From Clostridia bacterium (GTDB taxonomy: Bacteria > Bacillota > Clostridia > Monoglobales > Monoglobaceae), in the NCBI GenBank assembly GCA_045647905.1, contig JAZRMZ010000014.1, positions 8,303-72,302 on the forward strand: DNA of 64,000 nt, given 5' to 3'. The position numbers and the translations under genes are program-made. The notes under the pieces are model-generated. The model saw only the letters and a list, made by a program, of their open reading frames with translations, was not told the origin of the DNA and did not search any database. Of the stretch, positions 1 through 64,000 are shown in pieces. Positions within the stretch are counted from its first letter, which is position 1, and each line of letters starts with the position of its first letter.

Positions 1-1
1 T

Positions 2-1171
2 TTTATTTCAGGAAAGGTTATTCTTGTTACCGGTGGCGGTGGCTCAATCGGCAGTGAGCTTTGTCGGCAGATTGCAAAAAATAATCCAAAGCAGTTGATA
101 ATTTTTGATATTTATGAAAACAATGCCCATGCAATTGGTCTTGAGTTGAAGGATAATTTTCCGCAACTCAATATTGAGGTGCTTATTGGCTCTGTTCGTG
201 ACAGCAAGCGGATTTATCAGGTTTTTGAAAAATATAAGCCTGAACTGGTATACCATGCTGCGGCTCACAAACATGTTCCGCTTATGGAGGACAGTCCGTG
301 CGAATCCATAAAGAACAATGCGGTGGGTACATATAAGACGGCGTATGCTGCTATGATGAACGGGTGTAAGCGTTTTGTTCTGATTTCGACTGATAAGGCG
401 GTTAATCCCACAAATATTATGGGAGCATCAAAGCGTTTGTGTGAGATGATTATTCAGAGCTTTGACCGAAAAATCAGAGATGGACAAGTTTGTGATTTGC
501 GCCCCATTTATACTCATAGCGAAACGGAAAAAACCGGTGTTGAAAGCATTGCTGAAAACGGTTTTCGTCCTGAAACCGAGTTTGTGGCTGTGCGTTTTGG
601 AAATGTTCTTGGAAGCAACGGTTCGGTTATTCCGAGATTTAAGGAGCAGATTGCAAAAGGTGGTCCTGTTACGGTTACGCATCCCGATATTATCAGATAC
701 TTTATGACCATACCTGAGGCGGTTTCGCTTGTTATGCAGGCAGGAACTTATGCTGATGGCGGTGAAATTTTTGTTTTGGATATGGGTTCGCCTGTTAAAA
801 TTGACACTCTGGCAAGAAATCTTATAAGACTTTCGGGTTTGCGGCCTGATGTTGACATTAAGATTTCATACACAGGTCTCAGGGCGGGAGAAAAGCTGTT
901 TGAGGAAAAGCTCATGTCGGAAGAAGGCCTGCGAACAACTCCCAATCACTTGATTCATATTGGTTGTCCAATTCCATTTGATACGGATTTGTTCCTTAAT
1001 CAAATGCGGGAACTGACAATTGCGGCATATGATGGCTGTGAAGATACGATACGTGATTTGGTTGCAGATATTGTTCCGACTTATCATCCGACAGGATTGA
1101 ACGATTGTGCCGATAAGGCTGAAAAGTCTGATGGACGTCAAGCTGAAGTTGTCGGAAGTGCTGTTATTTGA
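2..1171 (+). CDS. Polysaccharide biosynthesis protein, CapD/PglF/WbpM-like NDP-HexNAc 4,6-dehydratase (5' end outside window)
   Basis: Frame is open from nt 2 (GKVILVTGGGGSIGSELCRQI Rossmann motif), upstream of the TTG at 95 used by the ORF track. YHAAAHKHVP and ISTDKAVNPTNIMGASKR motifs are typical of the CapD family. First gene of a glycan locus. Confidence 0.85.
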   Translation, partial: FISGKVILVTGGGGSIGSELCRQIAKNNPKQLIIFDIYENNAHAIGLELKDNFPQLNIEVLIGSVRDSKRIYQVFEKYKPELVYHAAAHKHVPLMEDSPCESIKNNAVGTYKTAYAAMMNGCKRFVLISTDKAVNPTNIMGASKRLCEMIIQSFDRKIRDGQVCDLRPIYTHSETEKTGVESIAENGFRPETEFVAVRFGNVLGSNGSVIPRFKEQIAKGGPVTVTHPDIIRYFMTIPEAVSLVMQAGTYADGGEIFVLDMGSPVKIDTLARNLIRLSGLRPDVDIKISYTGLRAGEKLFEEKLMSEEGLRTTPNHLIHIGCPIPFDTDLFLNQMRELTIAAYDGCEDTIRDLVADIVPTYHPTGLNDCADKAEKSDGRQAEVVGSAVI

Positions 1172-1200
1172 CGGTGAATAGAATTGGTGGAGGTATTTTT

Positions 1201-1824
1201 GTGTACATACATTTTTTAAAGAGATTAATTGATGTTGTCCTGTCCTTTGTGGGGCTTATTGTTCTCATCCCGGTTTTTGCTGTTGTAGCTGTTTTGATAA
1301 AGATAGACAGTAAAGGTCCTGTGTTTTTTGTGCAGGAACGTGTGGGGAAAAATAAGAAACCTTTCAAAATCTATAAATTCAGAACAATGAGCACAGATTG
1401 TCCCGCCAATATGCCCACCCATCTGTTGGGGAATGCCGGTGCATTTATAACGCCACTGGGAGGAATTTTAAGGAAATTTAGTATTGATGAGTTGCCTCAG
1501 ATATGGAATATCTTGAAAGGTGATATGACAATTATAGGTCCAAGACCGGCACTTTTTAATCAAACCGATTTACTCGAACTCAGAGATAACAATGGTTCCA
1601 ATTTGTTGAAACCGGGACTTACGGGGTATGCTCAGATTCACGGAAGGGATGAATTGCCTATTGATGTTAAGGCGAACCTTGATGGATACTATGCACAGAA
1701 TATAGGATTTTGGCTGGATTTTAAATGTTTCTTCGGTACAATTTTGAAAGTGTTGAAGAGCGACGGAGTTGTGGAGGGGGCAACTGTTGAGAAAAGCAAC
1801 GACAAAGAGGTGCTTATGAAATGA
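1201..1824 (+). CDS. Small monotopic phosphoglycosyl transferase (bacterial sugar transferase, PglC/CapM-like), initiating enzyme
   Basis: KRLIDVVLSFVGLIVLIPVF helix, KFRTM, and DELPQIWNILKGDMTIIGPRP signature. Start moved to GTG 1201 behind a GGTGGAGG RBS (track start is 1168). Confidence 0.85.
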   Translation: MYIHFLKRLIDVVLSFVGLIVLIPVFAVVAVLIKIDSKGPVFFVQERVGKNKKPFKIYKFRTMSTDCPANMPTHLLGNAGAFITPLGGILRKFSIDELPQIWNILKGDMTIIGPRPALFNQTDLLELRDNNGSNLLKPGLTGYAQIHGRDELPIDVKANLDGYYAQNIGFWLDFKCFFGTILKVLKSDGVVEGATVEKSNDKEVLMK

Positions 1825-2702
1825 AAAGAATACTTATAACAGGAGCTACTAGCTATATAGGAACAAGTTTTGAAAGATACATTAAAGAAAATTATTCAAC
1901 TGATTTTTTTGTTGATACAATTGATATGATTGACGGTTCATGGAGAAAATATGATTTTTCCGAATATGATGCTGTGTTTCATGTTGCGGGTATAGCCCAT
2001 GCTGATACCGGTAACGCAGACGAAGCAACAAAAGAAAAATACTACAAGGTTAATACCGACTTAACAATAGAGACTGCAAAAAAAGCTAAAGCTGACGGTG
2101 TCAGACAGTTTGTTTTTATGAGCAGTATTATAGTGTACGGCAGTAAAAAAGAAATTATTACAAAAGATACAGTGCCGTGTCCCGATAATTTTTATGGAGA
2201 CAGTAAATTGCAGGCAGATATACGGCTTGATGAGTTGAATGATGATGATTTCAAAGTGGCAATCATAAGACCGCCAATGGTATATGGAAGAAATTCAAAA
2301 GGAAATTATGCAAAATTATCGCGACTTGCAAAAAAGACGTTTATATTTCCTAAAATAAATAATCAACGTAGTATGATTTATATTGGGAATTTATGCGAAT
2401 TCATTAAATTGATGATTGAAAATGCAGAGCGAGGCATATTTTATCCGCAGAATGAAGATTATGTAAATGTTTATCGCTTGGTTGAACGGATTGCTCAAGC
2501 CAAAGGGAAAAAGCTCATAGGAATTTCGTGGTTTAATCCTGTTTTGAGACTATTGGCCAAGAAAATATCTCTTTTCAACAAAGTGTTCGGAACTGTTGTT
2601 TATGATAAGAAATTAAGTGAGTATAAGATTTCATATCAGGTAGTAGATTTTGAACAAAGCATAAAGGAAACAGAAACGGAGTTTTTTTATGGAAAAGTAT
2701 AG
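1821..2702 (+). CDS. NAD-dependent epimerase/dehydratase family protein (CapN/4-keto-reductase-like)
   Basis: ILITGATSYIG Rossmann N-terminus and YGDSK (YxxxK) catalytic motif. 4-nt overlap with the upstream transferase. Confidence 0.8.
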   Translation: MKRILITGATSYIGTSFERYIKENYSTDFFVDTIDMIDGSWRKYDFSEYDAVFHVAGIAHADTGNADEATKEKYYKVNTDLTIETAKKAKADGVRQFVFMSSIIVYGSKKEIITKDTVPCPDNFYGDSKLQADIRLDELNDDDFKVAIIRPPMVYGRNSKGNYAKLSRLAKKTFIFPKINNQRSMIYIGNLCEFIKLMIENAERGIFYPQNEDYVNVYRLVERIAQAKGKKLIGISWFNPVLRLLAKKISLFNKVFGTVVYDKKLSEYKISYQVVDFEQSIKETETEFFYGKV

Positions 2703-3522
2703 TGTCTTGATGTCAATCTATCACAAAGAAAAGGCAGAGTATTTCAAGACGAGCATTGAAAGTATGCTTAAACAAACTGTTTTGCCGGATGAGATTGTTA
2801 TTGTTGAAGATGGTCCGCTGACAGAAGCGTTATATGCGGTGATAGATGATTGCCAAAAGCAACATCCTTCAATTTTTACGATTGTAAAGCTGAAAAAAAA
2901 CAGTGGATTAGGCGTAGCGCTGAATGCGGGCTTAAAAAAATGCAGAAACGAGCTTGTTGCAAGAATGGACACAGATGATATTTCGTATCCTGAACGTTGT
3001 GAGAAGCAATTATTGGAATTTAAAAAAAATCCCGATTTAGATGTATTGGGAACACAAATTGATGAATTTGTGAACGAACCTTCAAACGTTGTTTCTTCAC
3101 GCATTGTTCCGACAACTCATGAAGAAATTCTGAAATTTGCACGTCGCAGAAGTCCTTTTAATCATCCGACAGTTATGTATAAAAAATCCAAGGTTTTGGA
3201 GTTGGGTGGCTATAAGGAGTTCGGACGTAAAGAAGATTTAGAGTTATTTATAAGCATGGTAAATGAGAATTCTCATGCTGCCAATCTTAGTGAAGCGTTG
3301 TTATGGTATCGGTCGAATGAAGATAATTTCAAAAGGCGGAGAACATGGATAAATTGCAGTGAATATATCAGCATAATGTTTTCCTTTTATAAAAAACATT
3401 ATTTAAACTTTTTTGACTTGATGTATGTTGTTATTGGGCAACTAACTATGTTTCTCACACCTAACAAATTGCTGAAATTGGTAAGTAATACATTTTTAAG
3501 AGAGACTCCAAAAAAACAATAG
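2689..3522 (+). CDS. Glycosyltransferase family 2
   Basis: N-terminal SVLMSIYHKE, VIVEDGP and MDTDD (DxD) motifs of GT-A/GT2 enzymes. Overlaps the upstream gene by 14 nt. Confidence 0.8.
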   Translation: MEKYSVLMSIYHKEKAEYFKTSIESMLKQTVLPDEIVIVEDGPLTEALYAVIDDCQKQHPSIFTIVKLKKNSGLGVALNAGLKKCRNELVARMDTDDISYPERCEKQLLEFKKNPDLDVLGTQIDEFVNEPSNVVSSRIVPTTHEEILKFARRRSPFNHPTVMYKKSKVLELGGYKEFGRKEDLELFISMVNENSHAANLSEALLWYRSNEDNFKRRRTWINCSEYISIMFSFYKKHYLNFFDLMYVVIGQLTMFLTPNKLLKLVSNTFLRETPKKQ

Positions 3523-3673
3523 AAAATTCGAAGAAAGTGAAAAAGCTCACAAGAAACAGTGAACTCATAAGTTTTTTGGATAGTTCAGAAAATGATAAGT
3601 TTATGGGTTTGTTATTGCTCTGTAAGGTTAAAATTATTTGTTTATATAGTATTGTTGGGGGGAGGAGATTTTT

Positions 3674-4756
3674 ATGAAAATAGGTATATTAACACATTAT
3701 AATGTTCATAACCATGGAGCGCTGTTACAGCTTTATGCGTTAAAAAAGATACTTGAAGAAAAAGGAAACGATGCGAGGGCACTTATTTTCAAAAAGAATT
3801 ATGATTTTATGGCGGTAGGTGCAGAAAAAAAGTATGATATATCCATAAAGTCCCTTTTTTATTATATATCATATTTAAAAAAATTTGGCATTTCAAGAAC
3901 GCTTTTTAATGTACAAAAAAAGAAGATTTTAGATGAATTCAGGAAACCTCTGATAGGAGAGTATTATTCGCGAGCAAAGAATTTGGATGCAGTTTTTATT
4001 GGCAGCGATGAGGTTTTTAGTGTTGAAGCAGGTGTGAATCCGTTTTTTTGGGGCATTGGAGTTCCTTGCGAAAATATTTTTTCGTATGCGGCAAGCTGTG
4101 GTCCTACGGGGATTGAAAGTATGAGAGAACTAAGAGTTGCGTCTATGATAGGGGCAGGACTTAAGGAAATGAAGAAGATTTCTGTCAGGGATCACAACAC
4201 AAAAAAAATGGTGGAATCATTGGGGTATGATGCTTGCGAAGTGTGCGATCCTGTTATTTTGTACGGATATAAAGATGAGCAAAAGAAGCTTGAGAGAAAA
4301 ATTCAAAAGAATTATCTTTTGGTTTATGCTTATGACAATAACATGAATGACGAAACAGAAGTGCAAAAGATTAAAGAGTATGCAAAAAGAAATAATTTGA
4401 TGATTATTTCTGCAGGATATTACCATAAGTGGTGCGACAAATGCGTGGATGCATCACCGATAGAGCTTTTAGGATATTTTAAGTATGCAAACGGTGTTGT
4501 TACAGATACTTTCCACGGGTCGGTTATGTCGTTGATTACCAATACAGATTTTGTTACGAAAATCAGAGGCAATAAGAACAAGCTTTTTGATTTACTTGAA
4601 AGATATGAATTGACAGACCGATTAATGGAAGATTTTTCGGAAATACCAAAAAAAATGTGCAAAAAGATAGATTTTGACAAAGTGAGTTTATTGTTGGAGG
4701 AAAGTCAAAAAACATCGCTTGCTTATATTATGTCGTGTTTAGAGGAAATTAAATGA
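3674..4756 (+). CDS. Polysaccharide pyruvyl transferase family protein
   Basis: 360-aa protein with overall resemblance to the CsaB/WcaK-type PS_pyruv_trans family (N-terminal IGILTHYNVHNHGALLQ, C-terminal VTDTFHGSVMS). GGGGAGGAG RBS. Sits in a glycan-locus context. Confidence 0.7.
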   Translation: MKIGILTHYNVHNHGALLQLYALKKILEEKGNDARALIFKKNYDFMAVGAEKKYDISIKSLFYYISYLKKFGISRTLFNVQKKKILDEFRKPLIGEYYSRAKNLDAVFIGSDEVFSVEAGVNPFFWGIGVPCENIFSYAASCGPTGIESMRELRVASMIGAGLKEMKKISVRDHNTKKMVESLGYDACEVCDPVILYGYKDEQKKLERKIQKNYLLVYAYDNNMNDETEVQKIKEYAKRNNLMIISAGYYHKWCDKCVDASPIELLGYFKYANGVVTDTFHGSVMSLITNTDFVTKIRGNKNKLFDLLERYELTDRLMEDFSEIPKKMCKKIDFDKVSLLLEESQKTSLAYIMSCLEEIK

Positions 4757-5946
4757 ATAATATAATAAGTTTTAATGATGAAAAGTGTACCAGTTGCCAA
4801 GTTTGTGCGGCGGTATGTCCAACAAACGCGATAAGCATTTATTTGAATGAAAATGGGTTTTACAGACCTTCTGTTAATAGTGAAAAGTGTATATCATGCG
4901 GAAAGTGTAGGCGGGTTTGTTATAAATTTGATAACAGTGTTTCAATGTCTGATGAATGCAAGGCTGTGTATGCTTGTAAAGGAGAAACAGATATATTGAG
5001 CGATGTCACATCGGGTGGCGTTGCGTATCTTTTGGCGAAACAGGCGGTTTCAGAGGGCTACAAGGTTGTAGGGGTAACATACGACAAAGAGCGTAATATT
5101 GCAGTATCGGAGATTACCGATATTGATGTTGAGCGGTTTAAAGGTTCCAAATATATTCAATCGTATACTGTTGATGTGTTCAGGAAGATACTTTCTGAAA
5201 AAACGGATACCAGATATATGATTTTCGGTTTGCCATGCCATATTTATGCATTGCGTAAGGTTATTAACGGGTCGATGTACGAAAATAATTTTGTTTTTGT
5301 AGATTTGTTTTGTCATGGTTGTCCCAGTATGCTTTTGTGGGAGAAGACTTTAAAAAAAGCAGAAGATGTATTAGGAACAGATGAATTTAAAAAGGTAGAG
5401 TTCCGAAGCAAAAAGAAAGGTTGGCATGAGTTTTGTGTTAATTTTGAGACGAATGAAAAAAAAGTATTCATTTCTGATGAATTTGGTGCCTTTTATAGAT
5501 TGTTTTTCAGTAACCTGATTTTGAATAATGTATGTGAAGACTGTAAATTGAGAAGTACGTTAGCTTACACTGATATTAGATTGGGGGATTTCTGGGGGTG
5601 GCAATATGATGAAGATATTACAGGTGTTTCTGCAGTGACAGCTGTTTCCGATGTTGGGTATGAGTGGCTACAGAAACTTCCGAAGAATATATTCATCACG
5701 GAACACAGCATGTCGGATGTGATTAGATGTCAATCCTATGGTGAAGTGTATGAGGTGGATAAGCAAAAAAGACGTGAACTTTTGGAATTGCTTAAAAGTG
5801 ATGTTGATATAGATGAAATTCAAAAGACTTTTGAAAAGAGTTTGCCCCTGAAGGCAAAGATAAAAAAATATATAAAAAAGGCAATTAGTTTTATGCCTGG
5901 ATTTCTTAGAAACTCAATCAAAAAAGGCTTTCATCGAAAAGGATGA
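4753..5946 (+). CDS. Coenzyme F420 hydrogenase/dehydrogenase beta-subunit-like (FrhB/FdhB-like) 4Fe-4S protein
   Basis: Two ferredoxin motifs (CTSCQVCAAVCP, CISCGKCRRVC), then an FrhB-like region (FGLPCHIYAL, DLFCHGCPS). Translationally coupled to the pyruvyl transferase by a 4-nt overlap. Confidence 0.75.
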   Translation: MNNIISFNDEKCTSCQVCAAVCPTNAISIYLNENGFYRPSVNSEKCISCGKCRRVCYKFDNSVSMSDECKAVYACKGETDILSDVTSGGVAYLLAKQAVSEGYKVVGVTYDKERNIAVSEITDIDVERFKGSKYIQSYTVDVFRKILSEKTDTRYMIFGLPCHIYALRKVINGSMYENNFVFVDLFCHGCPSMLLWEKTLKKAEDVLGTDEFKKVEFRSKKKGWHEFCVNFETNEKKVFISDEFGAFYRLFFSNLILNNVCEDCKLRSTLAYTDIRLGDFWGWQYDEDITGVSAVTAVSDVGYEWLQKLPKNIFITEHSMSDVIRCQSYGEVYEVDKQKRRELLELLKSDVDIDEIQKTFEKSLPLKAKIKKYIKKAISFMPGFLRNSIKKGFHRKG

Positions 5947-5960
5947 GGAGGAATTTGAAG

Positions 5961-7028
5961 ATGACCGTTTTACATATTGCGTTTATTGAAGATAATCCTT
6001 CAAGCGGTGTATGTGGAGTTGTTCCGCAGCATATCAGACATCAGCAGCAAATGGTTGATGTCGGGCTTGTAAATATAACAAATTTAAAGATTGCAGACGT
6101 AAAAAATCAATTTGAATATAAAAGTGGATTTGATATTTCGGAATTGCCGGAGCCTTTTTCAAAGCCGGATATTGTTATTTTTCATGAGGTGTATAGAGTA
6201 CAGTTTATAAAAATTGCATCTGATTTGAGACGAAAAGGTGTACTTTACATAATTATTCCGCATGGATCTCTTACCAGAGAGGTGCAAAGACAGCGTAGGT
6301 TAAAGAAACTGGTGGGAAATGTTTTGTTGTTCAATCGTTTCATAAAGGGTGCAAAAGCAATTCAGTGTCTGTCAGAAAATGAAAAGAGCAGGATAGATTT
6401 CAAAAAAGAAAAGTTTGTCAGTGCAACTGGGATAGATATGCCTCAAAAGTGCAAAGAAACATTTTCGGAACAGACTGTCAATATGAATTATATCGGTCGT
6501 CTTGAGATGTATACCAAGGGACTCGACATAATGGCTAAGGCGGTTGCGAAGAATGCAGGATACTTGCGAGAACACAATTATAAGATAAATATTTATGGGC
6601 CTGATATTCTTGGAAGAAAAAAAGCTGTCCAGGAGTTAATCTCCAAATTGGGCATAGCAGACATTTTGTTGCTTAATAAAGCTGTTTATGCTGAAGAAAA
6701 AGAAGCAGTTTTGCTTGATACTGATATTTTCATCCAAACATCCAGAACAGAGGCGATAACCATGGGGATTTTGGAAGCAATGAGTTATGGTGTTCCCTGC
6801 CTGGTTACTCATGGGACAACTTGGGGTGATTATATCAGGCGTTATGATGCAGGATGGGTTGCAGAAAATAATATAGATTCTGTTGCTGAAGAAATGCTGA
6901 AAGCTTTATCTGAAAAAGAACTATGGCTAAGAAAGTCCCAAAATGCAAGAAAACTTGCTGAAGAAAATTTTAGATGGGATGGCATAGCAAAAGAAACACT
7001 TTATAATTACGAAAGATATTGCAAGTGA
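5961..7028 (+). CDS. Glycosyltransferase family 4 (GT-B, GT1-superfamily)
   Basis: C-terminal EAITMGILEAMSYGVPCLVTH motif typical of GT4. Start placed at ATG 5961 behind GAGGAGG (track start 5943). Confidence 0.75.
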   Translation: MTVLHIAFIEDNPSSGVCGVVPQHIRHQQQMVDVGLVNITNLKIADVKNQFEYKSGFDISELPEPFSKPDIVIFHEVYRVQFIKIASDLRRKGVLYIIIPHGSLTREVQRQRRLKKLVGNVLLFNRFIKGAKAIQCLSENEKSRIDFKKEKFVSATGIDMPQKCKETFSEQTVNMNYIGRLEMYTKGLDIMAKAVAKNAGYLREHNYKINIYGPDILGRKKAVQELISKLGIADILLLNKAVYAEEKEAVLLDTDIFIQTSRTEAITMGILEAMSYGVPCLVTHGTTWGDYIRRYDAGWVAENNIDSVAEEMLKALSEKELWLRKSQNARKLAEENFRWDGIAKETLYNYERYCK

Positions 7029-7080
7029 AAAAGTATTATGTTTCCTAAAGATGGTATGAGATAAAGAAGGTGAGAGTTTA

Positions 7081-8208
7081 ATGGGTTACTATATAGGAAT
7101 GAGCTATTTAAAGTTTTTTTCGCTTATACTCATCATTACCATTGTGTTTGATGCTTTTCAGAGTATAACCGGAAAAAAGAAGCTTTGTTATGTTATTTCT
7201 GTTTTTGCGATATTTTTCGTTGTAATGGGATTTCGTCATTATGCCATGGGTTCTGACACAGCTAGCTATTATGTGATGTTTTGGAGCGTGTCAACAACAT
7301 CAGACATTGTCAAATATGCAGAAGTTTCAGATATAGAGTCGGGATATTTATATTATAATTGGATATTGTCTTGTATTTCGGATAATCCCAGAATTCTTTT
7401 TGTAGTGACAGCTGCAATTGTAAATTTTGCATTGGGCTTTTTTGTATATAGGAATGTGAGTAATCCAGGAATATTTTGCTGTATTTTTGTTACGCTTTTG
7501 CAGTTTGACTTCTTTCTTAGCGCGATGCGTCAGGCGATGGCGGTTGCGGTGCTTCTTTTTGCAGTAGATGCATTGATACGCAAGAACCGGATGAGGTTTG
7601 TTTTGCTGAGTCTTTTTGCAACGGTCTTTCATAATGCAGCATGGATTATGTTGTTGTTTTCTCCTTTTTTGTGGAATAACAACAGTGAAAAAGATGAAAA
7701 GAGCATTTGGTTTTATGTGACTATTGCAGTGATTTGTATTTTTTGTCTGTTCTTTTTTGATAAAGTTTGGGAGATTCTACTTAATATCTTTCCAAAGTAT
7801 GATTATTATAACGATTCCGAAATGGCGGATGGTGAACCAAGATTAGCGATATACCTGAAAATATTGGTATATGCTTTGCTGTTTCTGGTGCCTAAACTGT
7901 ATAAAAAAGACAAAGAAGAAAACAGAGGATTATACAATGTGGGAGAGAAACTTTCTCTCTTGCAAGTTGTTATGTATGTGGTTGCAGTTAATGCAACAGC
8001 ATTGGCGCGTTTGGCAGGTTGTTTTTCTGTTTTTGCTCTTGGGCACTTTTCCAATAGTTTTAAACGAAATACAAGTAATGAGAAGTTGCGTTTCTGGTTG
8101 ATTGTGCTGATGTGTACATTTGTTTATGGGCTGATTATTTTGATATATAGAACACCGGAGTGGCAAACGACATATCCCATTATGTTGCAAATTGAAAAGT
8201 TTTGGTAG
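7081..8208 (+). CDS. EpsG-family / Wzy-like polysaccharide polymerase (polytopic membrane protein)
   Basis: 375 aa with about 10 hydrophobic helices throughout. Composition and locus position are typical of EpsG/O-antigen polymerases. Confidence 0.65.
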   Translation: MGYYIGMSYLKFFSLILIITIVFDAFQSITGKKKLCYVISVFAIFFVVMGFRHYAMGSDTASYYVMFWSVSTTSDIVKYAEVSDIESGYLYYNWILSCISDNPRILFVVTAAIVNFALGFFVYRNVSNPGIFCCIFVTLLQFDFFLSAMRQAMAVAVLLFAVDALIRKNRMRFVLLSLFATVFHNAAWIMLLFSPFLWNNNSEKDEKSIWFYVTIAVICIFCLFFFDKVWEILLNIFPKYDYYNDSEMADGEPRLAIYLKILVYALLFLVPKLYKKDKEENRGLYNVGEKLSLLQVVMYVVAVNATALARLAGCFSVFALGHFSNSFKRNTSNEKLRFWLIVLMCTFVYGLIILIYRTPEWQTTYPIMLQIEKFW

Positions 8209-8275
8209 GAGATAAATCACAAATGAAGGGAGAGTTTGGAAACGATTATGTGAGTCGTTTTCGTATAAGGTAATT

Positions 8276-9391
8276 ATGAAGATCACATATATTTTTAAAA
8301 AAGGATTTCAGTACTATCCTCCATGTTTAACGCAAGTTTTGAACTTGCAGGATCTAGGCGTGGAATTGGAGGTGTATCATGGTGAAAACACGGCAATGAT
8401 AGATAAACTTTTAGACGAAAGAGGAATTACTCATTATCAGTTTTCTAAAGATATACAAAGTAAGAATAAATTTGAAAGTGGAATAAATTTATTAAGATTT
8501 ATGCCGGAAATTAGGGCGTTAGATAAAAAAATACCGAGTGATAGGATATTTTGGTTTGGAAATTGTGAAACAGCCATAGCTATGGGGACAAATATTTTAA
8601 AAAAAAGAAGATTTGTAATTTCTGTGCTGGAGCTTTATGACGAAGAAAGTTTCATCGGAAAACAGTTGGCGAAATTTATAAAGTACGCAGAAGCAGTAGT
8701 TTGCTGTGAACCGCATCGTGCTGCGATAATGATGAGTAGGCACGGTTTGAAAAAGATGCCTTATGTAATAGCAAATAAACCGTATGAATTAAAGGAAAAG
8801 CTGAATCCAAACAAAGAGTTGATTGAGGAGCTAAAGACATTTGACAATAAATTTATTGTTGTGTATCAAGGCAATATCTCTCCGGAACGTCCTTTGAACG
8901 AAATTGTAACTGCGCTTAATAGATTGAATGATGATAGCATTTATTTTTTTGTCCTAGGGAAGTATTTTAAAGGTCGCGGTGATAGCTATATTGACAAATT
9001 AAAAGAAGCATACAAGAATACGGTCTTTTGGGGATATGTTCCAGCCCCGGAACATTTAGTTATTACTGAAAAATGCCACGTAGGCGTGGCAAACTACGAT
9101 GTATCTTGTTTGAATACGGTTTTCTGTGCACCGAATAAAATCTATGAATATTCAAAATACGGATTACCGATGCTTTGCTCTCAAAATATAGGACTCACCG
9201 AAACTGTTGGGGCGGCAAATGCGGCAGAATGTGTTAATTTTGATAATGTCGATGAAATTGCAAAAGGATTGAAAAAGATTAAGGATAATTATGAATTATA
9301 TTCTCAGAATGCACGTAAGTTTTATGATGAATATGATGTGAAAGAAAAAATAGCTGAGGTCTTGGCGGAGTTGGAAAATAATGATAAGTAA
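8276..9391 (+). CDS. Putative glycosyltransferase (GT-B-like), family not resolved
   Basis: 371-aa soluble protein between the polymerase and the flippase. C-terminal EYSKYGLPMLCSQNIGLTE resembles the GT1/GT4 nucleotide-sugar binding motif. Weak recognition only. Confidence 0.45.
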   Translation: MKITYIFKKGFQYYPPCLTQVLNLQDLGVELEVYHGENTAMIDKLLDERGITHYQFSKDIQSKNKFESGINLLRFMPEIRALDKKIPSDRIFWFGNCETAIAMGTNILKKRRFVISVLELYDEESFIGKQLAKFIKYAEAVVCCEPHRAAIMMSRHGLKKMPYVIANKPYELKEKLNPNKELIEELKTFDNKFIVVYQGNISPERPLNEIVTALNRLNDDSIYFFVLGKYFKGRGDSYIDKLKEAYKNTVFWGYVPAPEHLVITEKCHVGVANYDVSCLNTVFCAPNKIYEYSKYGLPMLCSQNIGLTETVGAANAAECVNFDNVDEIAKGLKKIKDNYELYSQNARKFYDEYDVKEKIAEVLAELENNDK

Positions 9392-10643
9392 AATCAAAAA
9401 AATATTTAATTCTGGTGTAGCAAAGAATGGATTTTGGTTGATTGTTCTTCAAGGATTTAATACTATAATTCCTTTGTTCACAATTCCGTATGTTACAAGG
9501 ATTCTTTCTACAACGGCTTATGGTGAGTTTTCTTTGGCTTTGAATTTGGTTGGCTATTTTCAGGTGGTGGTTGAATACGGATTCGGACTTCTCGGAGCTC
9601 GAAAAATTGCAACAAGGAAGAGTGATGAAGAACTTGGCACAATAAGATCGACAATTTTGGGGGCTCGTGTTATTTTATTTGGTATCAGCGTTGTTTTGAT
9701 GTTGATTATTGCAACAGTCGGTAAATATGATACAAGTCAATTAATTTGTATTGTTTTGCTTTACGGGTCGGTTTTGACTACGGTTTTTCAACAAACATAT
9801 TTTTTTCAGGGGCTTGCGGATATGAAGCCGGTCTCTGTTATAAATATAGTTAGCAGAATTATTTCGCTTGTGCTGATTTTCGCATTTGTTAAGAGTGTAA
9901 AAGATTTGTATTTATATTGTATACTTTACATCTCAACACCTGTTATTTCGAGTGCTGCTTCTTTTGTGCTTATAGGAAAGAAATATTCGGCAAAATTAAA
10001 ATGGATAAAAATAAAAAGTTTATTTCTGGCTTTGAAAGAAGGATGGGCGCTGTTCATTTCTTCGGCCATGGCGAAGATATTTGCAAGTGCAGGAATAACA
10101 ATTCTCGGGTTTTGGGCAACAAAAAGCGAAGTTGGAGTGTATTCGGCAATCAATAAAATTCCGTATGTAATGGCTCTGCTTTTTGGCGCTGTGAGTCAGG
10201 CGGTTTATCCGTATATATGTAAGGATTTTGCTGTTTCAAACAGTCAGGGATTGAATAAAGTGAAAAAGTTTGGTAAGCCTGTTGTTGCTGTTTTTGCATT
10301 TATGGGCGTTTTATTGATAGTTTTGAATAAAGTAGTGGTAGGTATTGCGTTTGGTGAAGAATATGTTTCTCATTCGTTACTTTTAATTCCATTTTGCTTA
10401 TGGATGTTGTTTGGAATAATTAATAATTTTCTTGGGATTCAGACTTTGGTGGCAAGTGGACATCAAGGCGCATACAGCCGTTGTATGGGAATAAGCATAG
10501 TTTTAATGCTGGCTTTTATGCTTGTTCTGGGATATTTATTTGGTGTTTATGGTGTGGCTTATGCAACGCTTATTTCGGAGACGATTTTGACGGGATTATT
10601 GCTTTATAATGTGAAAAAATATGTTATAACCAAAAACGATTGA
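9381..10643 (+). CDS. Wzx-type oligosaccharide flippase (MOP superfamily polysaccharide biosynthesis protein)
   Basis: 420 aa with about 12-14 TM helices. Overlaps the upstream gene by 11 nt. Typical Wzx architecture and locus position. Confidence 0.8.
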   Translation: MISKIKKIFNSGVAKNGFWLIVLQGFNTIIPLFTIPYVTRILSTTAYGEFSLALNLVGYFQVVVEYGFGLLGARKIATRKSDEELGTIRSTILGARVILFGISVVLMLIIATVGKYDTSQLICIVLLYGSVLTTVFQQTYFFQGLADMKPVSVINIVSRIISLVLIFAFVKSVKDLYLYCILYISTPVISSAASFVLIGKKYSAKLKWIKIKSLFLALKEGWALFISSAMAKIFASAGITILGFWATKSEVGVYSAINKIPYVMALLFGAVSQAVYPYICKDFAVSNSQGLNKVKKFGKPVVAVFAFMGVLLIVLNKVVVGIAFGEEYVSHSLLLIPFCLWMLFGIINNFLGIQTLVASGHQGAYSRCMGISIVLMLAFMLVLGYLFGVYGVAYATLISETILTGLLLYNVKKYVITKND

Positions 10644-10660
10644 TGTAAGAGGGGAAAAAG

Positions 10661-11797
10661 ATGGCTATTGATGACGTTAGAAGATGTTTGATAGATATAA
10701 TTCGATGCTATCTCTCGGGTGGATCATTTGATGGTGAATGTGATGAACAGGCTGCTGATGTTTTTGCTATGCTCAAAAGGCACGATTTGCTTCATCTTGC
10801 AAGTGTTGTTCTTTCGAGAGATGCGAAGAATCGGGAGAGGTTTGGCAATCTTGTGAAGTCGCAGTTTGCGGCGGTTATGAGGTATGAAAAAGGCAAATAT
10901 GTCCGTGACAGAATTTATGATTTATTTGAAGCAAATGAGATTCCCTTTCTGCCTTTGAAGGGGGCGGTTATTTGCGACTATTATGAAGAACCGTGGCACA
11001 GAACAAGCTGCGATATTGACATTCTTGTGCATAATGAAGACCTTGACCGTGCGACAGAGCTTTTGCAAACAGAACTGAAATTTAAATTTGACCATAAAAG
11101 CAAGCATGATGTGTCGCTTTATTCACCCGAAGGGGTCCATTTTGAACTGCATTTTGACTTTCACGAGGAAGGTATTGCCCCTGAGGATGGATGGAAAGCG
11201 GCAACGCCCATTGAAGGAAAAAAATATCATTATGCCCTTTCGCATGAAGCCTTTGCACTTCATCATATTGCACATACGGCAAAGCATTTCAAATACAGTG
11301 GATGTGGAATCAGGTTTTTTGTGGATTTGTGGATAATTGTACACAGAATGGGCTTTGATAAAGAAAAACTTGAAGTTATGTTGGAAAACAAGGGGCTGCT
11401 GAAGTTTGCGGAAAATGCCTTTGCTTTGGCAGAATATTGGTTTGGTGATGCAACTGAAACGGAAATGATAAAAAAAATGTCGGATTATATTTTGGAGGCA
11501 GGGATATACGGTAGTACAGAAAATCGGGTTGTTATCGGACAGAAAAAACATAAGAATAAGTTTAATTATGCATTAAGCAGAATTTTCTTGCCGCATAATA
11601 TAATAAAACGCAGATACCCGATTCTTGAAAAGCACAAGTGGCTTTTGCCCGTATGTCAGGTTCGCAGATGGGGTGACCTTGTGTTTAAAGAAAGAAAACT
11701 TAAGTCTGCACGAAATGAGTTTGAACTCAACAGCAAGGTGGATAACAATAAAAAAGATGCAGTTCTTGGCTTGCTTTCAGAGTTGGAGATTGTGTAG
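10661..11797 (+). CDS. Uncharacterised nucleotidyltransferase family protein (NTP_transf_5-like)
   Basis: CDIDILVH and HFELH motifs and a ~378-aa length, as in the PF14907-type family. Last gene of the glycan locus. Confidence 0.6.
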   Translation: MAIDDVRRCLIDIIRCYLSGGSFDGECDEQAADVFAMLKRHDLLHLASVVLSRDAKNRERFGNLVKSQFAAVMRYEKGKYVRDRIYDLFEANEIPFLPLKGAVICDYYEEPWHRTSCDIDILVHNEDLDRATELLQTELKFKFDHKSKHDVSLYSPEGVHFELHFDFHEEGIAPEDGWKAATPIEGKKYHYALSHEAFALHHIAHTAKHFKYSGCGIRFFVDLWIIVHRMGFDKEKLEVMLENKGLLKFAENAFALAEYWFGDATETEMIKKMSDYILEAGIYGSTENRVVIGQKKHKNKFNYALSRIFLPHNIIKRRYPILEKHKWLLPVCQVRRWGDLVFKERKLKSARNEFELNSKVDNNKKDAVLGLLSELEIV

Positions 11798-11825
11798 ATT
11801 TAAAGGTTCCATCACGCATATTAAG

Positions 11826-12009
11826 GAAAGATCTTTTGTTACACTCAGGATGACCCTGTATAGTTGGGGTTAATGTCATTCTGAGCCAAAGGCGAAGAAT
11901 CTTTTATTCCGGAATTTGCTGAAGAATCAATCAAAAATGGCGTGAATCACTTTTGTGATACACGCCATTTTCAGCTTACATTAAGATTCTTCGCTTACGC
12001 TCAGAATGA
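11826..12009. repeat. Three REP-like units (GTCATTCTGAGC-N6-CGAAGAATC family) flanking a terminator
   Basis: Units at 11826-11852 (inverted, degenerate), 11874-11903 (direct) and 11982-12009 (inverted). The same motif recurs at 21.7, 23.8, 24.8, 30.2, 30.6 and 50.4 kb. Confidence 0.8.
11932..11971. terminator. Bidirectional intrinsic terminator between the glycan locus and pfk
   Basis: AAAAATGGCGTG-N16-CACGCCATTTT. An 8-bp GC-rich stem is flanked by an A-run and a T-run. Confidence 0.7.
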
Positions 12010-12024
12010 CAATTCGGTGTTGAA

Positions 12025-13254
12025 TTACCAAACCTTTGGGGCGAATTGGAGCTGACCGGCATTATATTTGATTTGGGGTTCGCCTTCAATCAGTGGAAGC
12101 GCATATTTTATGAATTGGTCGGTAACGCCAAAGCCGTCGGGGGAAATCATTTCCTGAGGGATTTTCTTTTCTACGTTGGCAATTTTGCGGACATCATAGG
12201 GGATAATTTCAATTTTGTAAGGATTGTCCGAGATACGCTTGAAGCCGGGTACAACACCGGTGAGACCCTGACAGGCGAAGCCGACACCTGTATAACCTGC
12301 GTCAAAGGCTTCATTTACGTCACAGAGGGATGTTCCGCTTGCCCAGCATCTTTGAAGGGTGCTGAGTTCGATGGAGCGAACCTTCAGACCCAAATCCGAA
12401 GCAATGCTGTTGCGGATAATCTGACCGACTCCGCCCAGAGCTGCATGCCCGAAACGGTCATGTTCTTTTTGCATGGACTTGATATTTTCCATTATATAGT
12501 TGCCCTTATTGTCGTGGATGCCTTCGGAAACGGCAATCATAACTGTTTCCTGCTCGCGGCTGACCTTTTCGACCTTGGCGAGAAAGGAGTCGAAGTCGAA
12601 ATCAACTTCGGGCAGACAAATAATATCTGCTGCCTGTGTTGACTCATCGTTGGCAAGTGCCGCCGCAGCCGTAAGCCAGCCTGCGTTTCTGCCCATGGCT
12701 TCAAGGACAACAACCGACGGCATACTGTAAACCTCGGTATCTTTTTTTAACTGACGCAATGAGTTTGCAATAAATTTTGCGGCAGAACCGTAGCCGGGGG
12801 TGTGGTCGGTGAGGGCAAGGTCATTGTCGATGGTTTTGGGAACGCCGATAACTCGGACGTCCGAGCCGATTTCCTCGGCATAACGGCTCATTTTGTCAAC
12901 TGTGTCCATGGAGTCGTTGCCGCCGATGCAAAAGAAATAACCGATGTCATATTTTTTGAAAATTTCAAAAATCTTTTCGTAAAAGCCCTTGTCTTCTTCA
13001 AGTTTGGGGAGCTTTTTGCGGCATGAGCCCAGATATGACGAAGGAGTTTGTTTGAGCAAATCAATAAGTCCGTCCTCTTTGAATTTTTCAAGGGAAACAA
13101 TACGTTCTTCCGCAACGCCCTCAATTCCGTAAAGACCGCCGTAAACCTTGCCGATTTTGTCTGCATGGTCGAAGCCGCCTTTGATTACCCCTGCCAAAGA
13201 TGAATTAATAACGGCTGTGGGGCCGCCTGACTGAATTACCAATAAATTTTTCAA
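12025..13254 (-). CDS. pfkA: 6-phosphofructokinase (PfkA family; ATP versus PPi dependence not resolvable by eye)
   Basis: LVIQSGGPTAVINSS, CIGGNDSMDT and VIGVPKTIDNDL motifs. Start moved to TTG 13254 (MKNLLVIQ) 8 nt after GAAGGAG (track start 13293). Confidence 0.85.
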   Translation of the reverse strand: MKNLLVIQSGGPTAVINSSLAGVIKGGFDHADKIGKVYGGLYGIEGVAEERIVSLEKFKEDGLIDLLKQTPSSYLGSCRKKLPKLEEDKGFYEKIFEIFKKYDIGYFFCIGGNDSMDTVDKMSRYAEEIGSDVRVIGVPKTIDNDLALTDHTPGYGSAAKFIANSLRQLKKDTEVYSMPSVVVLEAMGRNAGWLTAAAALANDESTQAADIICLPEVDFDFDSFLAKVEKVSREQETVMIAVSEGIHDNKGNYIMENIKSMQKEHDRFGHAALGGVGQIIRNSIASDLGLKVRSIELSTLQRCWASGTSLCDVNEAFDAGYTGVGFACQGLTGVVPGFKRISDNPYKIEIIPYDVRKIANVEKKIPQEMISPDGFGVTDQFIKYALPLIEGEPQIKYNAGQLQFAPKVW

Positions 13255-13345
13255 ATTGCACACTCCTTCGTGAGTTTTATAATCTAATTTCACTTTATTG
13301 TATCATATTTTCAGATTTTTTACAACTCCAATATTAAACAATAAT

Positions 13346-13374
13346 TTGACACTGCAGTTAGAATATGTTATAAT
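13346..13374 (+). promoter_or_regulatory. Sigma-A type promoter for the SDR gene
   Basis: Perfect TTGACA, 17-nt spacer, TATAAT. Confidence 0.6.
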
Positions 13375-13401
13375 TTTTACACAAAGAAGGAGGTGGAAAA
13401 G

Positions 13402-14151
13402 ATGAAAGCTTTGATAACAGGTGCAAGCACGGGAATCGGACGTGATATGGCAAGAAATTTGTACGCACGGGGATTTGAGCTTATATTGGTTGCCCGTTCT
13501 GCCGAGCTTCTTGAAAAACTGAAGGAGGAGCTGGGGGGAAAGCCCCGTATAATCAGCCTTGACCTTTCGCGGGAAGAAAACTGTCATGAGCTTTACCGAA
13601 TGACAAAGGAAGAAAATATAGATATTTTGATTAATAATGCAGGCTTTGGAAGTTATGGTATGTCTTCTGAGGTTAACCTTGAAACTGAGCTTAATATGAT
13701 TGACCTGAACATCAAAACGGTTCATATTCTGACCAAGCTGTTTGTTGCGGATTTTGAGGAACGGAATCATGGGTATATTATGAATGTTGCGTCCATTGCA
13801 GCGTTTCTTTCGGGTCCGCTTATGTCAACATATTATGCCACAAAGGGATATGTTTTGAAGTTCAGCACGGCGTTATACGAAGAATTGCGAAGAAAAAAGA
13901 AGAATGTTCATATATCTGTGTTGTGTCCTGGTCCTGTGGATACTGAATTCAATAAGCGTGCAGGTGTGCGTTTTCTTATTAACGGGCACAGCAGTAAATT
14001 TGTTGCGGATTATGCAATCAAAAAAATGCTGAAAAACAAGTTGTTGATAATTCCTGGTATTGCTGTGAAGCTGGGAGTGTTCTTTCAGCGGTTTGCACCA
14101 ACAAAAATGCTGTTGAAAATCAGTTACAGACTGCAAAGCTGTAAAAAGTAA
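13402..14151 (+). CDS. SDR-family short-chain dehydrogenase/reductase
   Basis: ALITGASTGIG cofactor motif, NNAG, and YYATKGYV (YxxxK). Start at ATG 13402 after AAGGAGG. Confidence 0.85.
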   Translation: MKALITGASTGIGRDMARNLYARGFELILVARSAELLEKLKEELGGKPRIISLDLSREENCHELYRMTKEENIDILINNAGFGSYGMSSEVNLETELNMIDLNIKTVHILTKLFVADFEERNHGYIMNVASIAAFLSGPLMSTYYATKGYVLKFSTALYEELRRKKKNVHISVLCPGPVDTEFNKRAGVRFLINGHSSKFVADYAIKKMLKNKLLIIPGIAVKLGVFFQRFAPTKMLLKISYRLQSCKK

Positions 14152-14155
14152 ACAT

Positions 14156-14197
14156 AGTGAGTTCGAAACCATCCTCACTTAAATAAAAACTAAGGAG
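14156..14197 (+). promoter_or_regulatory. preQ1-I riboswitch
   Basis: AGUGAG-UUCGAAACCAUC-CUCACU hairpin followed by the UAAAUAAAAACUAAGGAG tail that includes the SD. It matches the small preQ1-I architecture and lies directly upstream of queT. Confidence 0.8.
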
Positions 14198-14204
14198 AAA
14201 AACT

Positions 14205-14690
14205 ATGAAAGAAAGAAATAAAGTTCGATTTATGGTACAATCTGCGGCCATTGCCGCAATTTATGTGGTTCTGACCCTTTTGACAAATGTTTTTGGATTG
14301 GCAAATGGGGTAATACAAGTGCGTTTTTCTGAGGCAATGACTGTTTTGCCTTGCATAATGCCTGCAGCAATACCGGGGCTTACAATCGGTTGTCTGATTT
14401 CAAATACCCTGACCGGTGCCATGGCTCTTGATATTGTTTTTGGGAGTTTTGCCACCTTGATTGGTGCAGTATTTACTTATATGTTGAGAAAATACCGGTT
14501 TCTTGCGCCGTTGCCGCCCATAATTTCAAATACTGTTATAATACCCTTTGTGCTTGCCTTTGTGTATAAATTTGAAGGCTCGGTGTGGTATTTTATGATT
14601 ACAGTTGGAATTGGTGAAATTATTTCCTGCGGCGTTCTTGGGGGATTGCTGTTGCTGACCCTGAAACGGTTGCCGAAAAAGTTTTTATAA
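14205..14690 (+). CDS. queT: Queuosine-precursor transporter QueT
   Basis: 161-aa polytopic membrane protein with a QueT-like N-terminus (SAAIAAIYVVLTLL...VIQVRFSEAMTVLP). A preQ1 riboswitch lies upstream. Confidence 0.8.
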   Translation: MKERNKVRFMVQSAAIAAIYVVLTLLTNVFGLANGVIQVRFSEAMTVLPCIMPAAIPGLTIGCLISNTLTGAMALDIVFGSFATLIGAVFTYMLRKYRFLAPLPPIISNTVIIPFVLAFVYKFEGSVWYFMITVGIGEIISCGVLGGLLLLTLKRLPKKFL

Positions 14691-14706
14691 AACAAATTGA
14701 AACAAC

Positions 14707-14734
14707 AAAAAACCCACCGAAATCGGTGGGTTTT
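14707..14734. terminator. Bidirectional intrinsic terminator (queT / yabE-like convergent pair)
   Basis: AAAAAACCCACCGA-AA-TCGGTGGGTTTT. Confidence 0.85.
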
Positions 14735-14739
14735 GATTG

Positions 14740-15900
14740 TTATTTCAGTACGTAAACTTTAACCTGACGTCTGCCAAAGTTCAAGGCTTCCTGTCTTGTG
14801 TTGAAACACAGGTCAATACGGTTTCCTTTGATTGCGCCGCCTGTGTCTGCCGCAACGGCTGTTCCATAAATAAATGAGCCGTCGGCGGTTTCGATGTAAA
14901 GTCTGCTTCCCAAAGGAATAACACTTGGGTCAACGGCAACTATACCATATACAGCCCTTGCACCGGTTGCTGTTATTCCGTAACCGGGATGTGAGGGGCT
15001 TTTTCCGCAGCTTGAAGCATCATAACCTGTGGCGTTCAATGTGAGAACCTTGCTGTATGCAAGATTTCCGCTACGTGATGTCTTAATCGAACCGTCGTTT
15101 GATTTTTTTGCAGATGCAATAACCGGAGCCGATTTTTTTGTACCAATTTCGGTGATGTGTTCGATTGCTTCAACAACAACGGTTTCTTCAATCTTTTTCC
15201 TTGAAACCTCAACACCGTCTTCGTAATAAACCTTGTATGAAACTGTTTTTTCACCGGGCTTACCTTGCTGTATGGTCTTTTTCTTTCCCTTTGCAAGAGC
15301 TGAATTTGTTCGCTCGGTGCTGTCAAAAGGAATTTGTTCGCTTACAGTCTCGGTTTTTTCTTCGGTGTGGATGATGGTTATGTTTGTGTTGGCCGCTATT
15401 GGCTGATCCAATGCAGGAGAGATTTTGTCGCTCTCCTTGTAGCTGTAGCCATATTCATCAAGAATCGCACCGGCGGTTGCCGCAAGAGTCATATGCTCTT
15501 TTGTGATGCCCTTGTCCGTAACCGTGACTTTGTAGGCTCTTTGTATCTCTATTTTCATGTCATCTTCCAACAGGGTTCTGGGCAGAACATTCATTTTGTC
15601 CTTTGCTCCGAGAACGATTCCTTCTGCTGAAAGAATGTCTTCAACGTATGTCGCTTTTGTTGTAACTGTTTTTCCCGCATTATCGCCATCAAAAATCATT
15701 ACTGTTGTTCCTGCTGAAAGAACAATGTTGAGTGCAATTGCTGCCGCAGCAACAATTCCTGTTGAAGAAAGGATAATTGCTCTTGTTTTTGATGTGAATG
15801 TGTGAGCTGAAAAGTTAAGTTTGCTCAACCCTGATACGGTAATGCGTTTGGCTGATGAGGACATTTTAACTATTCTATCCTTCAGTCCATTTAGCATCAA
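14740..15900 (-). CDS. G5 and 3D (RlpA-like DPBB) domain cell-wall protein, YabE/RpfB-like
   Basis: N-terminal TM segment, repeated DUF348-like segments, a G5-like region (KTVSYKVYYEDGVEVSRK), and a C-terminal 3D domain (ATGYDASSCGKSPSHPGYGITATG...DTGGAIKGNRIDL). Confidence 0.8.
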   Translation of the reverse strand: MMLNGLKDRIVKMSSSAKRITVSGLSKLNFSAHTFTSKTRAIILSSTGIVAAAAIALNIVLSAGTTVMIFDGDNAGKTVTTKATYVEDILSAEGIVLGAKDKMNVLPRTLLEDDMKIEIQRAYKVTVTDKGITKEHMTLAATAGAILDEYGYSYKESDKISPALDQPIAANTNITIIHTEEKTETVSEQIPFDSTERTNSALAKGKKKTIQQGKPGEKTVSYKVYYEDGVEVSRKKIEETVVVEAIEHITEIGTKKSAPVIASAKKSNDGSIKTSRSGNLAYSKVLTLNATGYDASSCGKSPSHPGYGITATGARAVYGIVAVDPSVIPLGSRLYIETADGSFIYGTAVAADTGGAIKGNRIDLCFNTRQEALNFGRRQVKVYVLK

Positions 15901-15953
15901 ATCACCTCTGCTTTTTAATTTTTTGGTAACATTTTCTTGATGTTACATCGTCT

Positions 15954-15983
15954 ATTATACACAAAAAACACCCCTAAAGTCAA
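15954..15983 (-). promoter_or_regulatory. Putative sigma-A promoter of the yabE-like gene
   Basis: On the minus strand: TTGACT, 18-nt spacer, TATAAT, about 50 nt upstream of the ATG. Confidence 0.5.
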
Positions 15984-16068
15984 ATTTGATTATCCTTTGT
16001 GAGGTCAAATTAGCCCTTTTCAGTCCGTGAAACGGGTTCTCAAAAGGTGAATCATTTCAAAATCCCCC

Positions 16069-16096
16069 CGTTTCCTCTCGTTTCCTCCCGTTTCCT
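16069..16096. repeat. Three direct CGTTTCCT repeats with exact 10-bp phasing
   Basis: CGTTTCCTCT CGTTTCCTCC CGTTTCCT at 16069, 16079 and 16089, in the divergent intergenic region. Confidence 0.9.
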
Positions 16097-16218
16097 TTTG
16101 GTTGGTATGAAATTTTACAAATTCTGACAAAAATAATTTCTATTGCTTTTCCGTGAGAAATTTGGTATAATTTTAGTTATAATTTAAGTTAGAATTTTTT
16201 GAAGGATTATATATTAAT

Positions 16219-16977
16219 ATGAAGAAAACGATAATTCATTCTTATGAGAGACTTGATGATTTGCAAACAAAAAACAATCTGCACCTTATTCAGAATCCAA
16301 AGTGGTTTTGCTTTGGGGTGGATGCGGTTTTGCTTGCAGATTTTGCTTCGGCATCAATAAAGGTTCATGCGGAAGTTCTGGATTTGTGTTGCGGCAACGG
16401 AATTATTCCTTTGCTCCTCACAGAAAAATCTGCGGCAGACAAAATCACAGGTCTTGAAATTCAGGAGCCTGTTGCGGAAATGGCGACAAGGAGTGTGGAA
16501 TGGAACAGTCTTGAGGACAGAGTTAAGATTGAGTGTGGTGACCTGAAGGAAGCGGATGTGATTTTCGGGAAGGAGTCCTTTGACAACATAACCTGCAATC
16601 CCCCGTATAAAGAGAACAACGGCGGTCTCAAAAATGCAACCGACACGGTGACCATTGCACGGCATGAGATTCTTTGCAGCCTTGAGGATATAATTTCTGT
16701 TTCGGCAAAATGTTTAAAGCCCTACGGAAAATTGTGCATGATTCACCGCCCTGAAAGGCTGATTGATATAATATGTCTTATGAGAGCGGCAAGGATAGAG
16801 CCCAAAAGGCTGAGATTTGTTCATCCGTCGCCTTCAAAGACTGCAACCATGATTTTGATTGAGGGGGCAAAGTTCGGCAAGCCAAAGCTGTTTTTGGAGC
16901 CGCCTCTTTATGTACACGACGAAAACGGAAATTACACGGAAGAAATTAACCGTATTTACGGAAGAATTTCCCATTGA
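16219..16977 (+). CDS. tRNA (adenine-N6)-methyltransferase-like SAM-dependent methyltransferase (TrmN6/YfiC, B. subtilis YabB-like)
   Basis: VLDLCCGNG SAM motif and CNPPY catalytic motif. Conserved position next to rsmI. Confidence 0.75.
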   Translation: MKKTIIHSYERLDDLQTKNNLHLIQNPKWFCFGVDAVLLADFASASIKVHAEVLDLCCGNGIIPLLLTEKSAADKITGLEIQEPVAEMATRSVEWNSLEDRVKIECGDLKEADVIFGKESFDNITCNPPYKENNGGLKNATDTVTIARHEILCSLEDIISVSAKCLKPYGKLCMIHRPERLIDIICLMRAARIEPKRLRFVHPSPSKTATMILIEGAKFGKPKLFLEPPLYVHDENGNYTEEINRIYGRISH

Positions 16978-16995
16978 CAGAAAGGTGGAAAAGTT

Positions 16996-17844
16996 TTGAA
17001 AGGTACACTCTATTTATGTCCGACTCCCATTGGTAATCTGAAGGATATTACCATGCGTACCCTTGAGGTGCTGAAGTCGGTTGATTTGATTGCGGCAGAG
17101 GATACAAGGAATACTTTGAAGCTGCTTAATCACTTTGAAATTAATGTTCCCTTGACCAGCTACTATGAACATAACAAGGCACAAAAGGGCGGAGTTCTGA
17201 TTGAAAAGCTCAATTCGGGATGTTCGGTTGCACTTGTTTCCGATGCGGGAATGCCTGCTATTTCGGACCCGGGCGAGGATTTGGTGAGACTTTGCATTGA
17301 TGAGGGAATTGAGGTTGTTCCTTTGCCGGGGGCATCGGCTTTTACCTGTGCTTTGGTTGCATCCGGAATGCCCACGGGCAGATTTTCCTTTGAGGGTTTT
17401 TTGACAACAAACAAAAGAAATCGCAGAATTCACCTTGAAGAAGTGAAGAACGATACCAGAACACTTATTTTTTATGAAGCACCTCACAAGCTTCTTTCAA
17501 CCCTGAAGGATATGCTTGAATACTTCGGGAACCGTGAAATTGTTCTTGCAAGGGAGCTGACAAAGAAGTTTGAGGAATTTTACCGTACAACCATTTCGGA
17601 TGCCATTGAAAGATATGAAGAAACTTCTCCAAAGGGTGAGTTTGTTTTGATTATAAAAGGGAAAGCTGCGGAAGAACTGAAGCAGCAGCAACGTATGGAA
17701 CAGCCCGCTCCCGAAGAATTGATTGAAAAATATGCGGCAGAGGGCTTGAGGGGCAAAGAGATTGTGAACAGGGTTGCTGAGGAACTGAAGCTCCCAAAAA
17801 GAGAGATTTATGACCTGCATATAAAAATGAAGGATAAAATATAA
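16996..17844 (+). CDS. rsmI: 16S rRNA (cytidine1402-2'-O)-methyltransferase RsmI
   Basis: GTLYLCPTPIGNLKDIT N-terminus, AAEDTR, and SDAGMPAISDPG motifs. Confidence 0.9.
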   Translation: MKGTLYLCPTPIGNLKDITMRTLEVLKSVDLIAAEDTRNTLKLLNHFEINVPLTSYYEHNKAQKGGVLIEKLNSGCSVALVSDAGMPAISDPGEDLVRLCIDEGIEVVPLPGASAFTCALVASGMPTGRFSFEGFLTTNKRNRRIHLEEVKNDTRTLIFYEAPHKLLSTLKDMLEYFGNREIVLARELTKKFEEFYRTTISDAIERYEETSPKGEFVLIIKGKAAEELKQQQRMEQPAPEELIEKYAAEGLRGKEIVNRVAEELKLPKREIYDLHIKMKDKI

Positions 17845-17938
17845 TAAGTTCTTATTTTATTTAACACCAATTCATACTTTATTAATATATAGGAAGTAAT
17901 ATAAAAGTGATTATACATAAAAGAACGGAGGATGCCGA

Positions 17939-18640
17939 ATGGGCAAATTGGTTTTTATTGTTGATGATGAAAAGAATATTTGTGAGCTGATACGGTTATA
18001 TGTTGAAAAAGAGGGGTTTTCAACCTGCATAGCATATGACGGAGAATCGGCTGTGGAAAAATTCAATGAATACAAGCCTGATATTGTTTTGCTTGATATA
18101 ATGCTTCCAAAAAAGGACGGCTGGCAGGTTTGCCGTGAAATTCGTGCAATTTCGGACACGCCCATAATTATGCTCACGGCAAAGGGCGAATTATTTGACA
18201 AGGTTCTGGGATTGGAGCTTGGGGCGGATGATTATATTGTGAAGCCCTTTGAACCAAAGGAGCTTATTGCCAGAGTTAAGGCAGTTCTGAGGAGAACCGG
18301 CAGCAATGTTGGTGACGGAAACAGCACCAAGGAGCTTTGTTTTGACGGCATAAGAATAAATCATGACACTTATGAGGTTTATCTGGGGGACACCCTTCTG
18401 GAGATGCCGCCAAAGGAATTTGAACTTTTGTACTTTCTTGCCAGCAACAAGAACAGGGTTTTTACGAGAGATCAGCTGCTTAATGAAATATGGGGCTATG
18501 AATTTTACGGGGATTCAAGAACCATTGATGTGCATATAAAGCGTATACGCGAGAAAATTGAAGCCGGAAAAGGTGAAAATTCAACATGGCAACTGAAAAC
18601 AATCTGGGGTGTTGGATATAAATTTGAGGTTAAGGCATAA
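17939..18640 (+). CDS. OmpR/PhoB-family response regulator
   Basis: Receiver domain (DDEKNI...DIVLLDIMLP..DG) and winged-helix C-terminus (TVWGVGYKF-like IWGVGYKFE). Confidence 0.9.
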   Translation: MGKLVFIVDDEKNICELIRLYVEKEGFSTCIAYDGESAVEKFNEYKPDIVLLDIMLPKKDGWQVCREIRAISDTPIIMLTAKGELFDKVLGLELGADDYIVKPFEPKELIARVKAVLRRTGSNVGDGNSTKELCFDGIRINHDTYEVYLGDTLLEMPPKEFELLYFLASNKNRVFTRDQLLNEIWGYEFYGDSRTIDVHIKRIREKIEAGKGENSTWQLKTIWGVGYKFEVKA

Positions 18641-18660
18641 TAAGAAAGTGGAGATTTTCT

Positions 18661-20088
18661 ATGAGAAAAACAATATTTGCAAAAGTCTTTCTGAATAATA
18701 TAATTATAATTACGGTCAGCTTGTTTGTTCTAACCATTTCGGGAGGCTGGGTTTTGTCGGAATCCCTTGACAGCGAGAGGGACTCCACAGTTGAGGAAAG
18801 TGCTCATGCCATTCAGAAATTTCTCGAAAGCGGCATACCGCCACGCCAGGTGGAGGATTTTTTGTACGGAATATCCCAGAGCAGTAATAAAAATATTTTG
18901 CTTGTTAACACTAAGGGAGAGATAATGCTTGCTTCCGTTAATGAGCAATTATATAACAAGGGTGTTCAAATTGTGCCACGAAAAGAGTGCGGCAATGTGT
19001 TTGAGGGGTTGACGGTCAAGAGTGAAGGGACCCTTGGGGGCGTATACAAAAAACGAATGATAACATATCAGTACCCTTATGTTTCAAGGCAGACAAATCA
19101 AATAACCGGTGCGATTATTATCAGTATGCCTGCGCATCTTGTTGAAGAATCTCAGGCGAGGTTGTTTGGGATGATGATTCTGACGGTTGGGCTTGTTGTT
19201 TGTCTTGCCCTGGTGCTTTCATATATACTTTCACGAAAAATTTCAAGACCGATACATAAAATCGGTGTTTCGGTCAGGAACTTTGCCAAGGGGGATTTGT
19301 CCAGCAGGGTTGCAATATCGGACAAAGACAGCAACATCACTGAAATACAGGAGCTGGCAAACACCTTCAATGATATGGCTTTTCATACCGAAAAGGCAGA
19401 GGAAATCCGCAAAAGCTTTATTTCGGATGTTTCCCATGAGTTGCGCACGCCCATGACCACAATCGGCGGTTTTGTTGACGGCATTATGGACGGAACAATT
19501 CCTGCGGAAAGACACAACGATTATCTTGCCATTGTCAAGGAGGAAGTGACAAGGCTCGCGGCTTTGGTGAATTCGTTTCTGGACGTGACACGCAATGATA
19601 ATGCAAAGAAAAGTCTTGAAATTTCAAATTTTGACATCAATGAGGTTGTACGGCGAACCGTTATTAATCTTGAAAGCGAAATAATCAAAAAGGAAATCCT
19701 TGTTGATATTGTTTTTGAAATTGACCCGTGTTATGTTAAGGCGGACAAGAATCTTATCCGCAGTGTTATGAGCAATCTTCTTGAAAATGCGGTTAAATTC
19801 ACCAATCAAAAGGGAAATATAAGAATTACACAGAAGATTTATCAGCATGAAGTTTTTGTTTCGGTTCACAATACGGGATGCGGTATTGCCGAGGAGGATA
19901 AACCCTTTGTTTTTGAAAGATTTTACAAGGCGGACAAGTCACGCTCTGTTAACCGTCAGGGTACAGGGATTGGTTTATATCTTGTCAAGGATGTTCTCAG
20001 CAGACATGGAAAGACAATTACGCTTCAGAGTGAGGAAGGCAAATATGCCGAATTTACGTTTTCACTTGAACGGGGCAAGGAACTTTAA
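18661..20088 (+). CDS. Sensor histidine kinase (two TM segments, HAMP, HisKA, HATPase_c)
   Basis: H-box FISDVSHELRTPMTTI. N, G1 and G2 boxes (NLLENAVKF, HNTGCGI, GTGIGL). Confidence 0.9.
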   Translation: MRKTIFAKVFLNNIIIITVSLFVLTISGGWVLSESLDSERDSTVEESAHAIQKFLESGIPPRQVEDFLYGISQSSNKNILLVNTKGEIMLASVNEQLYNKGVQIVPRKECGNVFEGLTVKSEGTLGGVYKKRMITYQYPYVSRQTNQITGAIIISMPAHLVEESQARLFGMMILTVGLVVCLALVLSYILSRKISRPIHKIGVSVRNFAKGDLSSRVAISDKDSNITEIQELANTFNDMAFHTEKAEEIRKSFISDVSHELRTPMTTIGGFVDGIMDGTIPAERHNDYLAIVKEEVTRLAALVNSFLDVTRNDNAKKSLEISNFDINEVVRRTVINLESEIIKKEILVDIVFEIDPCYVKADKNLIRSVMSNLLENAVKFTNQKGNIRITQKIYQHEVFVSVHNTGCGIAEEDKPFVFERFYKADKSRSVNRQGTGIGLYLVKDVLSRHGKTITLQSEEGKYAEFTFSLERGKEL

Positions 20089-20177
20089 AGATTAAAAAGA
20101 TTTTTAAATTTTATTCATAAATTCTTCATATATACTTGTTATATTGTAGTTAAATAAAGTTTTTATTATGAAAGGAC

Positions 20178-21644
20178 GTGCTTTGTGTGAATACTTTTGA
20201 TGATAATAGATTTCAAAATGGTGAACCGGAGTATAAACCGGAAGATAATTTTTCGGATGTACCTGAAATAAATGAAGCGCCTGAGGTGAAGCCTGCTTAC
20301 ACCCAGTGGGAAACTTCATCGTATATCAGAGAATATTCGGCGGGTTCGGAGGATACTGAGCCGGTGCAGGAGATTTATGAACCGGTATACACTGAATCAT
20401 CCGACACTTTTACAATTGATGCCGAAGAACCTGCTCCCGAATATAACGGGACTTTGATAAACGAAACCGTAAAGAAAAAAGGATTTAAGAAATATGTTGC
20501 GGTTATTGTTGCGGCAAGTGTTGTGAATGTTGCGGTTTTGGGCGGTATGTTTTTTGTGGGCTATAAGCTGGGAACAAAAAAGCTTGATTTGCCTCCGCAG
20601 GTTCAGGATGCGGCACAGAGTAAGGAAAATGTTCTGGGAATTCTCAGTGAGGATTCGAAAGACGAAAATACATCAGGAGCAAAAAAGACTGTTGTTCAGG
20701 GCGAGGAGCTTTCAACTGTTGAAATTTCCAAAAAGGTTGGCCCTGCAGTTGTGGGTATAACAAGCAAGGTTGAAAGCGCCGCGAGCTTTTTTGGCGGTGC
20801 GGCATATTCTGAAGGTACAGGGTCAGGTATTATTATTACAGGTGATGGTTATATTGTCACCAATCATCACGTTATCGAAGGAGCAACAGCTGTTTCGGTG
20901 ACATTGAACACAGGTTCAGAATATGAGGCAAAAGTGATTGGAACTGACTCTCGAACCGACCTCGCTGTTCTGAAAATCTCTCCTAATGAACAATTGACGG
21001 TTGCTGAACTGGGCGATTCGTCCGTTGTCGAGGTCGGCGAAAGGGCCATCGCAATCGGTAATCCTCTGGGAATGGAGTTCTTTGGAAGCACCACTCAGGG
21101 TATTATCAGTGCCAAGAACAGAACAATTACTGTTGACAATAAAACTATGAGTGTTTTGCAGACAGATGCTGCAATCAACGAAGGTAATTCGGGCGGTGCA
21201 CTGGTTAATGCATATGGCAAGGTTATAGGAATCAATGCTGTTAAGATTTCTTCGTCAACAGTTGAGGGTATGGGTTTTGCCATCCCCATTTCCGAGGCAA
21301 AGCCGATTCTTACTGATTTGATTGAACACGGTTATGTTAAGGGCAGACCGGTGATTGGTATTTCAAGCCGTGATGTTACCGAATATATGGCACAGCGTCA
21401 GAACTGGCCCATGGGCGTTCAGGTTATGGAGGTTATGATTGGAACAGGTGCTGAAATTGCAGGTCTTCGTCAGGGCGACATCATAACCAAGGCTGACGGC
21501 AAAGAAATCAGAACGGTTGATGAGCTTAACAAGATTAAAAACGGTCACAAGCCGGGCGAATCATTGCAGCTTGAAGTTTATAAGTATGAAACAGGTTTGA
21601 AGACCAATGTTTCGGTCAGACTTGGTGAAGAACGACCCGAATAG
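20178..21644 (+). CDS. htrA: HtrA/DegP-family serine protease with C-terminal PDZ domain
   Basis: TNHHVI (His), DLAVLK (Asp) and GNSGGAL (Ser) triad motifs. TM anchor, long acidic N-terminal region, and a PDZ-like C-terminus. Confidence 0.9.
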   Translation: MLCVNTFDDNRFQNGEPEYKPEDNFSDVPEINEAPEVKPAYTQWETSSYIREYSAGSEDTEPVQEIYEPVYTESSDTFTIDAEEPAPEYNGTLINETVKKKGFKKYVAVIVAASVVNVAVLGGMFFVGYKLGTKKLDLPPQVQDAAQSKENVLGILSEDSKDENTSGAKKTVVQGEELSTVEISKKVGPAVVGITSKVESAASFFGGAAYSEGTGSGIIITGDGYIVTNHHVIEGATAVSVTLNTGSEYEAKVIGTDSRTDLAVLKISPNEQLTVAELGDSSVVEVGERAIAIGNPLGMEFFGSTTQGIISAKNRTITVDNKTMSVLQTDAAINEGNSGGALVNAYGKVIGINAVKISSSTVEGMGFAIPISEAKPILTDLIEHGYVKGRPVIGISSRDVTEYMAQRQNWPMGVQVMEVMIGTGAEIAGLRQGDIITKADGKEIRTVDELNKIKNGHKPGESLQLEVYKYETGLKTNVSVRLGEERPE

Positions 21645-21682
21645 TGTTTGGTGAACGATTAATAAAAAAGATTTTTTGACTG

Positions 21683-21727
21683 AGCTCAGGATGAACTTTT
21701 TGGTGTCATTCTGAGCCATAGGCAAAG
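21683..21727. repeat. Degenerate REP-like pair
   Basis: GCTCAGGATGAA ... GTCATTCTGAGCCATAGGCAAAG. Confidence 0.6.
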
Positions 21728-21740
21728 TTGAAACGGCGCA

Positions 21741-21775
21741 AAAAAAATAAGAGGCAACAGCCTCTTATTTTTTTG
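21741..21775. terminator. Bidirectional intrinsic terminator (htrA / nagA)
   Basis: AAAAAAATAAGAGGC-AACA-GCCTCTTATTTTTTT. Confidence 0.85.
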
Positions 21776-21780
21776 TGTTA

Positions 21781-22923
21781 TTATGCCTCAAATTTTGTTG
21801 TACCGCCGATGATTGTTTTCTGAACCTTGAATTCGTTGTCGGCAATTATGATGTCGGCATCCTTGCCGATGTCCAGCGAACCCTTTGTTTTTTCAATGCC
21901 GATTGTTGTTGCGGGGTTCAATGAAGCGCAGTTCACACATTCCCAGAGGGGAATTGATGAATTTGTGTATAGATTCCATACGCCTTTGCTGAGGGGAAGA
22001 ACACTTCCTGCAACGGTTCCGTCTTCAAGACGGCAAACAACGTCACGGTAAATGATTTTCTGGCCGCCCAGAGTATATTCTCCCATTGGCAAACCCCCTG
22101 CGGGCAGGCAGTCTGTTATGATACAGAGCTTGCGTTCCTTGAGCTTCCAGAGAATGTCATAGAACACAGGAAGAACGTGGAATGCATCGGCAATAAGTTC
22201 ACAGCTTGCTTCGGATTTGAGGGCTGCTGTTACGCAACCGGGAGCACGGTGGGCAAGGGGTGTCATTGCATTGAAAAGATGTGTTGCGTGAGAAACACCT
22301 GCCTGAGTTCCCTTCATTGCGGTGTCGTAATCTGCCGATGTGTGACCCATTGAAACAACAACATCGGTATCACGGCAGATTTCACGGATTGCCGCAAAAT
22401 CTTCGGTATCTTCCTCAGGAGCAAGGGTGATGATTTTGATTATGTCGGCATATTCCTTAACAAATGCCGCATCGGGCTTGAGTATGTATTTGGGGTCCTG
22501 CGCACCTTTTTTTGCCATACTGATGAAGGGACCTTCGGCGTGACAACCAAGGATGGCACTTCCGTCCCATGTTTTGCTTTCTTCCTTCAGGTCACGGCAA
22601 ACTTCAAGAGCTTTGCGGATTACCTTCATATCCTCGGTCATTGTGGTGGGAAGGTAGCCCGTTACACCATTTGCAAGAAGACCCTTTGAAATTGTGCGGA
22701 TGCTTTCTTCTTTACCGTCGCACACGTCCTTGCCAAGATAGCCGTGGATGTGAATGTCAATGAGACCGGGTGCAACGTAGCCGCCCTTTGCGTCAATTGT
22801 TTCAATATCGGCAGGGATTTGCTCAACAGGCAAAACGCCTTCTATTACGTTTGAATAAAGCAGGGCACAGTTTTCAACTATGCGGTCTTTGAGAATTATT
22901 TTTCCGTTTATTATTGCTTTCAT
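21781..22923 (-). CDS. nagA: N-acetylglucosamine-6-phosphate deacetylase
   Basis: GLIDIHIHG metal motif and overall NagA-like sequence. Start set to ATG 22923 (MKAIING) after GGAGG (track start 22938 lies inside the RBS). Confidence 0.85.
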   Translation of the reverse strand: MKAIINGKIILKDRIVENCALLYSNVIEGVLPVEQIPADIETIDAKGGYVAPGLIDIHIHGYLGKDVCDGKEESIRTISKGLLANGVTGYLPTTMTEDMKVIRKALEVCRDLKEESKTWDGSAILGCHAEGPFISMAKKGAQDPKYILKPDAAFVKEYADIIKIITLAPEEDTEDFAAIREICRDTDVVVSMGHTSADYDTAMKGTQAGVSHATHLFNAMTPLAHRAPGCVTAALKSEASCELIADAFHVLPVFYDILWKLKERKLCIITDCLPAGGLPMGEYTLGGQKIIYRDVVCRLEDGTVAGSVLPLSKGVWNLYTNSSIPLWECVNCASLNPATTIGIEKTKGSLDIGKDADIIIADNEFKVQKTIIGGTTKFEA

Positions 22924-23016
22924 CAGATTATCCTCCAATTTGTGATATTATGTTCATTCTATCAAATTGGTTTGTAAATGTAAAGACGTATCAATAAACA
23001 AAGTGACAAAAGTATA

Positions 23017-23053
23017 CAAAAAAGTGACTAATGTATAAGTTTATACATTAGTC
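23017..23053 (-). terminator. Intrinsic terminator overlapping the last codons of the phosphatase gene
   Basis: Minus strand: GACUAAUGUAUAA-AC-UUAUACAUUAGUC, then ACUUUUUUG. The 5' arm contains the stop codon. Confidence 0.6.
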
Positions 23054-23682
23054 GGACGGGGAGTTGCCAAAGATGCAAGGTGTTTGTCCATGCTGACCTT
23101 TGTGAATGTCCACTTCCCGTTATGGTATTCAAGTTCTGAGGCAGATGCATTTGTCACCCACGGGATATTCTTCATTTCATCAAGTGAACCTGACTGAACA
23201 ATGCTTTGGGTAACACGGATGGGGGTTGCGTGGGTTGCAATTACAACGGTTTTCCCGTCGTTTTCCTTTGCTATTTCGGTCAGAGCGGAAATGACACGTT
23301 CTGCAAGCTCGGCTATGGATTCGCCATCGGTGCATTTTGCCTTTCCGATGTCATTGAGCCATATGGAATAGTCATTTTTGTGGACTGTGGTTATTGTGTC
23401 AAAGGCTTCGCCTTCCCATTTGCCTGCATAGATTTCACGCAAGCTCTGTGTAGGGACAATTTCGACATTGAAAATATCTGAAATGCACTTTCCTGTTTCA
23501 AATGCTCTTGACAAATCGCTGGCATAGACCTTTGAGATGTTATAGTTTTCTTTCAGGTACTGTGCGGTCAGCTTTGCCTGCATGCTGCCAACTTCTGTCA
23601 GTTTTGCATCTGTGTGACCCGCAAAGCGGCATTCAAGGTTTGCATAGCTTTGACCGTGGCGAACAAGAATTAATGTGGTCAT
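23041..23682 (-). CDS. Histidine phosphatase family protein (phosphoglycerate mutase-like, GpmB/CobC type)
   Basis: LILVRHGQS catalytic RHG motif, and ATHATP near the C-terminal third. Confidence 0.8.
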   Translation of the reverse strand: MTTLILVRHGQSYANLECRFAGHTDAKLTEVGSMQAKLTAQYLKENYNISKVYASDLSRAFETGKCISDIFNVEIVPTQSLREIYAGKWEGEAFDTITTVHKNDYSIWLNDIGKAKCTDGESIAELAERVISALTEIAKENDGKTVVIATHATPIRVTQSIVQSGSLDEMKNIPWVTNASASELEYHNGKWTFTKVSMDKHLASLATPRPTNV

Positions 23683-23716
23683 TGTGATTCCTCCATAAGT
23701 GTTTTAGTTTAATAAA

Positions 23717-23846
23717 ATGGGGCTGTTGCATTAAGTAAAGGTATTGAGCAAATTAACAACAATGTCACCCTTCAACTTCGCCATACGGCTTCGCTCAGAA
23801 TGACAATCACGTTTTGTGCAACTTTACTTTAACGCAACTGCCCCAT
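23717..23846. repeat. 130-bp element bounded by ~24-bp imperfect inverted repeats and containing a REP-like unit
   Basis: ATGGGGCTGTTGCATTAAGTAAAG (23717-23740) versus CTTTACTTTAACGCAACTGCCCCAT (23822-23846). An internal ...CGCTCAGAATGAC unit lies at about 23790-23810. Confidence 0.7.
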
Positions 23847-23854
23847 CAAATGGA

Positions 23855-24760
23855 TTAGTCTTTCATTAGTGTAACAAGAACCGCTTTTTGTGCGTGGAGA
23901 CGGTTTTCTGCTTCGTCAAAGATTTCGTTGGCGTGAGCCTCAAAAACTTCAGCAGTGATTTCTTCTTCACGGTGTGCAGGCAGACAATGGAGAACCATTG
24001 CATCAGGCTTTGCGATGCTCATAAGTTTTGAGTTTATCTGATAACCTTCAAAGGTCTTTTTGCGTTCTGCAATTTCGGATTCCTGACCCATTGATGCCCA
24101 TACGTCTGTTACAAGGATGTCGGCATTCTTTGCGGCTTCCTCAACTGATTCGGTGCAGAGGAATTCGCCTGTTTCCGATGCCCACTTCATCAAATCGGCA
24201 TCCGGTTCGTAGCCCTTGGGGCAGGCAATTGCAAAGCTCATACCCATTTTGATTGCACCCACAAGCAATGAGTTTGCCATGTTGTTGCCGTCGCCGATGA
24301 AGCACATTTTCAGGTTTTTGAAGCTGCCCTTGTGTTCACGGATTGTCATAAGGTCGGCAAGAACCTGACAGGGGTGACAGTAATCGGTGAGACCGTTGAT
24401 GATGGGGATTGAACCGTACTTTGCCAAATCTTCAACTTCGCTTTGTGCAAAGGTGCGAATCATAATTCCGTCAAGATACCTTGAAAGAACTCTTGCTGTG
24501 TCCTGAACGGGTTCGCCTCTGCCGATTTGCAAATCGTTTGAGCTGAGAAACAGAGGATAGCCCCCAAGCTCGTGCATACCCACTTCAAATGATACACGGG
24601 TTCTTGTGGATGATTTTTCAAAAATCATACCAAGGGATTTTCCTTTGAGATATTCGTGGGGAATACCGTTTTTCTTTTCGTATTTGAGCTGGTCGGCAAG
24701 GTCAAGTATGCCGGTTATTTCTTCAGTGGTGAGGTCTGAAAGTTTTAATAAGTGTTTCAT
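23855..24760 (-). CDS. argF: Ornithine carbamoyltransferase
   Basis: SSTRTRVSFE, HPCQ and HCLPAH motifs. Confidence 0.9.
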   Translation of the reverse strand: MKHLLKLSDLTTEEITGILDLADQLKYEKKNGIPHEYLKGKSLGMIFEKSSTRTRVSFEVGMHELGGYPLFLSSNDLQIGRGEPVQDTARVLSRYLDGIMIRTFAQSEVEDLAKYGSIPIINGLTDYCHPCQVLADLMTIREHKGSFKNLKMCFIGDGNNMANSLLVGAIKMGMSFAIACPKGYEPDADLMKWASETGEFLCTESVEEAAKNADILVTDVWASMGQESEIAERKKTFEGYQINSKLMSIAKPDAMVLHCLPAHREEEITAEVFEAHANEIFDEAENRLHAQKAVLVTLMKD

Positions 24761-24802
24761 TTTTATTACTCCTTGTTTAAAGTGTACTTTTGATATTTCG
24801 GT

Positions 24803-24829
24803 GAGATTCTTCGCTACGCTCAGAATGAC
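24803..24829. repeat. Single REP-like unit
   Basis: GAGATTCTTCGCTACGCTCAGAATGAC, between argD and argF. Confidence 0.7.
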
Positions 24830-24836
24830 TATGAAG

Positions 24837-25997
24837 TTAAAGTGATTCGATTACCGATTTCAGTATTGCAATGCCTTTGTCCAGTTGGGCTTTTGTTATA
24901 TTGAGAGGGGGGAGGAGGCGAACCTTGTCCTTTGCCGTCAAAACAAGAAGACCCTTTTCAAGACATTTTTTGAGGATTACCTTTGCGTCTGCCTCGGTTT
25001 CAATTCCAATCATATAGCCCTTGCCGCAAACCGATTTAACGCCTTTGATTTTTTCGAGCTCTGACCAAAGATAAAGGCTGTTTTCCTCAACGGTTTTCAA
25101 AAATGCATCGTCAAGACGTGAGATTATGTTTACAGCACCTGCCGCCGCAATGGGGTTGCCGCCAAAGGTTGAACCGTGGCTTCCTGCAGGAAGAATGTCC
25201 TTCACTTTTTCGGAAAACAATGTTGCACCCATGGGCAAACCGCCTGCAAGACCTTTTGCCGTTGAAAAAATATCGGGCTTCAGTCCGTAATGCTCATGGG
25301 CATAGAGCTTGCCCGTTCTGCCGTTTCCGGTTTGAACCTCGTCAACCACAATGAGCATATCATTTTCATTTGCAATTTCAACAGCCGCATCAACAAATTC
25401 CTGAGTGAGAGGAAGAACGCCGCCCTCACCCTGAATAAGCTCGAACATAATTGCACAGCAGTTGGGGTTTGCAAGGGATTTCAAATCTTCGATGTTGTTT
25501 GCTTCGGCATAAACAAAGCCCTCGGTGAAGGGTGTGAAGTTTGTGTGGAAAACATCCTGACCCGTTGCTGACAAGGTTGTTATTGTTCTGCCGTGAAAGC
25601 TATTTTTCAATGTTATTATGACATTTTTTTGGGGATTTTTGTCGGTGCCGTATTTTCTTGCACCTTTGATTGCACATTCGTTTGCTTCTGCCCCTGAGTT
25701 CGAAAAGAATACTTTGCTCATTCCTGTTCTTGTGCAGAGCAACTCTGCAAGGTCGGAGCAGGGCTTGGTATAGTAATAATTTGATGTGTGCTGAAGGGTG
25801 TTCAGCTGTGTGGTTACAGCTTCAACCCATTCTTTGTCGCAGGCACCGAAGGTATTCACCGCAATGCCGCTTCCAAAGTCGATATATTCCTTGCCGTCAG
25901 CATCTGTCATGGTGCTTCCGCTTCCCGAAACAAGTGCAACGTCAAGTCTGCCATAGGTTGGCATTATGTAATTCTGGTCTTTCTCTTTTATATTCAT
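24837..25997 (-). CDS. argD: Acetylornithine aminotransferase (class III PLP aminotransferase)
   Basis: Class-III aminotransferase motifs (SGAEANE, VDEVQTGNGRTG, STAKGLAGG) within an arg operon. Confidence 0.9.
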   Translation of the reverse strand: MNIKEKDQNYIMPTYGRLDVALVSGSGSTMTDADGKEYIDFGSGIAVNTFGACDKEWVEAVTTQLNTLQHTSNYYYTKPCSDLAELLCTRTGMSKVFFSNSGAEANECAIKGARKYGTDKNPQKNVIITLKNSFHGRTITTLSATGQDVFHTNFTPFTEGFVYAEANNIEDLKSLANPNCCAIMFELIQGEGGVLPLTQEFVDAAVEIANENDMLIVVDEVQTGNGRTGKLYAHEHYGLKPDIFSTAKGLAGGLPMGATLFSEKVKDILPAGSHGSTFGGNPIAAAGAVNIISRLDDAFLKTVEENSLYLWSELEKIKGVKSVCGKGYMIGIETEADAKVILKKCLEKGLLVLTAKDKVRLLPPLNITKAQLDKGIAILKSVIESL

Positions 25998-26005
25998 TTT
26001 TTCAC

Positions 26006-26485
26006 CTAACTTACAACTTCTGATAACTTATTTACAAATTTTTCTGCATCGTGTTGGGAATTCATGGCGATGAAAACAGTATCATCACCTGCAATAACAC
26101 CCACAACACGGTCAAAATCAAGAGTTTCGATTGCCATTGCGCAGCCCTGCGCCGAACCGGGAATGGTTTTTACCACAACAAGATTCATTGCGTTCTGAAT
26201 TGTGATTACGGCATGGGTCAATACTGCTGCGTATCTTGCCTTGATGTCAACATCAGCTTCTCTGCCGGGGAGGGCATAACGGTATTTGTCGTCACGGTCG
26301 GATATTTTGATTAGTCTGAGCTCTTTTATGTCTCGTGAAACCGTTGCCTGAGTTACCTTGAAGCCCTCGGCAATCAGGGCATCTGTAAGCTGTCCCTGAG
26401 TTTCGATTGCGGCTTCGGAGATAAGGCGTATAATGGCATTGTGACGTGATTTTTTGCAGTCACGGGAAAAGTCTTTTTCCTGCAT
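26006..26485 (-). CDS. argR: Arginine repressor ArgR/AhrC
   Basis: Winged-helix N-terminus (QATVSRDIKELRL) and a C-terminal oligomerisation/arginine-binding domain (GDDT motif). Confidence 0.9.
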   Translation of the reverse strand: MQEKDFSRDCKKSRHNAIIRLISEAAIETQGQLTDALIAEGFKVTQATVSRDIKELRLIKISDRDDKYRYALPGREADVDIKARYAAVLTHAVITIQNAMNLVVVKTIPGSAQGCAMAIETLDFDRVVGVIAGDDTVFIAMNSQHDAEKFVNKLSEVVS

Positions 26486-26515
26486 TCAGTCACGCTCCTT
26501 TCTGTTTGAAGGGGT

Positions 26516-27385
26516 TCAGATTTCTTCGCCCTGAATGAACATTGTTCCGATTCCTTCGTCGGTTAATGTTTCAATCAGGATTGCGTGGGGCACACGGCCG
26601 TCAAGAATAAATACCTTGTGAACGCCCTGACGGATTGCGTCAATACAACATTCAATTTTGGGAATCATTCCGCCCGAAATAATGCCTTCGCTGATGAGTG
26701 CAGGAGCTTCGCTGACCTTCACTACGGGGATGAGAGTATTTTCGTCATCCTTGTCACGGAGAAGACCACGGATGTCGGTCATGGAAATGAGACTTTCGGC
26801 ATTGAGAACACCGGCAATTTTTGATGCGGCGGTGTCGGCATTGATGTTGTATACATTGCCCTCTGCATCACAGCCCACCGTGGCAATTACAGGGATATAG
26901 CCCTTTTCAAGGACGTCCAGTATGGGGGTGGGGTCAACGTTTGTGACATTTCCAACATAACCGTGAACGTCGTCAAGTTTTTCTGCCTGAATCATATGTC
27001 CGTCAAGACCGCAAAGACCAATTGCCTTGCCGCCTTTTGTCTGAATATGGTTCACAAGGCTTTTATTAATCTTGCCTGCAAGAACCATCTGAACAATGTC
27101 GATTGAATCCTTGTCGGTTACACGGAGTCCGTCAATAAATTCGGTTTTTGTACCTGTTTTTGCAAGCATTTCTGAAATTTCGGGACCGCCGCCGTGGATG
27201 AGGACAACCTTGATGCCGATAAGGGAAAGAAGGAGGATGTCGCCCATAACGGCTTCCTTCAGTTCTTCGTTGAGCATTGCGTTGCCGCCGTATTTGATAA
27301 CAACAATTTTGTTGTAGTATTTTTGAATATAGGGAAGAGCTTCAATGAGTATTTCAGCTCTGTCTGCAATTGGGAATTTGTTCAT
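26516..27385 (-). CDS. argB: Acetylglutamate kinase
   Basis: VIKYGGNAM, LIHGGGP and NINADTAA motifs. Confidence 0.9.
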   Translation of the reverse strand: MNKFPIADRAEILIEALPYIQKYYNKIVVIKYGGNAMLNEELKEAVMGDILLLSLIGIKVVLIHGGGPEISEMLAKTGTKTEFIDGLRVTDKDSIDIVQMVLAGKINKSLVNHIQTKGGKAIGLCGLDGHMIQAEKLDDVHGYVGNVTNVDPTPILDVLEKGYIPVIATVGCDAEGNVYNINADTAASKIAGVLNAESLISMTDIRGLLRDKDDENTLIPVVKVSEAPALISEGIISGGMIPKIECCIDAIRQGVHKVFILDGRVPHAILIETLTDEGIGTMFIQGEEI

Positions 27386-27525
27386 ACTTGAGTTTCCTTT
27401 CTATATAGCGATGAGTCAAAAGGTTGAAAAAGTTTGTTCAGATTGCCTCTTCGCAGGGAGTGGTGCTGTACTTTGTGTACTGCCCCGAGCAAGAAGAGGT
27501 GATATGGACAAGTTTTTCGGCTTTT

Positions 27526-28740
27526 TTAGGTGCGGTAATCACCGTTGATTTTTACATAGTCATAGGTGAGGTCACAGCCCCATGCTGTTGCCTTGCCGTC
27601 GCCGTCGCCAAGGTTGATGTTGATTTTGATTTCGTCCTCGGAAAGAACTTTTTTTGCAAAATCTTCGTCAAAGTCAACACCGCTTCCGTTTTCACATACA
27701 TGGATTGTTCCTGCAGAAGATTCGAGATGCACTGCAACTTTGTTTACATCGCAGTCTGCACCGCTGTAACCGATTGCACAAAGGATTCTGCCCCAGTTTG
27801 CATCGGCGCCGAACATTGCCGCCTTGAAAAGTGATGAACAAATAACGCTTTTTGCAATAATTTTTGCATTTTTTGTGTCCTTGCCGCCACAAACGTTACA
27901 TTCAAGGAGTTTTGTTGCTCCCTCGCCGTCCTTTGCGATATTGCGGCAGAGGTAGGTTGTGACAGCCGAAAGTGCTTGACAGAAGGTATCATAGCTTGCA
28001 CCTTCGCAGGTGATTTCGCTGTTTCCTGCCATTCCGTTTGCAAGAACCGAAACCATATCGTTTGTTGAGGTGTCGCCGTCAACCGAAATCATATTGAATG
28101 AGTCAAGAATATCGGCGCTGAGAGCTTTTTGGAGCATTGATGGGGAAATTGCCGCATCGGTTGTAACAAACACCAGCATCGTTGCCATATTGGGATGAAT
28201 CATTCCCGAACCTTTGGCGATGCCGCCTATATGACAGATTTTTCCGTCAAGCTCAAATTCAAAAGCAATTTCCTTTTTCACAAGGTCTGTTGTCATAATT
28301 GCTTCTGCTGCATCGTTGCTTCCGTCGGGGTTGAGGGCTTTTGTCAGTTCTTCCATTCCGTTTGCAATGGGGGTCAGGTCAAGGGGCTGACCGATTACGC
28401 CCGTTGAAGCAACAATAACGTCGGTTTTTTTGATGCCTGCATATTGCTCAACAAGAGCACACATTCCTTCGGCAATTTCAATTCCGTTGGCGTTGCAGGT
28501 GTTTGCATTGCCGCTGTTGCAGATTATTGCCTGAGCATAGCCGTCGCTTATGTTGGCTTTTGTTACATGGAGGGGCGCACCCTTCACGAGATTCTGTGTA
28601 TATGTACTTGCGGCTGATGCGATTTTTTCGCTTACAATCAGCGCAAGGTCCTTTTTGTCTCTATTTTTGCGTATTCCTGCGTGTATGCCGCTTGCTTTGA
28701 AGCCGATAGCCGCACAAACGCCGCCGTTGATTTGTTTCAT
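27526..28740 (-). CDS. argJ: Bifunctional glutamate N-acetyltransferase / amino-acid acetyltransferase
   Basis: PNMATMLVFVTTDA self-cleavage site and overall ArgJ similarity. Confidence 0.9.
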   Translation of the reverse strand: MKQINGGVCAAIGFKASGIHAGIRKNRDKKDLALIVSEKIASAASTYTQNLVKGAPLHVTKANISDGYAQAIICNSGNANTCNANGIEIAEGMCALVEQYAGIKKTDVIVASTGVIGQPLDLTPIANGMEELTKALNPDGSNDAAEAIMTTDLVKKEIAFEFELDGKICHIGGIAKGSGMIHPNMATMLVFVTTDAAISPSMLQKALSADILDSFNMISVDGDTSTNDMVSVLANGMAGNSEITCEGASYDTFCQALSAVTTYLCRNIAKDGEGATKLLECNVCGGKDTKNAKIIAKSVICSSLFKAAMFGADANWGRILCAIGYSGADCDVNKVAVHLESSAGTIHVCENGSGVDFDEDFAKKVLSEDEIKININLGDGDGKATAWGCDLTYDYVKINGDYRT

Positions 28741-28769
28741 GGTTATATATGTTCCTTTCCTTTTGTGTT

Positions 28770-29708
28770 TTAAACTTCTAGTCCTGTTGTTTCATCTGTG
28801 CCTGTAATCAGATTGAAGCACTGTACTGCGGCACCCGATGCGCCTTTTCCAAGATTGTCAAAGCATGAAGCAATGAGAATTCGGTCGTTGTTGCCTGAAA
28901 TGATGATTTCCATTGAGTCTTTGCCTGACATACGATTTGTGCCAATCATTCCCTCAAAGTCAAGGGGAAGAACTTTTATCATTTTTTGTGATTTGTAATG
29001 TTCTTCAAAAACCTTGTGAATTTCTTCAACGGTCATGGGCTTTTTCAGCATTTTGCCAAAGAGAGGGATTGTTACGGTCATACCGCTGTAAAAATCTCCA
29101 ACAATGGGCGAGAAGCAGGGTTCGTTTTCAAGACCGCAGATTGCCTTCATTTCGGGAAGGTGCTTGTGGGTTTGGGTAATGCCGTACTGTCTCGGTGCGT
29201 TGAATTCTTCGGGTCGGTTTTGGTCGGCGTACTCGGCAATCATTTTCTTGCCGCCGCCGCTGTAGCCCGTTATGGATGTTGCGGTTATGGGATAGTCGGG
29301 AGCGATTATGCCGTGTGCAACAAGGGGTGCAACAATGGAGCAAAAACCACTGGCATGACAGCCCGGAACGGCAATTCGCTTTGATGCAAGAAGCTTTTTG
29401 CGGAATTCCTCTGAGAGTTCGGGAAAGCCGTAAGCCCATGCAGGATTTGTTCGGTGTGCGGTGGAGGTGTCAAGGATTTTTGTGTCGCAATCGCCAACCG
29501 CTTCGCATATTTCCTTTGATGCCGCATCGGGGAGGCAGAGGAAGGTTACGTCGGATGCTTTGATTGCTTCCACTCTTGAATCAAGGTCCTTTCGCACTTC
29601 TTCGGGGAGGGTTATGAGCTCCACATCCTGTCTTGAAGAGAGTCTTTCGTGAATTCTGAGACCTGTTGTTCCTACGCTTCCGTCAATGAAGACTTTTATC
29701 TTTTGCAT
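28770..29708 (-). CDS. argC: N-acetyl-gamma-glutamyl-phosphate reductase (short form)
   Basis: GSVGTTG N-terminus and VPGCHASG active-site Cys motif. First gene of the operon. Confidence 0.9.
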   Translation of the reverse strand: MQKIKVFIDGSVGTTGLRIHERLSSRQDVELITLPEEVRKDLDSRVEAIKASDVTFLCLPDAASKEICEAVGDCDTKILDTSTAHRTNPAWAYGFPELSEEFRKKLLASKRIAVPGCHASGFCSIVAPLVAHGIIAPDYPITATSITGYSGGGKKMIAEYADQNRPEEFNAPRQYGITQTHKHLPEMKAICGLENEPCFSPIVGDFYSGMTVTIPLFGKMLKKPMTVEEIHKVFEEHYKSQKMIKVLPLDFEGMIGTNRMSGKDSMEIIISGNNDRILIASCFDNLGKGASGAAVQCFNLITGTDETTGLEV

Positions 29709-29722
29709 GGTTTATTCTCCTT

Positions 29723-29819
29723 TGCATAAAAATTCATCAATATACACTATATTAAACCATAATTTAATGAAAAAATCAATAGTGTTTTTGCATAAATATT
29801 CAAAAATATTCATAAAAAT
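29723..29819 (-). promoter_or_regulatory. argC promoter region with ARG-box-like operators
   Basis: Minus strand: TTGATT (29779-29774), 17-nt spacer with TGn, TTTAAT (29756-29751). ARG-box-like palindromes ATGAATTTTTATGCA (29737-29723), TGAATATTTATGCA (29802-29789) and TGTATTTTTATGAATA (29819-29804) match TGAAT-N4-ATTCA. Confidence 0.6.
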
Positions 29820-29856
29820 ACATATAAAATACACAAATCGGATAATGGGAATGGAT

Positions 29857-29889
29857 AAAAGCCCCCGACATTTAGCGTCGAGGGCTTTT
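29857..29889 (-). terminator. Terminator-like hairpin insulating the arg promoter from the upstream repeats
   Basis: Minus strand: AAAAGCCCUCGAC-GCUAAAU-GUCGGGGGCUUUU, then AUCC. The one irregular pair is G.U on the minus strand. Confidence 0.55.
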
Positions 29890-29949
29890 GGGGAGTGCTT
29901 TGCGTCGCAGCAAATCAAGAGTCTGCTGCGCAATATGTAAATGTAAAAC

Positions 29950-30109
29950 AAAAAATGCGCAGCACGGAGCTACGCACGAAAAATGCATAACTCCTTATTG
30001 CTGCGACACAAGTTACACAAACATTTTCATTAGCATGTGAAAACAGAGCATGCATTTTTACCGAAATAAAAACAGCTGCCAATGAAATAGTTTTATTAAC
30101 TTATGTCGC
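29950..30109 (-). ncRNA. Candidate structured small RNA, paralog A (unnamed family)
   Basis: Promoter TTGTAA (30144-30139), 17-nt spacer with TGn, TATACT (30121-30116). Predicted start at G30109. Nt 1-13 pair with nt 95-107. Terminator UGCGUAGC-UCCGU-GCUGCGCA-U6 (29976-29950). Helices covary with paralogs B and C. Confidence 0.6.
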
Positions 30110-30205
30110 AAGTACAGTATATCACAAAAATGTGAAATTTACAAGAGAAAAGGATAAATTTATTTTATTTTTGTGGGTCTTTAGTAAACATTGAGATTTC
30201 AACGA

Positions 30206-30285
30206 AAAGATTCTTCGCCGTTGGCTCAGAATGACGTTAACATAAACTATGCAGAGTCATTCTGAGTGTAGCGAAGAATCTTTTT
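30206..30285. repeat. Inverted pair of REP-like units
   Basis: AAAGATTCTTCGCCGTTGGCTCAGAATGAC, 20 nt, then GTCATTCTGAGTGTAGCGAAGAATCTTT. Confidence 0.9.
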
Positions 30286-30343
30286 TGAGTGTTTTGCGTC
30301 GCAGCAAATCAAGAGTATGCTGCGCAATATGTAAATATAATAT

Positions 30344-30489
30344 AAAAAATGCGCAGCACGGAGCTACGCATGAAAAATGCATAACTCTTTATTGCTGCTA
30401 CGCATCTTATAAACCCGATCAAGTATAAAGAAATAGAGTCTGCATTTTTACCAAAATACAAACTTGAACGAGTTATTAATATACGTAGC
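30344..30489 (-). ncRNA. Candidate structured small RNA, paralog B
   Basis: Promoter TTGCAA (30524-30519), 17-nt spacer with TGn, TATTAT (30501-30496). Predicted start at G30489. 5' GCUACGUAU pairs with AUGCGUAGC. Terminator (30370-30344) is identical to that of paralog A. Confidence 0.55.
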
Positions 30490-30585
30490 ATTATTATAAT
30501 ACCATAAGACTGTAAATATTGCAATAGAAAAAGATAAATTAATTTTATTTTGTGGGTTCTTTAGCAAATATTGAGGTTTCAACGA

Positions 30586-30665
30586 AAAGATTCTTCGCCG
30601 TTGGCTCAGAATGACGTTAACACAAACTATGCAGAGTCATTCTGAGTGTAGCGAAGAATCTTTTT
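30586..30665. repeat. Inverted pair of REP-like units (second copy)
   Basis: Same sequence as 30206-30285 apart from one substitution in the loop. Confidence 0.9.
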
Positions 30666-30707
30666 TGAGGGTTTTGTTTCAATCGTTGTTACAGAACCGA
30701 TAATGAA

Positions 30708-30731
30708 ATATCCCCCGTAGCCGGGGGATAT
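30708..30731 (-). terminator. Hairpin terminator downstream of jag
   Basis: Minus strand: AUAUCCCCCG-GCUA-CGGGGGAUAU, then a UUCAUUAU tail (weak U tract). Confidence 0.55.
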
Positions 30732-30735
30732 TGGA

Positions 30736-31545
30736 TTAATCTTCTGTTGTTTCAGACTTTGCCAGAGACACAACCATACGGCGGTTTGGTTCTTCGCCGA
30801 TGCTGTGGGTTTTGATTCTGGGGTTATTCTGAAGTGCAGAGTGAATGATTCGTCTTTCGTTTGCTGTCATGGGTTCAAGTGTGATTGACTTCTTTTCACG
30901 GAGCACGCTTCGTTCAAGACCGTGTGCAAGACGGATGAGAGTATCTTCTCTTTTTGAACGGTAATTTTCGGTGTCGATATTTACCTTTACATAAGGCATA
31001 TTTTTGTTTCTGTTTACGTACAGAACGGTTAACATCTGAACAGCATCAAGTGTGTCGCCGCGCTTGCCTATGAGAAGTCCCATTTTGTCGCCCGAAACGT
31101 GAACGTTGATAACGTCTTTGTCCTGCTTTATGTGAAGTTCAACTTCAAGACCAACTTTTTTGAGAAGTTCAGAAACAAAATATTTTGCATCATCAACGGC
31201 TGATTTTGGAATTACGAAATCTTCGTCAACCTCGCTGCGTTTCTTTTCGGGCTTTGCAGGAGCTGCTTCGGGTGAAGGTGCTGCTGCTTTTTCAGCCTTT
31301 GCAGGCTTTTCGGCTTTGGGTTCTGCCGGCACCGCTTTTGCGGCTTCTTTTGCATTCTCTTTTTCTTCGTCAGCGGTTCTCCACGCAAGAATTTCAACTT
31401 CGGAGCCAACAAGGAATTTCATCAGGCCTTTGCCAATCTGTTTTGTGATTGTGTATGAAACTTCGTCTTTTGCAACGCCAAGTTCTTCTGCCGCCAAAGC
31501 AATTGCATCATCGAGATTTTTTGCGTTTTTTTCTACTTTTAACAT
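30736..31545 (-). CDS. jag: Jag/KhpB RNA-binding protein (Jag_N, KH, R3H domains)
   Basis: N-terminal VEKNAKNLDDAIALAAEELGV (Jag_N), a Lys/Ala/Pro/Glu-rich linker, and C-terminal LEPMTANERRIIHSAL (R3H). Confidence 0.9.
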   Translation of the reverse strand: MLKVEKNAKNLDDAIALAAEELGVAKDEVSYTITKQIGKGLMKFLVGSEVEILAWRTADEEKENAKEAAKAVPAEPKAEKPAKAEKAAAPSPEAAPAKPEKKRSEVDEDFVIPKSAVDDAKYFVSELLKKVGLEVELHIKQDKDVINVHVSGDKMGLLIGKRGDTLDAVQMLTVLYVNRNKNMPYVKVNIDTENYRSKREDTLIRLAHGLERSVLREKKSITLEPMTANERRIIHSALQNNPRIKTHSIGEEPNRRMVVSLAKSETTED

Positions 31546-32563
31546 TTTTCATTTCTCCTTCTAATTCTTCCAGACTGATGTCAGACGCAAAATGCTTCTT
31601 GACAATAAAATGCTGGGCTATTTGGATAAGGTTGCTTATTGTCCAGTAAAGACCCACACCTGCAGGAAGTGAAAAAGCGAATACCAGAGAGAAGAGGGGC
31701 ATGATTTTTGTCATTGAAGACATTGCTTCGCTGCTTGCACCCTTTTCTTTGGGCTTTTCGTTTTCGGCAAGGATAACGTTCTTTTCGGACTTGGGTTTCT
31801 TTTCGCTTGTGAGCTGTGCCGAAGCGTATGCGCTGGCACCTGATGCAACAGGAATAAGCCATAGAAGCATTGTTCCAAGGGCCGGGATACTTCCTGAAAG
31901 CATACCAAAGAATGCCGAGAAGCTTGGTGTTTGTGAAAGGTTCATTCCAAGGAAGTTGAAGTTGATGAGCTTGAAGGAATCCCCCCAATGCTCGGTAATC
32001 AGAGGATGATTAAGGATTGCTTCCTGGCCTGAAATAACGTTTGCAACTTCTATTTCATGCATTCCAAAGGTGTTTGAACCGGTAACGGTAAGCTCGCCTG
32101 CTTTCTGAAGTGCATCGGGCAGAGCTTTGAATATTGCACTGCTCTGGTCAAGGCTTCTGAACCATGCGTTGTAAGCCTCGGCAATTCGCCATGTTTCGTC
32201 AAAGTCAACACCTACCATATAAATAAGGGGCTTTCTTACAACGTAAAACAGCGAAAATATAATGGGAAGCTGAATGAGCATGGGAAGACAGCCGCTCATG
32301 GGGCTGATTCCGTACTTCTGATAGAGCTTCATTGTTTCCTGATTGAGTTTTTCTTTGTCGTTTGCGTATTTTTTCTGAACCTCATTGAGGAGAGGCTGAA
32401 TTTTCTGGGTTTTTGCCATTGAACGTCTTTGCTTGATTTCAATGGGGAAGAGGATTAACTTTACCAGAAGTGTGAACACAATGATTGCAACACCGTAGTT
32501 GTTCACAATGTCATATAAAAAGGTAAGAATCCAACCCAGAACGGTCATAATGGCTGACATCAT
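31508..32563 (-). CDS. yidC: Membrane protein insertase YidC/Oxa1 family
   Basis: KMQKIQP-like KTQKIQPLLNEVQKKY, GCLPMLIQLPI, and a basic C-terminal tail. The 3' end overlaps the jag start by 38 nt. Confidence 0.9.
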   Translation of the reverse strand: MMSAIMTVLGWILTFLYDIVNNYGVAIIVFTLLVKLILFPIEIKQRRSMAKTQKIQPLLNEVQKKYANDKEKLNQETMKLYQKYGISPMSGCLPMLIQLPIIFSLFYVVRKPLIYMVGVDFDETWRIAEAYNAWFRSLDQSSAIFKALPDALQKAGELTVTGSNTFGMHEIEVANVISGQEAILNHPLITEHWGDSFKLINFNFLGMNLSQTPSFSAFFGMLSGSIPALGTMLLWLIPVASGASAYASAQLTSEKKPKSEKNVILAENEKPKEKGASSEAMSSMTKIMPLFSLVFAFSLPAGVGLYWTISNLIQIAQHFIVKKHFASDISLEELEGEMKNVKSRKKRKKSR

Positions 32564-32588
32564 ATTGGGTTACCTCCGATGTAAATAT

Positions 32589-32807
32589 TCACGGCATATC
32601 AACGCCGCCCTTTGAAAAGGGATTGCAGCGAAGAATACGCCATATTGCTTTCAAAAATCCTTTGATGGGTCCGTATTTTTTTATTGCAAGAATTGCATAT
32701 TCCGAACAAGTGGGATAAAACCGACAGCTTGGACGGGTATGCGGCGAAATGTACCGCCTGTAAAATTCGATGGGCTTTATAAGTAAAAAGGACAGGAGCT
32801 TATTCAT
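32589..32807 (-). CDS. yidD: Membrane protein insertion efficiency factor YidD
   Basis: [23 protein letters not shown] signature. Start set to ATG 32807 (MNKLLSF) inside the longer track ORF. Overlaps the rnpA stop by 8 nt. Confidence 0.9.
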
Positions 32808-33153
32808 CTTTAAACACTCCGATGTTTTTTGCCGCCGAAACAAAGTCGGACACCAGCTTTGAATAGGGTGTGTTTGCCGTCCTGCCTCTTGCAACAAGTA
32901 CAAAATCAAACCCTTGTCTGAGGTTTGGGAGATTTGTTCTGAAAATCTCACGGAGTCTGCGCTTTGCTCTGTTGCGGACAACCGCTTTGCCGATTTTTTT
33001 GCTGACGGTTATGCCCACACGGTTGTGGGAAAGGCCGTTGCGCTTTGCGTACATAACAACAGAAGGGCTGACGTGAGACGTGCCCTTTTGGTACAGCTTT
33101 CTGAACTGTGTGTTCAGATTCAGAGTGACGATACCGTTGGCAGAGTTTCTCAT
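32800..33153 (-). CDS. rnpA: Ribonuclease P protein component
   Basis: 117-aa basic protein with [25 protein letters not shown] (RNR motif), downstream of rpmH. Confidence 0.9.
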
Positions 33154-33184
33154 GACTTTTCTCCTGTTAAAGCGGACTTGGTTT

Positions 33185-33222
33185 GAAAACGCAGAAACAA
33201 GCCCGACAAAGAAATATCGGGC
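33185..33222 (-). terminator. Second terminator-like hairpin in the rpmH-rnpA spacer
   Basis: Minus strand: GCCCGA-N10-UCGGGC, then UUGUUUCUGCGUUUUC. Confidence 0.45.
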
Positions 33223-33245
33223 GTTGCAAATTGACTGTAATAGTC

Positions 33246-33269
33246 AAAAAGACGCACTAAGGCGTCTTT
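33246..33269 (-). terminator. Intrinsic terminator/attenuator directly after rpmH
   Basis: Minus strand: AAAGACGC-CUUAGU-GCGUCUUUUU, 4 nt after the rpmH stop. Confidence 0.7.
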
Positions 33270-33273
33270 AGCG

Positions 33274-33408
33274 TTAGGCTGACAATTTTTTTCTGCCTTT
33301 AAGTCTTCTTCTTGCTAAAACTTTGCGACCATTGCTGGTTGACATTCTTTTTCTGAAACCGTGCTCTTTGGCTCTGTGTCTCTTCTTAGGCTGGAATGTT
33401 CTAAGCAT
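33274..33408 (-). CDS. rpmH: 50S ribosomal protein L34
   Basis: Translated by hand because it is below the ORF-track length cut-off: [53 protein letters not shown] lies 6 nt upstream. Confidence 0.95.
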
Positions 33409-33764
33409 CTGTATCCCTCCAATACCAATTTTTCATAATATGAAAATGTAAATTTAATAATTATCTGTAAAACAGCATTAGTTATTTTAGCACAAACTTC
33501 TTCGCTTGTCAAGACTTTCTGCAATTAAAAAAAATAAAAAAATTTTTTTATGATAAAAAACCATAGATGTTGTAAAAAAAACGCTGTCTTTGTCAATATT
33601 TTGTGTTTTTTGACGTGCAAATTCTTTTTGTTTGGTTTTTTTGAGATTTTTTGCTATTGAAAAAAATAAAAAAATCTGTTAAAATAGCTTTGTTTGTATT
33701 TAAAGAGGGTATAATTTTGCCTTTTATATATAATGTAGTTTTTATTGAAGAAGGAGTTTTTGTT

Positions 33765-35078
33765 TTGGAAGAATTAACTCAAATATGGGAAAAGGTTCTT
33801 GAGGAACTGGCTGAGGAAGTTTCGGTGGTTTCTTTTGAATCGTGGATAAAGCCTATCCGTGCAGAGGCCATTGATGATACGAAAATTACACTTGCCGTAC
33901 CGTTTTCTGTTAACAAGAATATGATTATGACAAAGTATTTTTCACTCATTGAAAGCTGTCTGGAGTCGGTGACATCACACAAGTTTGATATTGATGTTGT
34001 TGTTGACGAAAAGAGCAGTGCTTTGGATGATGTTGACCCAATTACAACGGAGAATACGCTCAATCCCAAATACACGTTTTCGTCTTTTGTTGTGGGCAAC
34101 AACAATAATCTTGCTTATGTTGCATCTCTGGCAGTTGCGGAACGTCCCGCAAAAACATATAATCCTTTGTTTTTGTACGGCGGCAGCGGTCTCGGTAAAA
34201 CACATCTGATGCAGGCAATCGGTAATTATTTTATTGAAAATTACCCAAAGAAAAAGGTGCTTTATACCACAAGCGAAAAGTTTACATATGAGCTTGTTAC
34301 GGCAATCCGTGAAAAAACCAATCAGGCATTCAGAAACAAGTACAGAAACGTTGACCTTCTTTTGATTGACGACGTTCAGTTCCTTGCAAACAGAGAATTG
34401 GCTCAGGAGGAATTTTTCCATACATTCAATGCCCTTTATGAGATGGACAAGCAGATTGTCCTCACGTCCGATAGGTTGCCCTCTGAGATTCCTCAGCTTG
34501 AGGAACGTCTGGTGACACGCTTCAACAGTGGTCTCCTTGCGGATGTTCAGCCGCCGGATTATGAAACCCGTATGGCGATTCTGAAAAATAAAATTCAGAG
34601 TGAATATTTGTCGGTTGATGATGAAATTATGGAGTTCATTGCTGACAGCATCAAGTCAAACGTCCGTGACCTTGAGGGTGCGGTGAAGCGTATTCTGGTT
34701 TATGCAGGCATAAAGCGCACAAACGAAATTTCAATGGATCTTGCCAGCGAGGCACTCAAGGATATTCTCACGGCACAGCCCAAGCGCACCATTACGGCAA
34801 AGGTTGTTATTGAAGAGGTTGAAAAGTATTACAGGCTGTCAAAGGACACTCTTGTTTCAAAAAAGAGGTCTGCCGATGTGGCACTTCCCAGACAGGTTGC
34901 AATGTATATTTGCCGTGAAATTCTTGATGACCCATCCTTCCCAAAAATCGGCGATGCATTCAACAGAGACCACACAACGGTTTTGCATAATGTTGGAAAA
35001 ATTGCAGAGGATATTCGTGAGGATGCGGAGCTTGCCAAGACGGTGAGAGAAATTATTTCAAATATAAAAAAGGGATAA
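33765..35078 (+). CDS. dnaA: Chromosomal replication initiator protein DnaA
   Basis: GGSGLGKTHL Walker A, LLIDDVQF, sensor and box VII motifs, and a C-terminal DNA-binding domain (FNRDHTTVLHN). Start set to TTG 33765 after GAAGGAG (track start 33651 lies in AT-rich leader). Confidence 0.9.
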   Translation: MEELTQIWEKVLEELAEEVSVVSFESWIKPIRAEAIDDTKITLAVPFSVNKNMIMTKYFSLIESCLESVTSHKFDIDVVVDEKSSALDDVDPITTENTLNPKYTFSSFVVGNNNNLAYVASLAVAERPAKTYNPLFLYGGSGLGKTHLMQAIGNYFIENYPKKKVLYTTSEKFTYELVTAIREKTNQAFRNKYRNVDLLLIDDVQFLANRELAQEEFFHTFNALYEMDKQIVLTSDRLPSEIPQLEERLVTRFNSGLLADVQPPDYETRMAILKNKIQSEYLSVDDEIMEFIADSIKSNVRDLEGAVKRILVYAGIKRTNEISMDLASEALKDILTAQPKRTITAKVVIEEVEKYYRLSKDTLVSKKRSADVALPRQVAMYICREILDDPSFPKIGDAFNRDHTTVLHNVGKIAEDIREDAELAKTVREIISNIKKG

Positions 35079-35098
35079 TATAAAACAAAAAGACAGAT

Positions 35099-36496
35099 AT
35101 GATGAAGGAATTTGATACAATCGGAGCAATTGCCACACCTGTTGGGGTTGGTGGCGTTGCGATTATCAGAATAAGCGGCGAGGATGCTGAGAATATGGCG
35201 GCAAAGATTGCTTTCCCAAAGAACGGAAAATCTGTTTCCGGGCTTGAAAGCCATAAGCTGACCCTTGCGGACATCAGACGCATAAGCGATGGTGAGCTTC
35301 TTGATGAGGCTTTGGTGGCTGTTATGCGTGCGCCACATTCATATACCGGTGAAACGGTTGTTGAAATCAATTGTCATGGCGGTTATTTTGCTGCGGAATC
35401 CATTATGGAGGAGCTGTTCAGAGCGGGAGTCAGACAGGCTGAAGCAGGTGAATTTACACGGCGTTCATTTGTGAACGGAAAGACAGACCTTATTGGCGCG
35501 GAATCGGTTATTGACCTGATTCATGCAAATTCCTCCCTTGGACAGTCCAACGCCGCAAAGGCACTTTCGGGAAAGCTGTCCCAAAAGGTTGAAAAAATCC
35601 GTGAAAAGGCGATGGATTTTGCGTCAAATCTTTCTGCTGTTGCTGATTTCCCCGATGAGATTGATGAAATAGAAAATGACGAGCTGGAGAAAAAGATTGA
35701 CGAGCTTGTTTTTGATATTGATGAGATGCTGAGCGGTTTTTCAAAGGGCAAAATTATGCGTGACGGAATTCTGACCGCAATTGCAGGACGTCCCAATGTG
35801 GGAAAGTCGTCTCTGCTCAATGCGATGAGCCGTACCGACCGTGCCATTGTGACAGACATTCCCGGAACAACCAGAGATACCGTTGAGGAATATGTGAACA
35901 TAAACGGTGTTGCCCTGCGGCTCATTGACACGGCAGGAATCCGTGAAAGCGACAATTCGGTTGAAAAAATCGGAATTGAAAAGGCAAAGGAAGCCATTGA
36001 CAGTGCTGATTTGTGCTTTTTTGTTCTTGACAGCTCGTGTGAGGTTTCGGAGGAAGATCTTGAGATTTTTGAATATATAAGAGACAAGAACAAGATTGTT
36101 ATACTGAATAAAACAGATATGGGAATGTTTGCGGATTTGGAAAAGTTTGCAGATTTGCTCAAAGCAGACAAGGATTGTTTTGTCTGTACGGCAACCCCAA
36201 AAGACGGAGATGCGCTGGGTATTGATGTTCTTGAGGACAGAATAACCCGAATGTTTATGGGCGGCGGAATTTCAAAGGATGAGGTTTTTATTTCGAACGA
36301 CCGCCAGAAAAATGCTCTGATAAAGGCAAAGAATATTGCACAGAATATGAAAGGGGCTTTATACTCAGGTATGCCTGCGGATATGCTTTATGTTGACCTT
36401 GAAGAGGTTATTGCCGCTCTTGGTGAAGTGACGGGAGTGACGGTGCAGGAGGAAATAATAGACAGAGTTTTTGAAAGATTTTGTGTTGGCAAATAA
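35099..36496 (+). CDS. mnmE: tRNA modification GTPase MnmE (TrmE)
   Basis: DTIGAIATP N-terminus, GRPNVGKSSLLN G1 motif, DTAGIRE G3 motif, and C-terminal FCVGK. Confidence 0.9.
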   Translation: MMKEFDTIGAIATPVGVGGVAIIRISGEDAENMAAKIAFPKNGKSVSGLESHKLTLADIRRISDGELLDEALVAVMRAPHSYTGETVVEINCHGGYFAAESIMEELFRAGVRQAEAGEFTRRSFVNGKTDLIGAESVIDLIHANSSLGQSNAAKALSGKLSQKVEKIREKAMDFASNLSAVADFPDEIDEIENDELEKKIDELVFDIDEMLSGFSKGKIMRDGILTAIAGRPNVGKSSLLNAMSRTDRAIVTDIPGTTRDTVEEYVNINGVALRLIDTAGIRESDNSVEKIGIEKAKEAIDSADLCFFVLDSSCEVSEEDLEIFEYIRDKNKIVILNKTDMGMFADLEKFADLLKADKDCFVCTATPKDGDALGIDVLEDRITRMFMGGGISKDEVFISNDRQKNALIKAKNIAQNMKGALYSGMPADMLYVDLEEVIAALGEVTGVTVQEEIIDRVFERFCVGK

Positions 36497-36520
36497 CCCG
36501 ATTGTTTCGGGTTATTTTTT
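36494..36520 (+). terminator. Intrinsic terminator after mnmE
   Basis: TAACCCGA-TTGTT-TCGGGTTA-TTTTTT, overlapping the stop codon. Confidence 0.8.
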
Positions 36521-36687
36521 ATTGTGAAAAATATAACAAATTTGCAAGTTGAAATTTAAAGAAAAAAAAGCAAAAATTGCATAAAAAAATTAGAAAAACA
36601 GCAAAATTTTTAAAGACAAATCAAAAAAACTGTGGTATAATATTCAGATAAGAAGAATACGTATTGATTTATTGAGGTATATTTATT

Positions 36688-37674
36688 ATGGGAAAGAGTT
36701 TTGAACTTGAATTCAGCTTTGTTGAAAAATGGGGCAGACTTGCAAATGCCGAATATTTCAGAATATATGTTTATGCATTGAGTAATTTCAAAAAGAACGG
36801 AAAGATTCCTGGTGCGGACGAGCTTGCAAAAAAGTTACATATCAGCCGTGAAGCTGTGGAGGAAGCAATTGATTTCTGGATTACGGCAGAGGTGCTCTGG
36901 AGTGACGGAGAGGGATATTCCTTTGCCAAAACCGAAAAGAAAGAGAAGAAGGAAGAATTTTCACCCACAATCAGGCTGAGAACAAGACCGTCCTATGACG
37001 CGGCGGAGATTGATGCGGCTGCGGCGGTGAACGAGAAGGTTGATTATTTGTTTCGTGAGGCAGAGAGGATTCTTGAAAAAATCCTCAGCCCGTCGGACTT
37101 TGAACTGATTTATTCTTTTGTGGACTGGCTGGGGCTTCCGGTTGAAGTGGTTATCATGCTTCTCAGGTTTGCCGCCGGTCAGGGAAAAACAGGAAAAAGG
37201 TACCTTGAAACGGTTGCAATTGACTGGGCGGACAAGGGTATCAATACATATGAGAGTGCAGAAGAGTATATCAGAGAAATTGAGCTGAAGCTGTCAAATG
37301 AAGGGAAGGTCAGGGCAATCCTTGGGATTTATGACAGGGCGCTGAGCCAGACCGAGAAAAAATATATCAGCCTTTGGACCTTTGAAAAGGATATTCCTGT
37401 TGAATTGATTTCCGAAGCCTATGACCGTACGGTTGCCGCAACGGGAAAGCTGAGCTGGGCGTATATGAATAAGATTCTGACCAGCTGGCAAAGTGAGGGC
37501 TTGAAAACCGTTGATGAAATTAAGGCAAGCGAGGCATTGTTTAAACTCAAAAATGCACCCGTCAAGGAACGGTCGGGTGCGCAAAAGAGCAAGTTTAATA
37601 ATTATGTTGATACAAACAAGCCGGATTATTCAAACTTTGCTGAAGAAATCTTGAAAGATATGTTGGGGGAGTGA
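36688..37674 (+). CDS. DnaD-domain replication initiation/helicase-loading protein (B. subtilis DnaB/DnaD-like)
   Basis: Repeated DnaD-like modules (YLETVAIDWADKGINTYESAEEYI; YMNKILTSWQSEGLKTVDEIKA). Followed by a DnaI-like ATPase. Confidence 0.7.
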   Translation: MGKSFELEFSFVEKWGRLANAEYFRIYVYALSNFKKNGKIPGADELAKKLHISREAVEEAIDFWITAEVLWSDGEGYSFAKTEKKEKKEEFSPTIRLRTRPSYDAAEIDAAAAVNEKVDYLFREAERILEKILSPSDFELIYSFVDWLGLPVEVVIMLLRFAAGQGKTGKRYLETVAIDWADKGINTYESAEEYIREIELKLSNEGKVRAILGIYDRALSQTEKKYISLWTFEKDIPVELISEAYDRTVAATGKLSWAYMNKILTSWQSEGLKTVDEIKASEALFKLKNAPVKERSGAQKSKFNNYVDTNKPDYSNFAEEILKDMLGE

Positions 37675-37681
37675 GAAGAAT

Positions 37682-38653
37682 ATGGAATCTGCATATGTAC
37701 TGGCAAGCCGTGAGCTTGAAGAAATACGTATGAACAATCAGGCTGAACAGTCAAGGCGGCATATGGAAGTTTGCAACGCAATTCCGCAGTTTGCGGCACT
37801 TGAAACCGAACTGATGAAAAACGGCACACGCTTGCTGGGGTGCGTTCTGGACAAGTGTAGCAGCTTTGATGAAATTAAAAACAGCATAAAGGAGCTTCAG
37901 AAAAAAAAGGCTGAGCTTCTGAAAGAAAAAGGCTATCCGACAGATTATGTGAATGACATATATTCCTGCGAAATATGCCGTGATACGGGATTTGTTGAGG
38001 GAAAAAGATGTGTGTGCCTGAAAAATCTCATTTCAAAGCATATCGGTGCAAATTCAAACCTCACCGAGTTTATGAGAGGGCAGACCTTTGACAAATTTGA
38101 TATGTCTGTTTTTGCCAATCAGGGCGAGAACAGTCAGCGTGTTCTGAGGGTTATGCAGACCGTGTGCGATACGGCGCTGACCTTTGCCGAGAGCTTTGAC
38201 GTCAGCCACGACAATATGCTGCTCATGGGAAATGCAGGGACGGGAAAGACCTTTGTTTCGAGCTGTATTGCAAACCGTGCGCTGGAACGGGGTAAAACCG
38301 TTTATTATCAGACGGCGTTCAAGCTGTTTGAAATTTTTGAAAGCTCCAAGTTTAACCGTGAGGATGACGAAGCTCCGGGGATTGTGAAATATGTTTATGA
38401 TGTTGACCTTTTGATTATTGATGACCTTGGGACGGAATTTGTTACGCAGTTCACTTCGGCGGCGTTGTTTGATATTATAAATACCCGAATTACTGCGGGA
38501 AAAAGCACCATTATTTCAACCAATCTTGATTTTGAGACATTGTCTGAAAAATACAGCCAGAGAATTGCATCAAGGTTCATCGGTGAATATAAGATTTTGC
38601 AGACCTTGGGAGAAGACATAAGAAAAATTAAGCGTATAAGAGAAAAAAATTGA
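37682..38653 (+). CDS. DnaI/DnaC-family AAA+ helicase loader
   Basis: N-terminal Cys cluster (CEICRDTGF..KRCVC), Walker A GNAGTGKTF, and Walker B LLIIDDLGTE. Confidence 0.8.
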   Translation: MESAYVLASRELEEIRMNNQAEQSRRHMEVCNAIPQFAALETELMKNGTRLLGCVLDKCSSFDEIKNSIKELQKKKAELLKEKGYPTDYVNDIYSCEICRDTGFVEGKRCVCLKNLISKHIGANSNLTEFMRGQTFDKFDMSVFANQGENSQRVLRVMQTVCDTALTFAESFDVSHDNMLLMGNAGTGKTFVSSCIANRALERGKTVYYQTAFKLFEIFESSKFNREDDEAPGIVKYVYDVDLLIIDDLGTEFVTQFTSAALFDIINTRITAGKSTIISTNLDFETLSEKYSQRIASRFIGEYKILQTLGEDIRKIKRIREKN

Positions 38654-38674
38654 CATTGGCAAGGAGGCGTTGTT

Positions 38675-40051
38675 ATGAATATGTCAGAAAAAATTAACAG
38701 TTTGAAGCGGAAGCTGGGATTCAGAACCTTTACCTTTGCGGGTGGGATTCATCCCGAAGACAGCAAGGAAACAACCTGCTCAAAACCTATAATTGACCTT
38801 CCGCCATCGGAGGAAATGGTATTTCCCCTTTCACAGCACATTGGTGCTCCTGCGGTTCCCTGCGTGGCTGTGGGTGACAGGGTGTTTATGGGGCAGAAAA
38901 TTGCAGAAGCGGGCGGATATGTTTCAGCACACATCCATTCGTCGGTTTCGGGCGAGGTGGTTGCAATTGAACCCAGAATGCATCATACGGGAATAAAGAT
39001 GAATTCCATTGTTATTAAAAATGACGGAATGGATGAGCTTTCTCCCGAAATCAAGCCCAAGGACTGGCGAAAAATGTCGGTTAAAGAAATTGTGGAGATT
39101 GTTCGTGAAGCAGGGGTTGTTGGTATGGGCGGTGCAACTTTCCCCACCCATGTGAAGCTCAGTCCTCCTGCTGATAAAAAGATTGAGTATGTGATTGTGA
39201 ACGGAGCGGAGTGTGAACCTTATCTTACCTCCGACCACCGTGCAATGCTTGAAACTCCCGACGAAGTGATTGAAGGTTTAAAAATCCTTGTGAAGGTTTT
39301 TGGGCTTCAGGAGGGGTATATTGCAATTGAAACAAACAAGCCGGATGCAATTGCAGTGATGGAGGAATATGCGGCAAGGGAAACGGAAATCAAAATCAAT
39401 GTGGTTTGTGTGAAAACAAAATATCCCCAAGGCTCTGAAAAGCATTTGATTAAGGCTGTTTGCGGACGTGAAGTGCCTCCGGGAAAGTTGCCTATGGATG
39501 TGGGAGCGGTTGTGGATAATATTGACACCTGTGCGGCAATTGCAAGGGCGTTTATGTACGGTTTCCCTGTTATTATGCGAATTGTGACCGTGAGTGGTGA
39601 CTGTGTTGCAGAACCTTCAAATTTCAGAATCCGTGTTGGAACAAATGTTGAAGATGCCATAAAAAAATGCGGTGGCTTTCAGAAGCCTGCAGCAAAGGTA
39701 ATCATGGGCGGTCCCATGATGGGCATTTCGGTTCCCGATACCGATATTCCGATTGTTAAGGGAAGTTCGGGCATTCTTGGCTTTAGCGAAGCGATGCTCC
39801 ACGGAAAGGTTAAGCAGAACTGTCTCCGTTGCGGAAAGTGCGTTGAAGGATGTCCTATGAATTTGCTTCCCAATGTGATTAAGGAAGCACTTTCGGCTGA
39901 TGATACCGAAAAAATTGAAAAACTTAATGTGACAGACTGTATTCAGTGCGGTTCATGTGCTTATGTTTGTCCTGCGGAACAGAATCCTCTCCAGTCTGTG
40001 AGAACGGCAAGGGCAAAATTGATGAAACAAAAACAGGAGGTGAAGAAGTAA
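38675..40051 (+). CDS. rnfC: Rnf electron transport complex subunit C
   Basis: GGIHP N-terminus, GMGGATFPTH NADH/FMN motif, and two C-terminal CxxCxxCxxxCP clusters. Confidence 0.9.
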   Translation: MNMSEKINSLKRKLGFRTFTFAGGIHPEDSKETTCSKPIIDLPPSEEMVFPLSQHIGAPAVPCVAVGDRVFMGQKIAEAGGYVSAHIHSSVSGEVVAIEPRMHHTGIKMNSIVIKNDGMDELSPEIKPKDWRKMSVKEIVEIVREAGVVGMGGATFPTHVKLSPPADKKIEYVIVNGAECEPYLTSDHRAMLETPDEVIEGLKILVKVFGLQEGYIAIETNKPDAIAVMEEYAARETEIKINVVCVKTKYPQGSEKHLIKAVCGREVPPGKLPMDVGAVVDNIDTCAAIARAFMYGFPVIMRIVTVSGDCVAEPSNFRIRVGTNVEDAIKKCGGFQKPAAKVIMGGPMMGISVPDTDIPIVKGSSGILGFSEAMLHGKVKQNCLRCGKCVEGCPMNLLPNVIKEALSADDTEKIEKLNVTDCIQCGSCAYVCPAEQNPLQSVRTARAKLMKQKQEVKK

Positions 40052-41061
40052 TGTCTAATTTGAATGTCAATGAAAAACTTATTGTTACGGAATCGCCTCA
40101 TGTGCGAGGCAGGTCAACAACATCTTCGGTTATGTTTGATGTTATTGTTGCACTTATTCCTGCACTTCTGGCAGGAACGGTTTTCTTTGGTTACAGAGCG
40201 CTTGTTGTGACGGCGGTTTGTGTGTTGTTCTCGGTGCTTTCGGAATGGGGCTGGTGCAGAATTCTGAAAAAGCCTTCAACAATTGGAGATTTCAGCGCAG
40301 TTGTTACGGGACTTTTGCTTGCCATGAACCTTCCCGTTACCATGCCTTTGTGGATGGCGGCAATCGGTTCGGTTTTTGCGATTATAATTGTGAAGCAGTT
40401 CTTTGGCGGAATTGGCCACAACTTTATGAATCCTGCCCTTGCGGCAAGGGCTTTTCTGCTTACTTCATGGGCGGCGGCAATGACAACGTGGACGGAACCT
40501 TTCGCAAAGCTCAGCTTCTGGTCAAATGTTGATGCTGTTACAACCGCAACACCCCTTTCCCTTGTGAAGGAGGGGGCAACAGGAAATTTGCCTTCTTATG
40601 TCAATATGTTTCTGGGAAATACGGCGGGTTGTATCGGTGAGGTTTCGGCACTTGCGATTCTCGTAGGTGCTCTGTATCTTGTTTGCAGACACATTATCAG
40701 CTTGAGAATTCCTCTTACATATATAGCAACTGTTGCAGTATTCACCTTTATTTTCGGCGGCAAAAACGGATTCTTCACAGGTGATCCTCTGTTGCATATT
40801 TTGTCGGGCGGTTTGATGCTTGGTGCATTCTTTATGGCAACCGACTATGTAACAACACCCTATACCAAAAAGGGTCAGATTATATTCGGTTTTGGCTGTG
40901 GCTTGATTACGGCTGTTATCAGACTTTACGGCGGTTATCCTGAGGGGGTTTCATATTCCATTCTTTTGATGAATGTGGCAACGCCGCTTATTGACAGATT
41001 TACGGCTCCAAAACGTTTTGGGGCTGTGAAAGAAAAGAAAGAAAAGGAGGCTGATTGCTGA
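40051..41061 (+). CDS. rnfD: Rnf complex subunit D
   Basis: Polytopic NqrB/RnfD-like protein (SPHVRG, FMNPALAARAFL, ATPL flavinylation region). ATG 40051 overlaps the rnfC stop by 1 nt. Confidence 0.9.
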   Translation: MSNLNVNEKLIVTESPHVRGRSTTSSVMFDVIVALIPALLAGTVFFGYRALVVTAVCVLFSVLSEWGWCRILKKPSTIGDFSAVVTGLLLAMNLPVTMPLWMAAIGSVFAIIIVKQFFGGIGHNFMNPALAARAFLLTSWAAAMTTWTEPFAKLSFWSNVDAVTTATPLSLVKEGATGNLPSYVNMFLGNTAGCIGEVSALAILVGALYLVCRHIISLRIPLTYIATVAVFTFIFGGKNGFFTGDPLLHILSGGLMLGAFFMATDYVTTPYTKKGQIIFGFGCGLITAVIRLYGGYPEGVSYSILLMNVATPLIDRFTAPKRFGAVKEKKEKEADC

Positions 41062-41645
41062 TGTTTGCGAAAAATGCAATTATTATCTCCTTGAAGCTGT
41101 TTGTTATAACTGCTGTTGCGGCACTTTGCCTTGCGGCGGTGAATATGGTGACAGAGCCGATAATTCAGAAAAATTCCGAAAAGAATGAGGTTCTGGCACA
41201 GCAGAAGGTTTTGAGTGATGCAAAGGAATTTAAAGCCGTTGAAGCACCTCAGCCTGTTGTTTCGGGGGTTAAGACCGAAAAGGTTAATGTGGGTTATGAC
41301 GGAGATGCAGTTGTGGGCTATGCAATAACTGTTGTTTCGGATGCAGGATACGGCGGAAAAATCAGAGTTATTGTGGGTGTGAAAAATGACCTGACCGTTG
41401 AAAAGATTGAGATTCTTGAACATTCCGAAACTGCGGGTCTGGGTGCAAATGCAACAAAACCCAAATTTTCAGGACAGTTTGAAGGAAAAAAAGGCAGTTT
41501 TTCGGTTGTGAAGGGTTCTGCAAAGAATGTGAACGAGATTTCTGCAATCTCAAGTGCAACCATAACGTCAAAGGCTGTGACAAGCTGTGTTAATGCCGCA
41601 CTTGTCAATGCAAAGGAATTACACTCAAAGGGAGGTGCGGAATGA
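41061..41645 (+). CDS. rnfG: Rnf complex subunit G (FMN-binding)
   Basis: N-terminal TM segment, ETAGLG, and SGATITS-like SSATITSKAV FMN attachment motif. Start is ambiguous (41055 or 41061). Confidence 0.85.
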   Translation: MFAKNAIIISLKLFVITAVAALCLAAVNMVTEPIIQKNSEKNEVLAQQKVLSDAKEFKAVEAPQPVVSGVKTEKVNVGYDGDAVVGYAITVVSDAGYGGKIRVIVGVKNDLTVEKIEILEHSETAGLGANATKPKFSGQFEGKKGSFSVVKGSAKNVNEISAISSATITSKAVTSCVNAALVNAKELHSKGGAE

Positions 41646-42259
41646 TGAAAAAGACATTGCTGAACGGTATTTTTAAAGAAAACCCCACTTTTGTTCTGTT
41701 TCTTGGAATGTGTCCGACACTTGCTGTTACCACAGCCGCAATCAACGGTGTTGGTATGGGACTTTCCACTGCGGCGGTTTTGATTTGTTCGAATGTGTTC
41801 ATTTCGCTGCTCCGCAGATTTATTCCCGATAAGGTCAGAATTGCAGCATATGTTGTTGTGATTGCAAGCTTTGTTACGGTTGTTGAAATGCTTATGAAGG
41901 CATATGTTCCGGCTCTTTCGGAATCATTGGGGCTTTACATTCCCCTGATTGTTGTAAACTGCATAATCCTTGGCCGTGCAGAGGCTTTTGCTTCAAAGAA
42001 TGGTATTCTGAAATCGGCAGTTGACGGACTTGGTATGGGGCTTGGCTTCACAGGGGCTTTGACCATCATCGGAAGCATCCGTGAGCTTTTGGGCGCGGGT
42101 TCCCTTTTTGGCATATCGCTTTTTGGCGAGAGCTTTCAGCCAATGACCATTATGATTCTGCCGCCGGGGGCTTTCCTGACCTTGGGGCTTATTGTTATGG
42201 TGATTAATATTGTTTCTGCAAAAAAGAAGAAGGGGGCGAGCAAAATTGTCGTTGATTAG
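41642..42259 (+). CDS. rnfE: Rnf complex subunit E
   Basis: NPTFVLFLGMCPTLAVT and LYIPLIVVNCIILGRAEAFA motifs. Confidence 0.9.
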   Translation: MMKKTLLNGIFKENPTFVLFLGMCPTLAVTTAAINGVGMGLSTAAVLICSNVFISLLRRFIPDKVRIAAYVVVIASFVTVVEMLMKAYVPALSESLGLYIPLIVVNCIILGRAEAFASKNGILKSAVDGLGMGLGFTGALTIIGSIRELLGAGSLFGISLFGESFQPMTIMILPPGAFLTLGLIVMVINIVSAKKKKGASKIVVD

Positions 42260-42842
42260 TGAATTGTTGATTATTTCTGTTGGTGCAATTCTTGTCCAGA
42301 ACTTTGTTTTGGTTCAGTTCCTTGGTATTTGTCCATTCCTTGGGGTTTCCAAAAAGGTGGAAACTGCAACGGGCATGGGCTTTGCCGTTATATTTGTTAT
42401 GGCGTGTGCTTCTGCCATCACATGGGCTGTTCAGCAATTGCTTGATTTGTGCGGAATCGGCTATCTTCAGACCATTGCCTTTATTCTTGTTATTGCCGTG
42501 CTGGTTCAGTTTGTTGAAATGTTTTTACAGAAGTCAATACCAAGCCTTTACAGTTCCCTTGGTATTTACCTGCCCTTGATTACAACAAACTGTGCGGTTC
42601 TGGGTGTTGCCATTCAGAACATAACAAAGTACGCAGGTGTGGATTACAGCTTTCTCAAATCTGTGGTATACGGAACAACAGCAGGTATAGGCTTTACCCT
42701 GGCTATTGTTCTTTTTGCCGGAGTGCGTGAACGTCTTGAAAGCTCGGATATTCCCGAATTTCTCAAGGGAATGCCCATTACTCTTATTACAGCAAGCCTT
42801 TTGTCCATTGCTTTTATGGGCTTTTCGGGCTTGAGTTTTTAG
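42246..42842 (+). CDS. rnfA: Rnf complex subunit A
   Basis: VQNFVLVQFLGICPFLGVS and IYLPLITTNCAVLGVA motifs. Start placed at TTG 42246 (track start 42210). Confidence 0.85.
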   Translation: MSLISELLIISVGAILVQNFVLVQFLGICPFLGVSKKVETATGMGFAVIFVMACASAITWAVQQLLDLCGIGYLQTIAFILVIAVLVQFVEMFLQKSIPSLYSSLGIYLPLITTNCAVLGVAIQNITKYAGVDYSFLKSVVYGTTAGIGFTLAIVLFAGVRERLESSDIPEFLKGMPITLITASLLSIAFMGFSGLSF

Positions 42843-42856
42843 GGGAGGTGTGTGAT

Positions 42857-43690
42857 ATGGATATTTTGTTGCCCGTTGTTATAATTGGTGGAATGGGACT
42901 CCTTTTCGGGGCTTTACTTGCTGTTGCGGCAAAAATTTTTGAAGTTAAAAAGGATGAAAGGATTCCACTTATCACCGAATGTCTTCCCGGCGCAAACTGC
43001 GGCGGATGCGGTTTTGCCGGGTGTGCGGCATATGCCGAGGCAATCTGTACCGATGGTGTAAAGGTCAATCTTTGCCCTGTTGGCGGAAATGTGGCTGCCG
43101 AAAAAATTGCGGAAATTATGGGTGTTGAAGCCGAAAATGTTGAAAGAATGGTTGCCTTTGTTGCCTGCATGGGAACTCCCGATGTTGCAAAAGACCGTTA
43201 TATTAATAATGAAGCAATAAGCTGTCATGCCGCAAACCGTCTTGCAGGCGGAATGAAGGGCTGTACATACGGCTGTCTGGGTTGTGGTTCCTGTGTCGAA
43301 AAATGCACCAGCGGCGGAATTGCCATTGTGAACGGAGTTGCAAAGGTTGACAAGGAACTTTGCACAAACTGCGGAGCGTGTATAAAAGAATGCCCCAGAG
43401 GTGTTATCATCAGAATTCCTTATTCTTCAAGAGCGGCGGTGTTCTGCAATTCAAAGGCAACCGGCAAAGAGGTTCGGCTTGTTTGTGATGCAGGATGTCT
43501 CGGATGCGGAATTTGTGCAAAGAATTGCCCCAAGGAGGCAATTGTTGTTGAAAACAATGTTGCACGCATTGACGGTTCAAAATGTGTTGGTTGCGGCATA
43601 TGTGTTGAAAAATGTCCGAAAAAATGTATTGAGCTGATAAACAAGAATGTGAAAATTCAGGCAGCTGTTGAAGTGAATAAAAGAATTTAA
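42857..43690 (+). CDS. rnfB: Rnf complex subunit B (polyferredoxin)
   Basis: TM anchor, LPGANCGGCGFAGC motif, and several CxxCxxCxxxCP clusters. ATG 42857 follows GGGGAGG. Confidence 0.9.
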   Translation: MDILLPVVIIGGMGLLFGALLAVAAKIFEVKKDERIPLITECLPGANCGGCGFAGCAAYAEAICTDGVKVNLCPVGGNVAAEKIAEIMGVEAENVERMVAFVACMGTPDVAKDRYINNEAISCHAANRLAGGMKGCTYGCLGCGSCVEKCTSGGIAIVNGVAKVDKELCTNCGACIKECPRGVIIRIPYSSRAAVFCNSKATGKEVRLVCDAGCLGCGICAKNCPKEAIVVENNVARIDGSKCVGCGICVEKCPKKCIELINKNVKIQAAVEVNKRI

Positions 43691-43708
43691 ATTTTCTATA
43701 AAACAAAT

Positions 43709-43741
43709 GGGGGTGTTGCTTGACGCAACACCCTCGTTTTT
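43709..43741 (+). terminator. Intrinsic terminator after the rnf operon
   Basis: GGGTGTTGC-TTGAC-GCAACACCC-TCGTTTTT. Confidence 0.8.
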
Positions 43742-43770
43742 GTTATCCGTGTGGAATACGGACTGTCGAA

Positions 43771-43977
43771 CTAATCCATTTTGTCTATAATCGGAGTTTC
43801 CTTGAAGAAGAAGGAAATCGACCATAAACCGGCAAGACCCACAACGGTGAAGATTATTCGACTCAGAACAGACAATTGTCCGCCAAAGAGTGACCCTACA
43901 ATATCTATACCGAAAAGCCCTATGCTTCCCCAGTTTACGGCTCCGACTATGACAAGAAATAAAGCAATGGCATTCAT
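43771..43977 (-). CDS. DUF378-family small membrane protein
   Basis: MNAIALFLVIVGAVNWGSIGLFGIDIVGSLFGG is a signature of DUF378. Start set to ATG 43977 inside the longer track ORF. Confidence 0.8.
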   Translation of the reverse strand: MNAIALFLVIVGAVNWGSIGLFGIDIVGSLFGGQLSVLSRIIFTVVGLAGLWSISFFFKETPIIDKMD

Positions 43978-44108
43978 GTCAATAATCGCTCCTTTTTTTG
44001 ATTTGTTCAATTCTATTTTGGCATTTTGAATAAAAAATATTCTGAATATTTGTTTCAAAAAAACCAAATAATATGCAAAAAGGAAAAATTTAAAAAGGGG
44101 TTTTTGTA

Positions 44109-44546
44109 TTGAAAAAATATGTTGCTGTGTTTTTTTGTATAGCTGTGATTGCTTTGGTTGGTTGCGGTAAAAATGAAGAACAGATTATTCAGGGTGATGC
44201 AAAGGGGAATGATGCGAAAAATGTTGATGCGGCAAAAACAATTTCGGAGCTGGAGTCGGTGCGGTCGGTTGCCGTTATGAGTGAGAGCGGAGTGGTTATT
44301 GCGGGACTGAAGCTGGAGGATGAGGTTTTTGAGCAGGAGGTTTGTTCGGGAACCCTTGAAATTCTCAGGGAAAAGTTCCCCGATGAGGATTGTTACATCG
44401 TGGGAGCAGACGAAAAATGGGCTGATGATGTGATTGAACTCTGCCTTTATACCGACAGCGGAATGGATAAGGATATTCTTGAAAAAAGATTTAATTATCT
44501 TGTCCGTGAAAAGATGAATCAGGACCAGATAGCGGCGGAAGAATAA
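44109..44546 (+). CDS. Putative lipoprotein (YhcN/YlaJ-like)
   Basis: Signal peptide with lipobox LVGC. The central SVAVMSESGVVIAGLKLED segment resembles sporulation lipoproteins. Weak family call. Confidence 0.5.
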   Translation: MKKYVAVFFCIAVIALVGCGKNEEQIIQGDAKGNDAKNVDAAKTISELESVRSVAVMSESGVVIAGLKLEDEVFEQEVCSGTLEILREKFPDEDCYIVGADEKWADDVIELCLYTDSGMDKDILEKRFNYLVREKMNQDQIAAEE

Positions 44547-44600
44547 GAGAAATATAACATTGAGTTGTGGTTGACAAATTGCGCCCTTTGTGATATTATT

Positions 44601-44616
44601 ATACTATATATTGTAT
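44601..44616. promoter_or_regulatory. NrdR-box-like palindrome upstream of nrdR
   Basis: ATACTATATATTGTAT fits the core of the published NrdR box (acaCwAtATaTwGtgt). It lies 15 nt upstream of the nrdR start. Confidence 0.45.
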
Positions 44617-44631
44617 ATGGAGTTGATTTGA

Positions 44632-45087
44632 ATGCGCTGTTTGTTTTGTGGACACATGGAAAGCAAGGTTATAGACTCTCGCTCAACGGAAGAAGGAACA
44701 ACAATCCGTCGTCGCAGGGAGTGTCTTGAATGTGGAAAGCGTTTTACCACTTATGAAAAAATTGAAACAATTCCCATGATTGTTGTGAAGAAGGACGGAC
44801 TGCGTGAAACCTGGGACAGAGATAAGGTTCTCAACGGTATTCTGCGTGCCTGTGAAAAGCGTCCCGTGACGCTGGCTGATATTGAAAAGCTCATTGACGA
44901 TATTGAGTCAAAGCTCTATAATATGCTTGAACGTGAAGTAACCTCTGAAAAAATTGGCGAAATGGTTATGGAACGACTTCAGGTGCTTGATGATATTGCT
45001 TATGTGCGTTTTGCTTCGGTTTACCGTCAGTTCAAGGATATAAATTCCTTTATGGATGAACTTGCCAAAATTATAAAAAAGGCTTGA
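44632..45087 (+). CDS. nrdR: Transcriptional repressor NrdR
   Basis: [15 protein letters not shown]...[12 protein letters not shown] zinc ribbon plus an ATP-cone. Confidence 0.95.
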
Positions 45088-45135
45088 CAAATAAAGGTTT
45101 TTGTGATATTATATAGTCAACGTAATATGGTGTTC

Positions 45136-45163
45136 AAAAGAGTGAGGCAAGCCTCACTCTTTT
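45136..45163 (+). terminator. Intrinsic terminator after nrdR
   Basis: AAAAGAGTGAGGC-AA-GCCTCACTCTTTT. Confidence 0.85.
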
Positions 45164-45285
45164 GCATTAAATTTAAAAAGCGCCTTTGGCGCTCGCCTGC
45201 GGCGGGCAGAAAAGGATACAGCTTTTTTCGTCTATGTGTGTTTCCGCCATCGGCGGAAAATTTCGCACGGACAATTTAATTTTTG

Positions 45286-45326
45286 TTTTTTATAATAGGA
45301 AATTCGCAAATTCCTATTATAAAAAA
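45286..45326 (+). promoter_or_regulatory. Perfect 16-bp AT-rich hairpin immediately upstream of the rimP RBS (possible rimP-leader element)
   Basis: TTTTTTATAATAGGAA-ATTCGCAAA-TTCCTATTATAAAAAA. Preceded by GC-rich hairpins at 45186-45198 and 45241-45257. Confidence 0.5.
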
Positions 45327-45346
45327 AGCAGAACAAGGAGGAAGCA

Positions 45347-45811
45347 ATGGCTTATTCAAAACTTGAAAAACTGGTGCTCGACGGCGCAACGCCCATTGCG
45401 GCAGAGGTTGGCTGTTATATTTATGATGTTGAATATGTCAAAGAGGGCGGCGCAAGATATTTGCGGATTTATGCTGACAAGAAAGAAGGCGGCATATCCC
45501 TTGATGAATGTGAAGTAATCAACCGTGCAATGTGCGAATTTATGGATGAAAAAGACCCAATCAAGGAGAACTATATTCTTGAAGTTTCGTCACCGGGTGT
45601 TGAACGAAAGCTCAGAACTCCCGAACATTTTGAACAGTATATGGGACGGACGGTTGATGTGGGGCTTTATAAAGCCATTGACGGCAGCAAAACCGTGACG
45701 GGTGAGTTGATGGGCTTTGCTGATGAAAAGGTTGTGATTGCTATGTCGGATAATGAGCTTGAACTGCCTTTGAGTGAAACAACTTTTGTAAAATTACATT
45801 TTGATTTTTAA
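45347..45811 (+). CDS. rimP: Ribosome maturation factor RimP
   Basis: YLRIYADK, LEVSSPGVERKL motif, and position upstream of nusA. Confidence 0.9.
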   Translation: MAYSKLEKLVLDGATPIAAEVGCYIYDVEYVKEGGARYLRIYADKKEGGISLDECEVINRAMCEFMDEKDPIKENYILEVSSPGVERKLRTPEHFEQYMGRTVDVGLYKAIDGSKTVTGELMGFADEKVVIAMSDNELELPLSETTFVKLHFDF

Positions 45812-45845
45812 TATAAAAACATAAAACAGGAGATGATTATTAAAA

Positions 45846-46877
45846 ATGAGCGCAGAATTATTTTTGTTATTGGATGAAATCGAAAAGGAAAAAGGAATAA
45901 GCCGTGATGTTGTTCTTGATGCACTCAGCGGCGCACTTCTCAGTGCGTACAGAAAGAATTTTGGTGCGGTTCAGGATGCAAAGGTGATTATTGACGAAGA
46001 AACCGGCGAAATCAAGGTTTATGCACGCAAAAACATTGTTGAAGAAGTTGAAGACAGAGAGTGCGAGATTTCTGTTGAGGATGCAAAGAAGATTGATGCA
46101 AGATATGAAGCGGGCGATGTTCTTGAAAAGGAAGTCACCCCTGCGGCATTCGGCAGAATTGCGGCACAAACAGCACGTCAGGTTGTTCTCCAGAGAATCA
46201 GAGAGGCTGAACGTGAAAAGGCATTTGACGAATTTTCGGACAGAGCAAACGATATTATGTCTGCAACGGTCAGAAAAATTGACAGAAGAAATGTTATGCT
46301 TGAAATCGGTGATACAGAATCGGTTCTTATGCCCAATGAGCAGGTGAAGAACGATAACTACAAACCCGGTGCAAAATACAAGGTGTTTGTTGTTGAAGTT
46401 GCAAACTCTGTTAAGGGTGTTCACCTTGTGGTTTCACGTTCACATCCCGGTCTTGTTCGCAGATTGTTTGAGCTTGAAGTTCCCGAAATCAAAAAGGGCA
46501 TAATTGAAATCAAGGGTCTCACCCGTGAACCCGGTTCAAGAAGCAAAATTGCCGTACATTCGGTTATGGAAAGCGTTGACCCCGTTGGAACCTGTATCGG
46601 CCCCAAGGGCATGAGAGTTCAGGCGGTTATTGACGAGTTGAGAGGCGAAAAGATTGATATTATAAAATACAGTGATGACCCCGCAGAATACATCACTCAG
46701 GCATTGAGCCCTGCCAAGGTTGTTTCAATCACTGTTGATGAAGAAAAGAAAATGTGCAGCGTTGTTGTACCTGCTGACCAGCTTTCTCTTGCAATCGGCA
46801 AGGAAGGTCAGAATGCAAGACTTGCGGCACGTCTCACGGGGTGGAAGATTGATCTGAAACCCGATGACGCTGAGTAA
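45846..46877 (+). CDS. nusA: Transcription termination/antitermination factor NusA
   Basis: N-terminal domain, S1, and two KH domains (GPKGMRVQAV, AIGKEGQNARLAARLTGWKIDL). Confidence 0.95.
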   Translation: MSAELFLLLDEIEKEKGISRDVVLDALSGALLSAYRKNFGAVQDAKVIIDEETGEIKVYARKNIVEEVEDRECEISVEDAKKIDARYEAGDVLEKEVTPAAFGRIAAQTARQVVLQRIREAEREKAFDEFSDRANDIMSATVRKIDRRNVMLEIGDTESVLMPNEQVKNDNYKPGAKYKVFVVEVANSVKGVHLVVSRSHPGLVRRLFELEVPEIKKGIIEIKGLTREPGSRSKIAVHSVMESVDPVGTCIGPKGMRVQAVIDELRGEKIDIIKYSDDPAEYITQALSPAKVVSITVDEEKKMCSVVVPADQLSLAIGKEGQNARLAARLTGWKIDLKPDDAE

Positions 46878-46937
46878 AATCCGGTTAAAAATTGCCCATC
46901 TCACCATTTAATTATCAAGAAAGGCGGTTAAGAACAA

Positions 46938-47192
46938 ATGAAGCTTCAGCGTATGTGTGCGGTTTGCAGAGAGTTGAAGGGAAAAGAACAGCTTTTGAGA
47001 ATTGCAAGGACACCCGATGGATTTGTTCTTGATTTTTGCGGCAAGGCGGAGGGCAGAGGTGCTTATATTTGCAAAAAGCCCGAATGTATCGGCAAGGCGC
47101 AAAAGGTCAGAGCCTTTGAACGGAGCTTTTCGGCTAAGGTTGATAAGAGCATTTATGATGCATTGGAGGCGTGGCTTGAAAATGGAGAATGA
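46938..47192 (+). CDS. ylxR: YlxR-family RNA-binding protein (DUF448)
   Basis: RMCAVCRE...GRGAYIC motifs, in the conserved nusA-ylxR-L7Ae-infB order. Confidence 0.9.
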   Translation: MKLQRMCAVCRELKGKEQLLRIARTPDGFVLDFCGKAEGRGAYICKKPECIGKAQKVRAFERSFSAKVDKSIYDALEAWLENGE

Positions 47193-47493
47193 GAAGTTTT
47201 TCAGAATGTTGGGCTTGGCTGCGAGAATGAGAGCAATTGCATTTGGTGAAGGTGCGGTTAAGGACAGCATAAAAAACAAAAAGGCTGAACTTGTTATTGT
47301 GGCATCGGATGCTTCCGACAACACAAAAAAGAAGTTTTTCAACAGCTGTGAGTTTTATGAAGTTGATATTATTGAACACGGCGACAAGCTGACCCTTGGA
47401 AAAATGACAGGGCGTGAGTTTGCGGTGGTTCTTGGGATTACAAATCAGGATATTGCGTCAGAACTGAAAAAATGTGCTGATTTGAAGGTATAA
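47182..47493 (+). CDS. L7Ae/YlxQ-family RNA-binding protein
   Basis: MENEKFFRMLGLAARMRAIAFGEGAV...ELVIVASDAS. Start at ATG 47182 inside the longer track ORF, overlapping ylxR by 11 nt. Confidence 0.85.
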   Translation: MENEKFFRMLGLAARMRAIAFGEGAVKDSIKNKKAELVIVASDASDNTKKKFFNSCEFYEVDIIEHGDKLTLGKMTGREFAVVLGITNQDIASELKKCADLKV

Positions 47494-47532
47494 TTGAGTC
47501 GATGGGATTCATCGGCGGAAGGGAGTAACAAT

Positions 47533-49833
47533 ATGACAAAGATAAAAGCATACGAACTTTCAAAGGGATTTGTTGGAATTCCTGGAAAAGAAATTGTTAA
47601 AATTCTGAGTGATTACGGAATTTCGGAAAAGAGTCACATGAGCGCTCTTGATGAAAGGGAACTGGATGTGATTTTTGAATACATCACACAAAAAAATCAG
47701 GTGGAGGATTTTTCGGCTCTTTTTGCTTCGGTACCCGAAGAAAAACCCGAAAAGAAAGAAAAAACTGCAAAAGCTGTTGAAGAAGCTGCTGCGCCCGAAG
47801 AAAAGAACGAGGAAAAACCAAGCGAAAAGATTGAATCTGAGGGCGGTTTTTCAAACGATGCACCTGCCAGAAAAACCCGTGTGGTTGACACACGTGCGAA
47901 CAACGTGGATCTTGACCGTCTGGACAATGAAAGACTTGAAGAACTTGTTCCTGAACACGTAAAGAGTCAGGGTGGCGGCAAGCAGAAAATCAAAACAGGT
48001 AACAAAAAGAGCAAGCTGGTTAAGGAAAAATCCGATGCCAAGGAGCTTGAAAAGGTTGTTAAAAAAGAGAAAAAGCAGGAGGCTCAGGTTGTTCTTGTGC
48101 CCGAAAATATTACGGTTGGAGAGCTTGCAGAGCGTCTTGAAAAATCATCAACCGAGGTTATCAAAAAGCTGATGATGCTTGGAATTATGGCATCTGTTAA
48201 CGAAAGTCTTGATTTTGATACTGCATCTTTGATTGTGGAAGATTTTGGTGCAAAGGTTGAAAAAGAAATAATTCTCACAGAAGAGGATAAACTGTTTAAT
48301 GATGTGGAAGATGACCCTGAATCACTTGTTCCACGTTCACCGGTTGTGGTTGTTATGGGTCACGTTGACCACGGTAAAACTTCGCTTCTTGACACAATCA
48401 GAAACACAAACGTGACAGAGGGCGAGTTTGGCGGAATTACGCAGCATATCGGTGCTTATCGTGTTCGTGTTAATGACAAGAAGATTACATTCCTTGATAC
48501 GCCCGGACATGAAGCCTTTACGGCAATGCGTGCCAGAGGTGCGCTTGTTACTGATATTGCAATCCTTGTTGTTGCGGCTGATGACGGTATTATGCCTCAG
48601 ACAATCGAAGCCATTAACCATGCAAAAGCGGCAAATGTTTCGATTATTGTTGCAATAAACAAGATTGATAAGGAAGGTGCAAACCCCGACAGAGTTCGTC
48701 AGGAGCTGACCGAACACGGACTTGTTCCTGAAGCATGGGGTGGCGATACCATTTGTGTTGAGGTTTCGGCAAAGCAGAAGATTAACATTGACGGACTTCT
48801 TGATATGGTTCTTCTTGTTGCTGAAATGAAGGAACTGAAGGCAAATCCCAACCGTCTCGCAAAAGGAACGGTTATTGAAGCTCAGCTTGATAAGGGCAGA
48901 GGCCCTGTTGCATCACTTCTTGTTCAGAACGGTACAATGAAGGTGGGCGATATTGTTGTTGCCGGAACTGCTGTGGGCAGAGTTCGTGCAATGAATGACG
49001 ATAAGGGTAAGGCTATTAAAAAAGCAGGCCCTTCAATTCCTGTTGAGATTCTTGGTCTTTCGGAAGTTCCCGAAGGCGGCGACGTGTTCTATGTTGTTGA
49101 GGATGAAAGAAAGGCAAGAGAAGTTGTTGAAGCAAGAAAGTTCAAGGCAAAGCAGGAAGCTCAGAATGCCGGTCAGACGGTTTCGCTCGAAAACCTCTTT
49201 GAACACATTGAAGCCGGCAAGATGAAGGATTTGAATATCATTGTGAAAGCCGATGTTCAGGGTTCAGTTGAGGCTGTTCGCCAGTCTCTTGAAAGAATCA
49301 CCAATGAGGAAGTTCGTGTTAATGTTATTCACGGAGCGGTTGGTGCTGTTAATGAATCCGATGTTATGCTTGCAAGTGCTTCAAATGCGATTATTGTTGG
49401 ATTCAATGTTCGTCCCACTCCCGGTGCAACCGTTGCTGCTGCAGCCTCGGAGGTTGATATTCGTCTTTACCGTGTTATTTATGACGCAATTGAGGATATT
49501 GAAGCTGCTATGAAGGGTATGCTTGCGCCCAAGTTCCGTGAAGCAATTACAGGTCATGTTGAAATCAGAACAACATTCAAGGTTTCGGGTGTTGGTACAA
49601 TCGGTGGTGCTTATGTTACCGACGGTAAGGTTCAGCGCAACAGCCTTGTGAGAATTGTGCGTGACGGTATAGTTATTCACGAAGGTGAGCTGGCATCACT
49701 GAAGCGTTTCAAGGATGACGTGAAGGAAGTTAACAGTGGTTATGAATGTGGTATCAGTATTGAAAAGTTCAATGACATAAAGGAAGGCGACGTTGTTGAA
49801 GTTTATGTTATGGAGCAGATTCAACCACAGTAA
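47533..49833 (+). CDS. infB: Translation initiation factor IF-2
   Basis: [18 protein letters not shown]1, DTPGHEAF G3, and NKID G4 motifs. Low-complexity Lys/Glu N-terminal region. Start at ATG 47533 after GGAAGGGAG. Confidence 0.95.
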
Positions 49834-49962
49834 GGCATCAGAGTGAATAGTGAATAGCTAAGAGTGAAGAGGTGAGGTACAAAAGCTGTGCTTTTGTGTG
49901 ATATATTGAAAACCCATTCCTTATTCACTATTACTTATTACTTTAAAAAACGGGAGGTTTTT

Positions 49963-50304
49963 ATGCCTGCATATAACAGAATAGACAGAATTTCGGAAGA
50001 AGTTAAGCGTGAACTCAGTATGATAATACGTGAGCTGAAAGACCCAAGACTTTCAAAGGCTGTGGTTTCGGTTGTTAATGTCAATGTTACAAAGGATTTG
50101 AAGTTTGCCAAGGCGTTTATCAGCGTGCTTGGCAAGGAAGATGAACAGAAGGGTGCCATGGATGCGCTGAAGAGTGCATCGGGCTTTATTCGCAAGGAGG
50201 TTGGACATAGAATCAACCTCAGAAATACACCCGAATTCACCTTTGTGCTTGATAATTCAATTGAATACGGAGCACACATAAATGAAGTGCTGAAAAACCT
50301 TTGA
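49963..50304 (+). CDS. rbfA: Ribosome-binding factor A
   Basis: RISEEVKRELSMIIRELKDPR and VNVTKDLKFAKAFIS motifs. ATG 49963 follows GGGAGG. Confidence 0.9.
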   Translation: MPAYNRIDRISEEVKRELSMIIRELKDPRLSKAVVSVVNVNVTKDLKFAKAFISVLGKEDEQKGAMDALKSASGFIRKEVGHRINLRNTPEFTFVLDNSIEYGAHINEVLKNL

Positions 50305-50319
50305 TGATGGGAATGTTGA

Positions 50320-50350
50320 TTTGTCCGGCACTTTTATGTGCCGGACAATT
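50320..50350 (+). terminator. Hairpin terminator after rbfA
   Basis: TTGTCCGGCAC-TTTTAT-GTGCCGGACAA-TTT (short U tract). Confidence 0.6.
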
Positions 50351-50407
50351 TGAGGTTCTGAAACAAATGTCGGGGTTGGTTATCTTGTTGAAAGACCCTT
50401 CGACTGT

Positions 50408-50459
50408 GCTCAGGGTGACGTCTCCTCAGGACCATTCTGAGCAATCAGCGAAGATGCTT
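50408..50459. repeat. Degenerate REP-like pair
   Basis: GCTCAGGGTGAC ... ACCATTCTGAGCAATCAGCGAAGATGCTT. Confidence 0.6.
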
Positions 50460-50531
50460 TGTTACCCCCGGATGTTTGTTGCGGAATCCGTTTTTTTAAT
50501 AACTTGATTGCAATGAAAGGATTGTTTTTTT

Positions 50532-51476
50532 ATGTTTGATAAGGTTGCTGAAAAAATAAGAAAAGCACAGAAAATTGCAATATTCAATCATGAAAATCCC
50601 GACGGCGATGCCTTGGGAAGTGCTTACGGACTGAAGCTGATTTTGCTTGCCATGGGAAAAGAGGCAGAAGTTTTTCTTCGTGAAGGAGACCACCGGACGA
50701 GGGAATATAAGCTCATCAAAGGGACGGAAAGTCATGACCTTGAAATTGGGGATTGTGATTTGAAAATAGCTGTTGACTGTGCCGATATTAAAAGGTTGGG
50801 AAGTTTTAAGGACTCCTTTGAAGGTAACACGGCGGCAATTGACCACCATATGACCCATATTGAATATGCTGACGCAACCTGTTTGGTTGATGCACCTGCA
50901 ACGGGAGAGATTATATATTATTTTCTGGAAGTTCTGGGTGTTGAACTGACACAGGATATTGCAAATAATCTTTATGTTGCCATTGCTTGCGATACAGGAA
51001 GTTTCAAGTATTCATCCACAACTCCCAAAACACATTTTGTTGCGGCAAAATTGCTTGAAACAGGGATTGATGTTGGTGATTTGTCAAAGCAGATTTTTGA
51101 TACCAAGAGCTTTGGATATTTCAAGGCTTACAAGCGGGGAATTGATAACCTGAATCTTTTTGAAAAGGGCAGAATTGCTCTTCTTGCCATAACAAACCGG
51201 GATTTTGAGGAGTTGGGCGTTGATGAAACGTTAATTGACGGAATTGTTGAATTGCCGAGGTCGGTTGAGGGCGCAGAAGTGGGCGTTTATATCCGACAGA
51301 AGGAAGACGGAGCCTTCAAGGTCAGCCTGCGTTCAAACGGCGATGTTGATGTGGCAAAGACGGCTGTTGCGTTTGGTGGCGGTGGCCATATTAAGGCAAG
51401 TGGATATTTGAGCAGAAAGCCTCTTGATGTTGTGACAGAGGAACTGGTTGCGGAAATAAAAAAACAGTTGAAATAA
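50532..51476 (+). CDS. nrnA: DHH/DHHA1-family phosphoesterase (NrnA-like oligoribonuclease / pAp phosphatase)
   Basis: HENPDGDALGS (DHH motif I-II), DTGSFKYSS, and GGGH near the C-terminus. Confidence 0.8.
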   Translation: MFDKVAEKIRKAQKIAIFNHENPDGDALGSAYGLKLILLAMGKEAEVFLREGDHRTREYKLIKGTESHDLEIGDCDLKIAVDCADIKRLGSFKDSFEGNTAAIDHHMTHIEYADATCLVDAPATGEIIYYFLEVLGVELTQDIANNLYVAIACDTGSFKYSSTTPKTHFVAAKLLETGIDVGDLSKQIFDTKSFGYFKAYKRGIDNLNLFEKGRIALLAITNRDFEELGVDETLIDGIVELPRSVEGAEVGVYIRQKEDGAFKVSLRSNGDVDVAKTAVAFGGGGHIKASGYLSRKPLDVVTEELVAEIKKQLK

Positions 51477-51484
51477 AATAAGGA

Positions 51485-52384
51485 ATGGTTAAAGTTGCTA
51501 TGACGGACGGAATAGTTAATGTGAACAAACCTTTGGGAATAACATCTCATGACGTTGTTTACAGATTGAGACGCATTCTCAATATAAAAAAAATCGGACA
51601 TACGGGAACCCTTGACCCCGATGCGTCGGGTGTTTTGCCCATGTGTGTGGGTAAGGGCACAAAAATGGCGGAATATCTCACGGCGGCAAATAAGCAGTAT
51701 TTGGCAAAACTTCAGCTTGGTGCTTTTACGGACACGCAGGATGCTTCGGGAGAAGTTCTTGAGTCCTTTGAAGTTGACGTAACAGAAGAACGGGTGCGTG
51801 AAGCCGTTATGGGCTTTGTTGGTGAGATTACGCAGATTCCGCCTATGTACTCTGCCATAAAAATTGACGGAAAAAAACTGTATGAGCTTGCCCGTGAAGG
51901 CAAGACCGTTGAACGTGAGCCAAGGCTCATTACCATTCACGGTATTGAAATCAAAAACATTGATTTGACAACCAACACCGTGGATATGCTTGTTGATTGT
52001 TCAAAGGGTACTTATATCAGAACTCTTTGTAATGATATTGGGGCGGCTCTTGGCTGCGGCGGACATATGGCGGCACTGCACAGGACAAAAAGCGGAAGGT
52101 ACTCAATTGAAGATTCCTTTACTCTTGAAGAAATAGAAAAAATGGCATCAGAGGGCAATTTTGAGTTTTTGACACCTGTGGGCGAAGCTCTTCCTGAATA
52201 TAAGAAGATTGTTCTTGCCGAGAGAAATGCCTATCGGGTGCGTAACGGGATGAAAGTAAAGGTTGCAGGGCTCAGTGACGGTGAAACATACCGTGTTTTT
52301 GATGAAAAAAATGAGTTTCTTGCCCTTGCACGACAGGAAGAAGGGAACTTTGTTATTATAAAGAGTTTTTACGGCGGAGCATAA
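51485..52384 (+). CDS. truB: tRNA pseudouridine(55) synthase
   Basis: GHTGTLDPDASGVLP catalytic Asp motif, and YSAIKIDGKKLYELAR. Confidence 0.95.
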   Translation: MVKVAMTDGIVNVNKPLGITSHDVVYRLRRILNIKKIGHTGTLDPDASGVLPMCVGKGTKMAEYLTAANKQYLAKLQLGAFTDTQDASGEVLESFEVDVTEERVREAVMGFVGEITQIPPMYSAIKIDGKKLYELAREGKTVEREPRLITIHGIEIKNIDLTTNTVDMLVDCSKGTYIRTLCNDIGAALGCGGHMAALHRTKSGRYSIEDSFTLEEIEKMASEGNFEFLTPVGEALPEYKKIVLAERNAYRVRNGMKVKVAGLSDGETYRVFDEKNEFLALARQEEGNFVIIKSFYGGA

Positions 52385-52409
52385 TTTTCGATTTTGGGCT
52401 GAAAGGCTT

Positions 52410-53309
52410 GTGAGGAATGATATGACGGTTACAAACAGCAATGACCTTAAACTTTATATTGACGGAAAAAAGACCGCAGTTGCGCTGGGGTCTTTTGATG
52501 CTATGCACAAGGGGCATACAGAGGTTATTGGTGATGCGGTGAAATTTGCAAAACAAAATAATATTCCGGCGGTTGTTCAGCTTGTGGAAATTCCGTGCAG
52601 CGTCAAGGTCAACACTCTTGAAAGGAGATTACAGATTCTTGAAAAGCTGGGTGCGGATGTTGTTGTCATTGAAGAATTTTCAGAAGAATTCAAGGCTGTT
52701 GGATACCGGGACTTTGTTTCGGAATTTCTTGCGGAGCGGTATAATGCTGCTGCTGTGTTTTCGGGAGATAATTACCGGTTTGGGCATAATGCGGAGGGCG
52801 ATACACAAAAACTTGAAGAAGAGTGCAGGAAATACGGAATCAGAGTTTTTGTGAAGAATTGCATAAAACTTGACAAGGTGGTATCCAGCACCGAAATTCG
52901 GGGCTTGGTTCAGAATGGAAAGATGGAAAAGGTTGCTGAATATATGGGCAGACCTTTTTCGGTGAGCGGAGAGGTTGTTCACGGCAGGGAAATCGGCAGA
53001 ACAATCGGGTTTCCCACGGCGAACATAAATATGCCTGAAGGGATTGTTGTGCCACGTGACGGAGTTTATCTTTCAAAGGTTCTTTTTGACGGTATGGTTT
53101 TTTACGGTATCACAAACATAGGAGCAAAACCCACAGTTGACATTGAAGAAAAAAATATTGAAACATATATCAAGGACTACAAAGGCGATCTTTACGGAAA
53201 AAACATTGAAGTTCAGTTTTTGAAGCGTATTCGTGACATTCAACGTTTTGAAAGTCTTGAGGAACTGAAAGAACAGTTGGAAAAGGATAAAAAATCGGCA
53301 GATAATTGA
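52410..53309 (+). CDS. ribF: Bifunctional riboflavin kinase / FMN adenylyltransferase
   Basis: GSFDAMHKGH, GDNYRFG, and GFPTANI kinase motif. Confidence 0.95.
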   Translation: MRNDMTVTNSNDLKLYIDGKKTAVALGSFDAMHKGHTEVIGDAVKFAKQNNIPAVVQLVEIPCSVKVNTLERRLQILEKLGADVVVIEEFSEEFKAVGYRDFVSEFLAERYNAAAVFSGDNYRFGHNAEGDTQKLEEECRKYGIRVFVKNCIKLDKVVSSTEIRGLVQNGKMEKVAEYMGRPFSVSGEVVHGREIGRTIGFPTANINMPEGIVVPRDGVYLSKVLFDGMVFYGITNIGAKPTVDIEEKNIETYIKDYKGDLYGKNIEVQFLKRIRDIQRFESLEELKEQLEKDKKSADN

Positions 53310-53345
53310 GATGGTTGTGGTGTATATGGGACAAGGGGTGAAAAA

Positions 53346-54578
53346 ATGAAGAACTTTTTTGTGTTTACTGACGGAGAGAAAAAATATCTTGAAAGCATTA
53401 ATGAGTTTTATGACAGCAGTTTGTCGGAGTTTGCAACGAAAAACGAACAGGCAATAAGGCTTTCGGGTGCACCCAGATATGACATTATCCGCCCACCCTA
53501 TTCATATGATGTGGATTGCATTATATATAATCCATTTTATAACAGATATACTGACAAAACCCAGGTTTTTTCCTTTTACAAAAATGATGATGTGACAAGA
53601 CGGGCTCTTCACGTTCAGCTTGTTTCAAAGATAGCAAAAACAATCGGCAGGGCGTTGAAACTCAATCTTGACCTGATTGAAGCAATTGCCCTTGGCCACG
53701 ATATGGGGCATACGCCCTTTGGCCACGTGGGCGAAGAGTTTTTGAATGAATGTTACAGCGAAAGTACGGCGGAAAGGTCGGGTAAGGCGAGATACTTTAA
53801 CCACAATGTACACAGCGCAAGAATTTTCAGAAATATTCTGAACACAAATCTCACTCTTCAGACTTTGAGCGGTATTGTTGCGCACAACGGGGAAAAGGTT
53901 TGCAAGGAGTATTATCCGTCGGATGTGAAAACCTTTGAGGAATTTGATGCAATAATGGATTCCTGCTATAATGAAAAAGACTTTCACCGCAGGCTCAGAC
54001 CCAACACCCTTGAGGGCTGTGTTGTCAGAGTCAGCGATATGCTTGCCTATGCCGGAAAGGACAGACAGGATCTTTACAGATTAAAATTGATTACTGACGA
54101 AAAATTCAAGAATGAGCGTCTAATCGGTACAAAGAACCGTGACATAATTTCAAACATGATTATCAATATAATCAAAAACAGCATAAATCAGCCCTGTCTT
54201 AATATGGACGAGGAAGTTTTTGCGGATTTGCGAGACCTGATTGCCGAAAACAACAGACTGATTTATGAGGCGGAGGATGCAAGAGAACCTTACCGTGAAA
54301 GTATAAAGCCGTTGATGAAGCAGTTATACAAAAAGCTTCTTGAGGACATTGAAGCCCGCAATTTTCAGTCACCTGTTTTCAAGCATTATCTAAATGACTA
54401 TATAATGGGTGAGAATTACCGTGACAAGAAAACACGGAGAATTATTGCGGATTCGGATGACATTGTGACAGATTTTATTGCCTGCATGACCGATGGGTAT
54501 TTTATTGACGTGTGTGCAGAACTGCATATTGATGATAAAGCTTTGGCGGAAATAAAGTATCATTCGTATTTTGAATAA
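53346..54578 (+). CDS. HD-domain protein, dGTP triphosphohydrolase-like
   Basis: ALGHDMGHTPFGHVGE HD motif, VAHNGEK, and a DxxxY region. 410 aa. Confidence 0.75.
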   Translation: MKNFFVFTDGEKKYLESINEFYDSSLSEFATKNEQAIRLSGAPRYDIIRPPYSYDVDCIIYNPFYNRYTDKTQVFSFYKNDDVTRRALHVQLVSKIAKTIGRALKLNLDLIEAIALGHDMGHTPFGHVGEEFLNECYSESTAERSGKARYFNHNVHSARIFRNILNTNLTLQTLSGIVAHNGEKVCKEYYPSDVKTFEEFDAIMDSCYNEKDFHRRLRPNTLEGCVVRVSDMLAYAGKDRQDLYRLKLITDEKFKNERLIGTKNRDIISNMIINIIKNSINQPCLNMDEEVFADLRDLIAENNRLIYEAEDAREPYRESIKPLMKQLYKKLLEDIEARNFQSPVFKHYLNDYIMGENYRDKKTRRIIADSDDIVTDFIACMTDGYFIDVCAELHIDDKALAEIKYHSYFE

Positions 54579-54605
54579 AAAAATAAAAAATTTTCAAATT
54601 ACCCC

Positions 54606-54634
54606 TTTACAAATAAAAAAGTTTGTGGTATAAT
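54606..54634 (+). promoter_or_regulatory. Promoter of tRNA-Ala
   Basis: TTTACA, 17-nt spacer ending in TGg, TATAAT, about 33 nt upstream of the tRNA. Confidence 0.6.
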
Positions 54635-54667
54635 AAGTTCTGTTGTGTGAACAACTTAACTTAATAT

Positions 54668-54743
54668 GGGGGTGTAGCTCAGTTGGGAGAGCACCTGCCT
54701 TGCAAGCAGGGGGTCAGGAGTTCGACTCTCCTCATCTCCACCA
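54668..54743 (+). tRNA. tRNA-Ala (anticodon UGC)
   Basis: Cloverleaf read by hand: acceptor GGGGGTG/CATCTCC with G3:U70, anticodon loop CTTGCAA, T loop GGTTCGA-like, and an encoded CCA. Confidence 0.9.
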
Positions 54744-54779
54744 AAAATCGACAAGGTTCGTCAGAATCTTGTCGATTTT
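54744..54779 (+). terminator. Intrinsic terminator after tRNA-Ala
   Basis: AAAATCGACAAG-N12-CTTGTCGATTTT. Confidence 0.8.
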
Positions 54780-54781
54780 AC

Positions 54782-55066
54782 TTATTACCGAAACTCTTGA
54801 CAAGTTTCAGTGTACTTACAAATCAGCTAATTCGCAGTGGTACAAGTATTGGCGCGAACATCAGGGAAGCTTTTTACGGACATGGCAAAAACGATTTTAT
54901 TGCTAAACTTCAAATAGCGCTAAAAGAATGTTCTGAAAGTGAATATTGGATTGAACTTCTTATAGAAAGCGGATATTATGACGAAAACGCAATTCTGCAG
55001 AATTGAGTTGAGTTAAAGAAAATACTTATTTCATCAATAAATACTGCAAAGAAAAACAATAATTAG
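54782..55066 (+). pseudogene. Decayed four-helix-bundle protein gene (23S rRNA IVS protein / Avd-like family)
   Basis: VLTNQLIRSGTSIGANIREA...KNDFIAKLQIALKECSESEYWIELL is the family signature. The N-terminal ~35 aa are missing (replaced by the tRNA terminator). An in-frame TGA at 55004 is followed by a family-like C-terminus, VELKKILISSINTAKK. Confidence 0.7.
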
Positions 55067-55095
55067 GTTGTATCTATTATGTACTCGAAAACCAG

Positions 55096-55132
55096 AAAAA
55101 CGGTAGATTCTGTCAGAATCTATCGTTTTTTT
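55096..55132. terminator. Bidirectional terminator-like hairpin
   Basis: AAAAACGGTAGATTC-TGTCA-GAATCTATCGTTTTT. Confidence 0.7.
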
Positions 55133-55139
55133 AACGAAA

Positions 55140-55258
55140 TAAATCCTACGGATTTGTGAAATACCCTTGGGGTGTGGAATATTGCTTCGCAATGTGAAAT
55201 ACGCCTTGCGGCGTGTGGATTTATTACATTTCACAGAAAACGTAAGTTTTCTATTTCA
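55140..55258. repeat. Degenerate array of small-hairpin plus GTGAAATA / TGTGGAWT units
   Basis: AAATCC-TAC-GGATTT GTGAAATA; CCC-TT-GGG GTGTGGAATATT...GTGAAATA; CGCC-TTGC-GGCG TGTGGATTTATT...TTTCAC. Period is about 38 bp. Confidence 0.7.
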
Positions 55259-55260
55259 CT

Positions 55261-55418
55261 AAAAAATGCGCAGCATGAGAGCTACGCATGAAAAATGCAC
55301 AACTCCTGATTGTTGCGACACAATTTACACAAAACATTCCCTAGCATGTGAAAACAGAGCATGCATTTTTACCGAAATAAAAATACACACCAGGGTCATG
55401 TTCATTAAATTATGTCGC
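55261..55418 (-). ncRNA. Candidate structured small RNA, paralog C
   Basis: Promoter TTGTAA (55453-55448), 17-nt spacer with TGn, TATACT (55430-55425). Predicted start at G55418. 5' GCGACAUAAUUUA pairs with UAAAUUGUGUCGC. Terminator UGCGUAGC-UCUCAU-GCUGCGCA-U6 (55288-55261). Confidence 0.6.
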
Positions 55419-55460
55419 AAACACAGTATATCACAAAAGATAGAAATTTACAAGAGGGAA

Positions 55461-55488
55461 ATGACAAAATTTTTACATACAATTAACA
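55461..55488 (+). promoter_or_regulatory. Pho-box-like direct repeats upstream of the phoP-like gene
   Basis: ATGACA (55461), TTTACA (55472) and TTAACA (55483) at exact 11-bp phasing, as in the TT(A/T/C)ACA repeats bound by B. subtilis PhoP. An extended -10 TGgTACAAT lies at 55519-55527. Confidence 0.5.
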
Positions 55489-55548
55489 TAAAAAGACTTT
55501 CATTGTTAATATGTTTTGTGGTACAATGGAGCATAGGAGGTGGGACTG

Positions 55549-56223
55549 ATGATTTATTTTGTTGAAGATGATGATAATATCCGGAAACTTGTTTGCTATG
55601 CACTTTCAAAGGAAGGATATGAAGTCAAAGGATTTTCTGCCCCGTCAATGTTTTGGACGGAAATGAAAAAGGCTTTGCCTGAGTTGATTTTGCTGGACAT
55701 AATGCTTCCTGAGGAAGACGGACTCAGTATTCTTAAAAAACTTCAGAATGCTGAGAAAACAAAAGGTATTCCCGTTGTTATGCTCACGGCAAAGGACAGC
55801 GAGTTTGACAAGGTGACGGGACTTGATATGGGGGCGGATGATTATATAGCAAAGCCATTTGGTATGACAGAGCTTGTTTCCCGTGTCAGAGCTGTGCTCC
55901 GAAGATACCAAAAGACAAATTCGCACAGTGAATATCGCATCGGTGAGCTTTATGTGAATTCCGACAAGCATATCACCCGTGTTGCCGGAAAAGAAGTCAA
56001 TCTTTCTTTCAAGGAATATTCTTTGCTTCTTATGCTTTTGCGTGCCGGAGGAAATGTGGTTAAGCGTGAAGTTCTGTTGTCGGAGTTGTGGGGCGATTTT
56101 TATGATGAGTCCAGAACCCTTGATGTCCACATAAGAAAGCTGAGAGTTAAGCTTGAAGAAGCCGGAGAATATATACAAACAGTCAAGAATATCGGTTACA
56201 AGATTGGAGTGAGCGAAGGGTGA
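55549..56223 (+). CDS. OmpR/PhoB-family response regulator (PhoP/PhoB-like)
   Basis: Receiver and winged-helix domains. ATG 55549 follows GGAGGTGG. Operon with a PhoR-like kinase and adjacent to a Na/Pi transporter. Confidence 0.85.
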   Translation: MIYFVEDDDNIRKLVCYALSKEGYEVKGFSAPSMFWTEMKKALPELILLDIMLPEEDGLSILKKLQNAEKTKGIPVVMLTAKDSEFDKVTGLDMGADDYIAKPFGMTELVSRVRAVLRRYQKTNSHSEYRIGELYVNSDKHITRVAGKEVNLSFKEYSLLLMLLRAGGNVVKREVLLSELWGDFYDESRTLDVHIRKLRVKLEEAGEYIQTVKNIGYKIGVSEG

Positions 56224-57869
56224 ATGCAAAAATATTCCGTTCAAATTTTTTTACGTCCATTCTTGTTCTTGTGGTTAGCTTTGTACTTATTTTCGGGATT
56301 TTGTTTGAATATTTTGAAAGCCGTCTTTTGTCTGAGTTGAAAAATGAGGCGAACTATATTTCCTATGCTGTGCGCAGTGAAGGTGCGGATTTTATTAATA
56401 ATTTCAAGGGCAGTGACAAAAGAATCACATTAATAAGCTCGGACGGGACGGTTTTGGCAGATACCTCGTGGGCGACAGAAGGACTTGACAATCATCTGGA
56501 ACGTGAGGAAATTAAGACGGCAAAAGAAAAGGGCAGCGGTTCAAGTTCAAGATTTTCAAGCACCTTGACCGAAAAGGTGATTTATTATGCGGTGAAAATG
56601 GATGACGGTTCGTATCTGCGTATTTCCACAACCCAGAATTCGATGCTTACCATTTTGCTTGGACTGATTCAGCCGTTGATTGTGATTGTTGTGATTATTA
56701 TGGGGATTTCATTTTATCTGTCATATAAGTTATCCAAAACAATTGTTAAACCCATAAACGATATTGATCTTGAAAATCCGTCAAACAATGAGGTTTATGA
56801 AGAACTGACGCCTCTTTTGAAAAAGATTTCGGCACAGAAAAAAACCATTGACCGTCAGATAAAAGAGGCACGGCAGAAACAGGAAGAATTCAGACTAATT
56901 GCTGAAAATATGAATGAGGGCCTTTTGGTTGTTGATTCATCAGGCACCATTCTTACGTATAACAGTGTTGCCATTAAACTTCTGGAAATTGAAGATGTCA
57001 ACATTGAAAATATTCTGGAAATCAGTCGTGTGGGGGAATTTTGTGATGTTGTGAAATCAGGTTTAAATGGGCAACGTGCAGAGTCGGATATGGATAACGG
57101 CGAAAAAAAGTATCGGCTGATAGCGAATCCGGTTATGGACGGCAAAAAAATTATAGGTGCTGTTGTGATGATTATTGATGTGACAGAGAGCGCAAAAAGA
57201 GAGCAGCTTCGCCGTGAGTTTACGTCCAATGTCTCCCATGAACTCAAAACTCCTCTGACGTCAATTTCGGGATTTGCGGAGATGATGAAGGATGGCGTGA
57301 CCCCTGCAGAAACAGTCAGGGATTTTTCAAGCTCCATTTATGATGAAGCACAACGACTCATTACCTTGGTGACGGATATAATAAGAATTTCGGAGCTTGA
57401 TGAAGGAAATATTCAGATTATGAAGGAAGATGTTGACATTTATGCTCTGGCTGACGAAACAATAAATCGTTTGAAAATGGTTGCGGATAAGCGTGGCATA
57501 ACTGTTCGTCTGATTGGTGAACATATCAAAGTTCATGGCGTGCGAAAAATTCTTGATGAAATGGTTTATAATCTTTGCGACAATGCCATAAAGTATAATA
57601 AGGAAGGCGGCTTGGTTGAGGTTGTTGTCAGCGGATGCGACAACGGAAAGGCGTATTTTTCAGTGCGTGACACGGGTATCGGTATTCCGAACACCGAACA
57701 GAGCAGGATTTTTGAGAGATTTTACCGGGTTGACAAAAGTCATTCAAAAAAAGTTGGCGGAACGGGGCTTGGGCTTTCCATTGTTAAACACGGGGCGGCA
57801 TTTCACAATGCGGAAATCATTCTCGAAAGTGTTGTGGATGTTGGCACAAGAATAACGCTGGAATTTTAA
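56220..57869 (+). CDS. Sensor histidine kinase, PhoR-like (2 TM, PAS, HisKA, HATPase_c)
   Basis: H-box FTSNVSHELKTPLTSI. N and G boxes (NLCDNAIKYN, RDTGIGIP, GGTGLGLSIV). 4-nt overlap with the regulator gene. Confidence 0.85.
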   Translation: MNAKIFRSNFFTSILVLVVSFVLIFGILFEYFESRLLSELKNEANYISYAVRSEGADFINNFKGSDKRITLISSDGTVLADTSWATEGLDNHLEREEIKTAKEKGSGSSSRFSSTLTEKVIYYAVKMDDGSYLRISTTQNSMLTILLGLIQPLIVIVVIIMGISFYLSYKLSKTIVKPINDIDLENPSNNEVYEELTPLLKKISAQKKTIDRQIKEARQKQEEFRLIAENMNEGLLVVDSSGTILTYNSVAIKLLEIEDVNIENILEISRVGEFCDVVKSGLNGQRAESDMDNGEKKYRLIANPVMDGKKIIGAVVMIIDVTESAKREQLRREFTSNVSHELKTPLTSISGFAEMMKDGVTPAETVRDFSSSIYDEAQRLITLVTDIIRISELDEGNIQIMKEDVDIYALADETINRLKMVADKRGITVRLIGEHIKVHGVRKILDEMVYNLCDNAIKYNKEGGLVEVVVSGCDNGKAYFSVRDTGIGIPNTEQSRIFERFYRVDKSHSKKVGGTGLGLSIVKHGAAFHNAEIILESVVDVGTRITLEF

Positions 57870-57897
57870 TGTTAAATCTGTGTTAACCTTGGGTTAA
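57870..57897 (-). promoter_or_regulatory. Pho-box-like direct repeats upstream of the Na/Pi transporter gene
   Basis: TGTTAA (57870), TGTTAA (57881) and GGTTAA (57892) at exact 11-bp phasing. This is TTAACA on the opposite strand. Confidence 0.45.
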
Positions 57898-57986
57898 ACC
57901 TTGAAAAAACATCTTTTTTTTTCGGTTGCTTTTATGATATATTAAAGTTGTTTAGAGATAATATATTATGAAAGGAAGTTGAAAAA

Positions 57987-59735
57987 ATGGATGTTTTTAA
58001 AGTATTGGAGTTAATTGGCGGATTGTGTTTGTTTCTTTTTGGTATGGACGTTATGGGTTCGGCACTTGAAAGAAGAGCCGGAGGAGGTTTGCAGTCACTT
58101 TTGGGGAAACTGACAACGGGGAAAATTGCCGGTCTTCTCACGGGTCTTGGCGTTACTGCTGTAATTCAGAGTTCTTCTGCCACAACGGTAATGGTTGTAG
58201 GGTTTGTTAATTCGGGGCTTATGACTTTGAAGCAGGCAATTAATGTTATTATGGGTGCAAATGTCGGAACCACCGTGACGGCGTGGATTCTAAGTCTTGG
58301 AGGAATTGAGGGCGATAACTTTTTTGTGCAGATGCTGAAGCCCATGTCATTCACGCCCGTTCTTGCTTTGGTTGGTATTATATTTTTTATGTTCATGAAA
58401 AGCAGCAAAAAGAAGGACACCGGCTCAATCCTTCTTGGTTTTGCAGTTTTGATGTTTGGTATGGATATTATGTCCTCGGCGGTTTCGGGACTGAAGAATG
58501 TTGAATGGTTCAATCAACTGTTTGTAATGTTTAAAAATCCGATTCTTGGGGTGATTGCCGGCGCAATTCTTACGGCGATTATTCAGTCAAGTTCGGCATC
58601 TGTCGGTATTTTGCAGGCACTTTCTGCGACGGGCGCTGTCAGCATCGGTGCGGCTGTTCCGATTATTATGGGACAGAACATAGGAACCTGTATTACGGCG
58701 ATACTTTCTTCTTTCGGAACAAACCGAAACGCAAAACGTGCCGCATTGGTGCACCTTTCCTTTAATATTATCGGAACTGTGATATGTCTGAGCATTTTTT
58801 CTGTTGTTAATTTTGCGATTCAACCGTTGATTTTTGATTCACCGGCAAATGCGGCGAGCATTGCGGTATGCCATTCAATATTCAACATTGCGTGTACGTC
58901 AATTTTGTTGCCTATGTCAGGTGTCCTTGAGAAAATTGCATATATGCTGGTTCCTGAAACAAAAACACCTGAAAGAATTACCGAACTTGATGAGAGACTC
59001 CTTGCAACTCCTTCAATTGCAATTGAAAAATGCGGTGAGTTTGCGGCTGAAATGGCAAAGGGGGCTGTTTGTGCATTGAAGGACAGCTTGCTGTGCCTGA
59101 ACCAATATACTCCTGACCTTGCCGAGAAAATCAGAGAGGCGGAAGAAAAAAGCGATCACTATGAGGATGTAATCGGAACATATCTTGTGAAGCTCAGCAC
59201 ACATCAGATAAGCGATCGTGACAGTGCAGAATCGGCAAAACTGCTGAAAATCATCGGTGATCTTGAAAGAATTTCGGATTATGCTGTTGGGCTTGTGAAG
59301 GCAAGTGAGGAAATGAAAGAGAAGAACATGAAATTTTCGGAGGAAGCCATTTCCGAGTTGAGAAATCTGTGTAATGCAGTGGATGAGATTCTCGGATACA
59401 CATTGCAGGCTTTTGAACAGAATGACTTTGCTGCGGCGCAGAACGTTGAACCGCTCGAACAGATCATTGATGCACTTAAAGAAAAGTTGCGCACAGGACA
59501 TATAAGAAGACTTCAGCAGGGTGCGTGCAGTATTGAAACCGGCTTTGTGTGGTCGGATATACTGACAAATCTTGCACGTACGTCTGACCATTGTTCTAAT
59601 ATTGCAGGATGCATAATTGATGCGGCAGAAGAGAACCTGAATCTCCATGAGTCACTTCGGGCAATTAAGGCAGATGACCCCGGTTTCAAGTCAAAGTATG
59701 CAGAATTTGAACGCAAATATCTTGTGCAGGCATGA
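57987..59735 (+). CDS. Na/Pi cotransporter family protein with C-terminal PhoU-like domains
   Basis: Repeated GANVGTT / GQNIGTC Na_Pi_cotrans motifs in the membrane half. Helical PhoU-like C-terminal half. Confidence 0.85.
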   Translation: MDVFKVLELIGGLCLFLFGMDVMGSALERRAGGGLQSLLGKLTTGKIAGLLTGLGVTAVIQSSSATTVMVVGFVNSGLMTLKQAINVIMGANVGTTVTAWILSLGGIEGDNFFVQMLKPMSFTPVLALVGIIFFMFMKSSKKKDTGSILLGFAVLMFGMDIMSSAVSGLKNVEWFNQLFVMFKNPILGVIAGAILTAIIQSSSASVGILQALSATGAVSIGAAVPIIMGQNIGTCITAILSSFGTNRNAKRAALVHLSFNIIGTVICLSIFSVVNFAIQPLIFDSPANAASIAVCHSIFNIACTSILLPMSGVLEKIAYMLVPETKTPERITELDERLLATPSIAIEKCGEFAAEMAKGAVCALKDSLLCLNQYTPDLAEKIREAEEKSDHYEDVIGTYLVKLSTHQISDRDSAESAKLLKIIGDLERISDYAVGLVKASEEMKEKNMKFSEEAISELRNLCNAVDEILGYTLQAFEQNDFAAAQNVEPLEQIIDALKEKLRTGHIRRLQQGACSIETGFVWSDILTNLARTSDHCSNIAGCIIDAAEENLNLHESLRAIKADDPGFKSKYAEFERKYLVQA

Positions 59736-59919
59736 AATTTGCAAGTATAATATAATTGAAAGTCGTTTTCTGCTGCGTTGAGAACGCAAATTTGTTGGTG
59801 AGAAGTTAAAAAAAAGAATAAAATAGCCTGAATAAGTATGATTTGATGCGTATATTATGTGGTTTTGGTGATAAACTAAGAAAAATTTTGAAAAGAATAA
59901 ATTTTTTTCAAAAAAACTA

Positions 59920-59948
59920 TTGACAAAATGCAAACTTGCTGTTATAAT
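59920..59948 (+). promoter_or_regulatory. Promoter of the five-tRNA operon
   Basis: Perfect TTGACA, 17-nt spacer, TATAAT. Confidence 0.7.
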
Positions 59949-59986
59949 AATTCAGTCGGTCGGGAACGATGCGGCATATACAATGT

Positions 59987-60060
59987 GCGGGTGTAGTTCA
60001 ATGGTAGAATCTCAGCCTTCCAAGCTGATTGCGTGGGTTCGATTCCCATCACCCGCTCCA
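59987..60060 (+). tRNA. tRNA-Gly (anticodon UCC)
   Basis: Acceptor GCGGGTG/CACCCGC, anticodon loop CTTCCAA, and an encoded CCA. Confidence 0.9.
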
Positions 60061-60069
60061 GCAAGATAT

Positions 60070-60146
60070 GCGCCTGTAGCTCAGCTGGATAGAGCAATTG
60101 CCTTCTAAGCAATGGGTCAGGAGTTCGAGTCTCTTCAGGCGCGCCA
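60070..60146 (+). tRNA. tRNA-Arg (anticodon UCU)
   Basis: Acceptor GCGCCTG/CAGGCGC, anticodon loop CTTCTAA, and an encoded CCA. Confidence 0.9.
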
Positions 60147-60163
60147 CTTGCTTTTTTTTATGC

Positions 60164-60241
<78 letters not shown>

Positions 60242-60293
60242 CCAATTTTTTTCAAGGTGGCAGCGGACGACAGATTTCCGAGGCTATAGATAC

Positions 60294-60370
60294 TGGGCTG
60301 TAGCCAAGTCGGTAAGGCACCAGACTTTGACTCTGGCATTTCGTAGGTTCGAGTCCTGCCAGCCCAGCCA
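60294..60370 (+). tRNA. tRNA-Gln (anticodon UUG)
   Basis: Acceptor TGGGCTG/CAGCCCA, anticodon loop CTTTGAC, and an encoded CCA. Confidence 0.85.
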
Positions 60371-60391
60371 AATTCTTTAAAAACTAAATAT

Positions 60392-60467
60392 GGTCCATTA
60401 GCTCAGTTGGCAGAGCACTTGACTTTTAATCAAGGTGTCCCGCGTTCGAATCGCGGATGGATCACCA
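60392..60467 (+). tRNA. tRNA-Lys (anticodon UUU)
   Basis: Acceptor GGTCCAT/ATGGATC, anticodon loop CTTTTAA, and an encoded CCA. Confidence 0.9.
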
Positions 60468-60501
60468 AACCGTTGAAATTACAAGATTTCAGCGGTTTTT
60501 T
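60468..60501 (+). terminator. Intrinsic terminator after the tRNA operon
   Basis: AACCGTTGAAAT-N6-ATTTCAGCGGTT-TTTT. Confidence 0.75.
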
Positions 60502-60571
60502 CTTTGTCTTGAAGAAATTATCGGAACACTTGATTTTTGAAATAAAATAAGGAAATCAAGGTGGCAGAAAA

Positions 60572-60790
60572 ATGAAGAAAATCACAATCAAAATCAGTAA
60601 CACATTAGCAGAAACATTTGAGGATTTTATCATATCCCGAAAGGCAAAAGGATTGAGTGACAAAACACTCACAACTTATAATCAACATTTTAAGGCAATA
60701 CAGCGGCAAATAGATGTTGATATTCCAAAGCTAAAACAAAAAATCCTGTCGAAAGATAGGATTTTTGTTTTGCAAATAAATGTATCATAA
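60572..60790 (+). pseudogene. N-terminal fragment of a tyrosine recombinase/phage integrase (core-binding SAM-like domain only)
   Basis: LAETFEDFIISRKAKGLSDKTLTTYNQHFKAI matches integrase N-terminal domains. The ORF then runs into a terminator-like hairpin (AATCCT-N10-AGGATT, about 60743-60764) and stops. No catalytic domain is present. Confidence 0.6.
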
Positions 60791-60825
60791 AGTGGTTATG
60801 CTATATGAAGAATGGAGTGATAATT

Positions 60826-61002
60826 ATGGAAAAGTATAAAATGCCTGTAGGGCTTGGAATGGCACTTGCACAAAGACCTGAAGCTATGGAAAAGTTTGCG
60901 GCTCTCAGCGAAACTGAAAAGCAGGAAATTATTGATGGTACACATTCGGTATCATCGAAGGAAGAAATGCGACAGTATGTGGATAAAATCATATCGGAAT
61001 AA
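60826..61002 (+). CDS. Small hypothetical protein (58 aa)
   Basis: ATG 60826 lies 9 nt after GGAG. Sequence is MEKYKMPVGLGMALAQRPEAMEKFAALSETEKQEIIDGTHSV... No family recognised. Confidence 0.5.
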   Translation: MEKYKMPVGLGMALAQRPEAMEKFAALSETEKQEIIDGTHSVSSKEEMRQYVDKIISE

Positions 61003-61111
61003 CAATGCAATGAGCTTTAATGCAACTTGAGCTTAATTTTGTTCAGGATATAATTTGAAACTTATATTTTTGTATTTGATTACGCATAATATAGCGGAGG
61101 TGATTTTATTT

Positions 61112-61240
61112 ATGGATGACAAGAAAAAAGAAAACTCACAAAAATCAGCAACTGATAATAAATGGGTTTCCACGGGCATAGCCCGTCCTCAGGATGAATC
61201 CGAACGCAAAGATGGTCCCGGTGGAGAGGATGCGGATTAA
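61112..61240 (+). CDS. Small hypothetical hydrophilic protein (42 aa)
   Basis: ATG 61112 follows GGAGGTG. Sequence is highly charged: MDDKKKENSQKSATDNKWVSTGIARPQDESERKDGPGGEDAD. Coding status uncertain. Confidence 0.35.
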   Translation: MDDKKKENSQKSATDNKWVSTGIARPQDESERKDGPGGEDAD

Positions 61241-61358
61241 TTCTTGGTATTGTTGAAACGAAGATAAACAAAAACACAGACGGGCAAAGTTGTTGAGTAC
61301 CGTCTGTGTTATTTGGTTGCATATGTTGAAAATAATAATGTTTAATGCGGAGGAAACA

Positions 61359-63296
61359 ATGAATAATCAATTAAAGAATGAAACAAGTCCATACCTTTTG
61401 CAGCACGCCCAAAACCCTGTGAATTGGTATCCGTGGTGCGAAGAGGCATTTTGCAGAGCAAAGGAAGAAAACAAGCCGGTTTTTTTGAGTATAGGTTACA
61501 GTACATGTCATTGGTGCCATGTTATGGCGCACGAAAGTTTTGAGGACAATAAAACGGCTGAAATTTTAAATAAACATTTTATTTCAATAAAGGTAGATCG
61601 TGAGGAACGTCCTGATATTGACAGTGTGTATATGTCTGTATGTCAGGCGTTTACAGGTGGTGGAGGTTGGCCTATGAGCGTATTTATGACATGGGATAAA
61701 AAACCGTTTTTTGCCGGCACGTATTTTCCTCCCCGTTCACAATACGGTATGCCGGGCTTTTCGGAGTTATTAAATACAATTATAAATCATTGGAATTCAA
61801 ATCAAGCAGACCTGTTGAAGTCGGCAGAAGAAATTATAGAGCATCTGAAAAATACACAGCCAGATGGAAAAAACCAAAACGGCAGCGACCTTATACAACA
61901 AGCGGTTCGGATTTTTGAGAAGACCTTTGACAGGTATAATGGCGGTTTTGGCGATGCCCCAAAATTTCCTACTCCACATAATCTGTTATTTTTGATGCTT
62001 TATGCAAAACAGAGCAATAATTCCAATGCTTTGAAAATGGCGGAAAAAACACTTATGCAAATGAGGAAGGGTGGAATTTTTGACCATATCGGCTATGGTT
62101 TTTCAAGATATTCCACCGATAAATACTATCTTGCGCCTCACTTTGAGAAAATGCTCTACGATAACGCTCTGTTGATAATAGCATATGCGGCGGCTTACAG
62201 TATAACCAATAACAAAATTTATCTTCATACCGCCGAAAAAACTGCGGAATATATTATAAATGAAATGACATCTGCAGACGGGGGATTTTATAGTGCTCAG
62301 GATGCTGACAGCGAAGGGGTTGAGGGAAAATATTACACCTTTTCGCTAAAAGAAATAATGAGTGTTTTGGGGGAAGATAAGGGCAGAAGGTTTGCCGAGG
62401 TTTTTGATATTACAGAGGAAGGTAATTTTGAGGGTGTGAATATTCCCAATCTTCTTAAAAGCAACGATTTGTCGGATGAATATCAGGATGAAATAAAAAA
62501 ACTGTACGGTTATCGCAAAAAACGTTTTAAGCTTCACCTTGATGATAAAATTCTATTATCGTGGAACTCTATAATGATTACGGCATTATCTGTGCTTTAT
62601 AGGGTTACTCGTGAACGCAAATATCTTAAAGTGTCGCAAGAAGCACAGAAGTTTATAGAAACAAATATGACTGAAGGATTAAGGCTTTACACAAGTTTTC
62701 GTGTCGGAAAGTGTTCAAAGTATGCCTTTTTTGATGATTATGCATTTTATATCACGGCTTTGATTGAGCTTTATAATTCGACGCTGGATATAACTTATCT
62801 TGAAAAAGCGGAAAATTTCTGTAAAGAAACGGTCAGACTGTTTATGGACCATAAAAACGGCGGTTTTTATCTTTCGGATCCTAAAAATTCGGAACTGTTT
62901 TTAAATCCAAAGGAAACTTACGACGGAGCAATTCCCAGCGGAAATTCAGTTATGGCATATAATTTGGTCAGATTGTACCAAATTTCAGAGAAGGAAGAGT
63001 ATAAGGAGCTTCTGGAAAAACAGATGATTTTTATGTCGGCTAAAACATATGAGTATCCGTCAGGCAACAGTATGTTTTTGATTGCAATGTTGTTATATCA
63101 AAACGATATGCCTCACATTACCATTGCACTAAAAGAGGATTCTGATTTGGAGCAAATAAGAGAACAATTACCTTTTTGGGCAAATGTATCTGTGGTGAAA
63201 GATAATAAAAAATATCCTGTTTTAAATGATCAGACAACCTTTTATGTATGTAAAAATCATAATTGTCTGCCCCCGACAAATGCGCTTGAAATCTGA
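61359..63296 (+). CDS. Thioredoxin-domain (DUF255) protein, YyaL/SPATA20-like, with a six-hairpin glycosidase-like C-terminal domain
   Basis: [17 protein letters not shown] and [16 protein letters not shown] signature. ATG 61359 follows GGAGGAA (track start 61290). Confidence 0.85.
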
Positions 63297-63521
63297 TTAT
63301 GCAATATATACCGCATAGGAGTTATTTTTTTACCTGATTATAAATCAATGGATTAATTTCTGAATTGTTGAAGCGATGCGGATTTTGTCTTTTTGTTTTG
63401 CTTTTCTTTGAAAATTTCTGTTTTTTTCTGTGAAATGTGTTGACATTTTTTTGGTTTTGTGGTAGAATGGGTTTAATGAAAAAGCTGAAAAAGTATGACT
63501 TTTTGAAAGGAGTGGACGGTT

Positions 63522-64000
63522 ATGGCGAAGTATTATTCAAAAGAAATCGTAAAAAGCCCCCGTATTGACCGCTTGAAGGAAGCTTTGTTTGAAAAAGCTC
63601 CCGAAATTGAGGTTGAACGTGCGGTTTTGCTTACCGAATCCTATAAAAAAACAGAAGGAATGCCCACAATAACAAGAAGGGCAAAGGCTTTCAGACATAT
63701 TCTCGAAAACCTTCCTATTATTATACATGAGGACGAGCTTGTTGTTGGGAGTGCAACAAAGTCACAGCGTAGTTGTCAGATTTTCCCCGAATTTTCATTC
63801 CAGTGGATTGAGGATGAGTTTGACACTATTGAAACAAGAGCGGCTGATCCCTTTGTGTTGACCGAAGATTCAAAGAAGGCTTTGAAGGAGGTTTTTGCAT
63901 ACTGGAAGGGTAAAACCACAAGCGAACTTGCAACCTCTTATATGCGCCCCGAAACAATTGATGCAATCGGTGGTAATGTATTTACCCCCGGCAACTATTT
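63522..64000 (+). CDS. Glycyl radical enzyme, PFL2/glycerol-dehydratase-like family (5' part, runs off the window)
   Basis: Translated by hand because the frame is open to the window end: MAKYYSKEIVKSPRIDRLKEALFEKAPEIEVERAVLLTESYKKTEGMPTITRRAKAF...EDELVVGS. This is the typical N-terminus of this family. AAAGGAG RBS and an upstream TTGACA / TGgTAGAAT promoter. Confidence 0.75.
   Translation, partial: MAKYYSKEIVKSPRIDRLKEALFEKAPEIEVERAVLLTESYKKTEGMPTITRRAKAFRHILENLPIIIHEDELVVGSATKSQRSCQIFPEFSFQWIEDEFDTIETRAADPFVLTEDSKKALKEVFAYWKGKTTSELATSYMRPETIDAIGGNVFTPGNY

Follow-up and report, generated by a model that had tools for sequence, protein, structure and literature searches.

In the window, by which we mean the whole 64-kb stretch of DNA analysed here, two copies of a structured RNA unit, B and then A, are located on the minus strand between jag/khpB (30736-31545) and the argC-argJ-argB genes, and a third one, copy C, is flanked by tRNA-Ala/Gut-1 and by a divergently transcribed response-regulator gene (Table 1). 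A tandem duplication of 380-394 nt contains copies A and B, which are separated by a palindromic repeat element. The terminator of copy A is followed by a hairpin, by a second terminator-like hairpin and by ARG-box-like repeats that precede argC, and a downstream ORF is absent behind copies A, B and C alike within the 64-kb window. A covariance-model search of this stretch with the filters off returned exactly these three copies, the next match scoring 14.5 bits. The sequence-only reading had proposed for positions 29950-30144 a minus-strand small-RNA gene with paralogues at 30344-30524 and 55261-55453, and the sequence, coordinates and strand turned out to be as described. The near-consensus promoters and the terminators that it had pointed out were recovered by a consensus scan in copies A and B, the promoters being of the sigma-70 type with a TG extension, and 9-bp terminators with U-runs occupy 29977-29955 and 30371-30349, respectively; copy C has the same layout. 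The proposed polarity also held, because copy A folds better on the minus strand (minimum free energy of -61.2 kcal/mol, z = -6.83) than on the plus strand (-39.7 kcal/mol, z = -3.85), and the numerous G-U pairs that are present throughout the family would be A-C mismatches if read on the opposite strand.

Table 1. Features of the three RNA units and their surroundings in the window
Feature	Position	Strand	Sequence or parts	Support
Copy A promoter	30116..30144	-	-35 TTGTAA (30139-30144), 17-nt spacer ending in TG, -10 TATACT (30116-30121)	promoter scan
Copy A, complete RNA unit	29950..30111	-	P1-P2-P3-P4 rod, delta, terminator, U-tract	covariance model, 134.1 bits
Copy A, P1 5' strand	30097..30111	-	UUGCGACAUAAGUUA	family-wide P1 covariation
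Copy A, P1 3' strand	30001..30015	-	UAACUUGUGUCGCAG	family-wide P1 covariation
Copy A, apical P4 hairpin	30045..30074	-	UGUUUUUA / UUUCGG / UAAAAA + beta	P4 covariation
Copy A, beta (able to pair with delta)	30045-30060	-	UAAAAAUGCAUGCUCU	beta:delta covariation
Copy A, delta (strand common to the pseudoknot with beta and the antiterminator with the terminator 5' arm)	29978..29994	-	GGAGUUAUGCAUUUUUC	
Copy A, intrinsic terminator	29950..29977	-	GUGCGUAGC-UCCGU-GCUGCGCA, then U6	scan and family covariation
Hairpin 3' of copy A terminator	29900..29933	-	3' arm UUGCUGCGACGCAA, complementary to the P1 3' strand of A + AGCAA	
Second terminator-like hairpin, between copy A and the argC promoter/ARG boxes	29857..29889	-	AAAAGCCCUCGAC...GUCGGGGGCUUUU	
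Copy B promoter	30496..30524	-	TTGCAA-17-TATTAT with TG	promoter scan
Copy B, complete RNA unit	30344..30491	-	beta 30435-30450, delta 30372-30388, terminator 30344-30371	covariance model, 98.9 bits
Hairpin 3' of copy B terminator	30294..30327	-	paralogue of 29900-29933	
Copy C promoter	55425..55453	-	TTGTAA-17-TATACT with TG	
Copy C, complete RNA unit	55261..55420	-	beta 55356-55371, delta 55290-55306, terminator 55261-55289	covariance model, 135.8 bits

Comparison of the whole window with Rfam 15 at the gathering threshold identified only six tRNAs and one Gut-1 RNA, which agrees with the claim that the units belong to no named family. When the three units were searched at E ≤ 10, the output consisted of noise, apart from a sub-threshold match of GcvB (RF00022) to copy C (30 bits, E = 7.7e-5, for a gathering threshold of 42), with A and B unmatched. 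A GcvB identity was rejected on account of this score, of its restriction to copy C and of the neighbouring genes, which are jag/argC and tRNA-Ala/response regulator. Extension of the Rfam search to 20 homologous loci gave no match to the units and detected there a T-box (locus L094), an L10 leader and Gut-1. The candidate identification as a T-box was discarded as well, since the Rfam T-box model remains silent on the units yet detects the true T-box in L094, and the antiterminator described below is bulge-less. No description of the family was found in Weinberg 2017, in Narunsky 2024 or among supplementary files 1-200 of Fremin & Bhatt 2021.

Homologues were collected with two sequence patterns. 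The first one, GGTAAAAATGCA-N40-70-TGCATTTTTC, was scanned in species-representative genomes and matched at least 120 loci; among the matches listed, nearly all belonged to gut or rumen Clostridia MAGs (Oscillospiraceae, Acutalibacteraceae, Ruminococcus, Eubacteriales), and Ruminococcus bicirculans was one of the carriers. The second pattern, which is independent and anchored in P1 only (GCGACAYAA-N80-110-TTGTGTCGCARCAA), matched at least 120 loci in metagenomes. A covariance model, R1, was built from 45 units and recovered a unit in each of the 100 metagenome loci searched, with scores from 155 down to about 45 bits, and it also picked up extra copies that lie outside both patterns. At least several hundred members make up the family. 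Extending the three-copy comparison to other genomes and metagenomes, as the sequence-only reading had suggested, has provided many homologues with covarying helices, and copies A, B and C are members of a large uncatalogued family of structured RNAs of about 150-180 nt from gut Oscillospirales (Clostridia). Every unit inspected is preceded by a promoter with a -35 element and a TG-extended -10 element, which places the start at the first pairs of P1. Units arranged in tandem are found at loci L034 and L084 as well as in the window, where B is followed by A.

The presence of multiple copies, sometimes in tandem and in the window close to a palindromic repeat, together with the fact that some downstream ORFs are small and hydrophobic, would be compatible with the RNA of a mobile element or a repeat, either an IS/TnpB guide RNA, a MITE, a retron ncRNA or a type I antitoxin. 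Such an origin is nevertheless highly improbable. Clustering of the ORFs of at least 100 aa at 117 loci disclosed no recurrent transposase, TnpB, IscB, reverse transcriptase or toxin near the units, the first pattern had no match in 2.9 million viral contigs and the copies, instead of being near-identical, have diverged with covariation. In the same clustering, the largest groups of neighbours were LRR surface proteins, present at 12 loci, and ABC exporters, present at 10, and no conserved neighbouring regulator gene emerged at the 117 loci.

Individual folds revealed a common layout. A long rod is built from P1, which has 13-16 bp, an asymmetric internal loop in which AAUA is conserved on the 5' side, a variable P2 and P3. 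Its apex carries an A/U hairpin, P4 (UAUUUUUA-loop-UAAAAAU), and next to this, on the 3' side, an unpaired bulge, GCAUGCUCUAUUUUC. On the 3' side of P1, the sequence AGCAAUC-GGAGUUAUGCAUUUUUC, which includes the strand named delta (in its conserved form, as used in the explanation favoured below, GGAGnnAUGCAUUUUUC), leads into the terminator. RNAalifold applied to a plain MAFFT alignment recovered P1 and the terminator and nothing else, because the length of P2 varies. For this reason, the helices were tested with anchor-based cognate and non-cognate duplexes, in which each 5' strand was paired with every 3' strand and the duplex energies were compared, and with the hand-specified covariance model. 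The cognate strands of the rod gave -41.8 kcal/mol against -18.4 kcal/mol for non-cognate strands, and the difference persisted when P1 was trimmed off (-21.8 against -8.6 kcal/mol). The hairpin GCAUG-N11-CAUGC of the sequence-only reading had to be abandoned, since cognate and non-cognate arms were equivalent (-3.72 and -3.65 kcal/mol); its 3' arm pairs instead with the strand located 5' of P4, forming P3 (-12.9 against -6.2 kcal/mol; in the median, the cognate partner ranked 2-3 among 113).

The homologue sets, each selected by a sequence pattern (at least 120 loci each) and aligned by fitting to the covariance model, displayed double-sided changes at all 15 pairs of P1 in the model-based alignment and at 8-9 of the 9 terminator pairs, the terminator helix being paired in 99.5-99.9% of cases. 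In this way, the closing helix and the compensatory changes that distinguish copies A and C from copy B, both noted in the first reading, proved to be the local expression of a family-wide pattern. The same applies to the hairpin UUUUUA-UUUCGG-UAAAAA, which is P4 and whose pairs were double-changed at 7 of 9 positions in the P1-anchored, unbiased set. Judged by comparison of the sequences, it is evident that the structure has been under long-term purifying selection, and in every helix the differences between paralogues and between orthologues are compensatory. We also considered whether the unit contains a conserved small ORF (AUGCAU after GGAG) and rejected this, because the spacing between GGAG and AUG is 2-3 nt and the frame crosses terminators of variable length.

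The strand beta, which comprises the apical bulge together with the P4 3' strand, and the strand delta each have two possible partners. Beta, AAAAAUGCAU-(G)-CUCU, complements delta, GGAG-(UU)-AUGCAUUUUU, and alternates between this partner and the local P4 hairpin, while the 5' part of delta, GGAGUUAUGCAU, complements the 5' arm and the loop of the terminator (T5'), GUGCGURGCUYC. The beta:delta positions were paired in 94.0% of cases in the first set and in 90.4% in the unbiased set, and controls in which the strands were slid reached at most 70%. Cells with changes on both sides of beta:delta numbered 74, compared with 21.5 +/- 6.4 after shuffling, and none of 500 shuffles reached 74. For delta:T5', pairing was 90.7% and 88.2% in the two alignments, with 63 double-change cells against 22.3 +/- 7.8. 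Covariation extended to three strands at once: at one position the alpha/beta/delta triplets were A-U-A (25), A-U-G (14) and G-C-G (14), at the next one they were C-G-C (43), U-G-C (20) and U-A-U (8), and the beta/delta/T5' triplets likewise included C-G-C and U-A-U. Both alternative pairings are feasible in 74-98% of the sequences at most positions. In a divergent human-gut subfamily in which the sequences have been replaced, 12 of 13 positions can still pair between beta (AAGUGUUUCUCUC) and delta (GAGAGAUGCGCUU), as can 11 of 11 between delta (GAGAGAUGCGC) and T5' (GUGCGUCUCUU). The median rank of the cognate partner among 194 sequences was 17-22 for the pairing of the interior with delta, 40 for delta:T5' and 2-5 for the terminator, with 56-78 for a control pairing. 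The covariation of beta:delta and of the antiterminator is weaker than that of P1 and the terminator because many of their positions are invariant or vary by G-U wobble only.

Comparative analysis of these sequences shows two mutually exclusive sets of predicted helices, P4 with the antiterminator on the one hand and the beta:delta pseudoknot with the terminator on the other. In the isolated tail, the antiterminator and the terminator have energies of -17.7 and -14.8 kcal/mol in copy A, which therefore prefers the antiterminator, -13.7 and -14.5 kcal/mol in copy B and -12.0 and -14.8 kcal/mol in copy C; the full-length nested minimum free energy structure of copy A contains the antiterminator, and the beta:delta duplex contributes about -15 kcal/mol, a value that approximates the pseudoknot by a duplex. 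Beta and delta are conserved far beyond what pairing needs, which fits a binding core and also a trans-acting seed. Their near-invariance beside the freely covarying P1, P2 and terminator suggests a putative recognition core. The terminator/antiterminator alternative through delta had been missed in the first reading.

The next piece of evidence concerns the position of the units relative to genes. Of the 200 distinct units whose flanking DNA was long enough, 130 (65%) are followed by an ORF of 40 aa or more that is preceded by an SD sequence and starts 10-39 nt past the U-tract, against 23 of 434 random positions (5%) under the same criterion, and this gap is too short to accommodate a separate promoter for the ORF. 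About one-third of the units have no ORF behind them. The absence of a common downstream gene, which the sequence-only reading had inferred from the three copies, is thus correct for the window and does not extend to the family, of which 65% precedes an SD-preceded ORF. Those ORFs that can be annotated encode mostly cell-surface proteins, and two independent sets agree on this point, with BspA-type LRR_5 proteins accounting for 7 of 65 and 7 of 60. Other types are LRR_8, SLH, dockerin, Flg_new (Listeria-Bacteroides repeats), NlpC/P60, lectins and peptidases, and some of the ORFs encode HTH regulators. Uncharacterised small proteins are also recurrent and were not recognised by Pfam or NCBIfam; examples are M-DYK-MYYELFN, of about 45 aa, a family of 77 aa and Cys-rich proteins of 55-66 aa. 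This heterogeneity of the downstream genes prevents a ligand from being inferred from them.

The explanation that we consider likely on this comparative evidence, with some reserve, is that the family is a riboswitch-like transcription attenuator, that is, a terminator switch placed before genes for surface and small proteins. It competes with the possibility that the units are free-standing trans-acting sRNAs of about 160 nt, which would pair with mRNAs or titrate a protein through beta and delta, with the downstream ORFs being incidental. Each unit has its own consensus promoter and a strong terminator, all three copies of the window and about one-third of the family lack a following ORF, beta and delta are nearly invariant across species, as one would expect of a seed or protein site, and some orphans possess a conserved extra hairpin complementary to the 3' strand of P1. 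However, an sRNA family of this kind would leave without explanation why 65% of the units are found 10-39 nt before an SD-preceded ORF when 5% of random positions are, and it is not obvious what a plain sRNA would do with a conserved, covarying antiterminator in competition with its terminator. We regard the trans-acting reading as unlikely, and it is the conserved arrangement of terminator, antiterminator and anti-antiterminator that argues for a cis-acting attenuator rather than a plain trans-acting sRNA. As for the original proposal of a small-RNA gene, the strand-specific structured unit with its own promoter and terminator stands, and what has to be revised is its generality, since around 65% of the units lie directly before an SD-preceded ORF and the family carries a candidate terminator switch.

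The copies of the window belong to the orphan fraction. At locus L030, a family member precedes a 704-aa ORF located directly upstream of argC-argJ, and for this reason copy A is taken to occupy a site where relatives carry a regulated gene. Another alternative is that the units are a constitutive 5' module or a decaying relic, a promoter-leader cassette that duplicates, does no more than dampen or stabilise expression without sensing anything, and whose copies in the window are remnants of gene loss. The tandem duplication that produced A and B around a palindromic repeat, the gene in L030 at the place where copy A has none, and the occurrence of multiple copies beside unrelated genes with no conserved neighbour all point in this direction. 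On the other side, purifying selection has acted on the structure over a long time through compensatory changes in every helix, orphans score like gene-linked units (134-136 bits) and keep consensus promoters, and a passive module would not need two alternative folds maintained by three-way covariation. A passive module or relic, as an account of the family, is accordingly improbable. With an attenuator as the preferred reading, copies A, B and C should probably give mainly terminated RNAs of 150-160 nt, and they are probably either relics whose downstream genes have been lost or free-standing trans-acting RNAs or by-products; for free-standing copies, an sRNA-like product is plausible. The hairpin located after the terminators of A and B, with a 3' arm that complements both the P1 3' strand and AGCAA (-28.4 kcal/mol, z = -6.8), has counterparts in a few other orphans, where similar boxes complementary to the P1 3' strand were found (L077, L094, L080 and L052). 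Pairing between the P1 3' strand and a box beyond the terminator was rejected as a feature of the family, since it is strong only in A, B and a few loci.

From the helices of the family, their alternative pairings and the position as leaders, we infer that termination would be controlled, and that the switch would operate in the following direction. Each unit would be its own transcription unit, with a strong sigma-A-type promoter and a start at the first pairs of P1. As transcription proceeds, the rod and P4 would fold first, and the emerging delta would then be able to start pairing at the unpaired bulge and extend into P4. Formation of the beta:delta pseudoknot, which involves the bulge and the P4 3' strand, would leave the 5' arm of the terminator free, so that transcription would terminate and an RNA of 150-180 nt would be released. 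If beta were unavailable, delta would pair with the 5' arm and the loop of the terminator, and this antiterminator would allow read-through into the ORF. Beta may be blocked through an extended P4 or by a putative effector acting on the conserved core of P4, bulge and delta, and this effector, be it a small molecule, a protein or an RNA, would set the balance by holding or blocking beta. The U-rich UGCAUUUUUC may be a pause site, by analogy with known NusG-dependent pause motifs. Given a regulated attenuator, a small molecule seems about as probable an effector as a protein or RNA.

A further, tentative proposal, to which we give clearly less credit than to the attenuator itself, is that the family represents a new riboswitch class for a global signal, for example a second messenger, or a self-referential RNA network that operates through the invariant beta and delta. 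In such a network, terminated or orphan copies would act in trans on the beta and delta of sibling leaders. If either were true, many BspA-LRR, SLH, dockerin and lectin genes, as well as small-protein genes, would be co-ordinated within each genome of the Oscillospirales that dominate gut and rumen. These bacteria (Ruminococcus, Acutalibacteraceae, Oscillospiraceae) belong to the most abundant of the gut and rumen and also to those that are hardest to work with and, to our knowledge, almost nothing is known about their gene regulation. The family is a strong candidate for an orphan riboswitch or attenuator because of its abundance, its multi-copy spread, a candidate regulon rich in surface proteins and its three-way covariation, which is unusually clean as comparative evidence for an expression platform. 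Identification of the effector would disclose a signal through which major gut commensals remodel their surface. The family also provides a new entry for Rfam and for genome annotation, in which the units are now unannotated or mis-called as small ORFs.

Several known systems share parts of this organisation. In riboswitches, long-range pairing can gate the expression platform, as in the L5-L13 kissing loop of the cobalamin riboswitch and in the ZTP, preQ1 and SAM-II riboswitches, where a pseudoknot is formed with the 3' tail. Like these, the units have a 5' leader with a promoter, a covarying domain, a 3' segment that pairs with either the sensor or the terminator, and a terminator before the ORF; unlike them, they match no Rfam riboswitch, precede genes that form no coherent metabolic group, are present in many copies per genome and are orphans in one-third of the cases. 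In the Bacillus pyr leaders with PyrR and the trp leader with TRAP, three successive alternative hairpins depend on a protein. The sharing of strands between anti-antiterminator, antiterminator and terminator is common to these attenuators and to the family described here, although here the anti-antiterminator is a pseudoknot between the apical bulge and the 3' tail, whereas in pyr and trp it is a local hairpin, and the units have neither a PyrR or TRAP motif or Rfam match nor a linked gene for a cognate protein. T-box leaders also combine a long rod-like 5' domain with a competing antiterminator and terminator and are multi-copy per genome in Firmicutes; the units differ from them in the lack of a specifier loop, a T-box sequence and an antiterminator bulge, and in downstream genes that are not related to aminoacyl-tRNA or amino acids.

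The comparison extends to small RNAs. Listeria SreA/SreB and EutX/Rli55 are riboswitch-derived or riboswitch-controlled small RNAs and, by analogy with them, a terminated leader of this family could be a stable trans-acting RNA; by the same analogy, orphans with a short 3' extension, such as the hairpin after A and B, resemble riboswitch-controlled non-coding RNAs. GcvB is a gammaproteobacterial Hfq-dependent sRNA encoded beside gcvA, and the units share with it G/U-rich stretches and a terminator, whereas the architecture is unrelated and the sub-threshold match concerns copy C only. Taken together, the sequence features and Rfam models of the known families do not apply to these units but the attenuator logic matches, and for this reason they are best regarded as a new family of a known regulatory kind.

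Long-insert variants of the leader RNA family, 200-220 nt in length (loci L002, L020, L058, L061, L114 and L052:1198-1418) carry an additional hairpin within the 5′ half of the unit, and the variable parts of beta (the apical bulge segment) and delta (its 3′ pairing partner) are changed (AAUUCC/GGGGUU), with the pairing still perfect. A divergent subfamily (L130, L158, L159, L185 and numerous identical loci from metagenomes), which scores ~60 bits with R1, the covariance model built from 45 units, has beta, delta and terminator sequences that are all re-coded. This subfamily is very common in human-gut assemblies, and an uncharacterised 173-aa protein is usually encoded 3′ of its units.

In the window, a hairpin follows the terminators of copies A and B (see the table). 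The sequence of its 3′ arm, UUGCUGCGACGCAA, is complementary to the 3′ strand of the closing helix P1 plus the AGCAA linker (-28.4 kcal/mol, z = -6.8). Similar boxes were also found 3′ of orphan units, which have no ORF behind them, at L077, L094, L080 and L052. The hairpin could cause read-through transcripts to re-fold or could mark a regulated non-coding 3′ extension. A palindromic repeat of ~80 nt, arranged as AAGATTCTTCGC..CTCAGAATGAC..GTCATTCTGAGCC..GGCGAAGAATCTT, recurs 3′ of the family unit at L077, and two of its three window copies are contained in the tandem duplication that gave rise to copies A and B.

Features of the window other than the leader RNA units
Feature	Position	Strand	Remark
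Hairpin 3′ of terminator, copy A	29900-29933	-	
Hairpin 3′ of terminator, copy B	30294-30327	-	
Palindromic repeat, ~80 nt	30209-30290; 30589-30670; near 11875-11901		REP/MITE-like
Three 26-nt direct repeats (TTTGCATAAAnATTCA...)	29721-29822		between copy A and argC start codon
Gut-1 RNA (RF01706)	55132-55205	+	Rfam match, 67.8 bits
tRNA-Ala, separate	54668-54743	+	
tRNA cluster, five genes	59987-60467	+	Gly-Arg-His-Gln-Lys

Gut-1 is a motif known so far mainly from gut metagenomes and, to our knowledge, its function is not known. It lies 55 nt from the copy C terminator, on the terminator's far side. At L083, another match (63.7 bits, 3249-3320) was located ~145 nt upstream of the family member; at L014, the unit has a Gut-1-like GUGAAAU/hairpin array next to it. 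Gut-1 may be a recurrent neighbour of the leader family.

The presence of the tRNA genes, together with the origin-proximal genes yidD-yidC-jag, indicates that the window is chromosomal DNA of a low-GC Firmicute. The 26-nt repeats upstream of argC look like ArgR/AhrC ARG boxes, and these putative boxes suggest that argCJB is an operon with a promoter of its own and is controlled independently of copy A.
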